Below are positions 1-64,000 of a stretch of 64,000 nucleotides of DNA, in pieces. Under the pieces are notes generated by a model. The model was not told the origin of the DNA and searched no databases. It saw only the letters and a program-made list of their open reading frames with translations. A program made the position numbers and the translations under genes. The stretch is from Camelus ferus (lineage: Eukaryota), in contig NC_045696.1 of NCBI RefSeq assembly GCF_009834535.1, forward strand, positions 12,402,001 through 12,466,000, read 5' to 3'. Numbering within the stretch: position 1 is the first letter of the stretch; each line of letters begins with the position of its first letter.

Positions 1-378
1 CTAGGGCCGCCATAGCAAATACCGCAGACTGGGTGGCTTACACAATAGAAATTTATTGTCTCACAGCTCTGGAGGCTAGAAATCCAAGATCAAGGTGTTG
101 AAAGGGTCGGTTTCTTCTGAGGCCTCTCTCCTTGGCTTGCAGATGACTGTCTTCTCCCTGTGTCCTCACGTGGTCTCCCTTCAGGGTGTGTCTGGGTCCA
201 AATTTCCTCTGCTTATAAGGAAACCAGTCATATTGGATTAGGGCCCACCCTAATGACCTCATTTAAACTTAATTACTTTCTTAAAGACCTTACTTCCAAA
301 TATAGTTACATTCTGAGGTACCAGAGTTTAGGATTTCACCATATGAATTTTGGGAGGGACAAAACTCAGCCCCTAACG
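1..378 (-). mobile_element. MaLR solo LTR, MLT1B-like (truncated by window start)
   Basis: Reverse complement follows the recalled MLT1B consensus (GGGCCCTAATCCAATATGACTGG...CACCTTGATCTTGGATTTCTAGCCTCCAGA...CCCTAG). Confidence 0.85.
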
Positions 379-640
379 GTGACCAAAAGCACAGGTTCTA
401 GAATCAAACAGAAGTGGACTTGAATCCTGTACCTACCACTTTCTAACTGGATGACCAACTTTCCCAAACTCTCCAAGCCCCAGGTTTCCCATCTCTAAAA
501 TTGGAGACCACGTATCTCCTCAGCAGGTTGCCTTGCAATTGCTTTTAGGAGCAAATGAAATAATACACATGAAATACTGTTACAGTGTCTGACACATGTT
601 ATGAAACTCATAAATAACAATTACTGTTGCTGTTATTATT
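379..640 (+). mobile_element. MIR SINE
   Basis: Degenerate MIR core (TTGAATCCTG...GTTTCCCATCTCTAAAATTGG...AAATGAAATAATACACATGAAA) and TTA-rich tail. Confidence 0.7.
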
Positions 641-3253
641 TTATTATTAAAATATTTTAACAAGCTATGTTCCAAGTCAGTTACTTCATATAGCATACAA
701 TCGATTTATATAGTATAATATAAAAACCCCTTTTAGTATCAGTGAAAACAACATATACCTTAATTTGGAGGCCAGGAGCAACCCCTAGATAAATTCATGC
801 CTTTTTTGTAGCAACTTGTTCTTTTTAATTAAAAAAAAAAATTTCTTAGTCTTTCCCTGCAAAGGTCTTCTGATCGAGGTATATACGTTATTATGCAACT
901 GAAGAAGCTGGGCCACTTGGAAGTTTAGTGATTTGACTGCCAACGTGGAGTTAGTGGAAGATAAACTCCCACTAGAATCCAGTCTTCTCCTCCAAGCTTG
1001 GCTCACGGATCTCAACTGAACTGACCTTACTCCTTTCTTTGCTTTGATGATCATATACAGTTTGATTGGAAAGTTACACTATAATTTCACAGTGATTGCA
1101 TGCCCCTGAAGATCATTTTGTAAGTAAATGTTTTGAAACCAAAGATAATCATTGTAATACAATCATAACCCTTTTTCTTGTGCCATAATCTCCGCTAAGA
1201 ATTTAACCAAGTTAAAGTTACACTGCAGAGTCTCAGTAGCCGGCTCTGGGCTCCGTTCTACAATTCTGGGACTCCAATTCCGTCAGGCTGTCTGGAGATG
1301 AATGACTGTTTTCTGGCCTCTGGGATAACCTCTATCCCCTCCACTGAAGCACAAATACAAAGAAAGCTGCCACAGAGCTCTCAATACGAGCGCTCTCAAA
1401 CAGAACACGCTAGGATGAATCAGAACAAGAGCCTTGCGTAATATTTCGTTCAAAAGTGGAACATCCTGTCCAGAAGCTCTGAAATGTGCTCTTGATATCT
1501 GGGCATACCAAAGATCCTCTTCTCTTTTTAGAAACTTCCTAATTGCTTGGCCACATTGTCTCCAGGAATGTTTCCAGGTTTGAGAATACTCTAGTTTGGT
1601 AGCTCAGAGCTTCCTCTACTTAATAACTCTAGAGGGTAGCTCATAAGTGTGGCTTCCTTGGTTCTCTATTGAAAATTAAAGCAATGAACTGCAGAACTGG
1701 ATAATAGAGACCCTTCTTCTAGGTAGTCTACCTTTCCTGCATTTTCACCTCTACCTGAAATTTTTATAAAGTGTGCTAAAAATTTAGATTACACCCATTT
1801 ATAGACCTACAGAGTGAAGACGAGACTCTTCATCTGTGAGATTACCCTGCTGGCTCGTAAGTCCCAGAGTCAAGAGCAGGAGAAGCATCTTGACAGTCAC
1901 ATCCGCCTTTGGCATTTGACAATAAATTGTATTTATCAGCTACCACTTTTCTGGGCTCACAAGATAAAACCTGACCGTTTTTAAGATAATACAAAAAGGG
2001 CTTCCTAGTTTAAATTTCTTCAATCTCTGTCACTTACTTCTCAGAACCCTGTCTTGCTCTTCTGTGGTCATGTGGTAAAACTCATCTGGAACACATAATA
2101 TTTATATTGACTTGCCTTTTTATTCCATTTTCACTTTTTGGTGTAAAAGCAAAGCCTTTCTGGGCTTAATAATGTTTTTCACTCTTTTCATGGCAATGGT
2201 TTTTAGAAACAAAAATGATAGCAGTTTCCATATTCACATTTCCCAACAAACTTGTCATCGAAAGTTCTCAAAGAGCTTCCATTAATCACTTTTAGTCATT
2301 TCTTCCATGCAAATGAAGAGGGCTTGAAATGATCTGAGCTGTGTGCTCCCTGTGGATTCAATGGCAAAATCTAAAATAATACTGCTTTTTTTTTTTCAAA
2401 GAATTGAAGATGTCCTTCCTATGGAGAAGGAGACTGCACCTCCTGTTTGAAGCAAGGGGAAAAAAATCTTCTTTAGAACAGACTTAGGAAAAGATATAAT
2501 TTAACAGTTTATATTGTGTTTATTTGAATCAGGTGGATATTGTCTTAAACACTGAACTATGGAAATCAAGAGATAATAAACAGTGGAGAGAATCAAAATT
2601 AAAACTTAAATCCTTGCATGTGTGTAGACGTGTGTCTCTGTGTGTGTTTTCTTCAAATGGGCAAACCAGCTTGTGTTTTCTTTCATCGGAAACCTGCTTT
2701 GGCACGGGTTTGCCCTTGTAGAACTCCGGATAAACTATTTAGGTGGGTTTTCTGGATTGGTTGCTGGAAATGCGATCCCAATCTGCCCCCTGATTTCCTG
2801 TGTAATCTGGAGACCTTAATCTCTGTACCCTGTTTCCTCATCAGTAACTTTACTCAAATGTGGTTGGGAGGGGCATTGGAGCAGTGGAGGAGTCATATGG
2901 AGGTCAAAAGGGCACAGGCAGAAATACAAGGAATAATTTTTTTTAAGAGGAGTAATGTAGATTGTCTGAATATCTCATCAGGTCTGAACAGGCCACACAT
3001 TTTTGCTGGGAGAATTCACTATTAAAAGCAAGAAAGAGAAAAGGTTTTGTAGGTACATCTATTTATATATCCCAAAATTATTATAATTCTTTAAACTTAG
3101 GCTCCGGGTGAGCTATAGAATGAAGGAGGTGCTGTAGATTTCTGCATGTCCATGACTCTCTCTTCCCAACTAAAGCCACTAAACCAATAGATTTTAAGCA
3201 GAGGAGCAAGAGTGAGAATGTTATTTAACAGCTTTCTTAATGTGACTATGAAA

Positions 3254-3412
3254 CAGTGGGTTTCAACCTTGACTGGGCATCAGAATCTCATCTAAATCTT
3301 TTAAAAAATGTCATTGTTTGGCTCCACACTTACACTCTTGAATCAGAATTTCTGAAGTACTCATAAATCTCCACTGGTAATTCTGATAAGCAGCCAACAT
3401 CGGGAAATATTT
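3254..3412. mobile_element. MER5-family hAT-Charlie MITE
   Basis: Starts CAGTGGGTTTCAACCTTG; internal ATCAGAATC and GGTAATTCTGAT motifs typical of MER5A/B. Confidence 0.55.
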
Positions 3413-3630
3413 AGGCCTGAAGGATTCTGATTCTTTTGGAACTTATAATCATTGATTGCTCTTTTTCCTTGCTCATGTTTAAAACATTAAGTAGCCATAG
3501 TCGGAATCAAGCACTTGAGTTTGTGCTGAATATTTACAATAGGTACTTTTCTGCCTTACATTGTCCCCAAAAAAGTTATTTGCATTTCAATTCCCTACCA
3601 CCCCACCTTGAAAAATATCTTCCCCTGAGT

Positions 3631-3823
3631 CAAGGTTTCTCACCCTTGGCACTATTGACATTTTAAGTTGAATAATTCTGTGTTGTGAGGGACAGCCCTG
3701 TGCACGTTAGGCTGTGCAGCATCATCCCTGATCTCTACCTACTACCTTCTCCCCCAATTTTGACAACCGAGAATGTCTCCAATCATTGCCAAGCATCCCC
3801 TAGAGGGCAGTTGAGAACCACTG
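3631..3823 (+). mobile_element. MER20 hAT-Charlie MITE
   Basis: CAAGGTTTCTCACCCTTGGCACTATTGACATT...GTTGAGAACCACTG; termini are degenerate inverted repeats as in MER20. Confidence 0.8.
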
Positions 3824-4649
3824 CTTTGTTTGAAAGGAAGAAACATACAACAATAGAATTACATGCAACATTTCTCACCCACCCATCAAGCTTTCCTTGA
3901 CTTGGATCTCCCAGCTCACTGAGGGGACCTGATGAACTGCTCTAGCATCAGTGGGAGAAAGTTTGCCCGGCCACCTTGCTGTACTGTCTAATTATCACCT
4001 CTACTCTTCCTATCCCTGCTGTCTCTACCAGGGACAGGTAATTATTAATACTAATCCATTCCACCATCTATAGGGCAGTAATAGAGCTGCTGCAAAGCCC
4101 ATTTTCCTCTCCTGTAAAGTCACGCCCCCAAGTGAAGCCCATCTCAGAGAAATTACTGCTAGGAGCTCCAGGCATCAGGCTTCCCTGGAACCTTGGCACA
4201 GTAATCTGAAGGACTAGAAAAAGAGTAAGTTGTCTTCCCTCTGAGGCATAATCATATTTTTATGCTTAATCATTTGTCATTGTATTTTTTAATTTCTTTT
4301 ACCATATTCTTCCCCAAGTCACTGAAGTAACAGTGAGGGTTTTATAATCCTGGAAACATAGACTCTAAAACAAAGTTACCTGAAGCACTGGACAGATTTT
4401 GTAAATCTACAGCAGAAGCAAATGCCGCGAAAGCCAAGATGATATATATATGTCCACTTCAGGGACTCTAATTACTTCCAAAGGATAATAAGGAAAATGG
4501 GAAAGAGAGAATCTTGTTTTGACAAAATTTAAGTACTAAATTGAAACATAAAGGCAGAGTGGTTATGTTAACTTAAATTGGAAAGGGAATTGTTCTTAAT
4601 AACAACAAGGAAGATGTTACAGTTGGGCTTGGGTAGAGAAGTTATTTTA

Positions 4650-4869
4650 TCTTTTTAAAAATTTTTTTATTGAACGATAGTCAATTTACGATGTTCTGTT
4701 AATTTCCAGTGTATAGCATAGTGGTTCATTTATTAACATATATATATATATATTTATATGTATTTATATTATATGTATATAAATATACATATATATTTCT
4801 TTTCATATTATTTTTCATTTAAAGGCCATTACAAGGTATCGAATACAGTTCCCTGTGCTACACAGTATG
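4650..4869 (-). mobile_element. 5'-truncated L1 3' end
   Basis: L1 3'UTR tail in antisense with a perfect 15-bp TSD AGAGAAGTTATTTTA (4635-4649 and 4870-4884). Confidence 0.9.
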
Positions 4870-5212
4870 AGAGAAGTTATTTTAAAAATTACATTTTTGC
4901 AAGTGAGAATGTGTAGCTGTCTAATGACAACCCCTACACACCATTTTCACTATGGACAAAAGCCTCTGAACTCCCAGATGATCTTTGCACTTCTGCTTGA
5001 GCCAACCATATTTCCATTTCCCCTTCCTTGGATAAACAAACTTGATTCTATGACAATCGTTTTGGTTTTTTAGATTTTTGGTAATACCATGTAAAACTTG
5101 AGAATTCACAAAGTGCTTTCTTATCCATTACCTCAGTAATTATCTTTATTTCACAAATAAGAATCAGGCAAAGAAAGATAAAGAAACTCGCTGAAAGCTA
5201 ATAAGTGAGGCG

Positions 5213-5349
5213 AGGGAGAGTGTAGCTCAGTGGTCAGAGTAAATGCTTAGCATGCATGAGGTCCTGGCTTCAGTCCCCAGTACCTCCATTAAAAAGTAAC
5301 TTAATAAGTAAACCAAATTACCTCCCCCCCCAAAAAAAAAAAAAAAAAA
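5213..5349 (+). mobile_element. tRNA-Ala-derived camelid SINE (vic-1 type), inserted in an antisense MIR remnant
   Basis: A-box TAGCTCAGTGG (5223-5233), tRNA-Ala(AGC)-like CTTAGCATGCATGAGG, degenerate B-box GGCTTCAGTCC (5266-5276), AT-rich tail and poly(A). Confidence 0.85.
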
Positions 5350-6309
5350 CACCAAAAGCAGGGTTAAGAAATGACAATTCTCAGACTGCCATGTCGATCT
5401 GCTGATTCTGAACATAGTGTACTGTGCAATGTAGCCTGGTAGCTAAATATTCCAAAGTGTTTTCAGTTGACAAGAAATAGTTTTATGGATGTCTTAGATT
5501 ATAAGATAAACAAAGCAGAGGGCCATCTTTCTCTCAAAGCAGAGTAACGTTTGTTAACCTACACTGTTTGGTACATAACAGAACAGTTTTGCAAAGGGCA
5601 AGGATGGAAATGAAATCTTTGCTATGTTATGAGGGCATGGTGGCTGGCTTCTCAACAATCTATTTTATTTTATGTAGGCACCACTTTCCCCTGTCAGACC
5701 CCTGGTTTGACCTCCTTTGCAATCTGTGGCTTTTTGCTACTGTGCATCTCTGGGATAAGCCTCATCATGTACAGAAAGCCTGTATTCTGGAATGAGAACT
5801 AGTTTGTCTTATAGTCCAAGTACTGACGATTCAAGTTTCCCTCACCTCTTCCTCTAAAGGTCAGTACATAATAGAATTGTTGTTGCTCATGCTCAAATGC
5901 AGTGTATTCAATTTTATATTCCATTCTCGTGAATATGGTGAATACATATCATTCCTCTTCCTGTCTCCACCCTTCCTAAGACCCTATAAAAAGGGAGGGG
6001 ACAGGCGGGGTTTTCCCTTTTTTTAATCAGGTTTCCTGGAGTTTTCTATTGTTTCAACTAGGAATAGTCTACTAATAAGCAATTAATATTCTGAAATTAT
6101 CATCTTTTCACAGAAATTTCCAAATCCTTTCTGATAAATAAAAAATCATTTTCCAAATGTGTTCAGGGGAAGCAGGAACATCCCTAACTACTGGTCCCCT
6201 AGTATAGGAACATTTAGTCATCCTAGCTTGTAATCCTGATACAAAAATGTTCACCCAGTATAAATATTAGCTTAATATTAGCTATAAGTAGGAAAACTCT
6301 GGGACAAAA

Positions 6310-6751
6310 TGTTACTGAGTCCAAACTCGCTCTGCTTGCTGCACGACAGGCCAATAACCCGGGAGATGAGGAGTTAGGGCAAGGAATAGCGACTATTCGG
6401 AAAGGCAGCAGACCGAGAGGACGGCAGACTAATGTCTCGGAGAACCATCCTACTCAAGTCAGAATACAGGCTCCTTTTATACAAAAAAAAAAAAAAAAAA
6501 AAAAGTTGGGGGAGGTTGGTTGTTGCAAACTTCTTTGCATAGGAATTCTTTGTTCCTACATCTGTCCACGTGGGCCAGGTCATGGTGCTCCTGCAGGACC
6601 TCCAACAAAACAAATGTTATTCTCTATTCTGCAACTTGTTATCTTTATATGAGTGCAGAGCTAGCAACACTAAGCCTAGAACACAGGGCGCAGTGGTTAA
6701 AGCTAAAGGAACAGATCTAATATAGAGTCAGATTGGTTCTCCTCTATTATA
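6310..6751 (-). mobile_element. Young ERV1-class solo LTR
   Basis: TG start, TATTATA end (decayed ...ACA), 4-bp TSD AAAA (6306-6309 and 6752-6755), TATAAAAG on the minus strand near 6473-6480, several retained CpGs. Confidence 0.75.
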
Positions 6752-7099
6752 AAAATGCTATTAGTGATGCATTTTATTAACTCGATATTATTCTCATTCC
6801 TTCATTGCTGCCCATTTATGGAAACTTAAGGATAGGTAAATTGTGCTAGATGCAACTATAGAAAAACAAATTCTCTAAATCAAATTCTCAGTAAATTGGG
6901 TAGAAGGATGAGAGAAGAGAGAGAGAGGAGATGTGGGAGAAAGAAAGCCCGTTAACTGTCATCCATACAGAAGTGACATATTACAATTATAGATCTGGTT
7001 TCTCTTCAGCTCTGGAGGCTTGGCAAAAAGACCTAAATCTACAGAGTATTTTTCCAATGAATATGTAAATATAGTCTGAATTATCACTTCTATAAAAGC

Positions 7100-7285
7100 C
7101 CTTTTTATTCTTTTTTTTTTTAATTGATGTACAGTCAGTTACAATGTGTCAGTTGCTGGTGTACAGCACAATGTCCCAGCCATGCGTATACAAAAAAAAA
7201 AAATCTTTGGTATAGCACAGGGAACTATGTTCAATATCTTGTAATAACCTTTAATGAAAAAGAATATGAAAATGATATATGTATG
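7100..7285 (-). mobile_element. Short L1 3' end with 5' inversion
   Basis: Antisense tail 7110-7191 followed by the immediately upstream L1 segment in plus orientation (~7192-7288); TSD core TATAAAAGC (7091-7099 and 7286-7294). Confidence 0.8.
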
Positions 7286-9157
7286 TATAAAAGCTTTTGA
7301 GATTGCATGAGACTGTATTTTTGGCTGTTTAAGGTGATCTCATCCTATTCCACGACTATCTCCAGTAGACTTCTTTCCTTTGCCTGCCTCATGTCCAAAT
7401 GTCTCCCTGACATCTTTGCTCAAATGGTTCACAAGTATTTGAACCTCATATATCCCAACTGGAGCAGTTCCTCAGTAACCTAAGTAAAATGGAACAAGCA
7501 TCTGAAATTCCTAAAAGTGACATAGTTTAAGCCTATTAAAAAAATATGTTTAACAGGTGAATACAAAAATAGAATATTCCACTCCAAAAAGCTAAATTAA
7601 CTACATGAGAATGGGGACATTAAGACCTTAGTTAATAACACTCCAGTGTTTGCTTTCTTGATTCTCCTAAAGGTATGGGTAATTATTAAGTAAAAAAAAA
7701 AAATTAGTGGCAGCAAGTACCTTTATTATCATCATAATGTGTTCCTATTACACCATTTTCCTCTAAAACTCCTATGTGTCTTCCTTTTCCTTCCTTTCCT
7801 TAGCTGCTGACCTTTTATCCTTAATTTGCTTACTTTATTATTTTTTAGGATCTTTAAGGCTCAGTTAATTTAAAAGATATGGTCAACTGTCTAAACAGAC
7901 TTCTTTATTATCAAAAATAAATATGGATTACCAGGCATTTAAAAATCAAAATAATCAAAATATCAGAAAATAGACATTATTGCAAGTGGACTTATTTTGC
8001 CACTTGGTTTATGGTTACTATTTCTAATCTAACAGCTCATAGTGATCATCTTTACTTTAAGCAATTCCATAATGCTGTCAAAGGCTTGGTTTTTTACATT
8101 TGACCTGTCCATAATAGTAACTACATGACAAATAATTTAGCATTATTAATGGTTAAATCCCAAGCTAAAGCACTCAATTAGAATGAGACCTTTGAGTCTT
8201 GAATCAATGTTTTTTATACATTCTATCTTTAAAGCATATAAATTATGTACTCTGTGGTGTGTCCAGGAGGGTGAACGTGATGAAATGTATAAAACCTTAC
8301 GAGCAAGAAGGAGGCCTATTAGTCAAACTGTGCTTTTAATCTGTAAAGGCATTACATCATGAGTCATTTAGAGGAAAGGGCAGAGTTTCCTCTTGAATTC
8401 ATTACAGCATGAAAAGTAACATTTAGAAGGTAAAGGGTACAAAATGAAATTGTACCTCTCAGGTAAAAGTATTTTTCCCATGAGAAAGTACACCTTCTAT
8501 TTAAAAAGAGACCAACAGTATTCTTTCTCTATTTCATCATGTATAAATGACTGGAAACTTATGAGCTCATTAGTAAAACCTCTAGGACTCCTGATTCAAA
8601 AAGAGGCAGTGCAAATCAAGGCTATATAAAAAATAGCAAAGAGAGATTGTTTTATTTAAGGAAATGGTATATATAGATTTTTTAACTTGAGTCTAGAAAT
8701 TTTTCTAGCAGTATAAAAATCTAGTCAAAGCATAATTCTTTAAAAAAGCTTATTTCTTGAAGAGCACTGGATTAAAAAAAAAAAAAAAGATGGTTTCTCT
8801 CACATTCTTATGATTTACCAACTTAATAGGTGGGAACTTCCAAAATTCATATACTTGATTAAACATTAAAATACCTGAAAATTAAAATTTTAATGTAATT
8901 TTCTGTGCCCTAAAGTTACATATAATGTAAACTCTTTCTTTCTTGAAATTATTATTTTTTTAAATGTCAACAAAAAGGTCGTTACATAAAAAGCTAGTGG
9001 GTATCAGTTCTCTTCCCTTCCAACCAACATATTTGCCCCTCAGTTTCCTCATTGAAATTGTAGAGTTTTACAGATCCTTACTTATTTCTTATTTATTTCA
9101 CAAGGTTATTATGAGAATAATTTGAAGTGAGTTATATGAAATCCGAGCTATGTCAGG

Positions 9158-9560
9158 CTCATGTAATGAGTAGTTGAAAGAATCTGAGCATATTTAGCCT
9201 AGAGAAGAGACGATGTGGGTTGCATAGAATAAATGTCACCAAATATTTCAAGGATTGATCTATGGAAGCAGGATTAGAACTACTGAATATTACCTCCAAC
9301 ACACACACATAAACACACACCACACACACACACACACATACAAACAGGTATAAACAGAGAAATAGGTTTGGGCTCAATGGAAAGGAACTCATTTCTAGTA
9401 GAACTTTGGGACATACGAGTGTTCCACACTGTAGATGTTCAAACAGAAATTAGAAGACATAAGACATTATTTATTATAGGAGGTGAAAGTTCATGCACCA
9501 AATGGGCAATGGGGCTATGTGATCTCTATGTCCCTTCCAGAGTTAAGGACCTAGTATTTT
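9158..9560 (+). mobile_element. L3/CR1 LINE 3' fragment with internal AC-rich microsatellite
   Basis: TTTAGCCTAGAGAAGAGA...CAAATATTTCAAGG...GATTAGA...GGCTCAAT...GTCCCTTCCA resembles the L3 3' end. Confidence 0.7.
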
Positions 9561-9622
9561 CAAATGTGTAGAGCATAAACATGTAGAGTTAGTATTGTTC
9601 TTATATTGTTATTTTCAGTATT

Positions 9623-9813
9623 CTTTCTTTTTATTGAGGTATAGTTGATTTACAATGTTGTGCTAGTGTCTGGTATACAACATTGTGATTCAGACATATA
9701 TATATATGTATGTAGATATTCCTTTTCACTTTCTTTTTCATTATAGGCTATTATAAGATATTGAATGTAGTTTCTGTATAGTAGGACCTTGTTGTTTATC
9801 TATTTTATATGTA
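9623..9813 (-). mobile_element. 5'-truncated L1 3' end
   Basis: Antisense L1 tail; 12-bp TSD ATTTTCAGTATT (9611-9622 and 9814-9825). Confidence 0.85.
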
Positions 9814-12089
9814 ATTTTCAGTATTTTTGCATTAGTGCCAAAACTACCTGAAACATGGGCCTCACAAAGTTATGAGGTTCTTTCACGAGGGCAGTGTTCC
9901 CACACCTTCATCATCTCCATGTGGAGGAGAGATTAAGCAAGCAGGAGTCCTAGAAGAGCCAGGAAGAGCAAACCACCAAGGACAGAGGGTCATATGCAAC
10001 AGGCTGAAGGAGGGGACAGGGATGAGAGGCCCAGGAGAAGGGGAGGACTTACCTAACGGCATTCTTTTGCCCTGGGACTAGCCCTGTGCCTGAAAAAAAG
10101 TGAAGAAATAAATATGTCACCTGTATGTCTTGGGTTTAACCAAATTGATAGGATCCATGATGTTGAAATCTTTGTATTTAGCTGTGAATAAATAAAACTT
10201 GTGTCCAAAACAAAAAAATTTTCTAATTAATTATCCAAGTAATGTATTATAATCATTAAGAAGAAAATTAGTAATACCCTAGTTAAATAGATTACATATA
10301 GTCTAGATAATTCAGGCCCTAACACTTTCTTTTCCTCACTATCAGTGTTCCTTGCTGTTGTTTTTCCATGAATTAGCCAGATAATTTCCTCCAAGCTCCA
10401 TATCTTTGTCCTTCTGGAAACACCCTGGGTGAGCTGTGAACACAATGCTAACAGTCAGGCAGTGTTCTGAATAACTTTGGCAACATCTAGCCTTTTGCCT
10501 GGGAGGCCTGGAAATGAAATGCCTCTTAGCTCACTTTTAGTATCAAACTCAAAATATACTCAATATTAAATCAAAAAGACACAAAAGTTTATTTAATAAC
10601 CATGTTGGGGTGTCTTGTGCAAGGAGTTGGAGCTATAAAGATAAACATCACCAACAATGAGATCCTGGGGTCCAATAGACCCATTTTCAATTTCTCTGAA
10701 TCCCACCTCAAAGTATACATGTACATATATTCAGTAGCCTCGGGTGAATCCTTCATAGTGTATTTGTGTACCTTATTACAGAGAAATTTTTCAAATAAAA
10801 TAAACATTAGTCCTAAAAACCCTTTAAATAGAGTATCATATTGACTGATAAATTTGAATCTAGATCAAATTATAATTCTATAAAGTTTTTTATATGCAAA
10901 GGCATTTTTGTATGTTCTCATATGTAACACACTGAATGAAACTGATTTCAAGTATTATTTCTTAAATTAACTTTTAATTATAAATAGTTGAAAAATCAAT
11001 TTTAGGTAAATATGGCAATGTAGTTAAGCTGTAGCTTGCCTAAAAACCTCAGAGTCATTAGGGTTCAAATATCTCACCAGAAATGGGAACTCAGTGAAAT
11101 CCAAAGTTCTTGAAATGTTCAAGAAAAGCCACCCTATTATAAAAACAGCAATACTTCATTCTGCAATCTTTTTTTTTCTTTTTAGCCACTAGAGCCCACT
11201 AAAATAATTATCCATGTTACAAATCATTTCAACAGAATCAAAACTCAGAAAATCAAACATATTTAACTGGCTAGAAATCATAAACTAAACAGGCAGTTCA
11301 AACTAAAATTTTGAGCTTATGATAACAGTTATTTGCGCTTTATTCAAATCTGAAAATATTAATTTGTAGCAACTAAATGGAGTCCAGATGAAGGCAGAGA
11401 TGTAAAAATTCACCTCTTTCCTGGTGGCTCAAAATGATAATGGAAATACAGAATGTTTGAACTTGGCTGACACACGACCGCAGGCAAGAATGCCTTGGAT
11501 AGAACTCATTGCCCTTGTTTCATCCTCTTCCTCTCTCCTTCATCAATCTTGATTCTCTTAAGATGGAAAAGGAGGACAGTGAGGGGGGAGTGGGGATGAG
11601 TAGTCAGAATTGCTGGGAAAGAAAAACACATGGGCACTCTCTTCTAAGAACTGGGTCTTTTCGATTTGTAATTCCCCAGGGTCCAATGTAGTCCTTGGAA
11701 CAAAATAGACATACAATAAATACATGTAATGGAATGAAAGTGTTCTTCCAGTCCTCAGGGTACATTTCTTCTCCTTCGTTTTTCTCATTCTTCCTTCCCT
11801 TCCACTCCTTCTCACACCATTACCTGATTTAAGCATGCGTCTTTCAATATCATGACACACTTCCATGACAGTTTTGCTAGACGAATTCACGTTCCCAGAT
11901 AAAAGTGGAAGGCCATAGAAATAGCAACATCTGGAGATAAAATGAACTAAAGAGGTGTTCTTTCAGTTCAGAGCCAGGCAGGAAAGTTCTTGCTCTATTC
12001 ATCATGGTCTGCCCATTATAGTTAATTTCTTGGTTTGGTTTTTCTAGGAGATAAAATCCAGAATCCCTTTGCTGACTTAAAACACTGAA

Positions 12090-12275
12090 TTTGCTGGTAC
12101 CCTGACCAACTGAATCAGAATCACCTGGCATCCTTATTAAATATACAGATCCCTGGGTCTCTCCCCAGACCTGTTCCATAGGAACCCTCCAGGTTGGGCA
12201 AAGACATGGGTGTTTGCCTTTTTCTTGAGCTCTCAAAGTGACTCCCAATGCACGACATGGTTTGAAAACCACCAT
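12090..12275. mobile_element. MER5A-like MITE
   Basis: ATCAGAATCACCTGG...CAGATCCCTGGG...CCCCAGACC...GGTTTGAAAACCAC. Confidence 0.65.
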
Positions 12276-12426
12276 ACTAGAACAGTGGACCCAACTTCTC
12301 ACTTCCTTGAACTTAGGTTTTTCTCCCCCTTTTTCTCAAGAAGACTTTTATTCATTCATTCATCAAAGGCCTAGTTCAGAATTCTAGATTCACAAAGAAA
12401 ATTAGCTTGAGTTTAAATATGTTAAG

Positions 12427-12672
12427 TGGGGGGAAAGGCGGTGGACAGATGTAAATTAGTTCAGGATTAGCAGATATACACTACTATATAAAAAATAGAT
12501 AAGCAACAATGTCCTATTGCATAGCATAGGGAACTATATCCAGTAACTTGTAACAGCCTATAATGAAAAAGAATATGAAAAGGAATATATATGTATAAAT
12601 GAATCACTATTCTATACACCAGAAATTAACACAACATTGTAAATCAACTGTATATACTTTAATTTTTTTAAT
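12427..12672 (+). mobile_element. 5'-truncated L1 3' end
   Basis: AAATAGATAAGCAACAA...ATAGCATAGGGAACTATATCC...ACAACATTGTAAATCAACTGTAT; same tail type as the other short L1s. Confidence 0.85.
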
Positions 12673-12950
12673 GTTAAATATCTTTAAACTCTCACAGAAA
12701 AGTACCTGATTGATCAAGAAAATAATATAGTTAGATTTTTTAAATGGTTTATTAATTGTTCCTTTAGAATACATTTCTAATTGCAAAAGCAATTTCTTGA
12801 ATGTTCATTTGATTCCATTATAAATATCAATGGCTCCATAAGAAAGGGTTATAAACATGGAACGTGAATAAAGAGTGGATGGTTTCTCTGAGTCAGTAAT
12901 GATACAGGTCCAGTTTGGAAGTATCATTTCCAGCACACCCATCAGCATGA

Positions 12951-13948
12951 CATGACTGCCTTCATGCATGACGCTTGTACAGTCACATGGGACAGGGTCT
13001 CGCTCTCAGAAGAGGCCTCGCACTTAATTTAATGCCCTACTGTTGCCTTCTTGAAATCTTTAATAGTCCAAACTTCAAACCTGAGTTTTATGAGCTTAGC
13101 CTACTGGGACCACGAAGCACGTGCGTGAGCGGAGGAGATACACCACACTGGGAGGAAGTCAGGACATGTGCGCACTCAGGTCCAGTCACTGCTGGAGGAG
13201 GGCAGCATGGTACATTTAGCCTGGCCAATCACTGTGCACACCAGGGGTAGTCCTGGGTGCCTCGGGGCCTCCAGGAGCAGCGGTGGTAAGATCAGGACCC
13301 AGAATGGCATTGACAGTGGCAGCAACAGGATCAGTGACAGCAGCAACTGCCAGCCCTGGAGGAGAGGAGGATCCCCCGTGGGAAAGAACCTTCAGTGGGA
13401 AAGCAGCTGGCCTGACCATTCCTGGAGCTCCTCCCCACAGCATCTGCACAGCTATTAAGTCTCTGTCCTAGCACAGGGACAGGAACTTCCAGTACACAAG
13501 CAGTAAACTTTGTCAGCAAATTACTACAAAGTAAAAGTGAACACATGGCCATTGTGACAAGACATATCGGGGAGCCATTAGAATGTTTTAAATTGTTTAG
13601 AGCCTCTGGTTTTGAAAACAGCTGCAACATTGCAAAGCAAATTGCAAAGCTTCGGAAAGGAAATTTAAAGATCATTACATTTGATGGAGAAAAATATTAT
13701 TACTATTTTATTCTGGCACAAATATTTTGTATTTGTAAGTTTATGCTATTCCACATTTATCACTAATACTCTTATTTCATTTTATTAGTAATAAAATATT
13801 TATTTTAAATATTTATTTTAAATAAAATATAAAATACAAAAGCTTTATATTTTACTCCTTCACTTGCACTTTTTAAATTTTCTTTTTGAACAAAGGGCCC
13901 TGCATTTTCACTTTCAGTTGTGACCTGCAAATTATGTAGCCATCCTTG
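12951..13948 (+). mobile_element. MER45B/C-like hAT-Tip100 DNA transposon (~1 kb)
   Basis: Both ends resemble MER45 termini (CTCAGAAGAGGCCTCGCAC...TTGAAATCTTTAATA and TTTTGAACAAAGGGCCCTGCATTTTCA...GCAAATTATGTAGCC). Confidence 0.75.
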
Positions 13949-14403
13949 CCTGAGAGGCAAAGGACTTTGAGACAATTTTTCAGGGGAAAGGACTGAAATC
14001 TGCAAGGGGTTAAATGATTTGGCTGTGGTCCCAAAGTTAGCTAAGGAGAGGCAGTTTCTAAACATGAGATTTCAGAAGATAGAACCTTGAGTTCATCAAA
14101 AACCCACCTAGAACCCAGCTAATTATGAGAAGGGAAGACTTGGGAGTGCTTGCCTGGTTAATAATGACCACAGGGAAACAGAGAAGCAGTCAAGGGTACA
14201 TCGTTACCAGCCAGATCATAGGAAATGAAAGAAAAGGCATCCGCCTAGTGCCTGGCATCCAGCAGAGAAATGAGGCCTCAGATTTAGCAATAACTATTGG
14301 ATCTTTTTCTTCTCAGTGAAAACCTGCTACTCTTTGGTGAGGGCTTGTGGGCGCCAGCCAAAACCCAAGTACAATGTAAATAAATGAGACCCTTTTTGTG
14401 TAG

Positions 14404-14562
14404 CAGTACTTACTCAACTGTACGGTGCATACCTGGGGATCTGGTCAAAATGCAGATTCCGATTCAGGAAGTCTGAAGTAGAAGCCAAGAATATGCCTTT
14501 TTAACCAGCTCCTGAGAGCTGTTGCTGCTGCTGGTCCAGGCATCATGTTTTGAGAGACAAGG
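14404..14562. mobile_element. MER5A MITE
   Basis: ACCTGGGGATCTGGTCAAAATGCAGATTCCGATTCAG...TTTTAACCAGCTCC...GCTGCTGGTCC. Confidence 0.75.
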
Positions 14563-17497
14563 TTAAAGAGGCTGCTTCACCCTCGAGCATCACCGCAGAG
14601 GTGATAATGTGACGTGCTTACTCTAGGGCCATGCTGGTTGTGAAAATACCAGCGTATTTCCATGCAGACGAATAAGCAGCCCTTGGACCAGTGCCCAGTC
14701 TCCCCAGGAATCCAGCTCCTCTCCAGACCTCCTCAGGACCCAGTGACAATTGGCAGATGCCACTGGGGGGCCTCCAGAGCAGCTTCAGAGCTGCCAGGAT
14801 TCATTCTGACGGGTCAGCAACAGGCTGACCGGTTATTATGTTCTGAATGTCACTCTGGGAAAGAAAGGGCTCCCAGTAAATCTGCGTTGAATGACTTTAT
14901 GGAAAGTATTCAAGACTTGGTGCAGTCTAGACCCCTGTTTATCTTTCCCCAAACGTATTCAATTACTGGTTCTTTTTTGGCAAACATTGATCTAGCTCAC
15001 CCAATTCATTTTGCTAATGAGAAAATGGGATCAGAAGGTTGATTCACCCTAAGTCAGATAGCTAAGGAGAAGCCAATAGAGGGCCAGAAATCCATTGTCC
15101 CTCCCAAATGTCATGCCCGGTTGAGTCTTCCTAAAATGAAAGATGCTTTAGTTTGACTCTCACAGAGTGGTGACAACCTATAAGGTTTTATTGTGAATCA
15201 ATTAAACTATTTGAATTAATGTTAGTTTAAAGAGATATCATCATTTCTTTAAATTCAAACTCTCAGCCTTGAAATATATATTCTTATCAGGGCTATGGAG
15301 ATATTACAGGAAAATTCTACTGTATCTAACATTTTTCAGTCATACGATCCCAAACCTCTCACTGCAGATGCAGAATTGAGCTAAAGAGGCTTGCGTAATG
15401 TCACATAGCTACTTAGTCACAAATCCAAGGCCAGGACCCAGATCTCTTTACTCTCCCCATAGTGTTCATTCCTCCCAACCACAGCTGCACTCAGTTTTGC
15501 TTTGTAAAGGAAGTGTCTGTGTAAATGACCAGTTTAACACAACACAAGCGGCTATAACCACTGTAACCGGGCAAGCTGACTACAAGTTTACTTTTTTCCA
15601 GGACAAGGTGAGAACAACCACATCTGAGAAGAGAAGGAACCCGGCAATGATGTACGGTAGGCTTCAGGAAATTGCTCTCTACTGGGATGCAGAGGGGTGT
15701 CCCTTAACTCTACCAAAAGGCACAGTTTTTAAAAACCAGGGACTGAATCATTGAGTTCCCTAAGGATCAATGAGGAATGGAGGGAGTATGCAGAGATAAC
15801 AGAAGATGGAAGCAAAATGTCATGCCACGTGCCTTGGTAGAAAGTTATTTTCCTGATACAGTCATTCACCTTTACAAGGGCATGTGTAGTTATAACTACT
15901 GCCCCTCAGCCCCGCCACCCCAGCATCCGGCTTCTCCAGCCTGGCCCTGGGGCATATCTGTTACTGAGCTGGATGATCTTTTGTGAGGAATCTGGGAGTT
16001 ACATTCCCTGCCTTTCATCCACCCCAAACCACGAGGACACACTGGTTACCTTTGTGTGTTACCAGATAAGATTACAGAAGGAATTAGAGAGGTGCCTGTG
16101 ATTCAGTTTAGGGCCAATGTAATTGCTACCACCTCATCATTGAAGGGCTTTGCAAAGGAAATAAGCACCATCAGGTTGCAAGAGTGATTTTCCTGTCCAA
16201 TCCTAAAAAGGAACTGCCCTCAATAAATCATCTTCCTAATGGAAATGACAGAATTATTCTCCCAGGAGGGATAAACCCGGAGGACTGTACAAACCACACG
16301 TCCCTCTTGAGGGTAATAGGAAGGAAATCCACAGCCACAGCTGCCTAGGGAGGATCTAAGGCTTCCTAGGGTTTTGTTCCATCTCTCTCGCTCTGAGGTC
16401 ACCCATAATGCCTTTTACAAGTCATTGTTTACATATAAAGATAGAATTCCTCTTAGTAAGTATGCTGGGTTTTTTTTTTTTTTAACTATCTCTGTGGTTA
16501 ATCACAAGGGAAACAAATTCATCATATATTTTAAGTAAAAGGAAAGTGTAAAATTAGTCTAAAATACCTTTTTGTTAATAACACCAGTAGAACTAAATAC
16601 ACTGGGAGAAAAATATTAACTGGTAATAGTGGTAGTTTTGGAAAAGATTGTATGTGATTATCTTCCCTTCTGTGTGCTTTTTTAATGTTTAGATTTCTAT
16701 ACTTTAAAATTGGATTTTTAAGTACTTGTTATTAATTCTATAATATGTAACCTATAATAAGAGTTGAGATACATGCTAATATCAGTAGCTACTTTTTAAG
16801 TGGATCATAAAGATATGGATACTCTAATGAGATTTTAGAATCAGAACTAATAATTTCATTTTCTTCATCAATTGCATTAGTTTAAGAATTTATAATGAAC
16901 TTTGTATCTGGCATTTGGCAAAGAAACTCCAACTCATTTTTTTGAAATAGATTTGTTAGAACTCAAGGTTTCTTTTCCAATCAAAACGTTAGGAAATGCC
17001 ACTCCCAATCTGACGGAGCAGTCAGGCTTTTGATTTCTGAGAAATTCTTGCCCAGGTCACCAGAGAATGAAAGGTCAGCTTTGAGGAAGTTTCTGGAACA
17101 AGAAGACTCTCAGTGAAATTGGCTAGAATTTTTTGAGTGGTGAAAAAAAAATATCCTTTCAAAAAGGCGAGGTATAAGGGAATTAAGATCACAGTTTTAT
17201 CAAATTCAACCTAGGCATTTAGTCAGATCCTTTGAAACATTTTCCCAGGATTAAAATTCATATTTGTTGCATTTTTGGCATGATGACTAAGTGATTTGGG
17301 ACACTGGCCCAAAAATCATAGTTTTTTTTTAATTATTACAACAAATTAATAAATCAGAGGAAATCATTTTTTTAACATTCATTGTGAATAGCTTACTTTG
17401 GGGGGGGGATAAATCACAGTTTGTTATATATTTATTTTGCATTTTTAACTCTTTTCCCAAAAGGTTTCCATGATAAATTCTATGGAGAACTTGAATA

Positions 17498-17962
17498 GAG
17501 TGGTTCTCCAAGTATGGCCCAGGGAACCCTAGGAATCCCTAAGACCCTTTTCGGGAGTCTACAACTTCACTGCATCTTCCATCTAAAGATGTATGTGAAG
17601 TCATACTGTAATAGATTAAATGCAAAAGCAGATAAGAAAATTTAGATTAAGCCAGACAGGAGAAAGATATGCAAAAAAAAGCAAAGCAATGTCACTTGCT
17701 CACTTTTTTGTTTTGAATAATATAGCTATTTTTCACAAAAAATAGGTCATTTATGTTAAAAAATTTTATTATGGCTTTTTATTAACTACTTTGGTTTATT
17801 ACTCTTATTTGTAATGTAGTAGTACTTTATAAATTTTCCATTTTAATTTATAATATAGTAAATATTAATAGCTATAATGAACCCAAATCAAAGATCTTTG
17901 GAATCTTCAATAATTTGAAGAATGCAAAGGGGTCCTGAGATCAAAAAGTTTGAGAACTGCTA
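17498..17962 (+). mobile_element. Charlie1-family hAT deletion derivative
   Basis: Terminal GTGGTTCTC.../...GGGGTCCTGAGATCAAAAAGTTTGAGAAC; internal AGATTAAATGCAAAAGCAGATA...ATTAAGCCAGACA resembles the transposase C-terminus. Confidence 0.7.
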
Positions 17963-17999
17963 AAATAAAGAAGTTCCTTTTAGAACAAGCTCAGAAGGA

Positions 18000-18257
18000 A
18001 GGCTGGAGGATGAGAGGCCACATGGAGTAAAGCTATATTCTTTCAGCTCAGGCCATCCTCTGTTAGTCACCCCGAGCTGGCCCGTCATTTGACCACAGAG
18101 GCATGAATAAACCCAGCCAAGGGCAGACATATCTGGCCTAGATGAAAAAGGACCACCTAGCCAAACTAAATTTCAGAGAAATAATAATTTTTATTTTAAG
18201 CCGCTACGTTCTGGTGTGGTTTGCTGTGCAGCACTTATTTTGGCAATAAATAATGAT
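18000..18257 (+). mobile_element. Old MaLR LTR 3' fragment (MLT1H/I-like)
   Basis: GAGAGGCCACATGGAG...CCCAGCCAAG...TTTTAAGCCGCTACGTTCTGGTGTGGTTTG. Confidence 0.6.
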
Positions 18258-18375
18258 TTGTTCCTCCTCTGATTTCTCCAGAAAAGTTACTGTATATTTA
18301 CAATGAGTCCCAAATGTTTATGCTTCATTCTATATCATCTTATGCTGTGAAGTGATGTTTCTAAACCACTCGAGG

Positions 18376-19722
18376 AAGGAGAAAGATCAAGATGGCAGAG
18401 TAGGAGGATATTGAGCTCACCTTCCCCCAAAAATACATCAAAAAATATCTACATGAGGAGGAACTCTTTCTGAAAACAAACTGGAAACTGGCAAAAAAGC
18501 TCTTCCACAACCAAGACTGCGAAGAAAGATCCACATGGATTTGGGCAGGAAAGATATAGAAGCAATCAGATTGGGACCCATGCCCCCAGCAGGAGACATA
18601 GAAGAGGAGGTAAGGCTCAGGGATCCTCCTTGGGGAGTAAAGTGTTTGAGTCACTACTGGACACCCCAGCCCTGGGGTCCAACACCAGGAAGAGGAGCCC
18701 CCTAGCTGGTTTGAAAACAGCTGTAAGAAACCCAGACTCTGCTCATGAAGAGCCTGTTCACATGTTTGTTTACTTCTGGGAAGAGCATGGAGGAAGCAGA
18801 CTGAAAACTGCCTGAAGCTCTGACCAGTTTGCTGAGACCATCAGGCATGCAACCTAGCTCACACCAAGTGCCTGTTCCAGCCCTTCTTGCTCCAGCATTC
18901 CTCTGCAGTGGGCTGGAGGCTGCCATTCCCAAAGAGACTGCACATACATAGAGGGAGTGAAACCAGCTTGGAGCCAACACTAGGGCTTCTGCTCCAATCC
19001 CACCATGAGCACAGGAGACGCTTGGCTCTGGCTTTAGCTCCTCCATCTGCAGCTCTACCTTACACCAAGATGGCAGCTGTCAACACACCCAGGGCTAAGA
19101 CATGACCCATCCTCCCTTCAGATTCTACTCTCCCAGAAAAGCCTCTGGGCACACACAAACTGCATCGGGATATTTCCACAAAGTACACCCCTTCAAGACC
19201 AGGATAGGTAACTATTTCACCTAATTTCATAGAGGCAGAGAAAGTTAAACAAAATGAGAAGACAAAGGAATATGTTCCAAAAAAAAGAACAAGAAAAAAC
19301 TCTGAAAAAAAAACCCTAATGGAACAGACATAAATAATTTACCAGATAAGAGTACAAAGCAATAGTAATAAAAAATGCTAACAGCACTTGAAAAAAGAAT
19401 AGATGAACACAGTGAGAACTTTAACAAGGAACTAGAAAATATAAAACCGGAGCAGCCAGAACTGAAGAATATAATAACTGAAATGAATAATACACTAGAA
19501 GAAATTAACAGCTGACTAGGTGATATAGAAAAATGCATAAGCAGTCTGGAAGATAGAGTAATGGAAATCAACCAATCAGAGCAGCAAAGAGAAAAACATT
19601 TTTTAATAAGATAGAAATAAATCAAGCATCTTTTCTAACCACAAATGTATGAAACTAGGAATCAATTACAGGAAGAATAATGGGAAGAATATAAACATGT
19701 GGACATCAAACAACATGCTACT

Positions 19723-19770
<48 letters not shown>

Positions 19771-22700
19771 CCAATGAATCAATGAAGAAATCAAAGAGGA
19801 AATCAGAAAATACCTCAAGACAAGTGAAAATAAAAACATAACTTTCCAAAATCTATGAGATTCAACAAAAGTTCTCAGAGGGAAGTCTATAGCAATACAG
19901 GCCTACCTCAAGAAACAATAAAAATCTCAGATAAACAATTTAACTTACTATCAAAAGGAACTAGGGAAAAAAAAGTGCCTAAGGTTAGCAGAAGGAAGAA
20001 AATAATAAAGATCAGAAAGAAAATAAGTAAAATAGAAACAACAAAAAAAGAGAAAAGATTGATGAAGCCAAGAGCTGATTTTTTGAAAAGATAAACAAAA
20101 TTGATAAGTCTCTAGCCAGGCTCACAAGGGAAAAAAAAGGGGAGAGGACCCAAATAAACAAAATAAGAAAAGAAACCAGAGAAACTGCAATCAACATCAC
20201 ATAGATACAAAGATTCACAAATAGTTATATGCAAACAAATTTGGCAACATAGAAGAAATGAATAAGTTCCTAGAAACATACAACTTCCAAAACTGAATCA
20301 GAAAGAAATATATAATCTGAACATTCTGATTACCATTAGTAAAATTGAATTTGTAATGAAAAATCTACCAGCAAACAAAAGTCCAGGACAGAATGGCTTG
20401 ACCAGGGAATTCTACTAAACATATGAATAACAGTTAATACCTATTCTCCTTAAACTATTCCAAAATTTTGAAGAGAAGAGAACACTCCCAAAATCATCAT
20501 ACAAGGCCACCATTATGCTGATACTAAAACTAAACAAAAACTCTATAAAAGAAGAAAATTACAGGCCAATATTTCTGATGAATATAGATGCAAAAATCCT
20601 CAACAAAATACTAGCAAACTGAATTAAGCAATAAAAAAAATACACCATGATCAAGTGGAATTTATTACAGGGATGTAAGGATAGTTCAGTATCCACAAAT
20701 CAATGTGATACACCACATTAACAAAACAAAGGATAAAAAGTCACATAATTATCTTAATAGACATAGAAAAAGCATTTGACAAAATTCAACATCCATTCAT
20801 GATAAAAATTCTTATCAGATTTGTCATAGAGGGAATATATTTCAACATAATAAGGTCATTTATGTCAAAACAACAGATAACATCTTACTCAATGGTGAAA
20901 AGCTGGAAGCTTTTTCTCTAATATTAGGAATAAAACATGGATGCCCACTCTTGCCACTTCTATTTAACACAGTATTGGAGGTCCTAGCTACATCAATCAA
21001 ACGAAAAAGAGGAAATGAAAAGAATCCAAATTGGAAGGGAAGAATTAAAACTGTCACTGTTTACAGATTACATGATACTATATATAGTAAACCCTAAGCC
21101 TCTACCAAAAAACTATTAGAATTAATAAATTAATTCAGTAAGATTGCAGGACTCAAGGTAAGTATACAGAAATGTTTTGCTTTTCCATACACTAAACATG
21201 TACAATCAGAAAGAGAAAGCTATAAAACAATCTTGTTTAAAATCACATTAAAAAGAATAAAATACCTAGGAATGAAATTAATCAAGGAGGTAAAATAACT
21301 GTGCTCTGAAAACTACAAAACATTGATCAAGGAAATTCAAGATAACATAAAGAAATGGAAAGACATCCTGTGCTAATTAATTGAAAGAATTAATGTTATT
21401 AAAATATCTGTATTTTCCCAAAGGAATCCAGATTTAATGCAATCTCAATCAAAATACCCATGACATTGTTCAGACAAGTCTAGAACAAATAATCCTAACA
21501 TTTATATGGAACCACAAAAGACCCCAAATAGCCAAAGCAATCTTGAGAAAAAATAACAAAGCTAGAGGTAACAGGCTCCCTGACTTCAGACTATACTAAA
21601 AATCTACAGTAATCAAAACAATATGAAACTGGCACAAAAACAGACACATAGATCAATGGAACAGTATAGACAGCCTAGAATTAAACCCATGCACATATAG
21701 TCCACTACAAAGGAGGTAAAAATATACAATGAGGAAAAGAGAACTTCTGTAATAGGTATTCCTGAGAAAACTGGACAGCCACATGTAAAAGAATAAAATT
21801 AGAACATTTCTTCACAGCATATACAAAAACAGACTCAAGATGGATTGTAGACCTAAATTTAAGACTGGAAACTATAAAACTCCTGGAAGAAAACACAGGC
21901 AGAACACTCTTTGACATAAGTCATAGCAATATTTTTTTGGATCTGTCTCCTCAGGCAAAGGAAACAGAAAACAAAAATAAACCAATAGGACTTAATTAAA
22001 TTTAAAATCCTTTTCACAGCAAAGGAGGCCATCAGCAAAACAAAAAGGCAACCTGCTGAATGGGAGAAAGTTATTTGTAAATGATATGACTAATAAGGGG
22101 TTAATATCAAAAATATATAAAGAGCTCATACAACTCAACATCAAAAAAATCTGATTAAAAATTTGACAGGAAGACCTGAATAATGTACATTTTTCCAAAG
22201 AGGAAATGCAGTTGGCCAACAGACACATGAAAAGATGCTCAACATCACTAACATAAATCAAAGCCACAGTGAGATGTCACTTCACAATTGTCAGAATGGC
22301 TATCCATAAAAAGTCTATAAGTAACAAATGTTGGTGAGGATATGGAGAAAGGAGAACCCTAGTACACTACTGGTAGAAATGTAAACTGGTGCAGTCACTA
22401 TGGAAAACAGTATGGAATTTCCTAAAAAACTTAAAATAAAACTACCATATGATTCAGCAATTCCATTCCTCAGTATGTATCCAAAGGGAAAAAAAAAAAA
22501 CATAGTATTCAAAAAGATATATGCACCTCAATGTTTATAGTAGTATTATTTTTCATTGCCAAGACATAAAAGAAATCTGTGTCCATCAAACAGATGAATG
22601 GATAAAAAAGATGTGGTGTATACACACACATGGACACAGAGAGAGGAATATTACACAGCCATAAAAAAGAATGGAATGCTGCCATTTGCAACAACATGGA

Positions 22701-23103
22701 TGGACCTAGAGAGTATTATGTTTAGTGAAATAAGCCAGACAGAAAAAGACAAGTACTATGTATTGTCACATATAGGTAGAATCTAAAAAATAAGACAAGC
22801 TAATGAATATAACAAAACAGGACCAGACTCACAGATAGAGAACAGATTAGTGGTTACCAGTGGGGAGAGGGATGGGAAGAGGGACAAGATATGGGGTAGA
22901 GGATTAAGAGGTACAAACTACTATGCATTCAATAAATAAGCTACAATGATATATTGTATAGTACAGAAGATATAGCCAATATTTTATAATGACTTTAAAT
23001 GGAGTATAATCTATAAAACTATTAAATCACCATCTTGTACACATGAAACTAATATAATATTGTAAGTCAACTATACTTTAATTTTTTTAAATAGAATGAA
23101 AAA
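18376..23103 (+). mobile_element. L1 with both termini but an internal deletion; inactive
   Basis: 5' end AAGATCAAGATGGCAGAG; ORF1 ATG at 19254; jumps at ~19605 into the end of the ORF2 endonuclease domain; RT motif decayed to FTDYM (21060-21074); 3'UTR; TSD TAAACCACTCGAGG (18362-18375) / TAAACTACTTGAGG (23104-23117). Confidence 0.9.
19725..19767. repeat. (AC)n microsatellite inside L1
   Basis: Perfect dinucleotide run of ~21 units. Confidence 0.95.
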
Positions 23104-23419
23104 TAAACTACTTGAGGGAATATAGTATATCTTAGCTTATCTCTTTTGGCTCAGTAAATATGTAATTCATGGACTTTTGGGGAAACTAAAATTTCTAGAC
23201 AAAGAAGGATTCCTTAAAATTCCTTATTTCTTACCTAGCCCTCTTTCTTCCCCCTAATGTTAAAAGCGAGAGAGCTTCCTTTTCTGAAAAATCAGTTCAT
23301 TTTTCATGTGTTTTTTTTTTCTCCAAGTCGCAAACTCAATGAGCCCCAGAACTCAGTGAGCACAGAGAGCTTACAACCATAAAACAACAGCCTGATCCAT
23401 CAGAAGAAAGCATTTTCAA

Positions 23420-23610
23420 CAGATTTCTTCTGTATAGCACAGGAAACTATGTTCAATATCTTGTAGTAACCTATAATGAAAAAGAATATGAAAACAAATA
23501 TATGTGTGTATGTGTATGACTGAAACACTATGCTGTACAACAGAAACTGACATATTGTAACTGACTATACATCAATTTAAAAAATCAATTAATATAGTAC
23601 ACCAAAAAAA
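23420..23610 (+). mobile_element. 5'-truncated L1 3' end
   Basis: TTCTGTATAGCACAGGAAACTATGTTCAATATCTTG...ACATTGTAACTGACTATAC; imperfect flanking repeat AGAAG..ATTTTCAA. Confidence 0.8.
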
Positions 23611-24223
23611 GAAGCGCATATTTTCAATTTAATAGTTTTCACATTCCTATCATTGAAATTCTAGAACTCTGTAATCTGCTTTCTCATCACTTTTGTTATT
23701 ACTGTTATTTTGGGACCTGTTTAAAAGAAAAGTGACTCCCTGCCCAAAAAGAGATCCTAGATTCTGCTCTGTGGCAGTCTCCAGGACAATTTCTAAATGC
23801 ATGATCACCTTTGCCATATGTCCCCTGAAATCTTGTGCTACGAGCAGACCAAGACAAAGATGTGAAGCTAGTCTTCCAGTCCCTGGCAATTCTTTTTCTG
23901 TCTCTCCCCTTTCTGGACAGTTGTCACCTCAACCCTTTAGGAACTCAAGGCCTAATGCTTCTTCTGACTAACAAAAGCCCTACATTGTGCCTTTTTCCCT
24001 TCAAAATGTTCCATGCTCCAAAAGTTCCTTGCTTTCTTTCCCAACTGAGTCCTTACCAATGTTGCCAATCTTACTAAAGTGCCTTTGATCCCACCTGAGT
24101 GCCTGGTAGAAGATTCTATGAAAATAATTAATGTGAGTGTTAGCTTAATAAATGAACTTGAACAAGTGTTTGCATAAAGGACACATTTGTTAATAAAATT
24201 ATACCAATGGTAATGATACTATT

Positions 24224-24489
24224 TGTGGCAGAGTCTACTCTCTGCTTATAATAATATTATGTTCTATTCTCATTCAAGGAACACGAACTTCTTCACATCC
24301 AGGATTACTTGGGAGACTCCCTGCTAAAGAACTTACATTTACCAGGCTCCCTAAATGACTATGTGGAGGAGGACTTCTTGCTAACCTGTTAACTATTAAT
24401 TCACACAATGTAGAAAACTTAATTTTGTTTAAATTCAAAAATATTGAAGTTTATTTGTTACATCAGCTATAGTTACCCTAAGTAATATA
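24224..24489 (+). mobile_element. Old MaLR LTR remnant (MLT1J/K-like)
   Basis: TGTGGCAGA start, GGCTCCCTAAATGACTATGTGGAG, TTTGTTACATCAGC...TAATATA end. Confidence 0.45.
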
Positions 24490-24535
24490 CCATTCTTCTT
24501 TCATAATGTGATTTATCCTTTTCATGGAACTTTTT

Positions 24536-25019
24536 TAAATTAAAGTGTAGTTGATTTGCAATGTAGTGTTAGTTTCTGCTGTGCAGCACAGTGATTCAAT
24601 TATGCATACATATATATATATACTTTTTCATTATAGGTTATTACAAGATATTAAGTATAGTTCCCTGTGCTATATAGTAGGTCTTTGTTGGTTATCTATT
24701 TTATATATAGTAGTGTGTATCTCTAATTCCAAACTCCTAATTTATCCCTCCCCCCACTTTCCCCATTGGTAACCATAAGTTACCAAATATATATACAGTG
24801 GAATACGTGTGTGTGTGTGTGTATATATATATACAACATATATGCATTGTGTGTGTGTGAGTGTGTGTATACACACACATATACACCACATCTTCTCTAT
24901 CCAGTCATATGTCTATGGACATTCAGTTTGCTTCCATGTCTCGGCTACTGTAAACAGTACAGCTATGGACATTAGGGTGCATGTATCATTTCAAATTAGA
25001 GTTTTCTCCTTATATATGC
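24536..25019 (-). mobile_element. L1 3' fragment with internal deletion and micro-inversion
   Basis: Antisense L1 tail plus ORF2 C-terminal sequence; TSD CATGGAACTTTTT (24523-24535) / CATGGCACTTTTT (25020-25032). Confidence 0.85.
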
Positions 25020-25049
25020 CATGGCACTTTTTATCCATTCATTCACAAA

Positions 25050-25272
25050 CAGAAGTACCACACTTTTTCTGTACAAAGCCAAATAGTAGATATTTTAGGC
25101 ATTGTAGGCCATATGGTCCCCATTGTGACTGTTCAACTCTGTCATTGTAGCATGAAACAAGCCACAGACAATACATCAAACAACTGGGCATGGCTGTGTT
25201 CCACTAAAACTTTATTTACAAAAAGTGGAAGCAGGCTGGATTTAGCCCATGGTATACTTTGTCAGCCCCTCT
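25050..25272 (+). mobile_element. MER58A hAT-Charlie MITE
   Basis: TTTTTCTGTACAAAGCCAAATAGTAGATATTTTAGGC...GGCTGTGTTCCACTAAAACTTTATTTACAAAA...GGATTTAGCCC. Confidence 0.8.
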
Positions 25273-25544
25273 GGTAAATGATAGGTAAGCAAAGATCAAA
25301 CCACAGTCTTTTCACAAAAGAAACTAGAAATGTATCTTTCTGATATTAACTAGGGTCACCCTTGTTGCTGTACTTAGGGTGCTTGATTGGGGCTCGAACC
25401 TCTAAGATGGCTTCACCCTCCTATCTGGTGTCTCACCCATTGTGACTGAAACATCTGAGGGCTGACTGAGCTCAAGATTCCTTACACGGATCCCAAGAGG
25501 TCAGCAACAGAAGCTGCAATCCTTAAGACCTTAAAGCACATAAA

Positions 25545-26770
25545 CTGAAAAATGGTGTGCTGGGTGCATTGATAGAGGTTTGTGCAAGGGGAGTAGGAGG
25601 AGCAGAGAGAGTGAGGAGGGGCAAGAAAACACTGCAGAGGCTTCAGACAGAAAATGGCACTTCAGCTGAGCTATGAGTGTTGCTGAAGCAGAAAGTACAG
25701 TGTAATCAAAATTTTATTAAAAAAAAAAAACCATTGCTATGAGTACAGAGAGACTAACAGTTAATAAAAGGGAAAAGCAACTTAAAAATTGGGTTTTAAA
25801 ACAGTCCAGGCAGGAGATCTCAGCTAAGATCATGGAAGTGGAAATGACCAACAGAGAAATCATAATAATATATTTAAGACTCAGAAACCAATAAGATTCA
25901 GGGGATAGGGGGAAGTAGAGTAGAGTAGGATCAGGCCTGTGTATCTGGCTTCACAAAAGGAAGGTGCTACCCAACCAAAACACAGGAGAGAAAGTTTGGC
26001 AAGGGCCAGGAGTGGTAGCAAAAAATTACTGAGTTTGGATTACCTCTCACATATTCAGGCAGAGAGCTACGAAAGACAGTAAGATAATTCAACAGCAGGG
26101 ACCAGACCAAAGACATACATTAATAATCTTCAGCATGTAACATAGGAATAAGTGAGTTAAATCAGGGAGCATGCAATGAGAAAACAGGCTTGCAGAAAGA
26201 ACACAGGTCAACAGCCATCCATTAAAAGGTGATTGATGAGCAGCTAAAACATGACTGGAAACAAAACAGTGAGAAAGATGAGTGGAAAAACCAAAAGAGC
26301 ACTGGGAAAATAAAGTTTCCAGATGAGATGAGTATTTTCACTAGATTTGGAAGTTCAAAGACCACTGGTGAGTTTGTTCCAGCAAAAGTTCAATAGAGAG
26401 GGAAATTTCCTTAGAGTAGGTGATAAAAAGTGAGGAAAGTATGTGTAAATAATCCCCATAGAACTCGATCATGAAGCAAAGAAAAGGGAAAGAATTTAGA
26501 AAGCGTTCAATGTGAGGGAAGACTCATAGTAATAATGGAGAGACTTGAAGTGTTGAGGAGGAGATATTGCAAAGGTTATGATAGAAGATAAAAAGCACAG
26601 AAAGAAGAAGTACAAAATCTATAAGGAATGAGATGGAACAGAACAAAGAGAAGGAGGGGGAAATTTAAATAGGGGAACATCTCACCCCACCAAGATGAAT
26701 TCATTAGTGTGGAGGCTGAGTGCATGCTCTATCTCATCTATGAAGAAGGACTTTAGGTCATTGGCTTAGA
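25545..26770 (-). mobile_element. Degenerate L2 LINE
   Basis: Purine-rich plus strand with L2 antisense motifs (AGTCCAGGCAGGAGAT, TATCTGGCTT, GAGTTTGG, CACTGGTGA). Confidence 0.55.
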
Positions 26771-26774
26771 ATAG

Positions 26775-27222
26775 TGTGAACTGTGAATGACCATGTGGCA
26801 CAAAGGACTTGCTCAAACACTGTGCTAAAAGAAATTCAGCCTGGCTTCCACCTGCTCTGGGCTATGATCCTAGTGGTAACCCTAACCCTAAGGCTGAGCC
26901 TCTGCTCAAGAAAACACAGCGCTGCCAAATTGCAAAAAATTTTATTGTCCCAACCCACCTTTCCAAACCATTTTCAGTAATTATCCACCTATCTTCTGTT
27001 ATTTTTCCACTTCCACATTGCCCTCTAGTCCCTCTCCACAACCCATTTTTCTTCTGCATGGTCCCTTTTTGTTCCCTCTCCATTCCCTTTAAAAATCTCT
27101 GTCAACTGTGTCTTAGCTGGAGTGGAACTCAGTCTGTACTGGAGTCTCTCTTCCCTACTGCAGTAGCCTGAATAGAATCTGTTTTGCCACATTTAACAAA
27201 CAGGCTCTGTTTTTCTTTAACA
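26775..27222 (+). mobile_element. ERV1-class solo LTR
   Basis: TG...CA termini, TTTAAAA TATA-like box, typical end CTCTCTTCCCTACTGCAGTAGCCTGAATAGAATCTG...TTTCTTTAACA; no clear TSD. Confidence 0.6.
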
Positions 27223-27359
27223 AGGGTACGTGAGTAAACGGGGGAAAAACCAAAGAAGGGCTTCATCATCCCCAACAAATACTTCACTAAGCCAAGCTCT
27301 ATCCCCCCTCCTATAAGGGAAGTGTATGTGAAGGCAAAATCATGTTTGAACTTGGTGTT

Positions 27360-27836
27360 TGTACCAGTTATCTATTGCTGCATAGCAAACCACCCCAAAA
27401 CTTAGTGGCTCAAAACAACAAAGCTTTTTTATAGTTTTCATAATTCCGTGGATTGGCTGGGCTCAGCTAGGTAGTTTGTTTGCTTCTTATGATATTACAG
27501 GATATTCAATGAAGTGTTGGACTGGGGTTGAATTTCTAAGATGGCTTTACTCTCAGTACCTGGTAACTCATCCAGTGTGAATAAAAATTCTAGGGGCTAT
27601 TGAAGCTCAAGCTCCTTTGCATGGTGCTGGATCCCAAGAGGTCAACAATACTCTTTAAAACCTAAGTATGAGGTCACCCAGGGTCATCTCTCTGTATTCT
27701 GTTGGTCAAAGCAAGTCACAGAGTCAGCCCAGATTCAGTAGGAAGGGGAATAGATTCCCCGTCCTGAGAAGGGAATGGTATATAACGAACAGACAGGGCT
27801 GGGACTGGCAGCCCTGTTTGCAAACATCCTACCACA
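27360..27836 (-). mobile_element. Old MaLR solo LTR (MLT1G/H/I-like)
   Basis: TGTACCAGTTATCTATTGCTGCATAGCAAACCACCCCAAAACTTAGTGGC...GGTCAAAGCAAGTCAC...CAGATTCA...CTACCACA. Confidence 0.75.
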
Positions 27837-29479
27837 AGAATTCACATATTTCCCACATATAAAACCCTCTCACCACCCCCTCCCCAAACACCTGTAAGAC
27901 CTCTCAGTATCTTCATTGCCTAGCATTATTACATGCTTATGGGAGAATCCTATACTTCGATGGAGGAGAAAATAAAGGACTGATACAAGTTTGGAGTTTG
28001 TGAAAGCTTTTATTTGGTGAGAGCAAAAAAGCAAGATTGCTGGGCAAACGTTGAACCAGCTCATTTGAGAGAACATGGGATGAGTCCAAGATGAGTAATG
28101 AAAGCTGTGAGGTGAAGAAAGAGCTGATAGACTTTAACATGTACCCCATTTGATATGATAAATCATCTCTTAAGTGGGGAAACATTTGGGGAAGGGCCTC
28201 CTTCCTTATCCCCTTCAATTACATCACTGGCCTTGGTCCTAATCCAAGGGAGTGACAGTTTCCAGTACAGTCATTCCCTGCAAGCTTCTGCTTGAAAAAT
28301 TAAAAAAAAAATTAAGAAGATAAAGTTCAGCATATGCCTTTCAAAAAGGCAACTGTACAAACTGCAATAATGCTTTCAGATGCTTGTTATGCCTCTAGCA
28401 TCTGTGTTTCACAGCTATTCAGAACATGTAATTATAGTTTCCAGCAATCTTTTTCCATTGGGTCAGGAAATTCACTATTTTATGAAAGAAAAAAAATCAA
28501 ACACATTTTATATATGTCATGCAAGGACATTGTAATAAACAAGATTTTTATATCTCATTGCAATATGCATCTCTGAGACAACTTATAAAAGAATAAAAGC
28601 TTAACAAGGTTGGCGTGAGATGGTCTCATCAGTCAATTTCCAAGGCAGGCGGTGTCGCCAAAACCTTCTGAAGCTAAGGGATTTGGGGGACAAAGGGGGA
28701 GGGTGAAGGGTTTATTTGCTGACACCAAAAAAGGAATACTTTTCATTTTCTTATTGTTTCAATACAGTAATATAGTGTGAAAGGGAAATATGTGGGAAAA
28801 AGAAAAAATAAACTCTCAGGAACTTCCAAGGAAAACCACCGGGAACATTTTGACCAATATCTCTAAACAGCTTTGGGCCACATTTTCTAGCCTTCTCTTT
28901 CCCCTCCTCTGCAGAACTCTCCTAACCAGACCAACAAAAGACCCTTCCTAAAATGTCACAAGGCTTGATTAGATTTTTCCCAAACCAAGGAAGAGAAATT
29001 GAAAGTTAACAGGAAAGGGATAAATAAAGGAGAGGGAAATAATAGATTAAATAAATAAATAAAAATAATTCACTTTCCATTTTGTTTACTTTTTTCTGTT
29101 ACTGTATTTGTAAAAAGAGGCAATTTAAAAGAATTTTCACTCATTTGAATCTAGTATTTCATTCTTAAGTCAAACCATGTATAAAGCCAGCTCAGGTATG
29201 AGGTCACACCCAATGAGCATCAAAAAACACTATTAAACTACCATAGATGGGTGACAAAGAAAAAAATGTTTGAAAAAATATATTTTTCAAGGTTTTCTTT
29301 TTTTTTTTTTTTTTTTGTCCTCAGGCTCTATCCCATGAGGGCTGTAGAAAACCAACTGCAGAGCAGAAACAACTGGGATTTAAAACCTAAATGCAGAAGT
29401 TCTCCTCTGTAGAATTCTGCAACACCTGGATACATTTTTATGTTCATTTATTTCATCTTACTTTCAATTTTTAGAATTT

Positions 29480-30530
29480 TAATTGATTCAGAACCAACTT
29501 TTTAACTGAACTTTGTTTTATAATTATGCAAACTATTTACATGACCCAAAAATTGTATCTGTGAAATGAGATGTATTCAAAGAAGCCTAATTTCCATCTC
29601 CTCCAATCTCCAATATAACTTCTTAAATTTTATGGCTTAACCTTTATTTTTTAAATATAAGCAGATATACATATGCATTGGTATCTCCCAGTTTATTAGA
29701 TAAACTGCAGCATATTACAAAATTGATTTCATCTCATAGTCTCAATTATCCAAACAATTTCTCCAGAGTAGAGTATGAAGATTACGTAGAAAATTTTCTC
29801 TGATTTTCCTCAGGGCAGCCTATATACAATATCTTTATATAATTCCATTAGGTTCCATTTTTTTATCAGTATCAACCAATTTTCTACTTTGAGCCATATG
29901 AATAGAATACATGCAAACCATGTATATTTTGGCTACAAATTTCCTATTGCATATTATATTAAAATTAACTAGTAGATTCTTCTTTCTTTTCTTCTGCTAT
30001 CTTGCATTTGGTTTGAAGCATTATCTTTTGCTTTCAGTTATTAACAATAGATGAATAAGCTGTATTCTGTATTTTATATGCCTTTCTCATTCTGCCTCCA
30101 TTTTTTATTTCTGTACTATGTCTACATTGCCAGAGGATATAGCCATTACATATGTATGCTTTCCTGTTACAGTCATCATTTTGTCTGAATTGTACAGGTC
30201 AGTGTATATTTCAAGCTCACAACTAATTCTGTTTTCAACACCTTTCCAGTCATTTGAGTGTCTGACAATCTCTCTCTAGTATATTCCTCAGGAACAGCTC
30301 ATGAAAACAATAAATTCTGAGTTCTCACATGCTCAAGGCAGTTTGTCTACAGCCTTTATATTTAAAAGGCAGTTTAGCTGAACATAAAGACTTTGGCTCA
30401 TATTATTTTTCTCAAATATCATGATAGTGTTACTCCACAGCCTTCTGGCATAAAGCATTGACGTAAGCAAGTCAGATGACAGTCTGATGCTATTTGCATG
30501 ATTAATTTGTCTTACAAGAATTTATTTTGA
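29480..30530 (-). mobile_element. HAL1 (half-L1)/old L1 remnant
   Basis: 30270-30490 resembles antisense HAL1 (TTCCTCAGGAACAGCTCATG...CTGAGTTCT...TTACTCCACAGCCTTCTGGCATAAAGC); left boundary uncertain. Confidence 0.55.
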
Positions 30531-30549
30531 TATTGCTAAATCTGGGCCT

Positions 30550-30940
30550 TGTATCAATTTTCTGTTGCTGGGTGAAAAATTACCAGAAATACAGTGGCTT
30601 AAGTTTATTAAATATAGCAACACAAATGTGTTATCTCTCATTGTTCATGGATCAGGAGTCTGGGCTCAGGTTTTTAGGATCCTCTGTTTGCAGCCTCACT
30701 AGGACGATGTCAAGGAGTTATCAGGGGCTGTGATCTGTTCTGAGGCTCCTGGTCTTCTTTCAAGCCCATTGGTTGTTGGAAGAATTCAGATCCATACAGC
30801 TAAAGGACTAAGATCTCTGCTTTCTTGCTGGTTGTCAGTTGAGGGACGCTCTCATCTCCAAGAAACCATCCATGATTCCCTGCCATGTGGCTCTCTCCAG
30901 AATACGGAAGTTTGCCCTTTCAAGGCCAACAGAATAGCCT
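30550..30940 (-). mobile_element. MaLR LTR (MLT1E-like), partial
   Basis: TGTATCAATTTTCTGTTGCTG...TCAGGAGTCTGGG...GTTGTTGGAAGAATTCAG...CTTTCTTGCTGGTTGTCAG...TTCAAGGCCAAC. Confidence 0.7.
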
Positions 30941-31140
30941 TGTTTTAAAAGACTCTATAAACATGCATTTTTTTCTGAAGATTTTTAGAAGTCACCCTTT
31001 CTGTGTATTACTTGTTGAATTATATATTTATCCTACATTTAATTTTTTAAAGGAATTGTAATAGTATAAAAAATATGTAGCATAAAAAATAAAGTGAGGA
31101 AACTGAGGCAAAGATAAAACAAGCATAGAAGGAATAATGA

Positions 31141-31537
31141 TTTATTAGCAGGGTTCTCCAGAGAAACAGAACCAATTGGGTGTGTATATAAGTAGAAAGA
31201 GATTTATTTTAAGGAATTGGTTCACAAGATTATAGAAACTGGCATATCCAAAATCTGCAGGGTAGGCCAGCACATTGGAGGCCCAAGAAGAGCCAGTATT
31301 ATAGTTCAAGCCCAAAAGCCACCTGCTAGCAAAGTCTTTTCTATTCAGGCCTTCAACTGATTGAATGAAACCCACCCATACTGTGAAGGACAATCTGCTT
31401 TAATCAAAGCTCACCAATTTAAGTATCAATTTCATCAAATAAAAAAAAAATCCTCACAGAAACATCCAGAGCAATATTTGACCACATATCTGGGCTCTGT
31501 TATCGAGTCAAGTTGACACATAAAATTAACCATCACA
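31141..31537 (-). mobile_element. ERVL solo LTR (MLT2B-like)
   Basis: CAGGGTTCTCCAGAGAAACAGAACCAAT...AAGTTGACACATAAAATTAACCATCACA; near-perfect 5-bp TSD AATGA/AATGG. Confidence 0.85.
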
Positions 31538-33366
31538 AATGGTCAAGGTTAAAGTTACACCACAAACTGCATAATGTGAAATCTTATTTAAGTAGCTGGT
31601 CTACAATTATATTATAAGTTTCCTAGCTAACAAGTAAGGGAATTAAATAGATGTTCCCTCAGAAAAAAACTTTTTTCTAACAGAGAAACCTAAGAGAAAT
31701 CTCTCCTCTGTGTCCTCACAAACATGGAAGTATGTGGTACAGTAAGCAACCTCCCAGTTGGCCTCCCTAGACAATCCAATGACGTAGTTCCAACACATAA
31801 TTTCCATAAAAGGAATTTTATGTGCAAACTGAAAATGTGGTTTAATTCATCATCATCTAAGGATAGAATCTGAAATATTTCCAGAAGCACATAGATTACA
31901 AATTTTTTAGTCAATTCTCTATGAATACTGTTACCCCAAGCTCTTTTCTGATTAAAAAAAAATGCATAGCAGGGATTTTAAATTATATTCTCTGGCTCAT
32001 GTTAAAGATCACATAGCATGTAGGCAACAGCTAGCAGATTGTTATACATTGACAGGCCCATAGGGAGACTGACATCCTCTTTATCAAAATGAGAAGCCTA
32101 GTCAAGACTCAGGCTTGAATAGGCTCTTATCCAACTGCTGCATGGAGTTTATCTAATGTAGTGACTCTGAGCAGACCCAAGATTTTTCTTAGTTCTCAGC
32201 TGCAACTGAGGCCCCAAAGTCATCCATTATAGACCATGGTGATAAGTATTTTAACATGGAAAATTTGTGAACAGTGTTACAGATGACCACAATATCCACT
32301 TATAATGTCAGTAAAGCATCTGAAGACCAATGACCACTAAATCCAGAATTAAGCTATGTTTGTCTTATAGTGAATTCAAAAAGGCTTAAATTATAGATTT
32401 TCTCCAGCTCTACTAAGAAGCCAGGGCTTATGAAACACTGATCACTTTGATTGGTCTAAGGTTGAAAATTGTTGAGATATCATTAAAGATTTACCATAAA
32501 TTTCATAAATGATAGGAAAGGAAAATGAAACCAAGAGAAAGATGTTAGATCTGGAGAACACAACAGGACCAAGAAATTGACAATCATGGTAAGAGCTGAA
32601 GGACAGGCAGGAAGGGAGAAAATTAGAATGATAAGATAAAGGGTCCTTGTGTTAAAATAGGAAAATTCCAGCTTCCAACTTCATAAAGATCCAATTCCAC
32701 TTAAAATTTCCAAGGTGTAACATTAATTACTGCTGTAGAAAGAAGAAAAGTTTTTAGGATAGAGAAGGTTAGGAACTGTAAGCCTAGAGTTGCCAAAGAC
32801 TTAATGTCCATTAAGCCAACATATGCTCACCTTTCAAAAAACTATAAGATGAATTTAAGTAATTTGCTAATTGCTATTTCCTTTTATGTAAGATGCTTAA
32901 TTGGACTAATGGGTTGGGAAACAATAGCTAGAAAATGAAGTGACAATTGGTTCATAACTAGTTCATTTTGTCAAGTTAATTGTTACAGATTTTGTCATCA
33001 ATAATGATGACTAATGATTAAAAAGGGAGATAAAGGAAGATTAAGTGAAGAAAAATGAGAACTTGGATTTATAGTGTGGTCCAGTTGACTTGTTTTGAAA
33101 ACACTGACACTCTGGTAGTTTTAAATGGAAAAGACTAGTGGTGGAGAAAGTAGTTAAAATTTCACAGAAAATCACTTCCAACAAAAACAGCATTTTTGAT
33201 TGCTCATCTTCTAAATGAACATTTTGTTTACAGTCATAATTTTCAATAGATGATGATTTTTTAATCTTTCCATTGTGGTTACTAATGCATCTAAGTGCTT
33301 TGTACATTCTTCTCCAAGGTTGTGTATAAAAGGTCAATGGACCAATAAATCACCTTTTTAACACAC

Positions 33367-33810
33367 TGTTTTTGGTTGAATTGTGTCCTGCAGGAACCCA
33401 TATGTTGGGATACTGGCCCCCAGTGCCACAGAATGTGACTTCGCATGGAGTTAGAGTTGTTGCAGATGCAATTGGTTAATGTAAGGTCATACTGGAGTGA
33501 AGTCGCCTTTAACCCAATACAATTGGGGAAATTTGGACACAGACATACATATAGAGAGAATACCACATGAAGGCAGAGACTGGGGTGATATGCCTACAAT
33601 CCAAGGAATATTAAAGATTGTCTACCAACCCCAAGAAACTAGGAGAGAGGCCCAGAACAAATCCTTCCTCAGAGCCCTCAGAGAGAAGCAACCCTGCGAA
33701 CACCTTGATCTTGGATTTCTAGCCTCCAGAACTGTGAAGCAACAAATTTCCATTCTTTAAGCCACCTAGTACATGCTACTTTGTTACCGTAGCCCTAGCA
33801 AACTAATACA
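33367..33810 (+). mobile_element. MaLR solo LTR (MLT1C-like)
   Basis: TG...GCCCTAGCAAACTAATACA with perfect 5-bp TSD CACAC (33362-33366 and 33811-33815). Confidence 0.85.
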
Positions 33811-34669
33811 CACACTACTGGGTAAATATTTTAGACATGCATAGGGTGGATTAAAAATTTGTTCATGAGGTTAGCACCTATAAGTTAAATCAAATCCCTG
33901 AACTAAATAAGATTTAACAGACAAGGGCAAGGACACTTCTCTATTCTTCAAGGACACGTGGCAAAAAAAAAAAATTGCTAGCACAAAGACTGATGATCTT
34001 GTGTGCTTTTTCTCTGATCAGACTTCAAGCACCTTCATTTGCTCCTGTTTATTCCAAGACCAGATAAAAGAGAGATATGTTGCCCTTAATCAGAGAATTG
34101 TATTCTATCCAACGAAGTAATATACTGCTGAGCTTCCCATTAGAATGTTGCTATTGTACCATTTAGCTAAAATTCTTTACATCTGTTGTCCGCCTCTTCC
34201 CTGAGAGATTACTGAAAGGAACAAGCAACTGCCCCCTAGCAGGTGGTGGAAGACAAGGGACTAACAGACATTACTATTCCTATTTTATAAATAAGAAAAC
34301 CAACACTTAATAAGAAAATATTCTGCTCCCACCCTTCGAACTAGTAAATGAAAAGCCAGTATCTAAGCCCAGAAATTACGCCAGTCCTGTGTTCATAACC
34401 GTGCAATATGCTGTCTCCCAAAACTTACTCACTGGCATCAGATGATGATAGTGTTTGAAGAAAGCATTTCAATCTGATTTTTTTTAACTTAAAAAATAAC
34501 TCATGAATAAGCCAAATAATACTCAGTCATATAAAGAAAAAAAAATAATGTTACCTATTTCCACCTTCTTGCTTATAACTCCATTCCCTTGATGTAACTA
34601 ATGTCAACAATGTGGAGTTTATCTTTCCACAGGTTTATCAACATTCATGCAAATATATCCCAAAAAAGC

Positions 34670-36670
34670 ACAGAGGAACAAAACCACAACTGACTGCCAA
34701 ACAACCATTGCTGAAGGGGAAGACTGGAACTTAACAGAAAAGATCTTTTTCAACTGGAAACATAAGAGAGAACCATAGCTGGATGGTAGGAGGGGCATGG
34801 TCACTATATAATCGGGCCCCATACTCCCTGGGTGGGTGACCCACAAGCTAAAGAACAATTAAGTTGCAGAGGTCCTCCCACAGGAGTGAGAGTTCTAAGC
34901 CCCACATCAGGCTCCCCAGCCAGCCCCAGGCTGTGGCATTGGGAAGAGGAGGAGACTCCAGAATATCTGGTTTTGGAGGCCACTGGGGCTTAATTTCAGG
35001 ATCCCCGCAGGACTGGGGGAAACAGAGATTTCATTCTCTTGGGAAGCTTACACAGAATCCCAGGTGTGCCAATTCCAAGGGCAGAGGCAGTGATTTCATA
35101 GAAACCTGGGCCAGACCTGCCTGCTGGTTTTGGAGGATCTCCTGGGAAGGTAGGGCACAGCTGCGGCTCACCCAGGGGACATAAAAGCTATTGGCAAGAA
35201 TTATGGGAGCTTTCATCCACATGAGCTTTCCTGGAGGCTGACGTCTTGATTGGATTATTAGCGCCAAGACTTAGCCCCACCCACCAGCCTGCAGGCTTAA
35301 AGGCTGGGGAGCCTCAGGCCAAGCAGCATACAGAGTGGGAACACAGCTCCATCTTTCAGCAGACTTCCTGAGCCACAAAGGCCTCTAGCCACGGCCCTAC
35401 CTACCAGAGGTCCAGGACCAAGCTTCACCCAGCAGTGGGCAGGCACTGGCTCCTCCTGCCAGGAAACCTGCATAAGCCTCTAGCCCAGCCTCATCCACCA
35501 AGGGGCAGGTATCAGAAATAAGAAAACAACAATCCCAAAGCCTGTGGAAAGAATCCATAAACCCAGGCCAGACTCTACACTGGGACTAGCTGGACACTGG
35601 CCCTTGGGTGACAAAAGAGACGTATACTGCTGGGACTCATAGCATATCTCCCATGGAGCGCCACTTCTCCAAGGTCAAGGAACATAACTAATCTACCTAA
35701 AATACAAATAGAAAGATAGACAATATGAGGCAGCAGAGGAATACCTCCCAGGCCAAGGCACAAGATAAAATCTCAGAAGAAAGAAGTGATGAAGAGATAG
35801 GCAATTTGTCTGAGAAAGAGTTTAAAGTAATGATGACAAAGATGTTCAGAGACCTCAAGAGGAGTATAAGTGCACAGAATGAAGTTTTTAGCAAACAGTT
35901 GGACAATATAAAGAATACCCAAAAAGAGTTTAAGAATAAAGTCACTGAAATGAATAACACACTAGAAGGAAACAAGAATAGACTAAATGAGGCAGAAGAA
36001 CAGATCAGCGAGCTGGAAGACAGATGAGTGGAAATCACAACTGCAGAACAGAAAAAAGCAAAAAAGAGTGAAAAGTAATGAAGATAGTTTAAGAGAAGTC
36101 TGGGACAATATGAAGCACAGTAATATTCACATTATAGGGGTCCCAGAAAGAGAAGAGAGAGAAAGGACCTGAGAAAATTTTTGAAGAGATAATAACTGAA
36201 AACTTTCCTAACTTGGGAAAGGAAACAGTCAGTCACTCAAGTCCAGGAAGTGCAGAGTATCACATTAGGATCAACCCAAGAGGAACACACCAAGGCACAT
36301 AGCAACCAAACTGACAAAAATTAAGGATAAGGAGAAAATACTGAAATTAGCAAGAGAAAAGCAACAAATAACATATAAGGGAACTTCCATATCAGCTGCC
36401 TTTTCAGCAGAAACTCTACAGGCCAGAGAGGAATGGCATGATATATTTAAAGTGATGAAAGGGAGAAACTTACAACCAAGAACACTCTACCCAGCAAGGC
36501 TTTCATTCAGAATTGATGTAGAAATAAAAAGCTTCACAGGTAAACAAAAGCTGAAAGATTTCAGCACCACCAGACCAGCTTTACAAAAAATGTTAAAGGA
36601 CCTTCTCTAGTTATCAAATCGTAAGAAAAGTGAACAAAAAGAAGAAAGAGGGAAAAAAAAGATCTACAAA
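34670..36670 (+). mobile_element. L1 5'UTR plus disrupted ORF1, 3'-truncated
   Basis: GC-rich L1 5'UTR; ORF1 from ATG 35725 (MRQQRNTSQAK...EQISELEDR*) with premature stop at 36025-36027 and frameshifts; ORF1 homology to ~36610. Confidence 0.9.
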
Positions 36671-36973
36671 AGATTGCTTTGGCAATTTGGGATCTTTTAT
36701 GGTTCCATACAAATTTTGGAATTGTTTGTCTAGTTCTGTGAAAATTTCATGAGCATTTTGACAGGGGTTGCATTCTGTCTGTAGATTGCTTTGGGTAGTA
36801 CCAGCATTTTGATAATGTTGATTCTTCCAATCCAAGAGCACAAGATGTCTTTGCGTTTCTTTGTATCATCTTCAATTTCCTTCATCAGCATTTTACAGTT
36901 TTCAGAGTATAGGTAACCTCCTTGGTTAAGTTTATTTCTAGGTTTTGTTTGTTTGTTTGTTTTGATGCAATCG
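36671..36973 (-). mobile_element. Inverted L1 ORF2 internal fragment (post-RT region)
   Basis: Minus translation LYSENCKMLMKEIEDDTKKRKDILCSWIGRINIIKMLVLPKAIYR is L1 ORF2. Confidence 0.9.
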
Positions 36974-37051
36974 AAATGTTTATGCCAGTTATGAAATTCC
37001 GGCTTTTGAAGTGAAAAAAAAATTGAATGAAGGGCCACAAATGGAGAAATA

Positions 37052-37052
<1 letters not shown>

Positions 37053-37098
<46 letters not shown>
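37053..37098. repeat. (CA)n microsatellite
   Basis: Perfect run of ~23 units. Confidence 0.95.
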
Positions 37099-37100
<2 letters not shown>

Positions 37101-37399
37101 GAGTTTAGGATATCATAAATAATCTTTGTACAGACAGAAACTGTAAAATGAACTTAGGTTCTAATCAAAGGATGTCTTTCTCTGTTAACCTAACCTAAAT
37201 CAGCTTCCTCCTTGTTTTATAGTCTATGTTTTCTCAATTTGTATTTTTTAATATTTTGCGTGTCTTACTGTAGTAATAATTGGTCTTACAATTTTTTTAT
37301 ATCTCTTCTGGTCTTCTTAACTAGATTGCAAGCTTTTTAGACACTGAAAGCAGGGAGTACAAATATGACTATTAATGAAAAGCAAACACATTTTACCAA

Positions 37400-38465
37400 C
37401 ACATTCCTCAAAGCATTCCCATTCACACTCCCTCCTTCAAGCCTCAAGGACATTCATGTTATGTGTATCTTTTATACACATGTACATGTCAGGGAAACAC
37501 ACACACCAAGACACACTTCTGATTTTGACACATTTTTTTCTTCCTTTTTCCACCTTAGACAATAGAATTACTTGTGAATTTAAGATCTTCAATTATTGCA
37601 GGTCACTAGTTGACTATTAAAAGCATTCCATAATGAAGGCCACGAAAAAGCAGTAACATTTTAGATTAAAAACTTTACCAATTTCAAGGCACACAGACTC
37701 AATGTCACAAAAATGGTTCCATATTTGACAACCACACAAGTGAAACACTTACATTTCAATCCAGTCTTTGCAAGAATACAATGAATCTGCACAATAAAGT
37801 GTTCTTTTATCTTATTTATGTTAGAAAATAGCACAGAGAGTAAATAAAAGTGATGCAAAACTCTACGTTCAAGGCTCTACAATACATGAGTTTGAGGGAT
37901 ACTGGAAGACACCAAAAACACAGCAACAACAAACAGTAGGACACTGCAGTTTCCAAATTCCAATACTCAGAACAGCCTCTATATGAGTATCAGAAAAGTC
38001 CAAAGTACACATGATGCATCGATGGTCATTGTTTACAAACAGAAATTAGACCAAAGAAAACAAAAACTTACCAGCTGACACCAGCTCAACAAGAATGCTT
38101 AAGATATTAAGTGTAGTTTGAAGATCTTTCATATTCTGAAATAAGTTTTATTATTAAACCACTTTTTTAAAAAGTGCACTGTTAAAAAAACACACAGAGG
38201 AGTTTTTATTCCTATATTTTGTAAAAAATAAGATGCTACTCTTTATATTGGCCATCCTTTCAGGTATTTTTATAGCTATATAATGATACATAGATAGACA
38301 TTTACATGTACATATACATATGGATACATTTATTTTATGCAACTATACCTTATTGCTGGGTTTTCAGGCTGCTTCCAATATTTTGCCACTATCAATGTTA
38401 CAATGAATATTCTTCTATATATCCATATATGCTAGTGTTTGCATAGGATTTAAAAGACAGAAGTG
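37400..38465 (-). mobile_element. Old L1ME-like 3' remnant split in two (~37400-37564 and ~38245-38465) by a foreign insert
   Basis: Left ends TTTTTCCACCTTAGACAATA; right continues TATTGGCCATCCTTTC...TTCAGGCTGCTTCCAATATTTTGCCACTAT...CAATGAATATTCTT, colinear with antisense L1ME 3' sequence as recalled. Confidence 0.45.
38072..38135 (-). pseudogene. AGTPBP1: Isolated copy of an internal AGTPBP1 (CCP1/Nna1) coding exon, 64 nt, splice sites intact
   Basis: Minus strand: cttatttcag|AATATGAAAGATCTTCAAACTACACTTAATATCTTAAGCATTCTTGTTGAGCTGGTGTCAGCTG|gtaagt = [21 protein letters not shown](G). Human AGTPBP1 as recalled reads ..[28 protein letters not shown].. (one difference, T to M). No other AGTPBP1 exon was found by eye. 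Confidence 0.85.
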
Positions 38466-38999
38466 AGGTAGCAACCACATTTCTCTGTCCTGCCATGGTT
38501 GGAGATGAACATGGGATGCCTAAGCACATACAAACCTTCTACCTGGCAACTAATCCTGGTGGCAGCATTCAGTATTCAAGCCTGCACAATCTCCTGCTCC
38601 TACTGCAGATTCCTCTTCAGTATTGCAGCTCTGACTCCTGGGCCAGGTGAATCACAAAGGGCACCAGCTTCTTCCATAGGACCGCCCCCCACCCCGGTAT
38701 CAAAGTAGGAGGCCCAGAGGCGGTAAGAGACTGATGCAGGTTCCAGTTCATCTGGATGTGTCCACTTATCTCATAGGGCCCAGTGTGTCCTCATCGGCTC
38801 TGGCTCAGCCTCTCAGTTTCCAGCCTGCCCATGCCTCCCTTCTTGAATGGCTGCTTTGATGAATGAGGTTGCAGCACCAGGTATGGAAGAAAGAGTCTCC
38901 CGTGTGCTTGTTGAACCAGCTCCCCACTCTGTGTAAGGTTAAATCTCTATGGGAAATCCCTATTGGGTCTGCTTCATTTGTTAAGCCCCAATGGATATA
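38465..38999 (+). mobile_element. Old ERVL-class LTR (LTR40/41-like)
   Basis: 3' end CCAGCTCCCCACTCTGTGTAAGGTTAAATCTCTAT...AAATCCCT...GGTCTGCTTC resembles this group. Confidence 0.5.
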
Positions 39000-39179
39000 A
39001 CATGTGTAGGTTTTATAGACCTCTTTGTCATTTTACAAAGCTTGAATACATAGTCCAACTCTCTTTAGCACCTGCGACAACAGGTCAGAAGTTTTAGAGT
39101 TCTACCAACCTAAGGCCCTATTGTTCAGTTTCAATATTAAGCTAGAGAAAGCATGTGGACAAAAATGGGCAATTTAAAG

Positions 39180-39402
39180 CAAAGTTTGGCAAATACTCTC
39201 TATAAAAGGCCAGCTAGTAAAGAATTTAGGATTTGCAGCCCATAAGGCCTTTATCACAAACTATTCAGCTCCGATTGTTGAGCAAAAGCAACCATAGACA
39301 ACACATAAATGAAAGAATATGGCAGTGTCTCAATAAAGCTGTACTTATAGAAACAGATGATGTGTTAGATTTGGCCCGGGGGCCATGGTTTGCCAGTGAC
39401 TG
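39180..39402 (+). mobile_element. MER58A MITE
   Basis: TTGGCAAA...AAAGGCCAG..AGTAAA...AAAGCAACCATAGACAA...CAATAAAGCT...GATTTGGCCC...GTTTGCC. Confidence 0.8.
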
Positions 39403-39584
39403 ATTTAGACACAATAGCACAAGTTCTTTGTTATAAAAGTGCACTTTTAAAACTCATCAACACACATAGCATGGAGAAAAACTTAAAGTAGGGGTCAGAG
39501 AGCCTAGGATGTAGCCTCAGCTCTACCAGTTTCTGATACTCTGTTTCCTCATTTTAAATGGAAACAAGAAGATAAGTACAATCT

Positions 39585-40328
39585 TGTAAAATACATCCCA
39601 CAAATGTTTTTACATGCCCCCCTTCAAAAAACTAACATCTGTCTAGTCTGCATATGCCTGCAGAATAGATAAACAAGATTACACTGTATAGCACAGAAAA
39701 TATATACAAGATCTTGTGGTAGCTCACAGTGGAAAAAAAAATATGACAATGAATATATGTATGTTCATGTATAACTGAAAAATTGTGCTCTAAACTGGAG
39801 TTTGATACAACATTGTAAAATGACTATAATTCAATTAAAAAATGTTAAAAAAAAAAAAAAACTAACATCTAATTCCCTTCCCCTTGAATATGGACTGGAC
39901 ATAGTGACTCATTCCAAATGAATAGAACATTGCTGAAGTGGCATTTACATAATTTCCAATGATAAGTTAGAAAAATATAGTTCAGTCTCAACCTGACTCT
40001 CCCTTGAGGTACTCACTCTTAGAACTTAACCACCAAGCTATGAGAAAGCCAAGTGGCCAAATGGAAAGGTCACACAGAGGTGTTCTGACCATAACCCCAG
40101 CACAGGTCCCAGCTGACAGTCAGCATCATCTGTCAGTCAGACATGCAAATGAGCAAGCTATCCCACGGTTTTAGTCCCCAGACTTTGGGCTGGTCCAGTA
40201 AATGCCCAGGGAAACAGAAACATTCATCTCCACAAGCTCCACATAAATTGAAGAAACTTAAATAAAACAAATATCACTTTTTTAAGTTCTAAGTTTGGGG
40301 ATGATATGTGACATAACAATAGATTACA
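39585..40328 (+). mobile_element. Old MaLR LTR (MLT1G/H-like) interrupted by an L1
   Basis: TCCCTTCCCTTGAATATGGACTGGAC..AGTGACTC...GAGAAAGCCAAG...GTCCCAGCTGACAG..CAGCATCA...CTAAGTTTGGGG. Confidence 0.7.
39641..39855 (+). mobile_element. Young L1 3' end with a ~20-nt inverted 5' segment
   Basis: Perfect 15-bp TSD AAAAAACTAACATCT (39626-39640 and 39856-39870), poly(A); tail closely similar to 51420-51600. Confidence 0.9.
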
Positions 40329-43300
40329 TCTTTATATTACTGCAATATAAAGGTGTCCAGGGACTTCCCAGTTATTACTGTAGAAGAATTTTGTAGAAAT
40401 CTCCCAAATCTATTAACCTGCTGAGTTGGATCTCAGTACCATGCACAAGTGTATGTGCTCAGCTGTCTATTGTAGAAAGCTTCCCAACACTCCAAAGAGA
40501 GGACAAATAAAATGGCCAAACATACTATCAAAAGCCACAGAGAGGATTTAAGAGGCAGAACTCAATGACCTAACCTAGACTTTGACCAAAACTCTCAGCC
40601 TGACATTTCTACCTCTTTCAAAAAGGATGTCACAGGACTTCTGATGACCAACCTAGATCAGAACTAGAGTTGGTCAAAACATCTTTATATGAAATGAAAC
40701 ACCACTGCAAACTAATAGGCTGGTGAATTTTGAACTAGAAACTTTTGCCTCTATTTTGGCCAGAGTACTTTTCAACAGAAGGATAAATCATATTTTTTAA
40801 AAAATTCCTCCTAAAAGACATGAATAGCTACAGGTAAGTTACAATTGGTTCATTTAAGTTTCTTTCTGAAGTTCAAGGTAATAAAATGGAGTTCGGAGTT
40901 TAGGGGGAACAGAACGTCCACACTTTGGATCTAAATATTAGGTCTATGTTTGTGATATTTTTTCATGAGGATGGAGATGATACTGAGAGTGAAAGAAAAG
41001 AGAGAGAGAATAAACCTCGAAACATGAGTGTGTAACTTGATATGATGATGTGCAGATATGCAGGTATGAGAAATAAGGGTGATGGTTGCATCAGTGAGTA
41101 GATGCCAGTGAAAATAAACATCAACATTCCAGGATAAGCCTTAAAGAGAACAGAATATGAGACAATCCTTCAACTTTCTTTCCTTACAGTACCTTTTCTC
41201 GTTCCCAAAATGACACCCTCTAGTGACACTGACCTACTTACTCCTTCTCCATCTTACCAATATGTCCCAAAGTGCCGTAACTTTGCCACTCCAGGAACTT
41301 TTCCTGGAATGTCCTCAGAGTGGTGTTTTGAAATGGAAAAATATCAAGTCACGCAGTCCTAGATTTGGAGGTCACATCTGCCTCCGGCTAACTGCGTAAA
41401 CTCGAGCCTTTGTTATTTACGACCATCAATTTCAAGACCTGTAAAATAGAGATAGAATATCCTCCGTATGATGGTGATGCAGTCCAAGTCAGACAAGACT
41501 GACGGAACACTCACCACATCATAGGATAACATGGAGGGCAAGTTCGGTAAAGGATAACGTCCCCAGGCCCCCTAGTGTCCTACTCAGTGACTCCATACTT
41601 ACTCCCTGCAATCCTGATGCAGTGGCTCTGCCTCTGTACAGACCTTGCCAAGGCCCCCAAGGAGAGTTGGACTTCTTTCTCCAGGCTGTCATAGCACAAT
41701 GGCCACACTGTACTGACTTAATGTGATTATGTGTCTGCTACCTCACATAGATCTGGGGCCTTATTAATTCTTTGTGTGTTTTGTCCCTTCTTGATGAGAG
41801 TCTAGAAATTTTTTTGCTTTGTAATAAAGGCATTTATAAACATGTCATTTATAAAAATTAGTGTCATTGGAGAGAATTGACATGTGGATTACTCAGTATT
41901 TGAAAATGTTCTAGTCTGCATTTTAGAGGCCATTGCTCCCCCCTCATCTGGCTCCCACTCGCCCCACTGTCGCCATTATTTGATTTGATTTATGGCTGGT
42001 CCCTGCTCTTCTTTATGACCTTGCCTCTCATGTTTTTTCAAGTCAAGAGCTGGGCTTTTGTTGTTATTGTTGTGGTGGTGTTGGTGGTGGGTTTTTTTTT
42101 TGTAAACCTAGACTCTTATTAATGAAATATGACCAATCAACGTTATAAAGTACTCTTGAAATGTGTAAATCAACATACTACACATTGCCCAAAGGGGCAG
42201 TACGAATTGCAAAAGGTGGAAAAACCACTGCTGTACAAGTTTGCTTTTAGAAATGCATTTTTCTCCTAGGTGAGGTGTTATGTTCAAAAAGAGATTAAAC
42301 TCAGATCCCTATACTCAATCTACATATTCTTAAACTGCTATATATTTCTAGAAATAATAATTATAATGTAGTTAGTGGCCTACAGAGTATTTAATATGGC
42401 ACAAGCACAAAACTAATAACTTTTTACATGTCATCTCATTTTTATCACCATGGCAAAACTTAAGAGAGAGGTATTATCATTGTGTCAATTCCCCAGGTAA
42501 GGAATCCAATTAACATTAAACTAATTCAGATTTTATCAGCCTGGTTTGAACATTTCATACAATTTATACATGGACTCATAGTGGCAGAATTAACCTCTAC
42601 CTAAGGTTTATGATTTTTTTATTATTACCTTGTCTAGTAGTTGGATAAGAGTGTCAATGACCTGTGTCAGACTTTACTGGTCATCAGTAAAGTGAATTCA
42701 ATTATCTGATTGCCTTCTCTCATCTTAGTGCTCACGTTAATGGGAAACAGATAAATACATTTCATTAGAAAATTAGAAAGCAGAGAAAGAAAAAGTCACG
42801 AAAAGTTCAGGAATGGATGCTTCTTAACACAAGCACTAAAGGGAAGGGATCTGGGCAGTCAGAGGACTCCACAGACACAGCCATCTTTGTGAGCAGATGA
42901 AACATTCAAAGAAAAAATTAGCCCATCCTGGTAGTCATATTTATTTTCTTTTACCAAAGCTGCAGAGGTCTAAGGCTTAAAGTAAGCCATTGTTTCATTT
43001 CATTCATCATCATCATCATTTCACTTCATTCATCACTCCACTGACCTTGATGTAATAAACAGAAAACTAGTCTGAAGTAGACTTTTCAAGTTATATCTAC
43101 TATAGAATTACTCCAACATATCCAAGGATTCTCCAAAATAAAATCATGTACTCTTTATAGAACAAATATTCTTATTGATATACATTTTACTCCAACACAC
43201 ATATTCTTTCAGGATAGAGTCTCAGGCACTGAAGGGTACCTAACATGGTCCACTAGTCTCTGAAGGATAGACTTGGGGTCACTTTTGCAGTCCATCAAAT

Positions 43301-44011
43301 GTGGTTGATTCTTTCTTCCTGGCATCTTCCTAGACCATCACTGTGGATTGGACCCAATAAGAAATCTTTCATGAGAGCAAACTCCAAAAACTGGACCTCC
43401 TAGAGGGAGGATAACGGAGGGAGAGCACACTGTGCTTCAGTGAGAGCAGCTGCCCTCGAGAAATAAAAGGTAAATTTTCTTATACTCCCATCCTATGATT
43501 AGCTTCTCCAGGAATTTTGCTATTTACACCCTTGATAAGATTGCCTGTATGCAAGTTATAAGACACCACTAAGTTGTTTCTAGATGAGATCAGTACATAT
43601 GCTGGTTTGACTACCTCATCAAAACTGACTACAAGTTTTATAGCTACGCAAACCAGGCATCCCGAATGAATTGATGCTGGTACGCTTAGTGGTGCTGATT
43701 AGTGCCCCAGCAAGAACTGGACTTAGAATCACAATTCATATATTCAACACTCTGCCACTTTGCCATGAGGCACTGTCATGTAGTAAAAGACATCATCTTT
43801 GACATCCTACAGTCCTAAATTCGAATAAAGCCTCTGATATTTATAAGATACAAAAAAAGAAAAAAATAATTAACCTCTTTGTGCCTTATTTTCCACACAT
43901 TTAAACTAAAAGCAGTAATACTTCCCCTGCAATATTATTTTGAGAATTCGAGATAAATGTTACAAAATGTATGATGTAATTGGTGCACACACAATAGAAA
44001 TTATTAATATT

Positions 44012-45095
44012 ATTAAAACAGAAAAAATACAATAGAGAAAATCAAAACTAAAATGCTGGGTTTGAAATGCCTAACAAAATGCATAAAGCCCTACAAAGAC
44101 TGATTTTTGAAAAAGGAAGGAAGGTAGAAAGAAAGAAGTGAAGAAGGGAGGGAGGGAGGAAGGAAGGAAGCATCAGGAACCAACTACCAGTATAAGAAAT
44201 AAATGTGGGGCATAACTACAGGTCCTACACACATCAGAAGTTTATTAGGAAAATATTTTGAAGATATGTATGTTCAAAATAATTCAATAAATTTGGCAAC
44301 CGAGATGAAATAGACAAACGCTTTGAAGAAATGTAACTCTCCAAAACTGATACAAAAAAAGAGAAAATCTGCATAGCACTAAAGAAACTGAAGTCATAAT
44401 TTAAAACCTTCCCACAAAGCTACAAAGGAAGCTTCAGACCAAGTTGGCTTCCTTGAAGAATTCTATCAAACATTCACTACCAGTCTTACATAAACTCCTA
44501 GAACATAAGGAAATACTTTTTAATTGATATTATGAGATCTGCATTACCTAATACCAAAACCTAATGAGGACATTACAAGAAAAAAATTATAGAAAAAAAA
44601 CCCTTATGAACATAAACACAAATATTCTTATCAAAATATTAGTAAATCAAATCCAGCAATGTATAATGAAATAATACATCATGACCAAGTATTCAAGACT
44701 GCCTTTACAACTGTAAATCAGTCAATTTAATTGATTAACAGAATAGAAGGTAAAAATCATGTGAATATATCAACACATGCCAAAAAAAGTGCTTGACAAA
44801 ATTCAACAAAAACTTTTAAAAAACTCTCTTAGCAAAATAGAAGTACAGGAGAACTAATTCAATCTTATAATAGACATCTGCCAAAAACCTACAGCTAATA
44901 TAGGACTTAATGGTGAAACACTGAACACTTTTCAAGATCAAGGGTGTTGACTTTTACCACTTTTATTTAGTATCATCTCAGAAGTCTTAATTAATGAAAT
45001 AAGGTTGTAAAAATTCGGTTAGTTGATAAAGATTGCAAAGAAGGACACAAGAATGTATTGAGACTACATGACTGTATATACAGCAAATCCTAAAG
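44012..45095 (+). mobile_element. Old L1 ORF2 fragment (contains a GGAA-rich tract at ~44113-44170)
   Basis: Degenerate ORF2 motifs (GAATTCTATCAAACATT, GCATTACCTAATACCAAAACC, TTGACAAAATTCAACA, AAAACCTACAGCTAA...TAATGGTGAAA). Confidence 0.8.
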
Positions 45096-46670
45096 GATAC
45101 TATTGATATTCAGAGTATCACTAATGTCAAATTAATTCTATGCTAAGGAACAAGAGAAATATCCACTTATTGTCAGCATGCTTTGTCAGTTAACATACTA
45201 ATCAGCAAATTACAGGTTGTATTTGACTTTATTTCCATGTAGAAGAGTGATATTAACTCAAGAATAAAACATATGTAGCTTGAGTATCTACCATCAAAAT
45301 TGGTCTTCGCCCTCAAGGAGTTTTCAGTCTTATAAATTCCAAGACTTTATATAGAACTTGGATCACACTTACATTTTATAAATAAATTCACAATTAACTG
45401 GTATGCATGTTGGCTCTTCTGCCCAGAAACTACAACTTACTGGTCGGCCCCGCACTGTTACTGTATACATAAATCAGTTGTTCCCATGGCCATTTACTAG
45501 TACGATGGGATAATAGGTAAATCTGAGAAACCTGTGTGCTTTTACTGAAGGCAGCTAAGTGGGAATTTGGGGAGCAGCATCTCACACTGAAGCCAGGGGA
45601 CGGAGGAGGACTAGAGGGGCTCTCAAGCAGAAAGGAATGAGCAGGAGGCTATTTGGGCACCTGATTCTAGAAAGAAGCAGAAGCAAAGAATGGGTCCAGG
45701 TCTAAGAGGGAATAATAATAATGCCAAGCAGTTGAAAAGTGGGTGTGCACAGAACTTCCGCACACGTGACAGGGAAGCAATGACTTGAATGGTTAGCAGA
45801 TCAGTATTTCTGAGCCCATTTATGGTTCAGGTCATACCTCTTAACAGACTGGCAGGTCGTGGGAAAGCCAGAGCTTCTGGCGATAAGACTGCAGCCATTT
45901 CAAGACATATTATCAGAAATTATTAAAAACAAATGAAAAACAATGGCTATTTCAGTAGGCAGAACTGAAGCGAAAGAAGACGTATTTTCACATCTTTCTT
46001 TGTATAATTTAGTGGGACTAAAGGTAGTAGAATTGTAAGTGATTTTTCCTTCTTTTGTGTGTGTGTTTTTCCGTATTTTTAAAAAAGGGTAATTGAATTA
46101 ATATCATGGGGTCAGCAAAATGTTAGCAAAGTATGTGAAGTGTTACATGGCAGTGTCACTCCCACCTTAAAGCCATTCTTCCACGCAAAGTACTCTTCTG
46201 AGCTCAACCACTATTTGGGCCACCAAAATTACCTTGCTTTCCTTCTATTTTTATTTGTATTATTATATTTAATAGTACTTGCTATAATATATAAAGTAAC
46301 ACATTATATAATATATTGTATAAAATATTTATAGTCATTTTATGTACAAATGTGATATTTTCTGATTATGGTACATAATTATTTTATGTACCATTAGATT
46401 TATTGTGAATTACTATTATTCTATTTTATTATTGCATCCTATTCAGTCACTTTACTTTGATCTATCATAGCCCTTGTAGGTTTCAATATATTGTATCCCA
46501 AAATACATGCATTTAGGGTGGGTTAGAGAAATAAAGTTCTATCGGAAACAAAATTTTAGTCTGGAAAGAATGAAAGTTGCTTTGTCTTATAAGGACAGAA
46601 ACTCATTCCAGAAGGGAAAAAAAATGCAAACCCACCTTAAAAGTTGCAAGACATGTCTTTGGCAGTGATC

Positions 46671-46702
<32 letters not shown>

Positions 46703-47409
46703 GTAGCCACTGGATTAGCTAGAGCCCTGTTGGATGAGCCAGGAGACTTGGAAATGTTCGGAGAATTCAGGGTCAGTGTGACCTTTTGTGTGCTCAGTTC
46801 TTGGGAAAATTGCTAGCTTAAAACGTCCAGGAATGTTTTGTAGAAAGCCAGGCAAATGGCTATAAACAAGAGAAGTAGTTACTATTCCAAAACTGAAACT
46901 AGGCTAACATGTTGGAGAAGATCATTTACTGCTCCAGAAATTTGCAAAAAGAGATGATGGCAGCATAAATTTATGACAGTTTTATCAAATAACTAAAATG
47001 CTTCGCATGTGACCTTTATTTTGAACATGCTGTTAGTTATAATTTCTCTGTATCATCTATAAGTTTGTTAAAATGTTTTCCTTAAACAAAAATGAGCTGA
47101 AAAAAAGGCATCCAGAATATTATTAGTGATTGATCAGTCAAAAAAAAAAAAAAAGCAGAGTTCTTTACGTCTTATGAACAAAATTTGGTTCTGATGGTCA
47201 CGAAAGTAGGTAAGCTGAAACATTTAGAGTGATCATTGCTGAAAAGACTAGAAAAATTAGGGTCAGCTTCCTGAAGATTTGTATGTTCCCTTGAGTTTTG
47301 AGAAAGCAATGAAATAAAGTGAAGGAGTTGAGGTGATGTAGAGGAGACCCAGATAGAAGATTTTAAGGCATTTTTACAACTCAAAGAGAAGTGATCAGAT
47401 CATGTTGTA

Positions 47410-47660
47410 TGGTAGATAAGAGCATGGTGTTGAAGCCAGACAAGGGTGAATTTACAGCCGGGCTTCCCATTTATGCCACACAAAACTTATGAACGCATGC
47501 TCTCTGAGCCTCAGTTTACTTCCCCGTAAACTGGGGGTTAGAAGATTGCTAGGCTCATAGAATTGATATGTATAATAAATGAGATAAAAATGAAAAGCAA
47601 TTAGCAACTTCTTAGGATGGTTGTTATATAACCATAATAAATGAGTTTTTGTTATGTAAA
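47410..47660 (+). mobile_element. MIR SINE
   Basis: AAGAGCATGGTGTTGAAGCCAGAC...CTCTCTGAGCCTCAGTTT...GTAAACTGGGG...AAATGAGATAA. Confidence 0.7.
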
Positions 47661-48519
47661 CATAATAAGTGGTAATTTTATTATGATAATGGAAAGCAAA
47701 AAGTCTAACCAGGGTATTGTGTTTCACCTCCTTGATAATATTTTTCATTAAGCCTGCATTTAACATATAATATAGAACGTATTTTCCTCCCAAGGGAAAA
47801 TCTTAACATTTTACTGTTTCTTTTAATCTTCTTTTTGTTTCTACTAATCCTAACAAGACAATGTATTCCTTCCTCTCCCTAACGATTATCCTCCGACAGG
47901 ATAAATGAGAGAAAATCCAGCTTCAGCTGCCAGCCTGATGTATTTTGCAGCATCTAAAATAAAAAGGAGCAGAAATACTTGTTCCGATCATGCTACAGCT
48001 CCCAGGGCTGAGATGGGGTCATTAGAAGTCCATGTGCCATGGTCCTCAGCACAGCTCTGCCAATTCCTAAAAAAAGATGTGTTCATATTGTTCAATTGTT
48101 CATGTGTTCAGGATTGTTCATATTGGTTGATTCATTCATATGTGTTTTTAAAAAGGAACAAGTATTTATTGAACACTCACCATATGCCAGAGCACTGTAT
48201 AGATGCACTGGATAAAATATATGTGTGTGTGTATATATATATGAGTAAAACATGGTCCCTTATTTCAGAGGAACCAAGTTTTGGGCAGAAACATATTCTC
48301 AACATGCTAAATTAACCAGTTATTTTGACTTTATATAGCACACAAGATTTTGTTCCACTCAACATGAATATGGGGTATAATAGAACTATAGCTTTTTCAT
48401 TAATAGAATTAAATTGCAGCACATACTATGCCACTGAAGGACATATTCCTGCTTTTAATGTTCACTCTAGCCATCTTAAATACTTTGTGGAAACAAGTTC
48501 AACTAATAAAAATTCAATA

Positions 48520-49320
48520 TTTCTATTAAATAAAATGGGTTAATGAACTCACTGACAGTTATATAATCATAGACTTAATTGAAAATGTTATCAAAGATGA
48601 ACTTCCAAAGGCCCAAATGGTTTCAGAGTTGAATTTTTTTCAAATGTTTATGTAATGTTGTATTGTTCAAACTATTCCTTATCTTACAAAAAGAAAAATA
48701 TTTCACTATGAAAGTCATAATAGTAATAAGAAAATTTTATATATCACAAAACTTACAGGCAAATGTCAGTAGTGAGTATAGATTTTAAAGTCGGAATAAA
48801 CTATTTGTAAAATCATACAGTAAACCTTATAAGTATGTCATATTTATATCATTTATAAATATATAAGTCACACTTATATATGTTTTACCACATTTATAAG
48901 TCAAAGAAGAAAAATCCAATAGGTATCCAACACTTAATTTATCAAATTTAGCTTCCATTCTTGACTGTTTTTTACAACTTAGATGAATATTAATTTAATA
49001 TAGAAAATATATACATATTTATGTGTATATAAATAAACGAACAAAAGTCACATCAAATGGTGAAATTAAATGCATTCCTATTAAATTCAGTCATAGGCAA
49101 AGATGTCCACGGTTTCCATAACTATCTAACATTTTCCTGTAAGTACCATTCACTGAAATACAGTATAAAAATAAATGAGATGTGAAAATACTAAAGAGAA
49201 AGAAACACCACTGCAATTATTACAGGTGACTTAATTTTATATCTTGGAAGTCCCAACTGGAAAACAGTAAGCTCAGAAAGGTGGCACATTGTAAAAATAA
49301 AATACCTATAAATCAACAGT
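48520..49320 (+). mobile_element. Very old L1 (L1ME-like) ORF2 fragment
   Basis: AGGCCCAAATGGTTTCA...TTCAAACTATTCC...AAATGGTGAAA..AAATGCATTCC...GGCAAAGATGTCCAC. Confidence 0.55.
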
Positions 49321-49654
49321 CAGTTGGAGCATTCCAGTCTCTTGAAGTCTAGTTAATATGAGCCATTCTATGCACCGTGGAAGTTCAAAGCCCTTCTCAA
49401 CATTTCTTTTTAATTTCCAGGAGGCTTATGTTCCCATAGTCACATTTGGCTCTGGGCTCCTGTTTTGACATGTGCTATATCTCTTTCCTCACAATATCAT
49501 TTTGCTTGAGTTAGAAAATTGTATTAAATAGTAAGTATATAGGCTTTAAAATAGAAGTATGTACAGAAGCAGTATTCATTTACTTATTTTTTCAACCATG
49601 TAAAAATCAGGCAACATTTATAAATCTATTAAATAAAAACTATATATATGTACA

Positions 49655-49662
<8 letters not shown>

Positions 49663-49690
<28 letters not shown>
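49663..49690. repeat. (TA)n microsatellite
   Basis: Perfect run of ~14 units. Confidence 0.9.
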
Positions 49691-49694
<4 letters not shown>

Positions 49695-50699
49695 TCACTT
49701 TTTGATTATTTATTGAAGGGAAAATGGCATAACATTTTAAATTGAAATTATATGTCCCTTATTCTTCATTCTGTAGAGTGACTATTTCATAAGTTTTAAA
49801 TTTACTGAAAGGAAGAAATTTGTTAACTCTGTTAAAGCAATAGCATGCTACTGAAATCTCCACAAGACAGAATTTCCTGTTTATATCTCTTGAAAATTGT
49901 CACTACAAATGTTAGAGATGTTTGAGTTGAATGTTTAACCTGTAAGTAATATGATTATAATTTCATGAGTGCATTAGCTTTAACTTGCATGTTACAAACC
50001 TCGTACTTCTAAATTTTAATTTTGTTTCAGTTATCTTAATAAATTGATACGTCCATCTCAGCATTACTTGAGAAGCTGTGAATATTTTAAATCATTAAAG
50101 CAGTCTCTAAAATGCCTTCCACCAAACACAGAGATTTATTCTTGGGAAAAATATTTCCTAGAGAAAAATATCACTGCAAGTAACTCTTTAAAAAGAAATA
50201 ATGCTGAGTAGCTCTTTGTTTAAAAAAAAAGGTTTTCTCAGTGATTAAACAAGCAAAATATTTGAAAACGATGTCATATAATTTATAAACATGATGCTCC
50301 TTAAAAATACAAAAATCCCTCAGGACTTTCTTTCTAGATACTGTTGATTGCTTCTGTATTCCTGAGACCACCCTGTCTTATCCTGGTTTGAACCAATTCT
50401 TCAAGCACATTGATCAGTCATCACTGATGAGAAAGAGAAAAGGACTCATATTTCCTGAGTACCTACTTATCACTTGGGTTTCTACGAAGACCTTTCACAT
50501 CTATAATGTTATCCACACTGTGGACACTGAGCTTAAAAAATTTGGATGAGATCAAGAGGAACCAGAACACAAACCTGCACATCTTACCCTTCCTTCCAAT
50601 GAACCACTTGTGTTTCCTTTGCATTTTCACCTTTTGTGGCAGAGGGACCCATCTGTGTCATTTGTTTTGCTCACAAAACAAGAAAGAGCTCTATTGCTG

Positions 50700-52074
50700 T
50701 GTCAATGAAATTTCAATCAACTATCAAGTTAAGAAGAAAAAAAAGGGAATTTTTACTAATTATCAAAGAAATGCAAATCAAAACTACGATGAGATATCAC
50801 TTCACACCAGTCAGAATGGCCATCGTTCAAAAGTCCACAAATGACAAATGCTGGAGAAGCTGCGGAGCAAAGGGAACCCTCCTACACTGCTGGTGGGAAT
50901 GTAGTTTGGTGCAGTCACTGTGGAAAACAGTATGGAGATTCTGCAAAAGACTAGGAATACACTTACCATATGACCCAGGAATCTCACTCCTGGGCATATA
51001 TCCAGAAGGAGCCCTACTTCAAAATGACACCTGCACCCCAATGTTGATAGCAGCACTATTTACAATAACCAACACATGGAAACAGCCTGAATGTCCATCA
51101 ACAGATGACTGGATAAAGAAGAAGTGGTATATTTATACAATGGAATACTATTCAGCCATAAAAATGACAACATAATGCCATTTGCAGCAACATGGATGTC
51201 ATGTCCCTGGAGAATGTCATTCTAAGTGAAGTAAGCCAGAAAGAGAAAGAAAAATACCATATGAGATCGCTCATATGTGGAATCTTAAAAAAAAAAAAAA
51301 GAACATAAATACAAAACAGAAAAAGACTCATAGACATAACGCAAACTTGTGGTTGCCAAGGGGGTAGGAAGGGACAGACTGGGATTTCAAAATTTGTAGA
51401 TACTGACAGGCATATATTGTATAGATAAACAAGATTATACTGCATAGCACAGGGAAATATATACAAGATCTTGTGGTAGCTCACAGTGAAAAAAAATGTG
51501 ACAATGAATATATGTATGTTCAAGTATAACTGAAAAATTATGCTCTACACTGGAATTTGACACAACATTGTAGAATGACTATAACTCAATAAAAAATGTT
51601 TTTTAAAAAAGGGAATTTTATTTGAGCCAAGCTGAAGATTATAACAGAGGAAGTAGAGTCTCAGAAAGCTCTGGGGACTGTACCACCTGTTAGAAGTTGA
51701 AGGCACAGCCATATATATTTTTGAGACAAAGCATCATACATCAAAATGACACAGTGATATTTCACATAAAGTTCACTGAGGAGACATAGTCCAGGTAAGC
51801 ACATACAAGGTAAGAAGGAAGTCATCATGACCCCTACAAAGCTGGGAGGGAACAGTATTCTTTTAAGAAGTTACATTGCTAGCGTCAGAAGAAAGAAAAA
51901 AAATTGATTTTTATGGTTAAGCAACCTTCAACTTGTTTTTGAGGAACTCTGGTTAATGTGTAATGCGACGCTCACTGCGCCTGAGGGACGGAGGAGACCC
52001 AAACAAACATGAAGAGAGAATCGTTTGTTTAACTTTCTCTTGTCTTGCCTTAAAATATAAATTTTATTTCATCA
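50700..52074 (-). mobile_element. ERV1-class solo LTR interrupted by an L1
   Basis: TGTCAATGAAA...TTTCATCA termini; 4-bp flanks GCTG/ACTG; homologous to the LTR at 55756-56213. Confidence 0.75.
50754..51604 (+). mobile_element. Young 5'-truncated L1 (ORF2 C-terminus plus 3'UTR)
   Basis: Translation [18 protein letters not shown]...[15 protein letters not shown]...[13 protein letters not shown]; perfect 15-bp TSD AAAAAAGGGAATTTT (50739-50753 and 51605-51619). Confidence 0.95.
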
Positions 52075-52093
52075 ACTGTGTACTTTTTGATTA

Positions 52094-53310
52094 TTTTTTT
52101 AATCGTGGCATAATTTATATGCAAGAAAATGCCCAGCTTTACAGTGTATAGTTCAACTGATTTTGACAAACATGTACACCCAGATAACCATCACCCAGTG
52201 AAGATACAGAGCAGTCTCAGAAAGTTCCTTCCTTGCCCCTTTCAGCCTATCCCACCCCCATCACCTCTGAGGCAACCACTGTTTAGATTTCTGTAACTTC
52301 ATATAAAGTCACATAAAGGAACTAGACAGCGTGTTCTCTTACCTCCCTGGTTTCTTTCACTCAACTTAAAGTTGTGAAATGCATCCATGCTGTTCTGTGT
52401 ACCAGTAGCTTGTTTCTTTCCTCATTGGGTGTTACTGCATTGTAGAATCATACATAAGGTTGATGGATATTCGGATTTAAAAAAAAAATTTAATGGAGGT
52501 ACTGGAGATTGAACCCAGGACCTCCTACATGCCAAGCATGTGTTCTATCACTGAGCTATGTCCACCCCCTTGGATATTGGACTTTTTTCTGTTTGGGTTT
52601 ATCATGAGTAAAACATCTATGAATATACTAATATAAATCTGTTTGTGGGATGTTTTATTTCTCTTGTATAAATACATAGGAGAGGAATCTCTTGGTCAGA
52701 GGATACATATATGTTTAGTTTTATAAGGAACTGCCAAACCATTGTCCAAAGAGGATGTACCATTTTATTCTTCCGCCTGCATGTCTGAGTTCCAGTTGGT
52801 CCACATCCTCGCCAAAAGTTCCGTCAGCCTTTTTAACTTTAGCCATTCAAGTGGGTGTTGAGTGCTATTTCATTGTAGTCTTCAGGAAAATACATTTCCC
52901 TAACACTAGCGAAGTTGACTATCTTTCCATGAGTTTGTTGGCTGTTCATGTATCTTCTCTTGTGAAATATCTCTGTTTTTTGCCTATGTTAAATTAGGTT
53001 TGTCTTTTAAAATTATCAAGAGTTAGGAGTTTTAAGAATATTTTTAATATGCGTTCTTTGTCAGATATATGTATTTTAAATATTTTGCATAATCTGGGGC
53101 TTGTCCTTTCATTTTCTTAACAACATCTTTGACAAACAGAATTTTAATTTTTTATTAAATGCAACGTACAATTTTCTACTCTTGGTCTTCTCTTTCCTAT
53201 GTCTTATTTAAGAAATCTTTGTCCACCATGTGATTGTGAAGACATTCTCTGGGTTTTCTTTGAGAAGTTCTTATGGCCTTATGATTCATCCCAAATTAAT
53301 TTCTGTGATT
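52094..53310 (-). mobile_element. Old L1 (L1MC/MD-like) 3' fragment, interrupted by a SINE
   Basis: TTTTGACAAACATGTACACCC...GAGGCAACCACTG...AACTGCCAAACC...CCACATCCTCGCCAA...TTCTTTGTCAGATATATG. Confidence 0.75.
52479..52570 (-). mobile_element. tRNA-Ala-derived camelid SINE (vic-1 type)
   Basis: Minus strand GGGGTGGACATAGCTCAGTGATAGAACACATGCTTGGCATG...CCTGGGTTCAATCTCCAGTACCTCCA; imperfect TSD TGGATATTCGGATTT / TGGATATTGGACTTT. Confidence 0.85.
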
Positions 53311-53842
53311 CATTACCTTAGAATCTTCATGCTAAGATTTAATATCCAGAATCTCACTTATTTGCCCTTGAAAGTTAAGAAACCCTACCACATTGTTGAG
53401 TAGAGCAACTTCCCTTAAAATAAAGTCAAACTCACATGTAACCATAATGAGAAGCAGAAACTAGCGTAACTATAATCATGTGACATCAAGACAATCCAAG
53501 GTCAGGGTCTTCTCCCCTGAGACCCTGCTCACCCGCCCCTAAACAGAAGTGCGTTCCACAGTATACTGCTGTTTGTGCTGGAGCTTTATCCTCCCATCTT
53601 TTTACTTTATTTCTGACAATTCTTTTCTCTTTTTCCCAAGGGAAAAAAATGTTAATGTTTTATGAAGAAGATCAATGCAAAATCACTTCAGAAAGATATG
53701 TTTTTGATGTGGGTTTTCTTCATGGGATGAGTGATTTTTAATAAGCATTCCTATTCTGGGTAAGTAGAAAATCCTTGTTTCACTCCTCTGACAACTTCAT
53801 AGTTCAAAAACCTAACTCTTCCTTCTTCCTCAACCACACCTT

Positions 53843-54024
53843 TAGGCTTGTCAAGTAAACACAGGTCACCCAGTTACATTTGTTTTAGTTAAACAATGAA
53901 TAATTTGTATGTGATCCAACTAGTGCTTGGAACGTACTTATACTAAAAAATTATTTGTAGTTTATCTGAAAGTCAAATGTAACTGGACATCCTGTATTTT
54001 TATTTGGTAAACCTGGTGACCCTA
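53843..54024. mobile_element. MER53 palindromic MITE within an L2 remnant
   Basis: CAGG..CCCAGTTACATTTG...ACTTATACTAAAAAATTATTTGTAGTTTATCTGAAAGTCAAATGTAACTGG..ATCCTGTATTTT...CCCTA. Confidence 0.75.
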
Positions 54025-54714
54025 CCCCCACCCAGTTCATTACCGAACCCTCTAAATTCTACTTCCTCAATATTTCCTAAATTAAGTTCATTTATTTCCA
54101 TCTCTACTATCCTTTCTCTGGAAAAAGACACCACATTTATACCCAGATTGTTTTAACGATGTCTTAACTGACTCCCAATCTCTAGTCTAAACATCCTTCA
54201 GTATGTTAAAAGCCATAAAGAGTCTCTTAAACACAGCCCTAATCACATAGCACCCCCTTCAATTGCTCCCATTGCTTTTAAGTTAAAGTCTAAATTCCTA
54301 AACTTGGCTTTCGCTGCTACATCTTATCTGTCCAGCTTATCTCTAAGCAAACATGATCTTGCATTCTCCATACATTCCAGTCATTTTGGAGAAACTTTCA
54401 CTCTTTTGAAAAAGCCAGACTGCCCATTGTTTTGTTGTTGTTGTTTTTAAATTCTGAAGTTCTTTGTAACTCCGGAATTAATAAAATGTTAGTTAGAGTC
54501 TCATTTGTCATTTTGTGTGACAATATTTCTTTAAATACAGAGTAATAATTTCTTCATATATCTGGTTTAAACAAATAGTAATTCATTTCCTCACCAAAAT
54601 TAAGGGTAGTGCTAATAGTCATATCTACTATTATCAAGATAGTTGTTTCATTTTCCCCTGTGATACTACTCTTGTATCTGCAATTTTGTTTTTTTAATTG
54701 TATTTTTCCTTTAC

Positions 54715-54806
54715 TTTTTTAATTGAATTACAGTCAGTTTACAATGCTGTATTAACTTCTGGTGCACAGCATAGTGATTCAGTTATACATAGATATATGT
54801 TCCTTT
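54715..54806 (-). mobile_element. Very short L1 3' tail
   Basis: TTTTTAATTGAATTACAGTCAGTTTACAATG...CTGGTGCACAGCATAGTGATTCAGTTATACAT. Confidence 0.75.
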
Positions 54807-54960
54807 GGTTTTAATATTCACACATGAATTTTCTCCGAGCTAGAGCATTCTTTCAGCCCATAAGTCTCACTCGCCCTTTCTGCTGGACCTTGATCTGTTT
54901 GCCCTCAGATATATTCTATCCTCCTTCCCTGCTCTGCTCTTATTCAACTCTCCAAACCAG

Positions 54961-55451
54961 TGTTTTAATCACCTCCTATTTACCCTGTTGGTGAGGGAGG
55001 GATTCCCACCCTCCAGTTGTGGGATGGCTGAACCCGACACAGGACAGGTGACATTGACAGTAGCATTAGTCACAGACACTCACAGCCTGGGGGCCAAGGA
55101 CATTGCACAGAGACTCACAAAGGTTGCATTTAGGACCAGAGTGAGCAACCAAGGTCTGTGGGAGGCAGGCTTCTAATATCAGAAGGATGATGTGCCCCCT
55201 CATTACCACAGGAGGCTGTGATTGGCTTGTTTGAATGATTATGTGGGCTGGCAGATAACATCATCTCTAATCAGGATTAAGCAGGAACTGGACCTTGTCT
55301 CCTAGATATGAAGGGTTATTTGGCTAAAGGTCAATATCATTGGGAGCAGCGTGGGGAGAAGAACTTACAATTGGACCATTCAAGGCCCTCTCAGTTTCCT
55401 CAGATGTAAAGGTGGCACATATTGGGTCTTAATTCTAGGCCTTATACCATA
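54961..55451 (-). mobile_element. ERVL-class solo LTR (MER74-like)
   Basis: End CCATTCAAGGCCCTC...CAGATGT..AGG..GCACAT.TTGGG.CTTAATT.TAGGCCTTATACCATA resembles the reverse complement of the MER73/74 start. Confidence 0.55.
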
Positions 55452-55755
55452 ACTAATGAATGTACAACACTTCATGCCCTCCATCCAGAATAACACCTAA
55501 AAAGGATTAGATTTACTTCTCACCAAAGTCAGAGATGTAACTAAATGTAATGCCAGGAAAATTGATCAATAGTTAGAAATGGGCAAAAGAGATGACTGAT
55601 GGGCCTTTCAGTGGCATTTGAGGGGCCAGAGGTTATCTAATTCTACTGAACTATGTGCCTTTGATTCTATTTTAGTGATTAGGCAATTTTAAAGCTCTGC
55701 AGAGGTAAAAGTCAGACTGCAGAAAACTGATGGTAATGCAAATAATTCTTGTCTA

Positions 55756-56213
55756 TGTCAATGAAATATTAATCAGTCTACCTAAGAAAATTTTATTCAA
55801 GCCAAATTTGAGGATTATAACCTGGGAAGAGCATCTCAGAAAGCTCTGAGTACTGTTATGCTGATTAGAAATCAAGGCAGACTTATACAAGTTTTTTGAG
55901 ACAGAGGGCTCTACGTCAAATGATGTGTTATTCACAGTTTACATAACCCAGATCTAAGCATCATCCTGCTGGGTCATGTGACCCCTTACAAGATCAAGAA
56001 GGAATGTCATCTTTAAGGAGTGGTCTTGTTGATGCTGGGAGAATGTTGCTCCTTATGGTTGAGCAGGTGTTCCCGCCAACGGGGGAGGTTTGGTCCATGC
56101 ATAATTCAGGTACACAATGCACAGTGGGGGGAGAGAGGAAGCCAAAGGGCACAGAAGGATTTTTATATTTAAATTTTTCTTGTCTTGCCATAAAACCTGA
56201 ATTTTGTGTCACA
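55756..56213 (-). mobile_element. ERV1-class solo LTR
   Basis: TG...CA termini with perfect 4-bp TSD TCTA (55752-55755 and 56214-56217); AATAAA on the minus strand near 55790. Confidence 0.85.
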
Positions 56214-57329
56214 TCTATATCAATGCAAATGAATTTTGTTGATATACCTATTTACTCCAGCCTGTAGATGACCCTAAATATACATCATTAAATTACATGT
56301 TATCATCCTGTAGGATATTAATCAGTTTTGCCTTATCTACCAATAAATTCATTTCGACATTCCTGATTGTATGTGTATATGTGCATGTATATGTATGTAT
56401 ATATGTGTGAATATATGTTTATAATATGTAATAGTTAAAATATTCTTAAAATTCTCATTTGAGCAAGTTTGAACATCTTCCTGGTTCTCTCACTAACTGA
56501 GGAGTTTAATATCATCTTTGAAACATGTTTCCATTTTTCACGAGAGTCATGATGTTCCTTTTCAAAAATTGTATTTTAGCAATGACGATAAACATGATTT
56601 AAAATTTTAAGGAAACTATCTTTGAAAAGGAAATACAAACATACTTAAATGTAAATGTTGTCTTGAAGGAGGCAGTAAAACTAAATATTTGTTAATTTTT
56701 GTAATAAAAAAATTTTGGTTTTTCTTTCGTAATAATAGACTTTCATTGAATTTAAGCATATTATTAAATTTGTAAATTTTAAATGATAAATTTAAGAGAA
56801 CTAAGTAAACATACCACAAAACAAATAAAATGGGGGAGGAAAGACCTACATGCCAATTAAGAAAGTGTAGTAATTTTTATTTATTGAAAATTATGCATAC
56901 TTGTCACTCTAACACTTAAGGGCATTAGATCAAGTCCAAGTCTTTGCTCGGTAATACTGAGTAAGGGATTCATCCTCAGGAAGTGCAGAAGGCCCCAATT
57001 TTGCTTTCTTCCAAATCCAAGAAGATTGGATTTGGCTGTTCCCTCTGGTGACTAAACTTTCTTTGAAAAAGCTTAATTCCAAAGGTCTCCTTACCCTGAA
57101 AGTAGCTTAGGTCATGCCTGACAATTGAAGGTGTCATTTTGACTAACAAAGCGTAAAAGAAGCTTGGCAGCAAATTTTCTTATGCAAACAAACAGTTGTT
57201 AGATCTCAATTCAGAGTCTCTAAGAGCTCATGAAGAAACCTGACAGTATGCAAAACCTGAGGTTTTTTTGCCAAAAGTGAACATCATCAGTTTCTGAATA
57301 TAGTTTATATGTGACTTGATTTTATCACT

Positions 57330-58020
57330 TTGTGCACACCGCATGTCCGTGAGCTTGGTGAGAATTTCCGGGAACAGGTAGGCAGGGATGTTCCTTGTCA
57401 AAGGAGCTGGTGACTCTCCACCACCACCCTCTCCCCACCCAGAACAAATGTGAGAAAGGAGACCTTAGAAAGGTACTGATTTCACCTTCTCTTGGACCCG
57501 TTCCCATCGTGATTGTACTTTTCCACCTCAGGGCAGGGAGCAATCATGCACTGGGCCCTGCAAGGTCAGATGGTTCAGAAAAAGAATGTAACCTGGGGAA
57601 AGAACTAGGAAGGGAGGGGCAGAGCTCCCCAACAAGTTGCTTGCTGAATCCTGTTGAGCCTCCAGCCCCACTCCCCACCCATTTTAGCAAAAATGACGAC
57701 ATTCTTGGCTTCTGGGGCACCACCCCAGCCATTTTTAACCAAGTCCAACTGGCCTTGCTACAACAAGAAACTTTAATGAGTTAGTACGCAAAAAATCAAA
57801 GTGCTTGCCTTGTTTCCCGTAAAACCAGTGAAAAGAAAGTCGCTGAAACTCACCGCAAACTCTGCCTCCTGCACTGAAATGTCCTCAACACATCAGTCAA
57901 CAATTATCCTCTTTCTCAATATCTGTAAGAATTTATTGCCCTTGCCCCTCACGCTGCTGTGTGTATATACCACTCCTGTGTTATTCACAAGTTTGTGTCC
58001 ACTGTTTCCTTCCTCAGCTA
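57330..58020 (-). promoter_or_regulatory. Candidate promoter/enhancer with a non-coding exon ending at a donor site at 57854
   Basis: Apparently unique DNA with local CpG excess; TTCCGGGAA (57366-57374); TTTCCCGTAAA (57813-57823); IRF-like GAAAAGAAAGT (57830-57840); minus-strand GCG|GTGAGT donor; TATATA at 57964-57969. Confidence 0.4.
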
Positions 58021-60422
58021 GAAATTAGACTAAAAAAAGAACCAAGAGAAACCGTGGGCTGTGCCTTTTGTATTTAGTAAGCAAGATCAGGATTTATACT
58101 TATGTATACAGGATTTAATAATAATGGATTTCCTACACCTCAGGACCCAATGTAGATAATGGCTTTGACTCTGGGACCAATGAATCTTGTTAACTTCAAA
58201 AGAAGGACAAGTGTAAGTATCTTGCCCCTTCGTACTAAAAATATAGATCTTTTGTACTTCCATATTAAAAGGGAAAATTGAGCTGAGCCCAGTGATCTTA
58301 GTAAACTCTGAAATGCAAAAGAAAGCTTCAGAGAAGCTTGGAATGGCTGTTACATTAAAGGAAAAAAAAGTAAGCTAGCCCTAAAAGTCATTGTGAATTA
58401 TGTACAGTAGACATAATTCTTTACTACATTCTTAAAGACTAGAGAATATGTTGCCAAAATATGTAAACTGTTTTTATGCTTCCCCTTAAAATATTATAAC
58501 CAGCAGTATATTATCCAAATCCACTAAAAAGAAGTCAGAACCACTGAGGTTACTCCACCAGCTGGGGATTCGTTTACGGCTGAGTGTTGAAACTTGAATA
58601 GCAAAAGACTGAACTATTGAGTTTTCTGTGTGGGGACCACTCAGTTCATGTAGTTTAAACTGAAGCTGACATTTTTAATGAATTTATTAGTCTCACTTCA
58701 TTCCAGGACCAGACGTTTGTCCAGCTCACACACATGGACACCTTGGGTTTTATAACCTAATCCAGAAGGGACATATTAGTATCACTTCTCTTTCTCAAAT
58801 GGTGAGTTTTCCAAGGCCCATTTCTTGATCTGATGTCATGTTGTAGCTTGGAATTGAAACTTCCTCTTAAACCACTCAGGAATCAAATATGTTTTTACCA
58901 GTAAAACACCATTCTGCAAATTGTACATTATAGCCTTCAGGGTGAGATTTTTATAAGAAAAGCGACCAGTCCTCCAAGACTCTACAGAGGGTCTGCCCAG
59001 GTACTCAGTCCTAGAGCTAAATATTTAAGAACGAAGTCCTCCCAGAAGGCTAAGAAAATCAAGTTAACAATATTATATAGTAGAGGATAAATTAGGAAAG
59101 ATTAAGAGCAAATACTGTAATCAGTAGCTTTTTTAATACAAAATTTCATCTCATTCATTCTAAGATACACAATTAATGGCACCTTACAATCACTAGAAGC
59201 CAGGCTATTGTCAAAATATAGTTGCCACTGCCTTACAAGAACCAGCTTGATTATTTTTCCTGGTGGTATAAATAGCAGCCAGCAAACCACTTAAGGTCCA
59301 TTTGAGGAAGAAATTCAAGTCTTGATTATTACCTGAAAAATCTCCCTTTGATATTTGCTCATAAGACCAAGAGAGCACTAGCATCAAAGTTTAGAGAATA
59401 AGTGTCATTGGAGGAGAACTTCAGAAACAGCAGAGGATCAGTCTCAAGAAATGCTGTACTAGCAACGTTCTTAATGACATGGGTGCTGACACTTGTTGGA
59501 AAAACTCTAACATCAATGACTTCAAGTCAAAAAGTATTTCTGAAGAGTTGCTATCTGACTGTGAAGCCATCTTCAGAATGCGTTAAACAATTTATTTGTC
59601 ACATGTTCTTTTTATGTATGCTACAGACTGATATGTGATGAAAATAAATCTCTAACTATAAAAGAACTATTTTAATGATCATAAAATAAAAGTTCTAGGT
59701 GATAAGAGAATATGACTATGTAGTTCAATTGGTAGGGTTTCTTGTTGTAGTATGTAAAATAATAGATCTTCTTTAAAAATTGTTTTAAAAAAATGAATAT
59801 TCTTCCAGTCAATGGTGTCAGATGAAATGACATACAATAGTTATAGATTACTGGGGGCATAACAAGATCCAAGCCAGAAGTCCCCTTAGGAATTGTTTCT
59901 CTCTCTTTATCCGAAGCAAACAGCCCTCAAAAAAAAAAAAAAAAAAAAAAGGTTTTTCTGTCCTCTGGTTGCCGCTGTGCGAGAATCTGAGAACATGGAT
60001 GGCATTACAGAAGAACAAAGACCTTTGCAATAGGGCTCCTGGCATCAAAATGAGCATCTCAGTAAAGTAGTCTCCCAAGCACATGACCTCAGGATTTGTA
60101 CGAATCAAAGTGCCCAGAAGTGTCTCATCATTTTTATCGCATTAAACAATTTCAGAGAACACATTTGTCCTTACACTGCAACTGAAAGTCTTGATGAGAA
60201 AAGTGTATTTAGCACCACAGTCATATTTTATCCGAATTGTGCAGCATTGCGTGGTTCTATGAATGACATTCCTTTCATCATTAAGTTGTACCCTTTTATA
60301 AAGTGTTCTCAAACAGCTGTTGCTCTACACTTGAGAACTGAAAGCATCTACACCCATATATCTTACTCTTTCCATTAACAGGATTTCACTATTCCAGGAA
60401 AATAAGTTTATTTGCCCAGGAA

Positions 60423-60802
60423 TGTGAAAGTTACAAATCACTTTATTTTTCATTCCAAGATCTTCTTGAAATACCCATCAAATCTTCAATAGAAAGAACC
60501 AAAAGAAGAAAATTTATAGCCCAAGACCCTGTGAAACACTCATTACAAAATCTGTGCTATGTACAACACTCCTAAACAATTATATCATTATCCTTATCCA
60601 GTCATGACCACGTCCCTCCACTGAAAGACTTGCCTTAAGCCAGACTTCCAAAATCTCATAAATATCTCAACTCTGTCCTCTCTCATCTGAGATATTAATA
60701 AGATTCTCTCAAAGTAGCATCTTCTTTACCATAGTAAGAATAAACTCAGGTTTGGCTTATCAAGTTTGTTTGGTGATACTTTGATGGAGCTGGCATTCAA
60801 CA
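60423..60802 (+). mobile_element. Old ERV1-class LTR (MER90/MER110-like); left boundary uncertain
   Basis: 3' end AATAAACTCAGGTTTGGCTTATCAA...TTGGTGATA...GGAGCTGGCATTCAACA. Confidence 0.5.
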
Positions 60803-61578
60803 CGGTAGATTATTTTATATGAATTCTCATTAGACTTAGGATTCAGGAAATTGGATCTAAGTTGTAAAGATTTTGCTTTCTATAGCAAACTGACATCAGT
60901 AATAATGGAACCAGTATTTACTAGTAAAATGAACAGAGTTCTGCCTTGTATCTTTTGCATATGATTGAGGAAGATAATTCAATACATTAGCTACAAAGGC
61001 AATTGACAAAATTGTTTCCAATTTTGGAATCGTTTTCAATTTCTTGGACTAAAGATTCCAAAATCCTCCTGAAATATATCTCAGAAAATGCCAGGAAAAC
61101 AAAACTTTTGAAATAAGTAGAACATACAAGGAAATACAAGGAATCACACCTCATTAAGGTGAACGCACCACTCCAGGAATAGGAACTGTCCCATCCTCCA
61201 AGGACAGCATCAGAGCCTGATGGTCTGGTGGTCAGAGGGCTTGGGTAGGTGGGGGAGAGACCTGGGGAACTAAGAACTAAGCTGTGGATCTGGGCAGAGT
61301 AGAAAGGCAGACTAATGACACTCTATACAAAGCTAGGGCTGACGGAGAGCCACCCTCTAATAAAAATAATGAAGTAGAAGGAAAATTGCACAACAGAAAC
61401 AGAAAGAAAAGAAAAATCACCTGTTTCTGCAAAAACTAAAAACCAAGCCACCCACCATGGCATAAATGAATATTATGTGCTATACAAAAGCCCAGGGTGA
61501 GAATTTTAGTTAAAAAATGGACACCACTTGATAATATCCATGGGTATTTGGTAGAAACAAGGGCAACTCCGCTCTAGG

Positions 61579-61788
61579 TAAAGTTGCTAAAAGGGGAGAT
61601 CGTAAGAGTTCTCACCACCAAAAAAAATTGTAGTTATGGGAGGTGACAGATATGTTAACTAACATTGTGGCAATCATTTCACTGTGTACACACATACACA
61701 CACACATATATATAAAATCACTACATTGCACACCTTAAATTAATACAATGTTACATGTCAATTACATATATAAAGTTGGGAAAAATAA
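61579..61788 (+). mobile_element. L1MA/MB-like 3' tail
   Basis: AAAGTTGCTAA...GTTCTCACCAC...GGAGGTGA..GATATGTTAACTA...CACCTTAAAT..ATACAATGTTACATGTCAATTA. Confidence 0.8.
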
Positions 61789-62369
61789 GTGAGGAGGAGA
61801 GCTAGTACCTAAATTGTGAACGCATTGACTTGGCCTCAAAATCTGTTCTTTCATGTAAGAAACCTGCCTTATATGACTTAAAACAATTACTGTAGTCAAA
61901 GTCATCTCTATAGATTGAGGAAATGTTAAGGAAAAAATCTTTAATGCTATCAGATACAAAAACAATGTCTTAATGTGGCCAATTTTTTTAAACTAATACA
62001 AAGGCCACTGGAATCTGACAAATTTAAGTCTCTTGGCTGCTTTCTGCTTCCCACCTGTTTAACCTTACATCAGTTGCTTAACCTCCCTGAGTCTCACTGT
62101 CTTCATTTGCAAAATGAGAGTCTTTGGGAGAATGTGAAAATACAGATTTACCAAAATGATCTAAGCCTTATAGGACTTCTTTCTCTCTAAGTTACAGTCA
62201 AAAGTTTCATGAAATTTTTCCTGGTCATCCAAGTTGGAGCCAATTGTTCCTTGTCCATAAACTTAAGGAGGTTAATGGTCAATTTGCACTTATTTCACTC
62301 CGCCTTATAGTACTTACATTCCTTCCCTCACCTCATTTGTGTATCACTCTTTTTGCCAATAAAATACAA

Positions 62370-62515
62370 TTGGCATTTACTGATCACATACTGAAAGCCA
62401 GGCTCTAAGTGCCTTGCTTGTATTATCAAGACTTCACACCAACCCGGGAGGTAGATTATCTTCAGCATCATTCTAGTTTTGCAGATGAACAAACGAGAAC
62501 CCAGACAGGTTAGGT
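62370..62515 (-). mobile_element. MIR SINE fragment
   Basis: CATTTACTGA...GCCAGGC..TAAGTGCCTT...AACCCGGGAGGTAG...TTTTGCAGATGA...AGGTTAGGTA. Confidence 0.6.
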
Positions 62516-64000
62516 ACAGAAATTATGTAAAATTACTATTGCAAGTTGCTAGGACACTCACTGGTAGCAGGTGACCTACAAAACTGATTTACTATGTGCA
62601 TTAGCAGTTCTTTCCTTCTGGCATGAGTTAGTCACACTTCTTCTGCACAGGCTTTCAATTAAGGTTACTAACGGGTGTGTCCAGACCCATTAATTAATAA
62701 TTTACTCTTATCCCCACTAAATGACATTTCCAACTATCTAAAAATGCCAGGGAGTATGGATTTTTTTTTATTTAGAAGAAAAAAAAATCTTTATTTGCAG
62801 CCTAGCATCTCTTTACCTACTATGTAATGGGTATTCCAGAAACCCAAAATGCAAATTGCTCAGAAGCTTTTCTGAGTCCAAATAGATAAATAAATTGTCC
62901 AAGTGTTGTTGACTATCTCAAGTCCCCTAGAGATGATTCATTTGCTTGTGGCAATTAGATATGGTCTACTTTGGTGTTCTCTGCACACAGGACATACACA
63001 GAGAGAGTTTTAATCAAAGGATAAAGAAACTGTGATGTTGCAAGACAATTTTCATGCCAGCCCCAGATGTAGCTGGCAAAAATGATCAGGACTATTAAAC
63101 AGAGGTGTTCTCTCTTCCATCCGAATGGACATCTGAGATTAATAGAAGCTTTTCAATAGCTGAAAGTTTACAGATTTCAAAATACAACCTCTCAGATCTT
63201 TGAAAGGAGGACTCAAGGATTACATAGCAAATACAATTCTCATATTGTAAAAAGAGACTCTACTTTCCTGAAGTCAAATTCAGACAAGGTAGACAAAATG
63301 TAAGAAGAATAATGTAAGACAAAATGTAAGACTTTGTAACCATGAAGGCCTATCAAGCTTCTTGTCCCACCCACTGCTTCATTCAGTGGGAAACTGCACC
63401 CTCACACCACATGGCCAGGCCAGGGAGCAACACTAGGGGGTTCCTTACATGTAGATGGCTTTTTTCTGTGACCCAGCACACCTGGTGGAGTCAAGGTAGC
63501 AGGGCTGAGAATCACAAGGTTTGTCATCCCACCCAGTAAGTGACCCGAGATAACTTGATTGACTTTTTTTTTCTCTTGGGGACAATGCAAACCAGAAATA
63601 CAAGAGGAAAGGCAGTCAATTGGTAGAAGGTGCAGAAGATGAAAAATATATGAAGAATGGGCAGTGTGGACACCATAATACAAAAGAAGCCATGGGTGAG
63701 AAAGAAGGAAAAGAGATAAATGGGGGGGGGGGAGCACAGAATACGGGAAATAAATGTAATGTCACTGCAACAAGGGGCGGGGGGGGTCGAGCATGTTGGA
63801 AGAGCACCAAGTTCCTGTGGCTGAAGACCCAAGATACCTTATCCATTAAAGGCACCACACCAGACACTCCCACTTCCGGAACTGGGGCAGTCACCACAAG
63901 GGCAGGCCCTACAGCTGTTCCTGGGTTGCCTTGAAACTGGCTGTGAAGCCGAATGCTGGCTTCTTTATCTCCATGTGACTCTTCACGTAAAAAGTTAAAT

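Follow-up and report, generated by a model that had tools for sequence, protein, structure and literature searches.

An AGTPBP1 exon outside its gene

The window analysed here, 64,000 nt of Camelus ferus DNA on contig NC_045696.1 (hereafter C1), carries within some 3.5 kb an L1-derived element, a CA microsatellite and a block copied from the AGTPBP1 gene (Table 1). Inside the block lies a minus-strand exon of 64 nt that reads, from 38135 to 38072, ...ttatttcag/AATATGAAAGATCTTCAAACTACACTTAATATCTTAAGCATTCTTGTTGAGCTGGTGTCAGCTG/gtaagt and translates into 21 residues with one leftover base (G); the ttcag acceptor, the gtaagt donor and the peptide are as the first-pass annotation had described them. 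That annotation had also assigned the peptide to the N-terminal region of AGTPBP1/CCP1, and the identification stands. The product corresponds to residues 76–97 of cytosolic carboxypeptidase 1 (protein P0012, 1227 aa, which carries this name in its sources), and residues 74–97 of P0012 match positions 38141–38070 with a single change, T to M (tblastn against the window, E value 3.3e-6). The exon differs from its parental counterpart at 3 of 64 bases, and these produce that one amino acid change (ACG to ATG), a CpG-type missense that is assigned to the window copy because P0012 has T.

Only two tblastn matches of P0012 to the window fall below E=2, and all the others have E values of at least 2.2. 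The second is a degenerate match around ..VQIHCILAKTGLK.. (37843–37694, E value 0.016), which marks a remnant of the next exon. The neighbouring exons had been reported as missing; this is true of the preceding one, which tblastn did not find, but the following one is partly kept, with about 40 nt and its donor at 37747–37792. The window thus holds one exon and a stump rather than the colinear set of M14 carboxypeptidase exons of a functional AGTPBP1/CCP1 gene.

A Pfam search for a host gene among the 122 stop-to-stop ORFs of at least 75 aa in the window returned a match for one only, the L1 ORF1.

Table 1. Features of the insert and its borders (positions in the window)
Feature	Position	Strand	Basis or remark
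5′ target-site duplication, AAAAAAGCACAGAGG	34662..34676	+	Directly before the L1 start
L1-derived element (5′UTR, ORF1, inverted ORF2 piece)	34677..37053	+	Genomic matches, ORFs, Pfam
L1 ORF1	about 35700–36610	+	ORFs
Inverted ORF2 piece, last 440 bp of the L1 part	36614–37053	inverted	ORFs
(CA)22 microsatellite between L1 part and block	37054..37098	+	Sequence
Copied AGTPBP1 fragment, 1085 bp	37099..38183	+	Parent C4:7849940–7851223; antisense to AGTPBP1 on the L1 strand
Next-exon remnant, last ~40 nt (..VQIHCILAKTGLK) and gtaagt donor	37747..37792	−	blastn/MAFFT, tblastn
Orphan AGTPBP1 exon, 64 nt, intact	38072..38135	−	Acceptor and donor kept
Polyadenylation hexamers AATAAG (38140–38145) and ATTAAA (38153–38158)	38140..38158	+ (L1 strand)	Sequence
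3′ target-site duplication, A7 run then CACACAGAGG	38184..38200	+	Sequence

The parent gene lies on another contig

A genome-wide search with P0012 (itself obtained from a search with the parental next exon) gave 38 matches. Of these, 22 lie on contig C4 (7840949–7942326) and are colinear from residue 11 to residue 1227, and none of the 38 lies on C1. The real AGTPBP1 gene is therefore on C4 and the window copy is an orphan fragment. At the parent locus, the 64-nt exon is followed by an intron of about 400 bp (404 bp) and a 147-nt exon encoding GGGRRASFLVSKGG...AKIGPK. Used as a query, this 147-nt exon returned 242 proteins, and those that are named are almost all called 'cytosolic carboxypeptidase 1' or 'ATP/GTP binding protein 1'.

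The remaining 16 of the 38 matches are to paralogues on contigs C27, C10, C7, C15 and C13. C27:13959270–14191258 holds a multi-exon gene for a paralogous cytosolic carboxypeptidase that is 39–74 % identical to CCP1, while C10:31114021–31118797 and C7:13129635–13135327 hold paralogous carboxypeptidases with one large open exon each (277–292 aa), 45–46 % identical to CCP1 residues 730–1003. A search for AGTPBP1 by way of Pfam PF18027 recovered only the paralogues on C10, C7 and C27. An exhaustive HMMER search also turned up a publicly deposited predicted protein of 77 aa (P0001) that runs through the orthologous or parental exon into the intron and has the appearance of a gene-prediction error made in a different assembly.

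Extent of the copied block

A DNA search of the animal's own genome with 37500–38300 gave a single other match, at C4:7849962–7850826 on the opposite strand (85–89 % identity), so the C4 parent is the only other genomic copy of the block. One parental match in AGTPBP1 had been predicted, and was found; the sharp ends predicted near 37565 and 38244 were not. The parental homology spans 37099–38183, crossing 37565 with small indels only and ending about 60 bp before 38244, and these two positions are thus not the limits of the block. Nor do the halves of an L1ME-like remnant rejoin across 37565 and 38244, as had been supposed, since homology to the parent runs straight through the first of them.

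Identity between block and parent (blastn, MAFFT) is 85.6 % over 700 columns and 89.4 % over 369, corresponding to a Kimura two-parameter (K2P) distance of 0.132 over 1050 columns. The block lacks 231 bp of the parent (C4:7850314–7850544), the gap falling between 37804 and 37805 and removing the end of the intron together with the first ~95 nt of the next exon. We considered whether the gap could be an intron spliced from an RNA; inspection by eye found no GT...AG ends to the deleted segment on either strand. Microhomology of the TGGTG type is present at the deletion, and a microhomology-mediated deletion is the more likely explanation. Introns are retained on both sides of the 64-nt exon, in agreement with the first-pass view that this is not a processed pseudogene, in which they would have been removed.

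Sequencing runs support the block indirectly: 83–91 % of the sampled 31-mers of 36900–38400 occur in 15 DNA runs from four studies and, as the block is 12 % diverged from its parent, these 31-mers are its own.

The neighbouring L1-derived element

Directly 5′ of the block, on the plus strand, lie an L1 5′UTR and ORF1 (34677–36610), with the same polarity as the transcript proposed below. The ORF1 assignment is backed by Pfam matches to Tnp_22_dsRBD (E value 1.5e-24) and Transposase_22 on 36269–36607 (+). Genomic searches (a 16-kb DNA query returned mostly L1 copies) yielded 51 matches to this carrier family at 68–93 % identity, with near-full-length copies at 80–85 %. At least 40 copies fall in this 80–85 % range, many of them on contig C37 (loci L004–L015 and L035–L063). 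Comparison with the 5′ ends of 12 copies places the start of the window L1 about 55 bp inside the 5′ end of the family.

In longer copies of the family, the inverted piece of ORF2 is followed by further inverted ORF2 sequence and then by a normal, sense-oriented L1 3′ end. Among the loci fetched with the inverted ORF2 part of the family, 28 of 29 show the same composite. The carrier is therefore an amplified, ORF2-less derivative of L1 with two non-colinear inverted ORF2 fragments and a sense L1 3′ end. It is reminiscent of the HAL1-type ('half-L1') non-autonomous derivatives: like them, it keeps the 5′UTR, ORF1 and the L1 3′ end without an intact ORF2, and it has nevertheless reached at least 40 copies; it differs in that its middle consists of inverted ORF2 fragments. 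In one family member, L015 (C10:46918662–46923969), an inserted A23 run interrupts the sequence about 40 bp in from the 5′ end, at oriented position ~1450–1500.

The L1 part of the window halts at 37053. Some family copies end early, near the equivalent of 37033–37053, and carry A-rich tails. We examined seven other copies whose match stops near this point: two have long A-rich tails (L029 on C2 and L027 on C17), one has a short A7 run (L024) and four continue. The A-rich tails at this position in other copies indicate that a short form of the element ending there exists, and the window L1 looks like a complete copy of this short form with its tail, followed by flanking sequence.

Outside the insert, the sequence to the left is matched nowhere else in the genome, and a sensitive blastn search of both flanks against all fetched loci gave three weak matches, none of which pairs the two flanks. 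The right flank was also considered as a continuation of the same L1 copy, and similarity of that kind was not found. It contains a ..GHLGCFQ-type motif at 38340–38400. To judge from the L1 consensus, 34380–34661 and 38201–38440 might be adjacent pieces of a single, very old L1 3′ region in antisense orientation.

One target-site duplication around both parts

Directly after the end of the C4 homology stands AAAAAAACACACAGAGG (38184–38200), the counterpart of AAAAAAGCACAGAGG in front of the L1. The duplication is 15–17 nt long, with one mismatch and one 2-nt indel between its copies. The plus-strand order is thus target-site duplication (TSD), L1 (34677–37053), (CA)22, AGTPBP1 block, A7, TSD, and a single duplication encloses L1, microsatellite and block as one 3.5-kb unit. 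A TSD and poly(A) had been reported as absent, which holds at the limits then assumed for the block (37565 and 38244) but not at the true limits with the L1 included, where there are the 15–17-nt TSD and an A7 run.

We assessed the duplication against random segments of the window. The full TSD score was reached by 3 of 19,871 random pairs of 22-mers, but it was common (3644 of 19,463) when both segments were required to contain an A6 run, because the A-runs then align with each other. The test was therefore restricted to the 11 nt that follow the A-runs. Here, the 5′ TSD and 38191–38201 agree at nine consecutive positions; among 200,000 pairs of post-A-run 11-mers drawn at random from the window, 50 scored as high.

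The inferred nick site is TTTTTT/G (bottom strand ...GCTTTTTT/GGG at the 5′ TSD), a TTTT/G variant of the L1 endonuclease consensus 5′-TTTT/A. At its other end, the block stops 25 nt past the ATTAAA hexamer and 38 nt past AATAAG, at which position the parent has AATAAA. The tail of the block is at most the A7 run, which is inseparable from the A-run of the TSD and may represent a poly(A) remnant, the start of the TSD or both.

The block is bordered by CA repeats, with (CA)22 to its left and CACACAG to its right, where the right TSD begins CACACA. The presence of (CA)22 in place of a poly(A) tract, together with this CACACA, makes insertion into a pre-existing microsatellite conceivable. The (CA)22 probably derives from the tail of the source element, from the parental ...AAAAAAACATAC... 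motif or from both. Just outside the homology boundary the parent carries TTAAAAAAACATACTTC, an L1-type target whose ACATAC could have seeded the (CA)n. In the carrier family a GGTGAGT stands 14 nt past 37053, and at the boundary the parent reads ...CTTCAG; the junction itself is masked by (CA)22, and a spliced junction between L1 and flank is unlikely.

Age and fate of the insert

The branch leading to the window L1 was obtained from pairwise distances among this copy and 12 family copies, with a star phylogeny assumed and no consensus built. It measures 0.090 by K2P and 0.025 by transversions. The block differs from its parent by 0.132 (K2P), or by 0.048 in transversions, that is, 0.024 per lineage. 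By transversions, then, the L1 part and the block are equally old (0.025 versus 0.024). With a mammalian rate of 2.2e-9 per site per year, the K2P distance of 0.132 dates the insertion to about 30 Myr ago.

Over roughly this time the AGTPBP1 copy has been decaying neutrally, with one exon truncated and the other bearing a missense change, and the analysis gave no sign of use or function for the copied exon. Of the sampled words of 36900–38400, 43 % and 28 % are present in transcriptome contigs of two runs (X16 and X19, respectively). The region is thus represented in RNA libraries, and this could be merely intronic RNA. Since a good acceptor and a consensus gtaagt donor are still in place, it is conceivable that splicing at the new locus joins the exon to a transcript, be it that of a minus-strand host gene or an RNA started by the neighbouring L1. 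We consider this quite improbable; if true, it would be exon shuffling caught in use and not a dead copy. The suggestion that the fragment is raw material for exon shuffling is sound in principle only.

Origin of the insert

The block sits between the L1 tail and the 3′ TSD of that same L1, in the same polarity and with its end close to a polyadenylation hexamer, an architecture that points to L1. We conclude that the unit arose by a single L1-mediated retrotransposition that is best described as an L1 3′ transduction, a reading to which we assign a probability of roughly 0.55. A 3′ transduction is defined as L1 followed by read-through flank in PMC9311842, which summarises the mechanism and has Moran et al. 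1999, Goodier et al. 2000 and Pickeral et al. 2000 among its references. The hallmarks of L1-mediated insertion given in PMC5110952 are a TSD, a cryptic poly(A) signal 10–30 nt upstream and a TTTT/A target.

Under this reading, a non-autonomous L1 derivative with a 5′UTR, ORF1 and scrambled ORF2 remnants would once have stood in an AGTPBP1 intron, antisense to the gene and downstream of the exon for residues 97–145. Transcription from its 5′UTR would have run past the weak L1 end into the flank, reading, all in antisense, the intron, the next exon, the 404-bp intron and the 64-nt exon, and the transcript would have been polyadenylated some 25–30 nt past the AATAAA/ATTAAA just beyond that exon. 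Reverse transcription by L1 proteins at the TTTTTT/G nick on C1 would then have produced the 3.5-kb insert (34677–38183) within its 15-nt target-site duplication, with about 55 nt lost at the 5′ end and the 231-bp internal deletion arising during or after the event. Anatomy, parent locus, TSD, hexamers and the equal age of the two parts are established by the data, whereas the RNA intermediate, a former source L1 and an origin of (CA)22 from its tail are parts of a reconstruction and should be read as probable steps.

The weak point of the reconstruction is the source. No element of the carrier family is found at the homology boundary or within C4:7830001–7890000, where the only matches are two ORF1-like stretches of 70–75 % identity, 21 kb distant and in the wrong orientation. 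For a strict 3′ transduction one must therefore assume a source that was never fixed or has been lost. Its absence is what would be expected if it was never fixed, but it leaves membership in the strict class unproven.

A parent locus free of L1 is explained directly if the insert is instead an L1 chimera with no source L1 in AGTPBP1. Here, reverse transcription would have been primed on a polyadenylated antisense or intronic AGTPBP1 RNA and, at the 5′ end of this RNA, would have passed by a jump (or through ligation or trans-splicing) onto the 3′ end of a short-form L1 RNA, which was then copied almost to its own 5′ end. The final structure, the TSD and the hexamer positions would be the same, and short-form L1 ends with tails do exist. 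Template switching, ligation and trans-splicing are the routes to chimeras described in bioRxiv 10.1101/2025.02.02.635956, in which 15 of 17 mRNA/L1 chimeras involve gene loci without an intronic L1. In the chimeras described there, however, the non-L1 RNA lies 5′ of a 3′ L1 segment. The non-L1 part here lies 3′ of the L1, which is the arrangement of a transduction, and a chimera would also require a separate, hypothetical antisense AGTPBP1 RNA whose first nucleotide coincides with the homology boundary. We regard this origin as possible though unlikely. Transduction and chimera are both single L1-mediated events, and an event of this kind is the most likely source of the insert.

The two parts might also have arrived separately, the L1 first with its own TSD, its tail turning into (CA)n, and the block later as a patch of AGTPBP1 DNA or pre-mRNA at a double-strand break in or beside the microsatellite. 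This amounts to the class 2 templated insertion favoured by the first-pass annotation, which had seen a capture of unspliced AGTPBP1 sequence into an unrelated locus. The capture of an unspliced fragment and the unrelated locus stand (C1, not C4), but the templated patch at a break does not fit the borders: the patch would have to fall exactly between the L1 tail and the 3′ TSD of the L1, match the L1 in polarity, end by chance 25 nt past an ATTAAA on the L1 strand and share the transversion age of the L1. The CA repeats on either side of the block ((CA)22 and CACACAG), the lack of a long poly(A) and the TGGTG-type microhomology at the 231-bp internal deletion are what such a patch might leave, and class 2 insertions are documented in PMC5110952; even so, two steps seem improbable to us. 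A segmental duplication at the DNA level, or an assembly error, that happened to fall beside an unrelated L1 would retain introns and splice sites, as any genomic DNA copy does. It would have to account for a copy of just 1.1 kb that is 12 % diverged, and so cannot consist of misplaced C4 reads, for most block words being present in the 15 DNA runs of four studies and for L1 and block lying together inside one TSD. Alignment of the two loci found no C4 homology beyond the L1 or the TSD, and we consider either event very improbable.

Comparison with known systems

L1 3′ transduction can move exons in cell culture and is the standard proposal for retrotransposon-driven exon shuffling. The mechanism is already established, and the window copy is a probable new example of it that carries no evidence of exon use. 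Clear instances from nature of a whole exon carried to a different chromosome together with its two splice sites are useful illustrations, and this one is well defined, with an identifiable parent, cargo, carrier, TSD and signal. It also presents a non-autonomous, ORF2-less L1 derivative in the role of carrier. For annotation, 38072–38135 is best marked as a pseudo-exon that does not belong to AGTPBP1.

The insert resembles L1 3′ transductions in that its L1 precedes, on the same strand, unique DNA copied from a different chromosome, with one TSD around both, in that it ends soon after a downstream polyadenylation hexamer and in that its cargo includes an exon with its splice sites. It departs from them in several respects: the parent locus has no source L1, the carrier is rearranged, lacks ORF2 and ends at an internal 'short-form' site, the place expected for the tail of the source is occupied by (CA)22, the poly(A) is nearly gone and the exon is antisense to the L1.

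Two classes of templated insertion polymorphism are distinguished by Onozawa and Aplan 2016 (PMC5110952). With class 1 the insert shares an unspliced intronic or antisense fragment at a distant site, a TSD, a cryptic poly(A) signal 10–30 nt before the end and a TTTT/A-like target; as described there, class 1 consists of non-L1 RNA alone, whereas here the fragment is fused behind 2.4 kb of L1 within the same TSD. Class 2 insertions, or patches at double-strand breaks, offer a likeness in the templated copy of distant unspliced sequence and the microhomology at the internal deletion. As characterised in the same text, they have no TSD, poly(A) signal or poly(A) tract; the present insert has a TSD and a signal once the L1 is counted as part of it. 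In place of the NHEJ-type junctions without TSD or signal that typify class 2, its true limits show both.

L1 chimeras, according to bioRxiv 10.1101/2025.02.02.635956, combine L1 and a cellular RNA within one TSD in a single target-primed reverse transcription (TPRT) event, often with a partner locus that has no L1, and in these respects they are close to the present case. The cellular RNA in the chimeras of that text lies 5′ of a 3′ L1 segment and is mostly exonic or small-RNA sequence. The cellular part of the camel insert, in contrast, is 3′ of the L1, unspliced and antisense to its gene.
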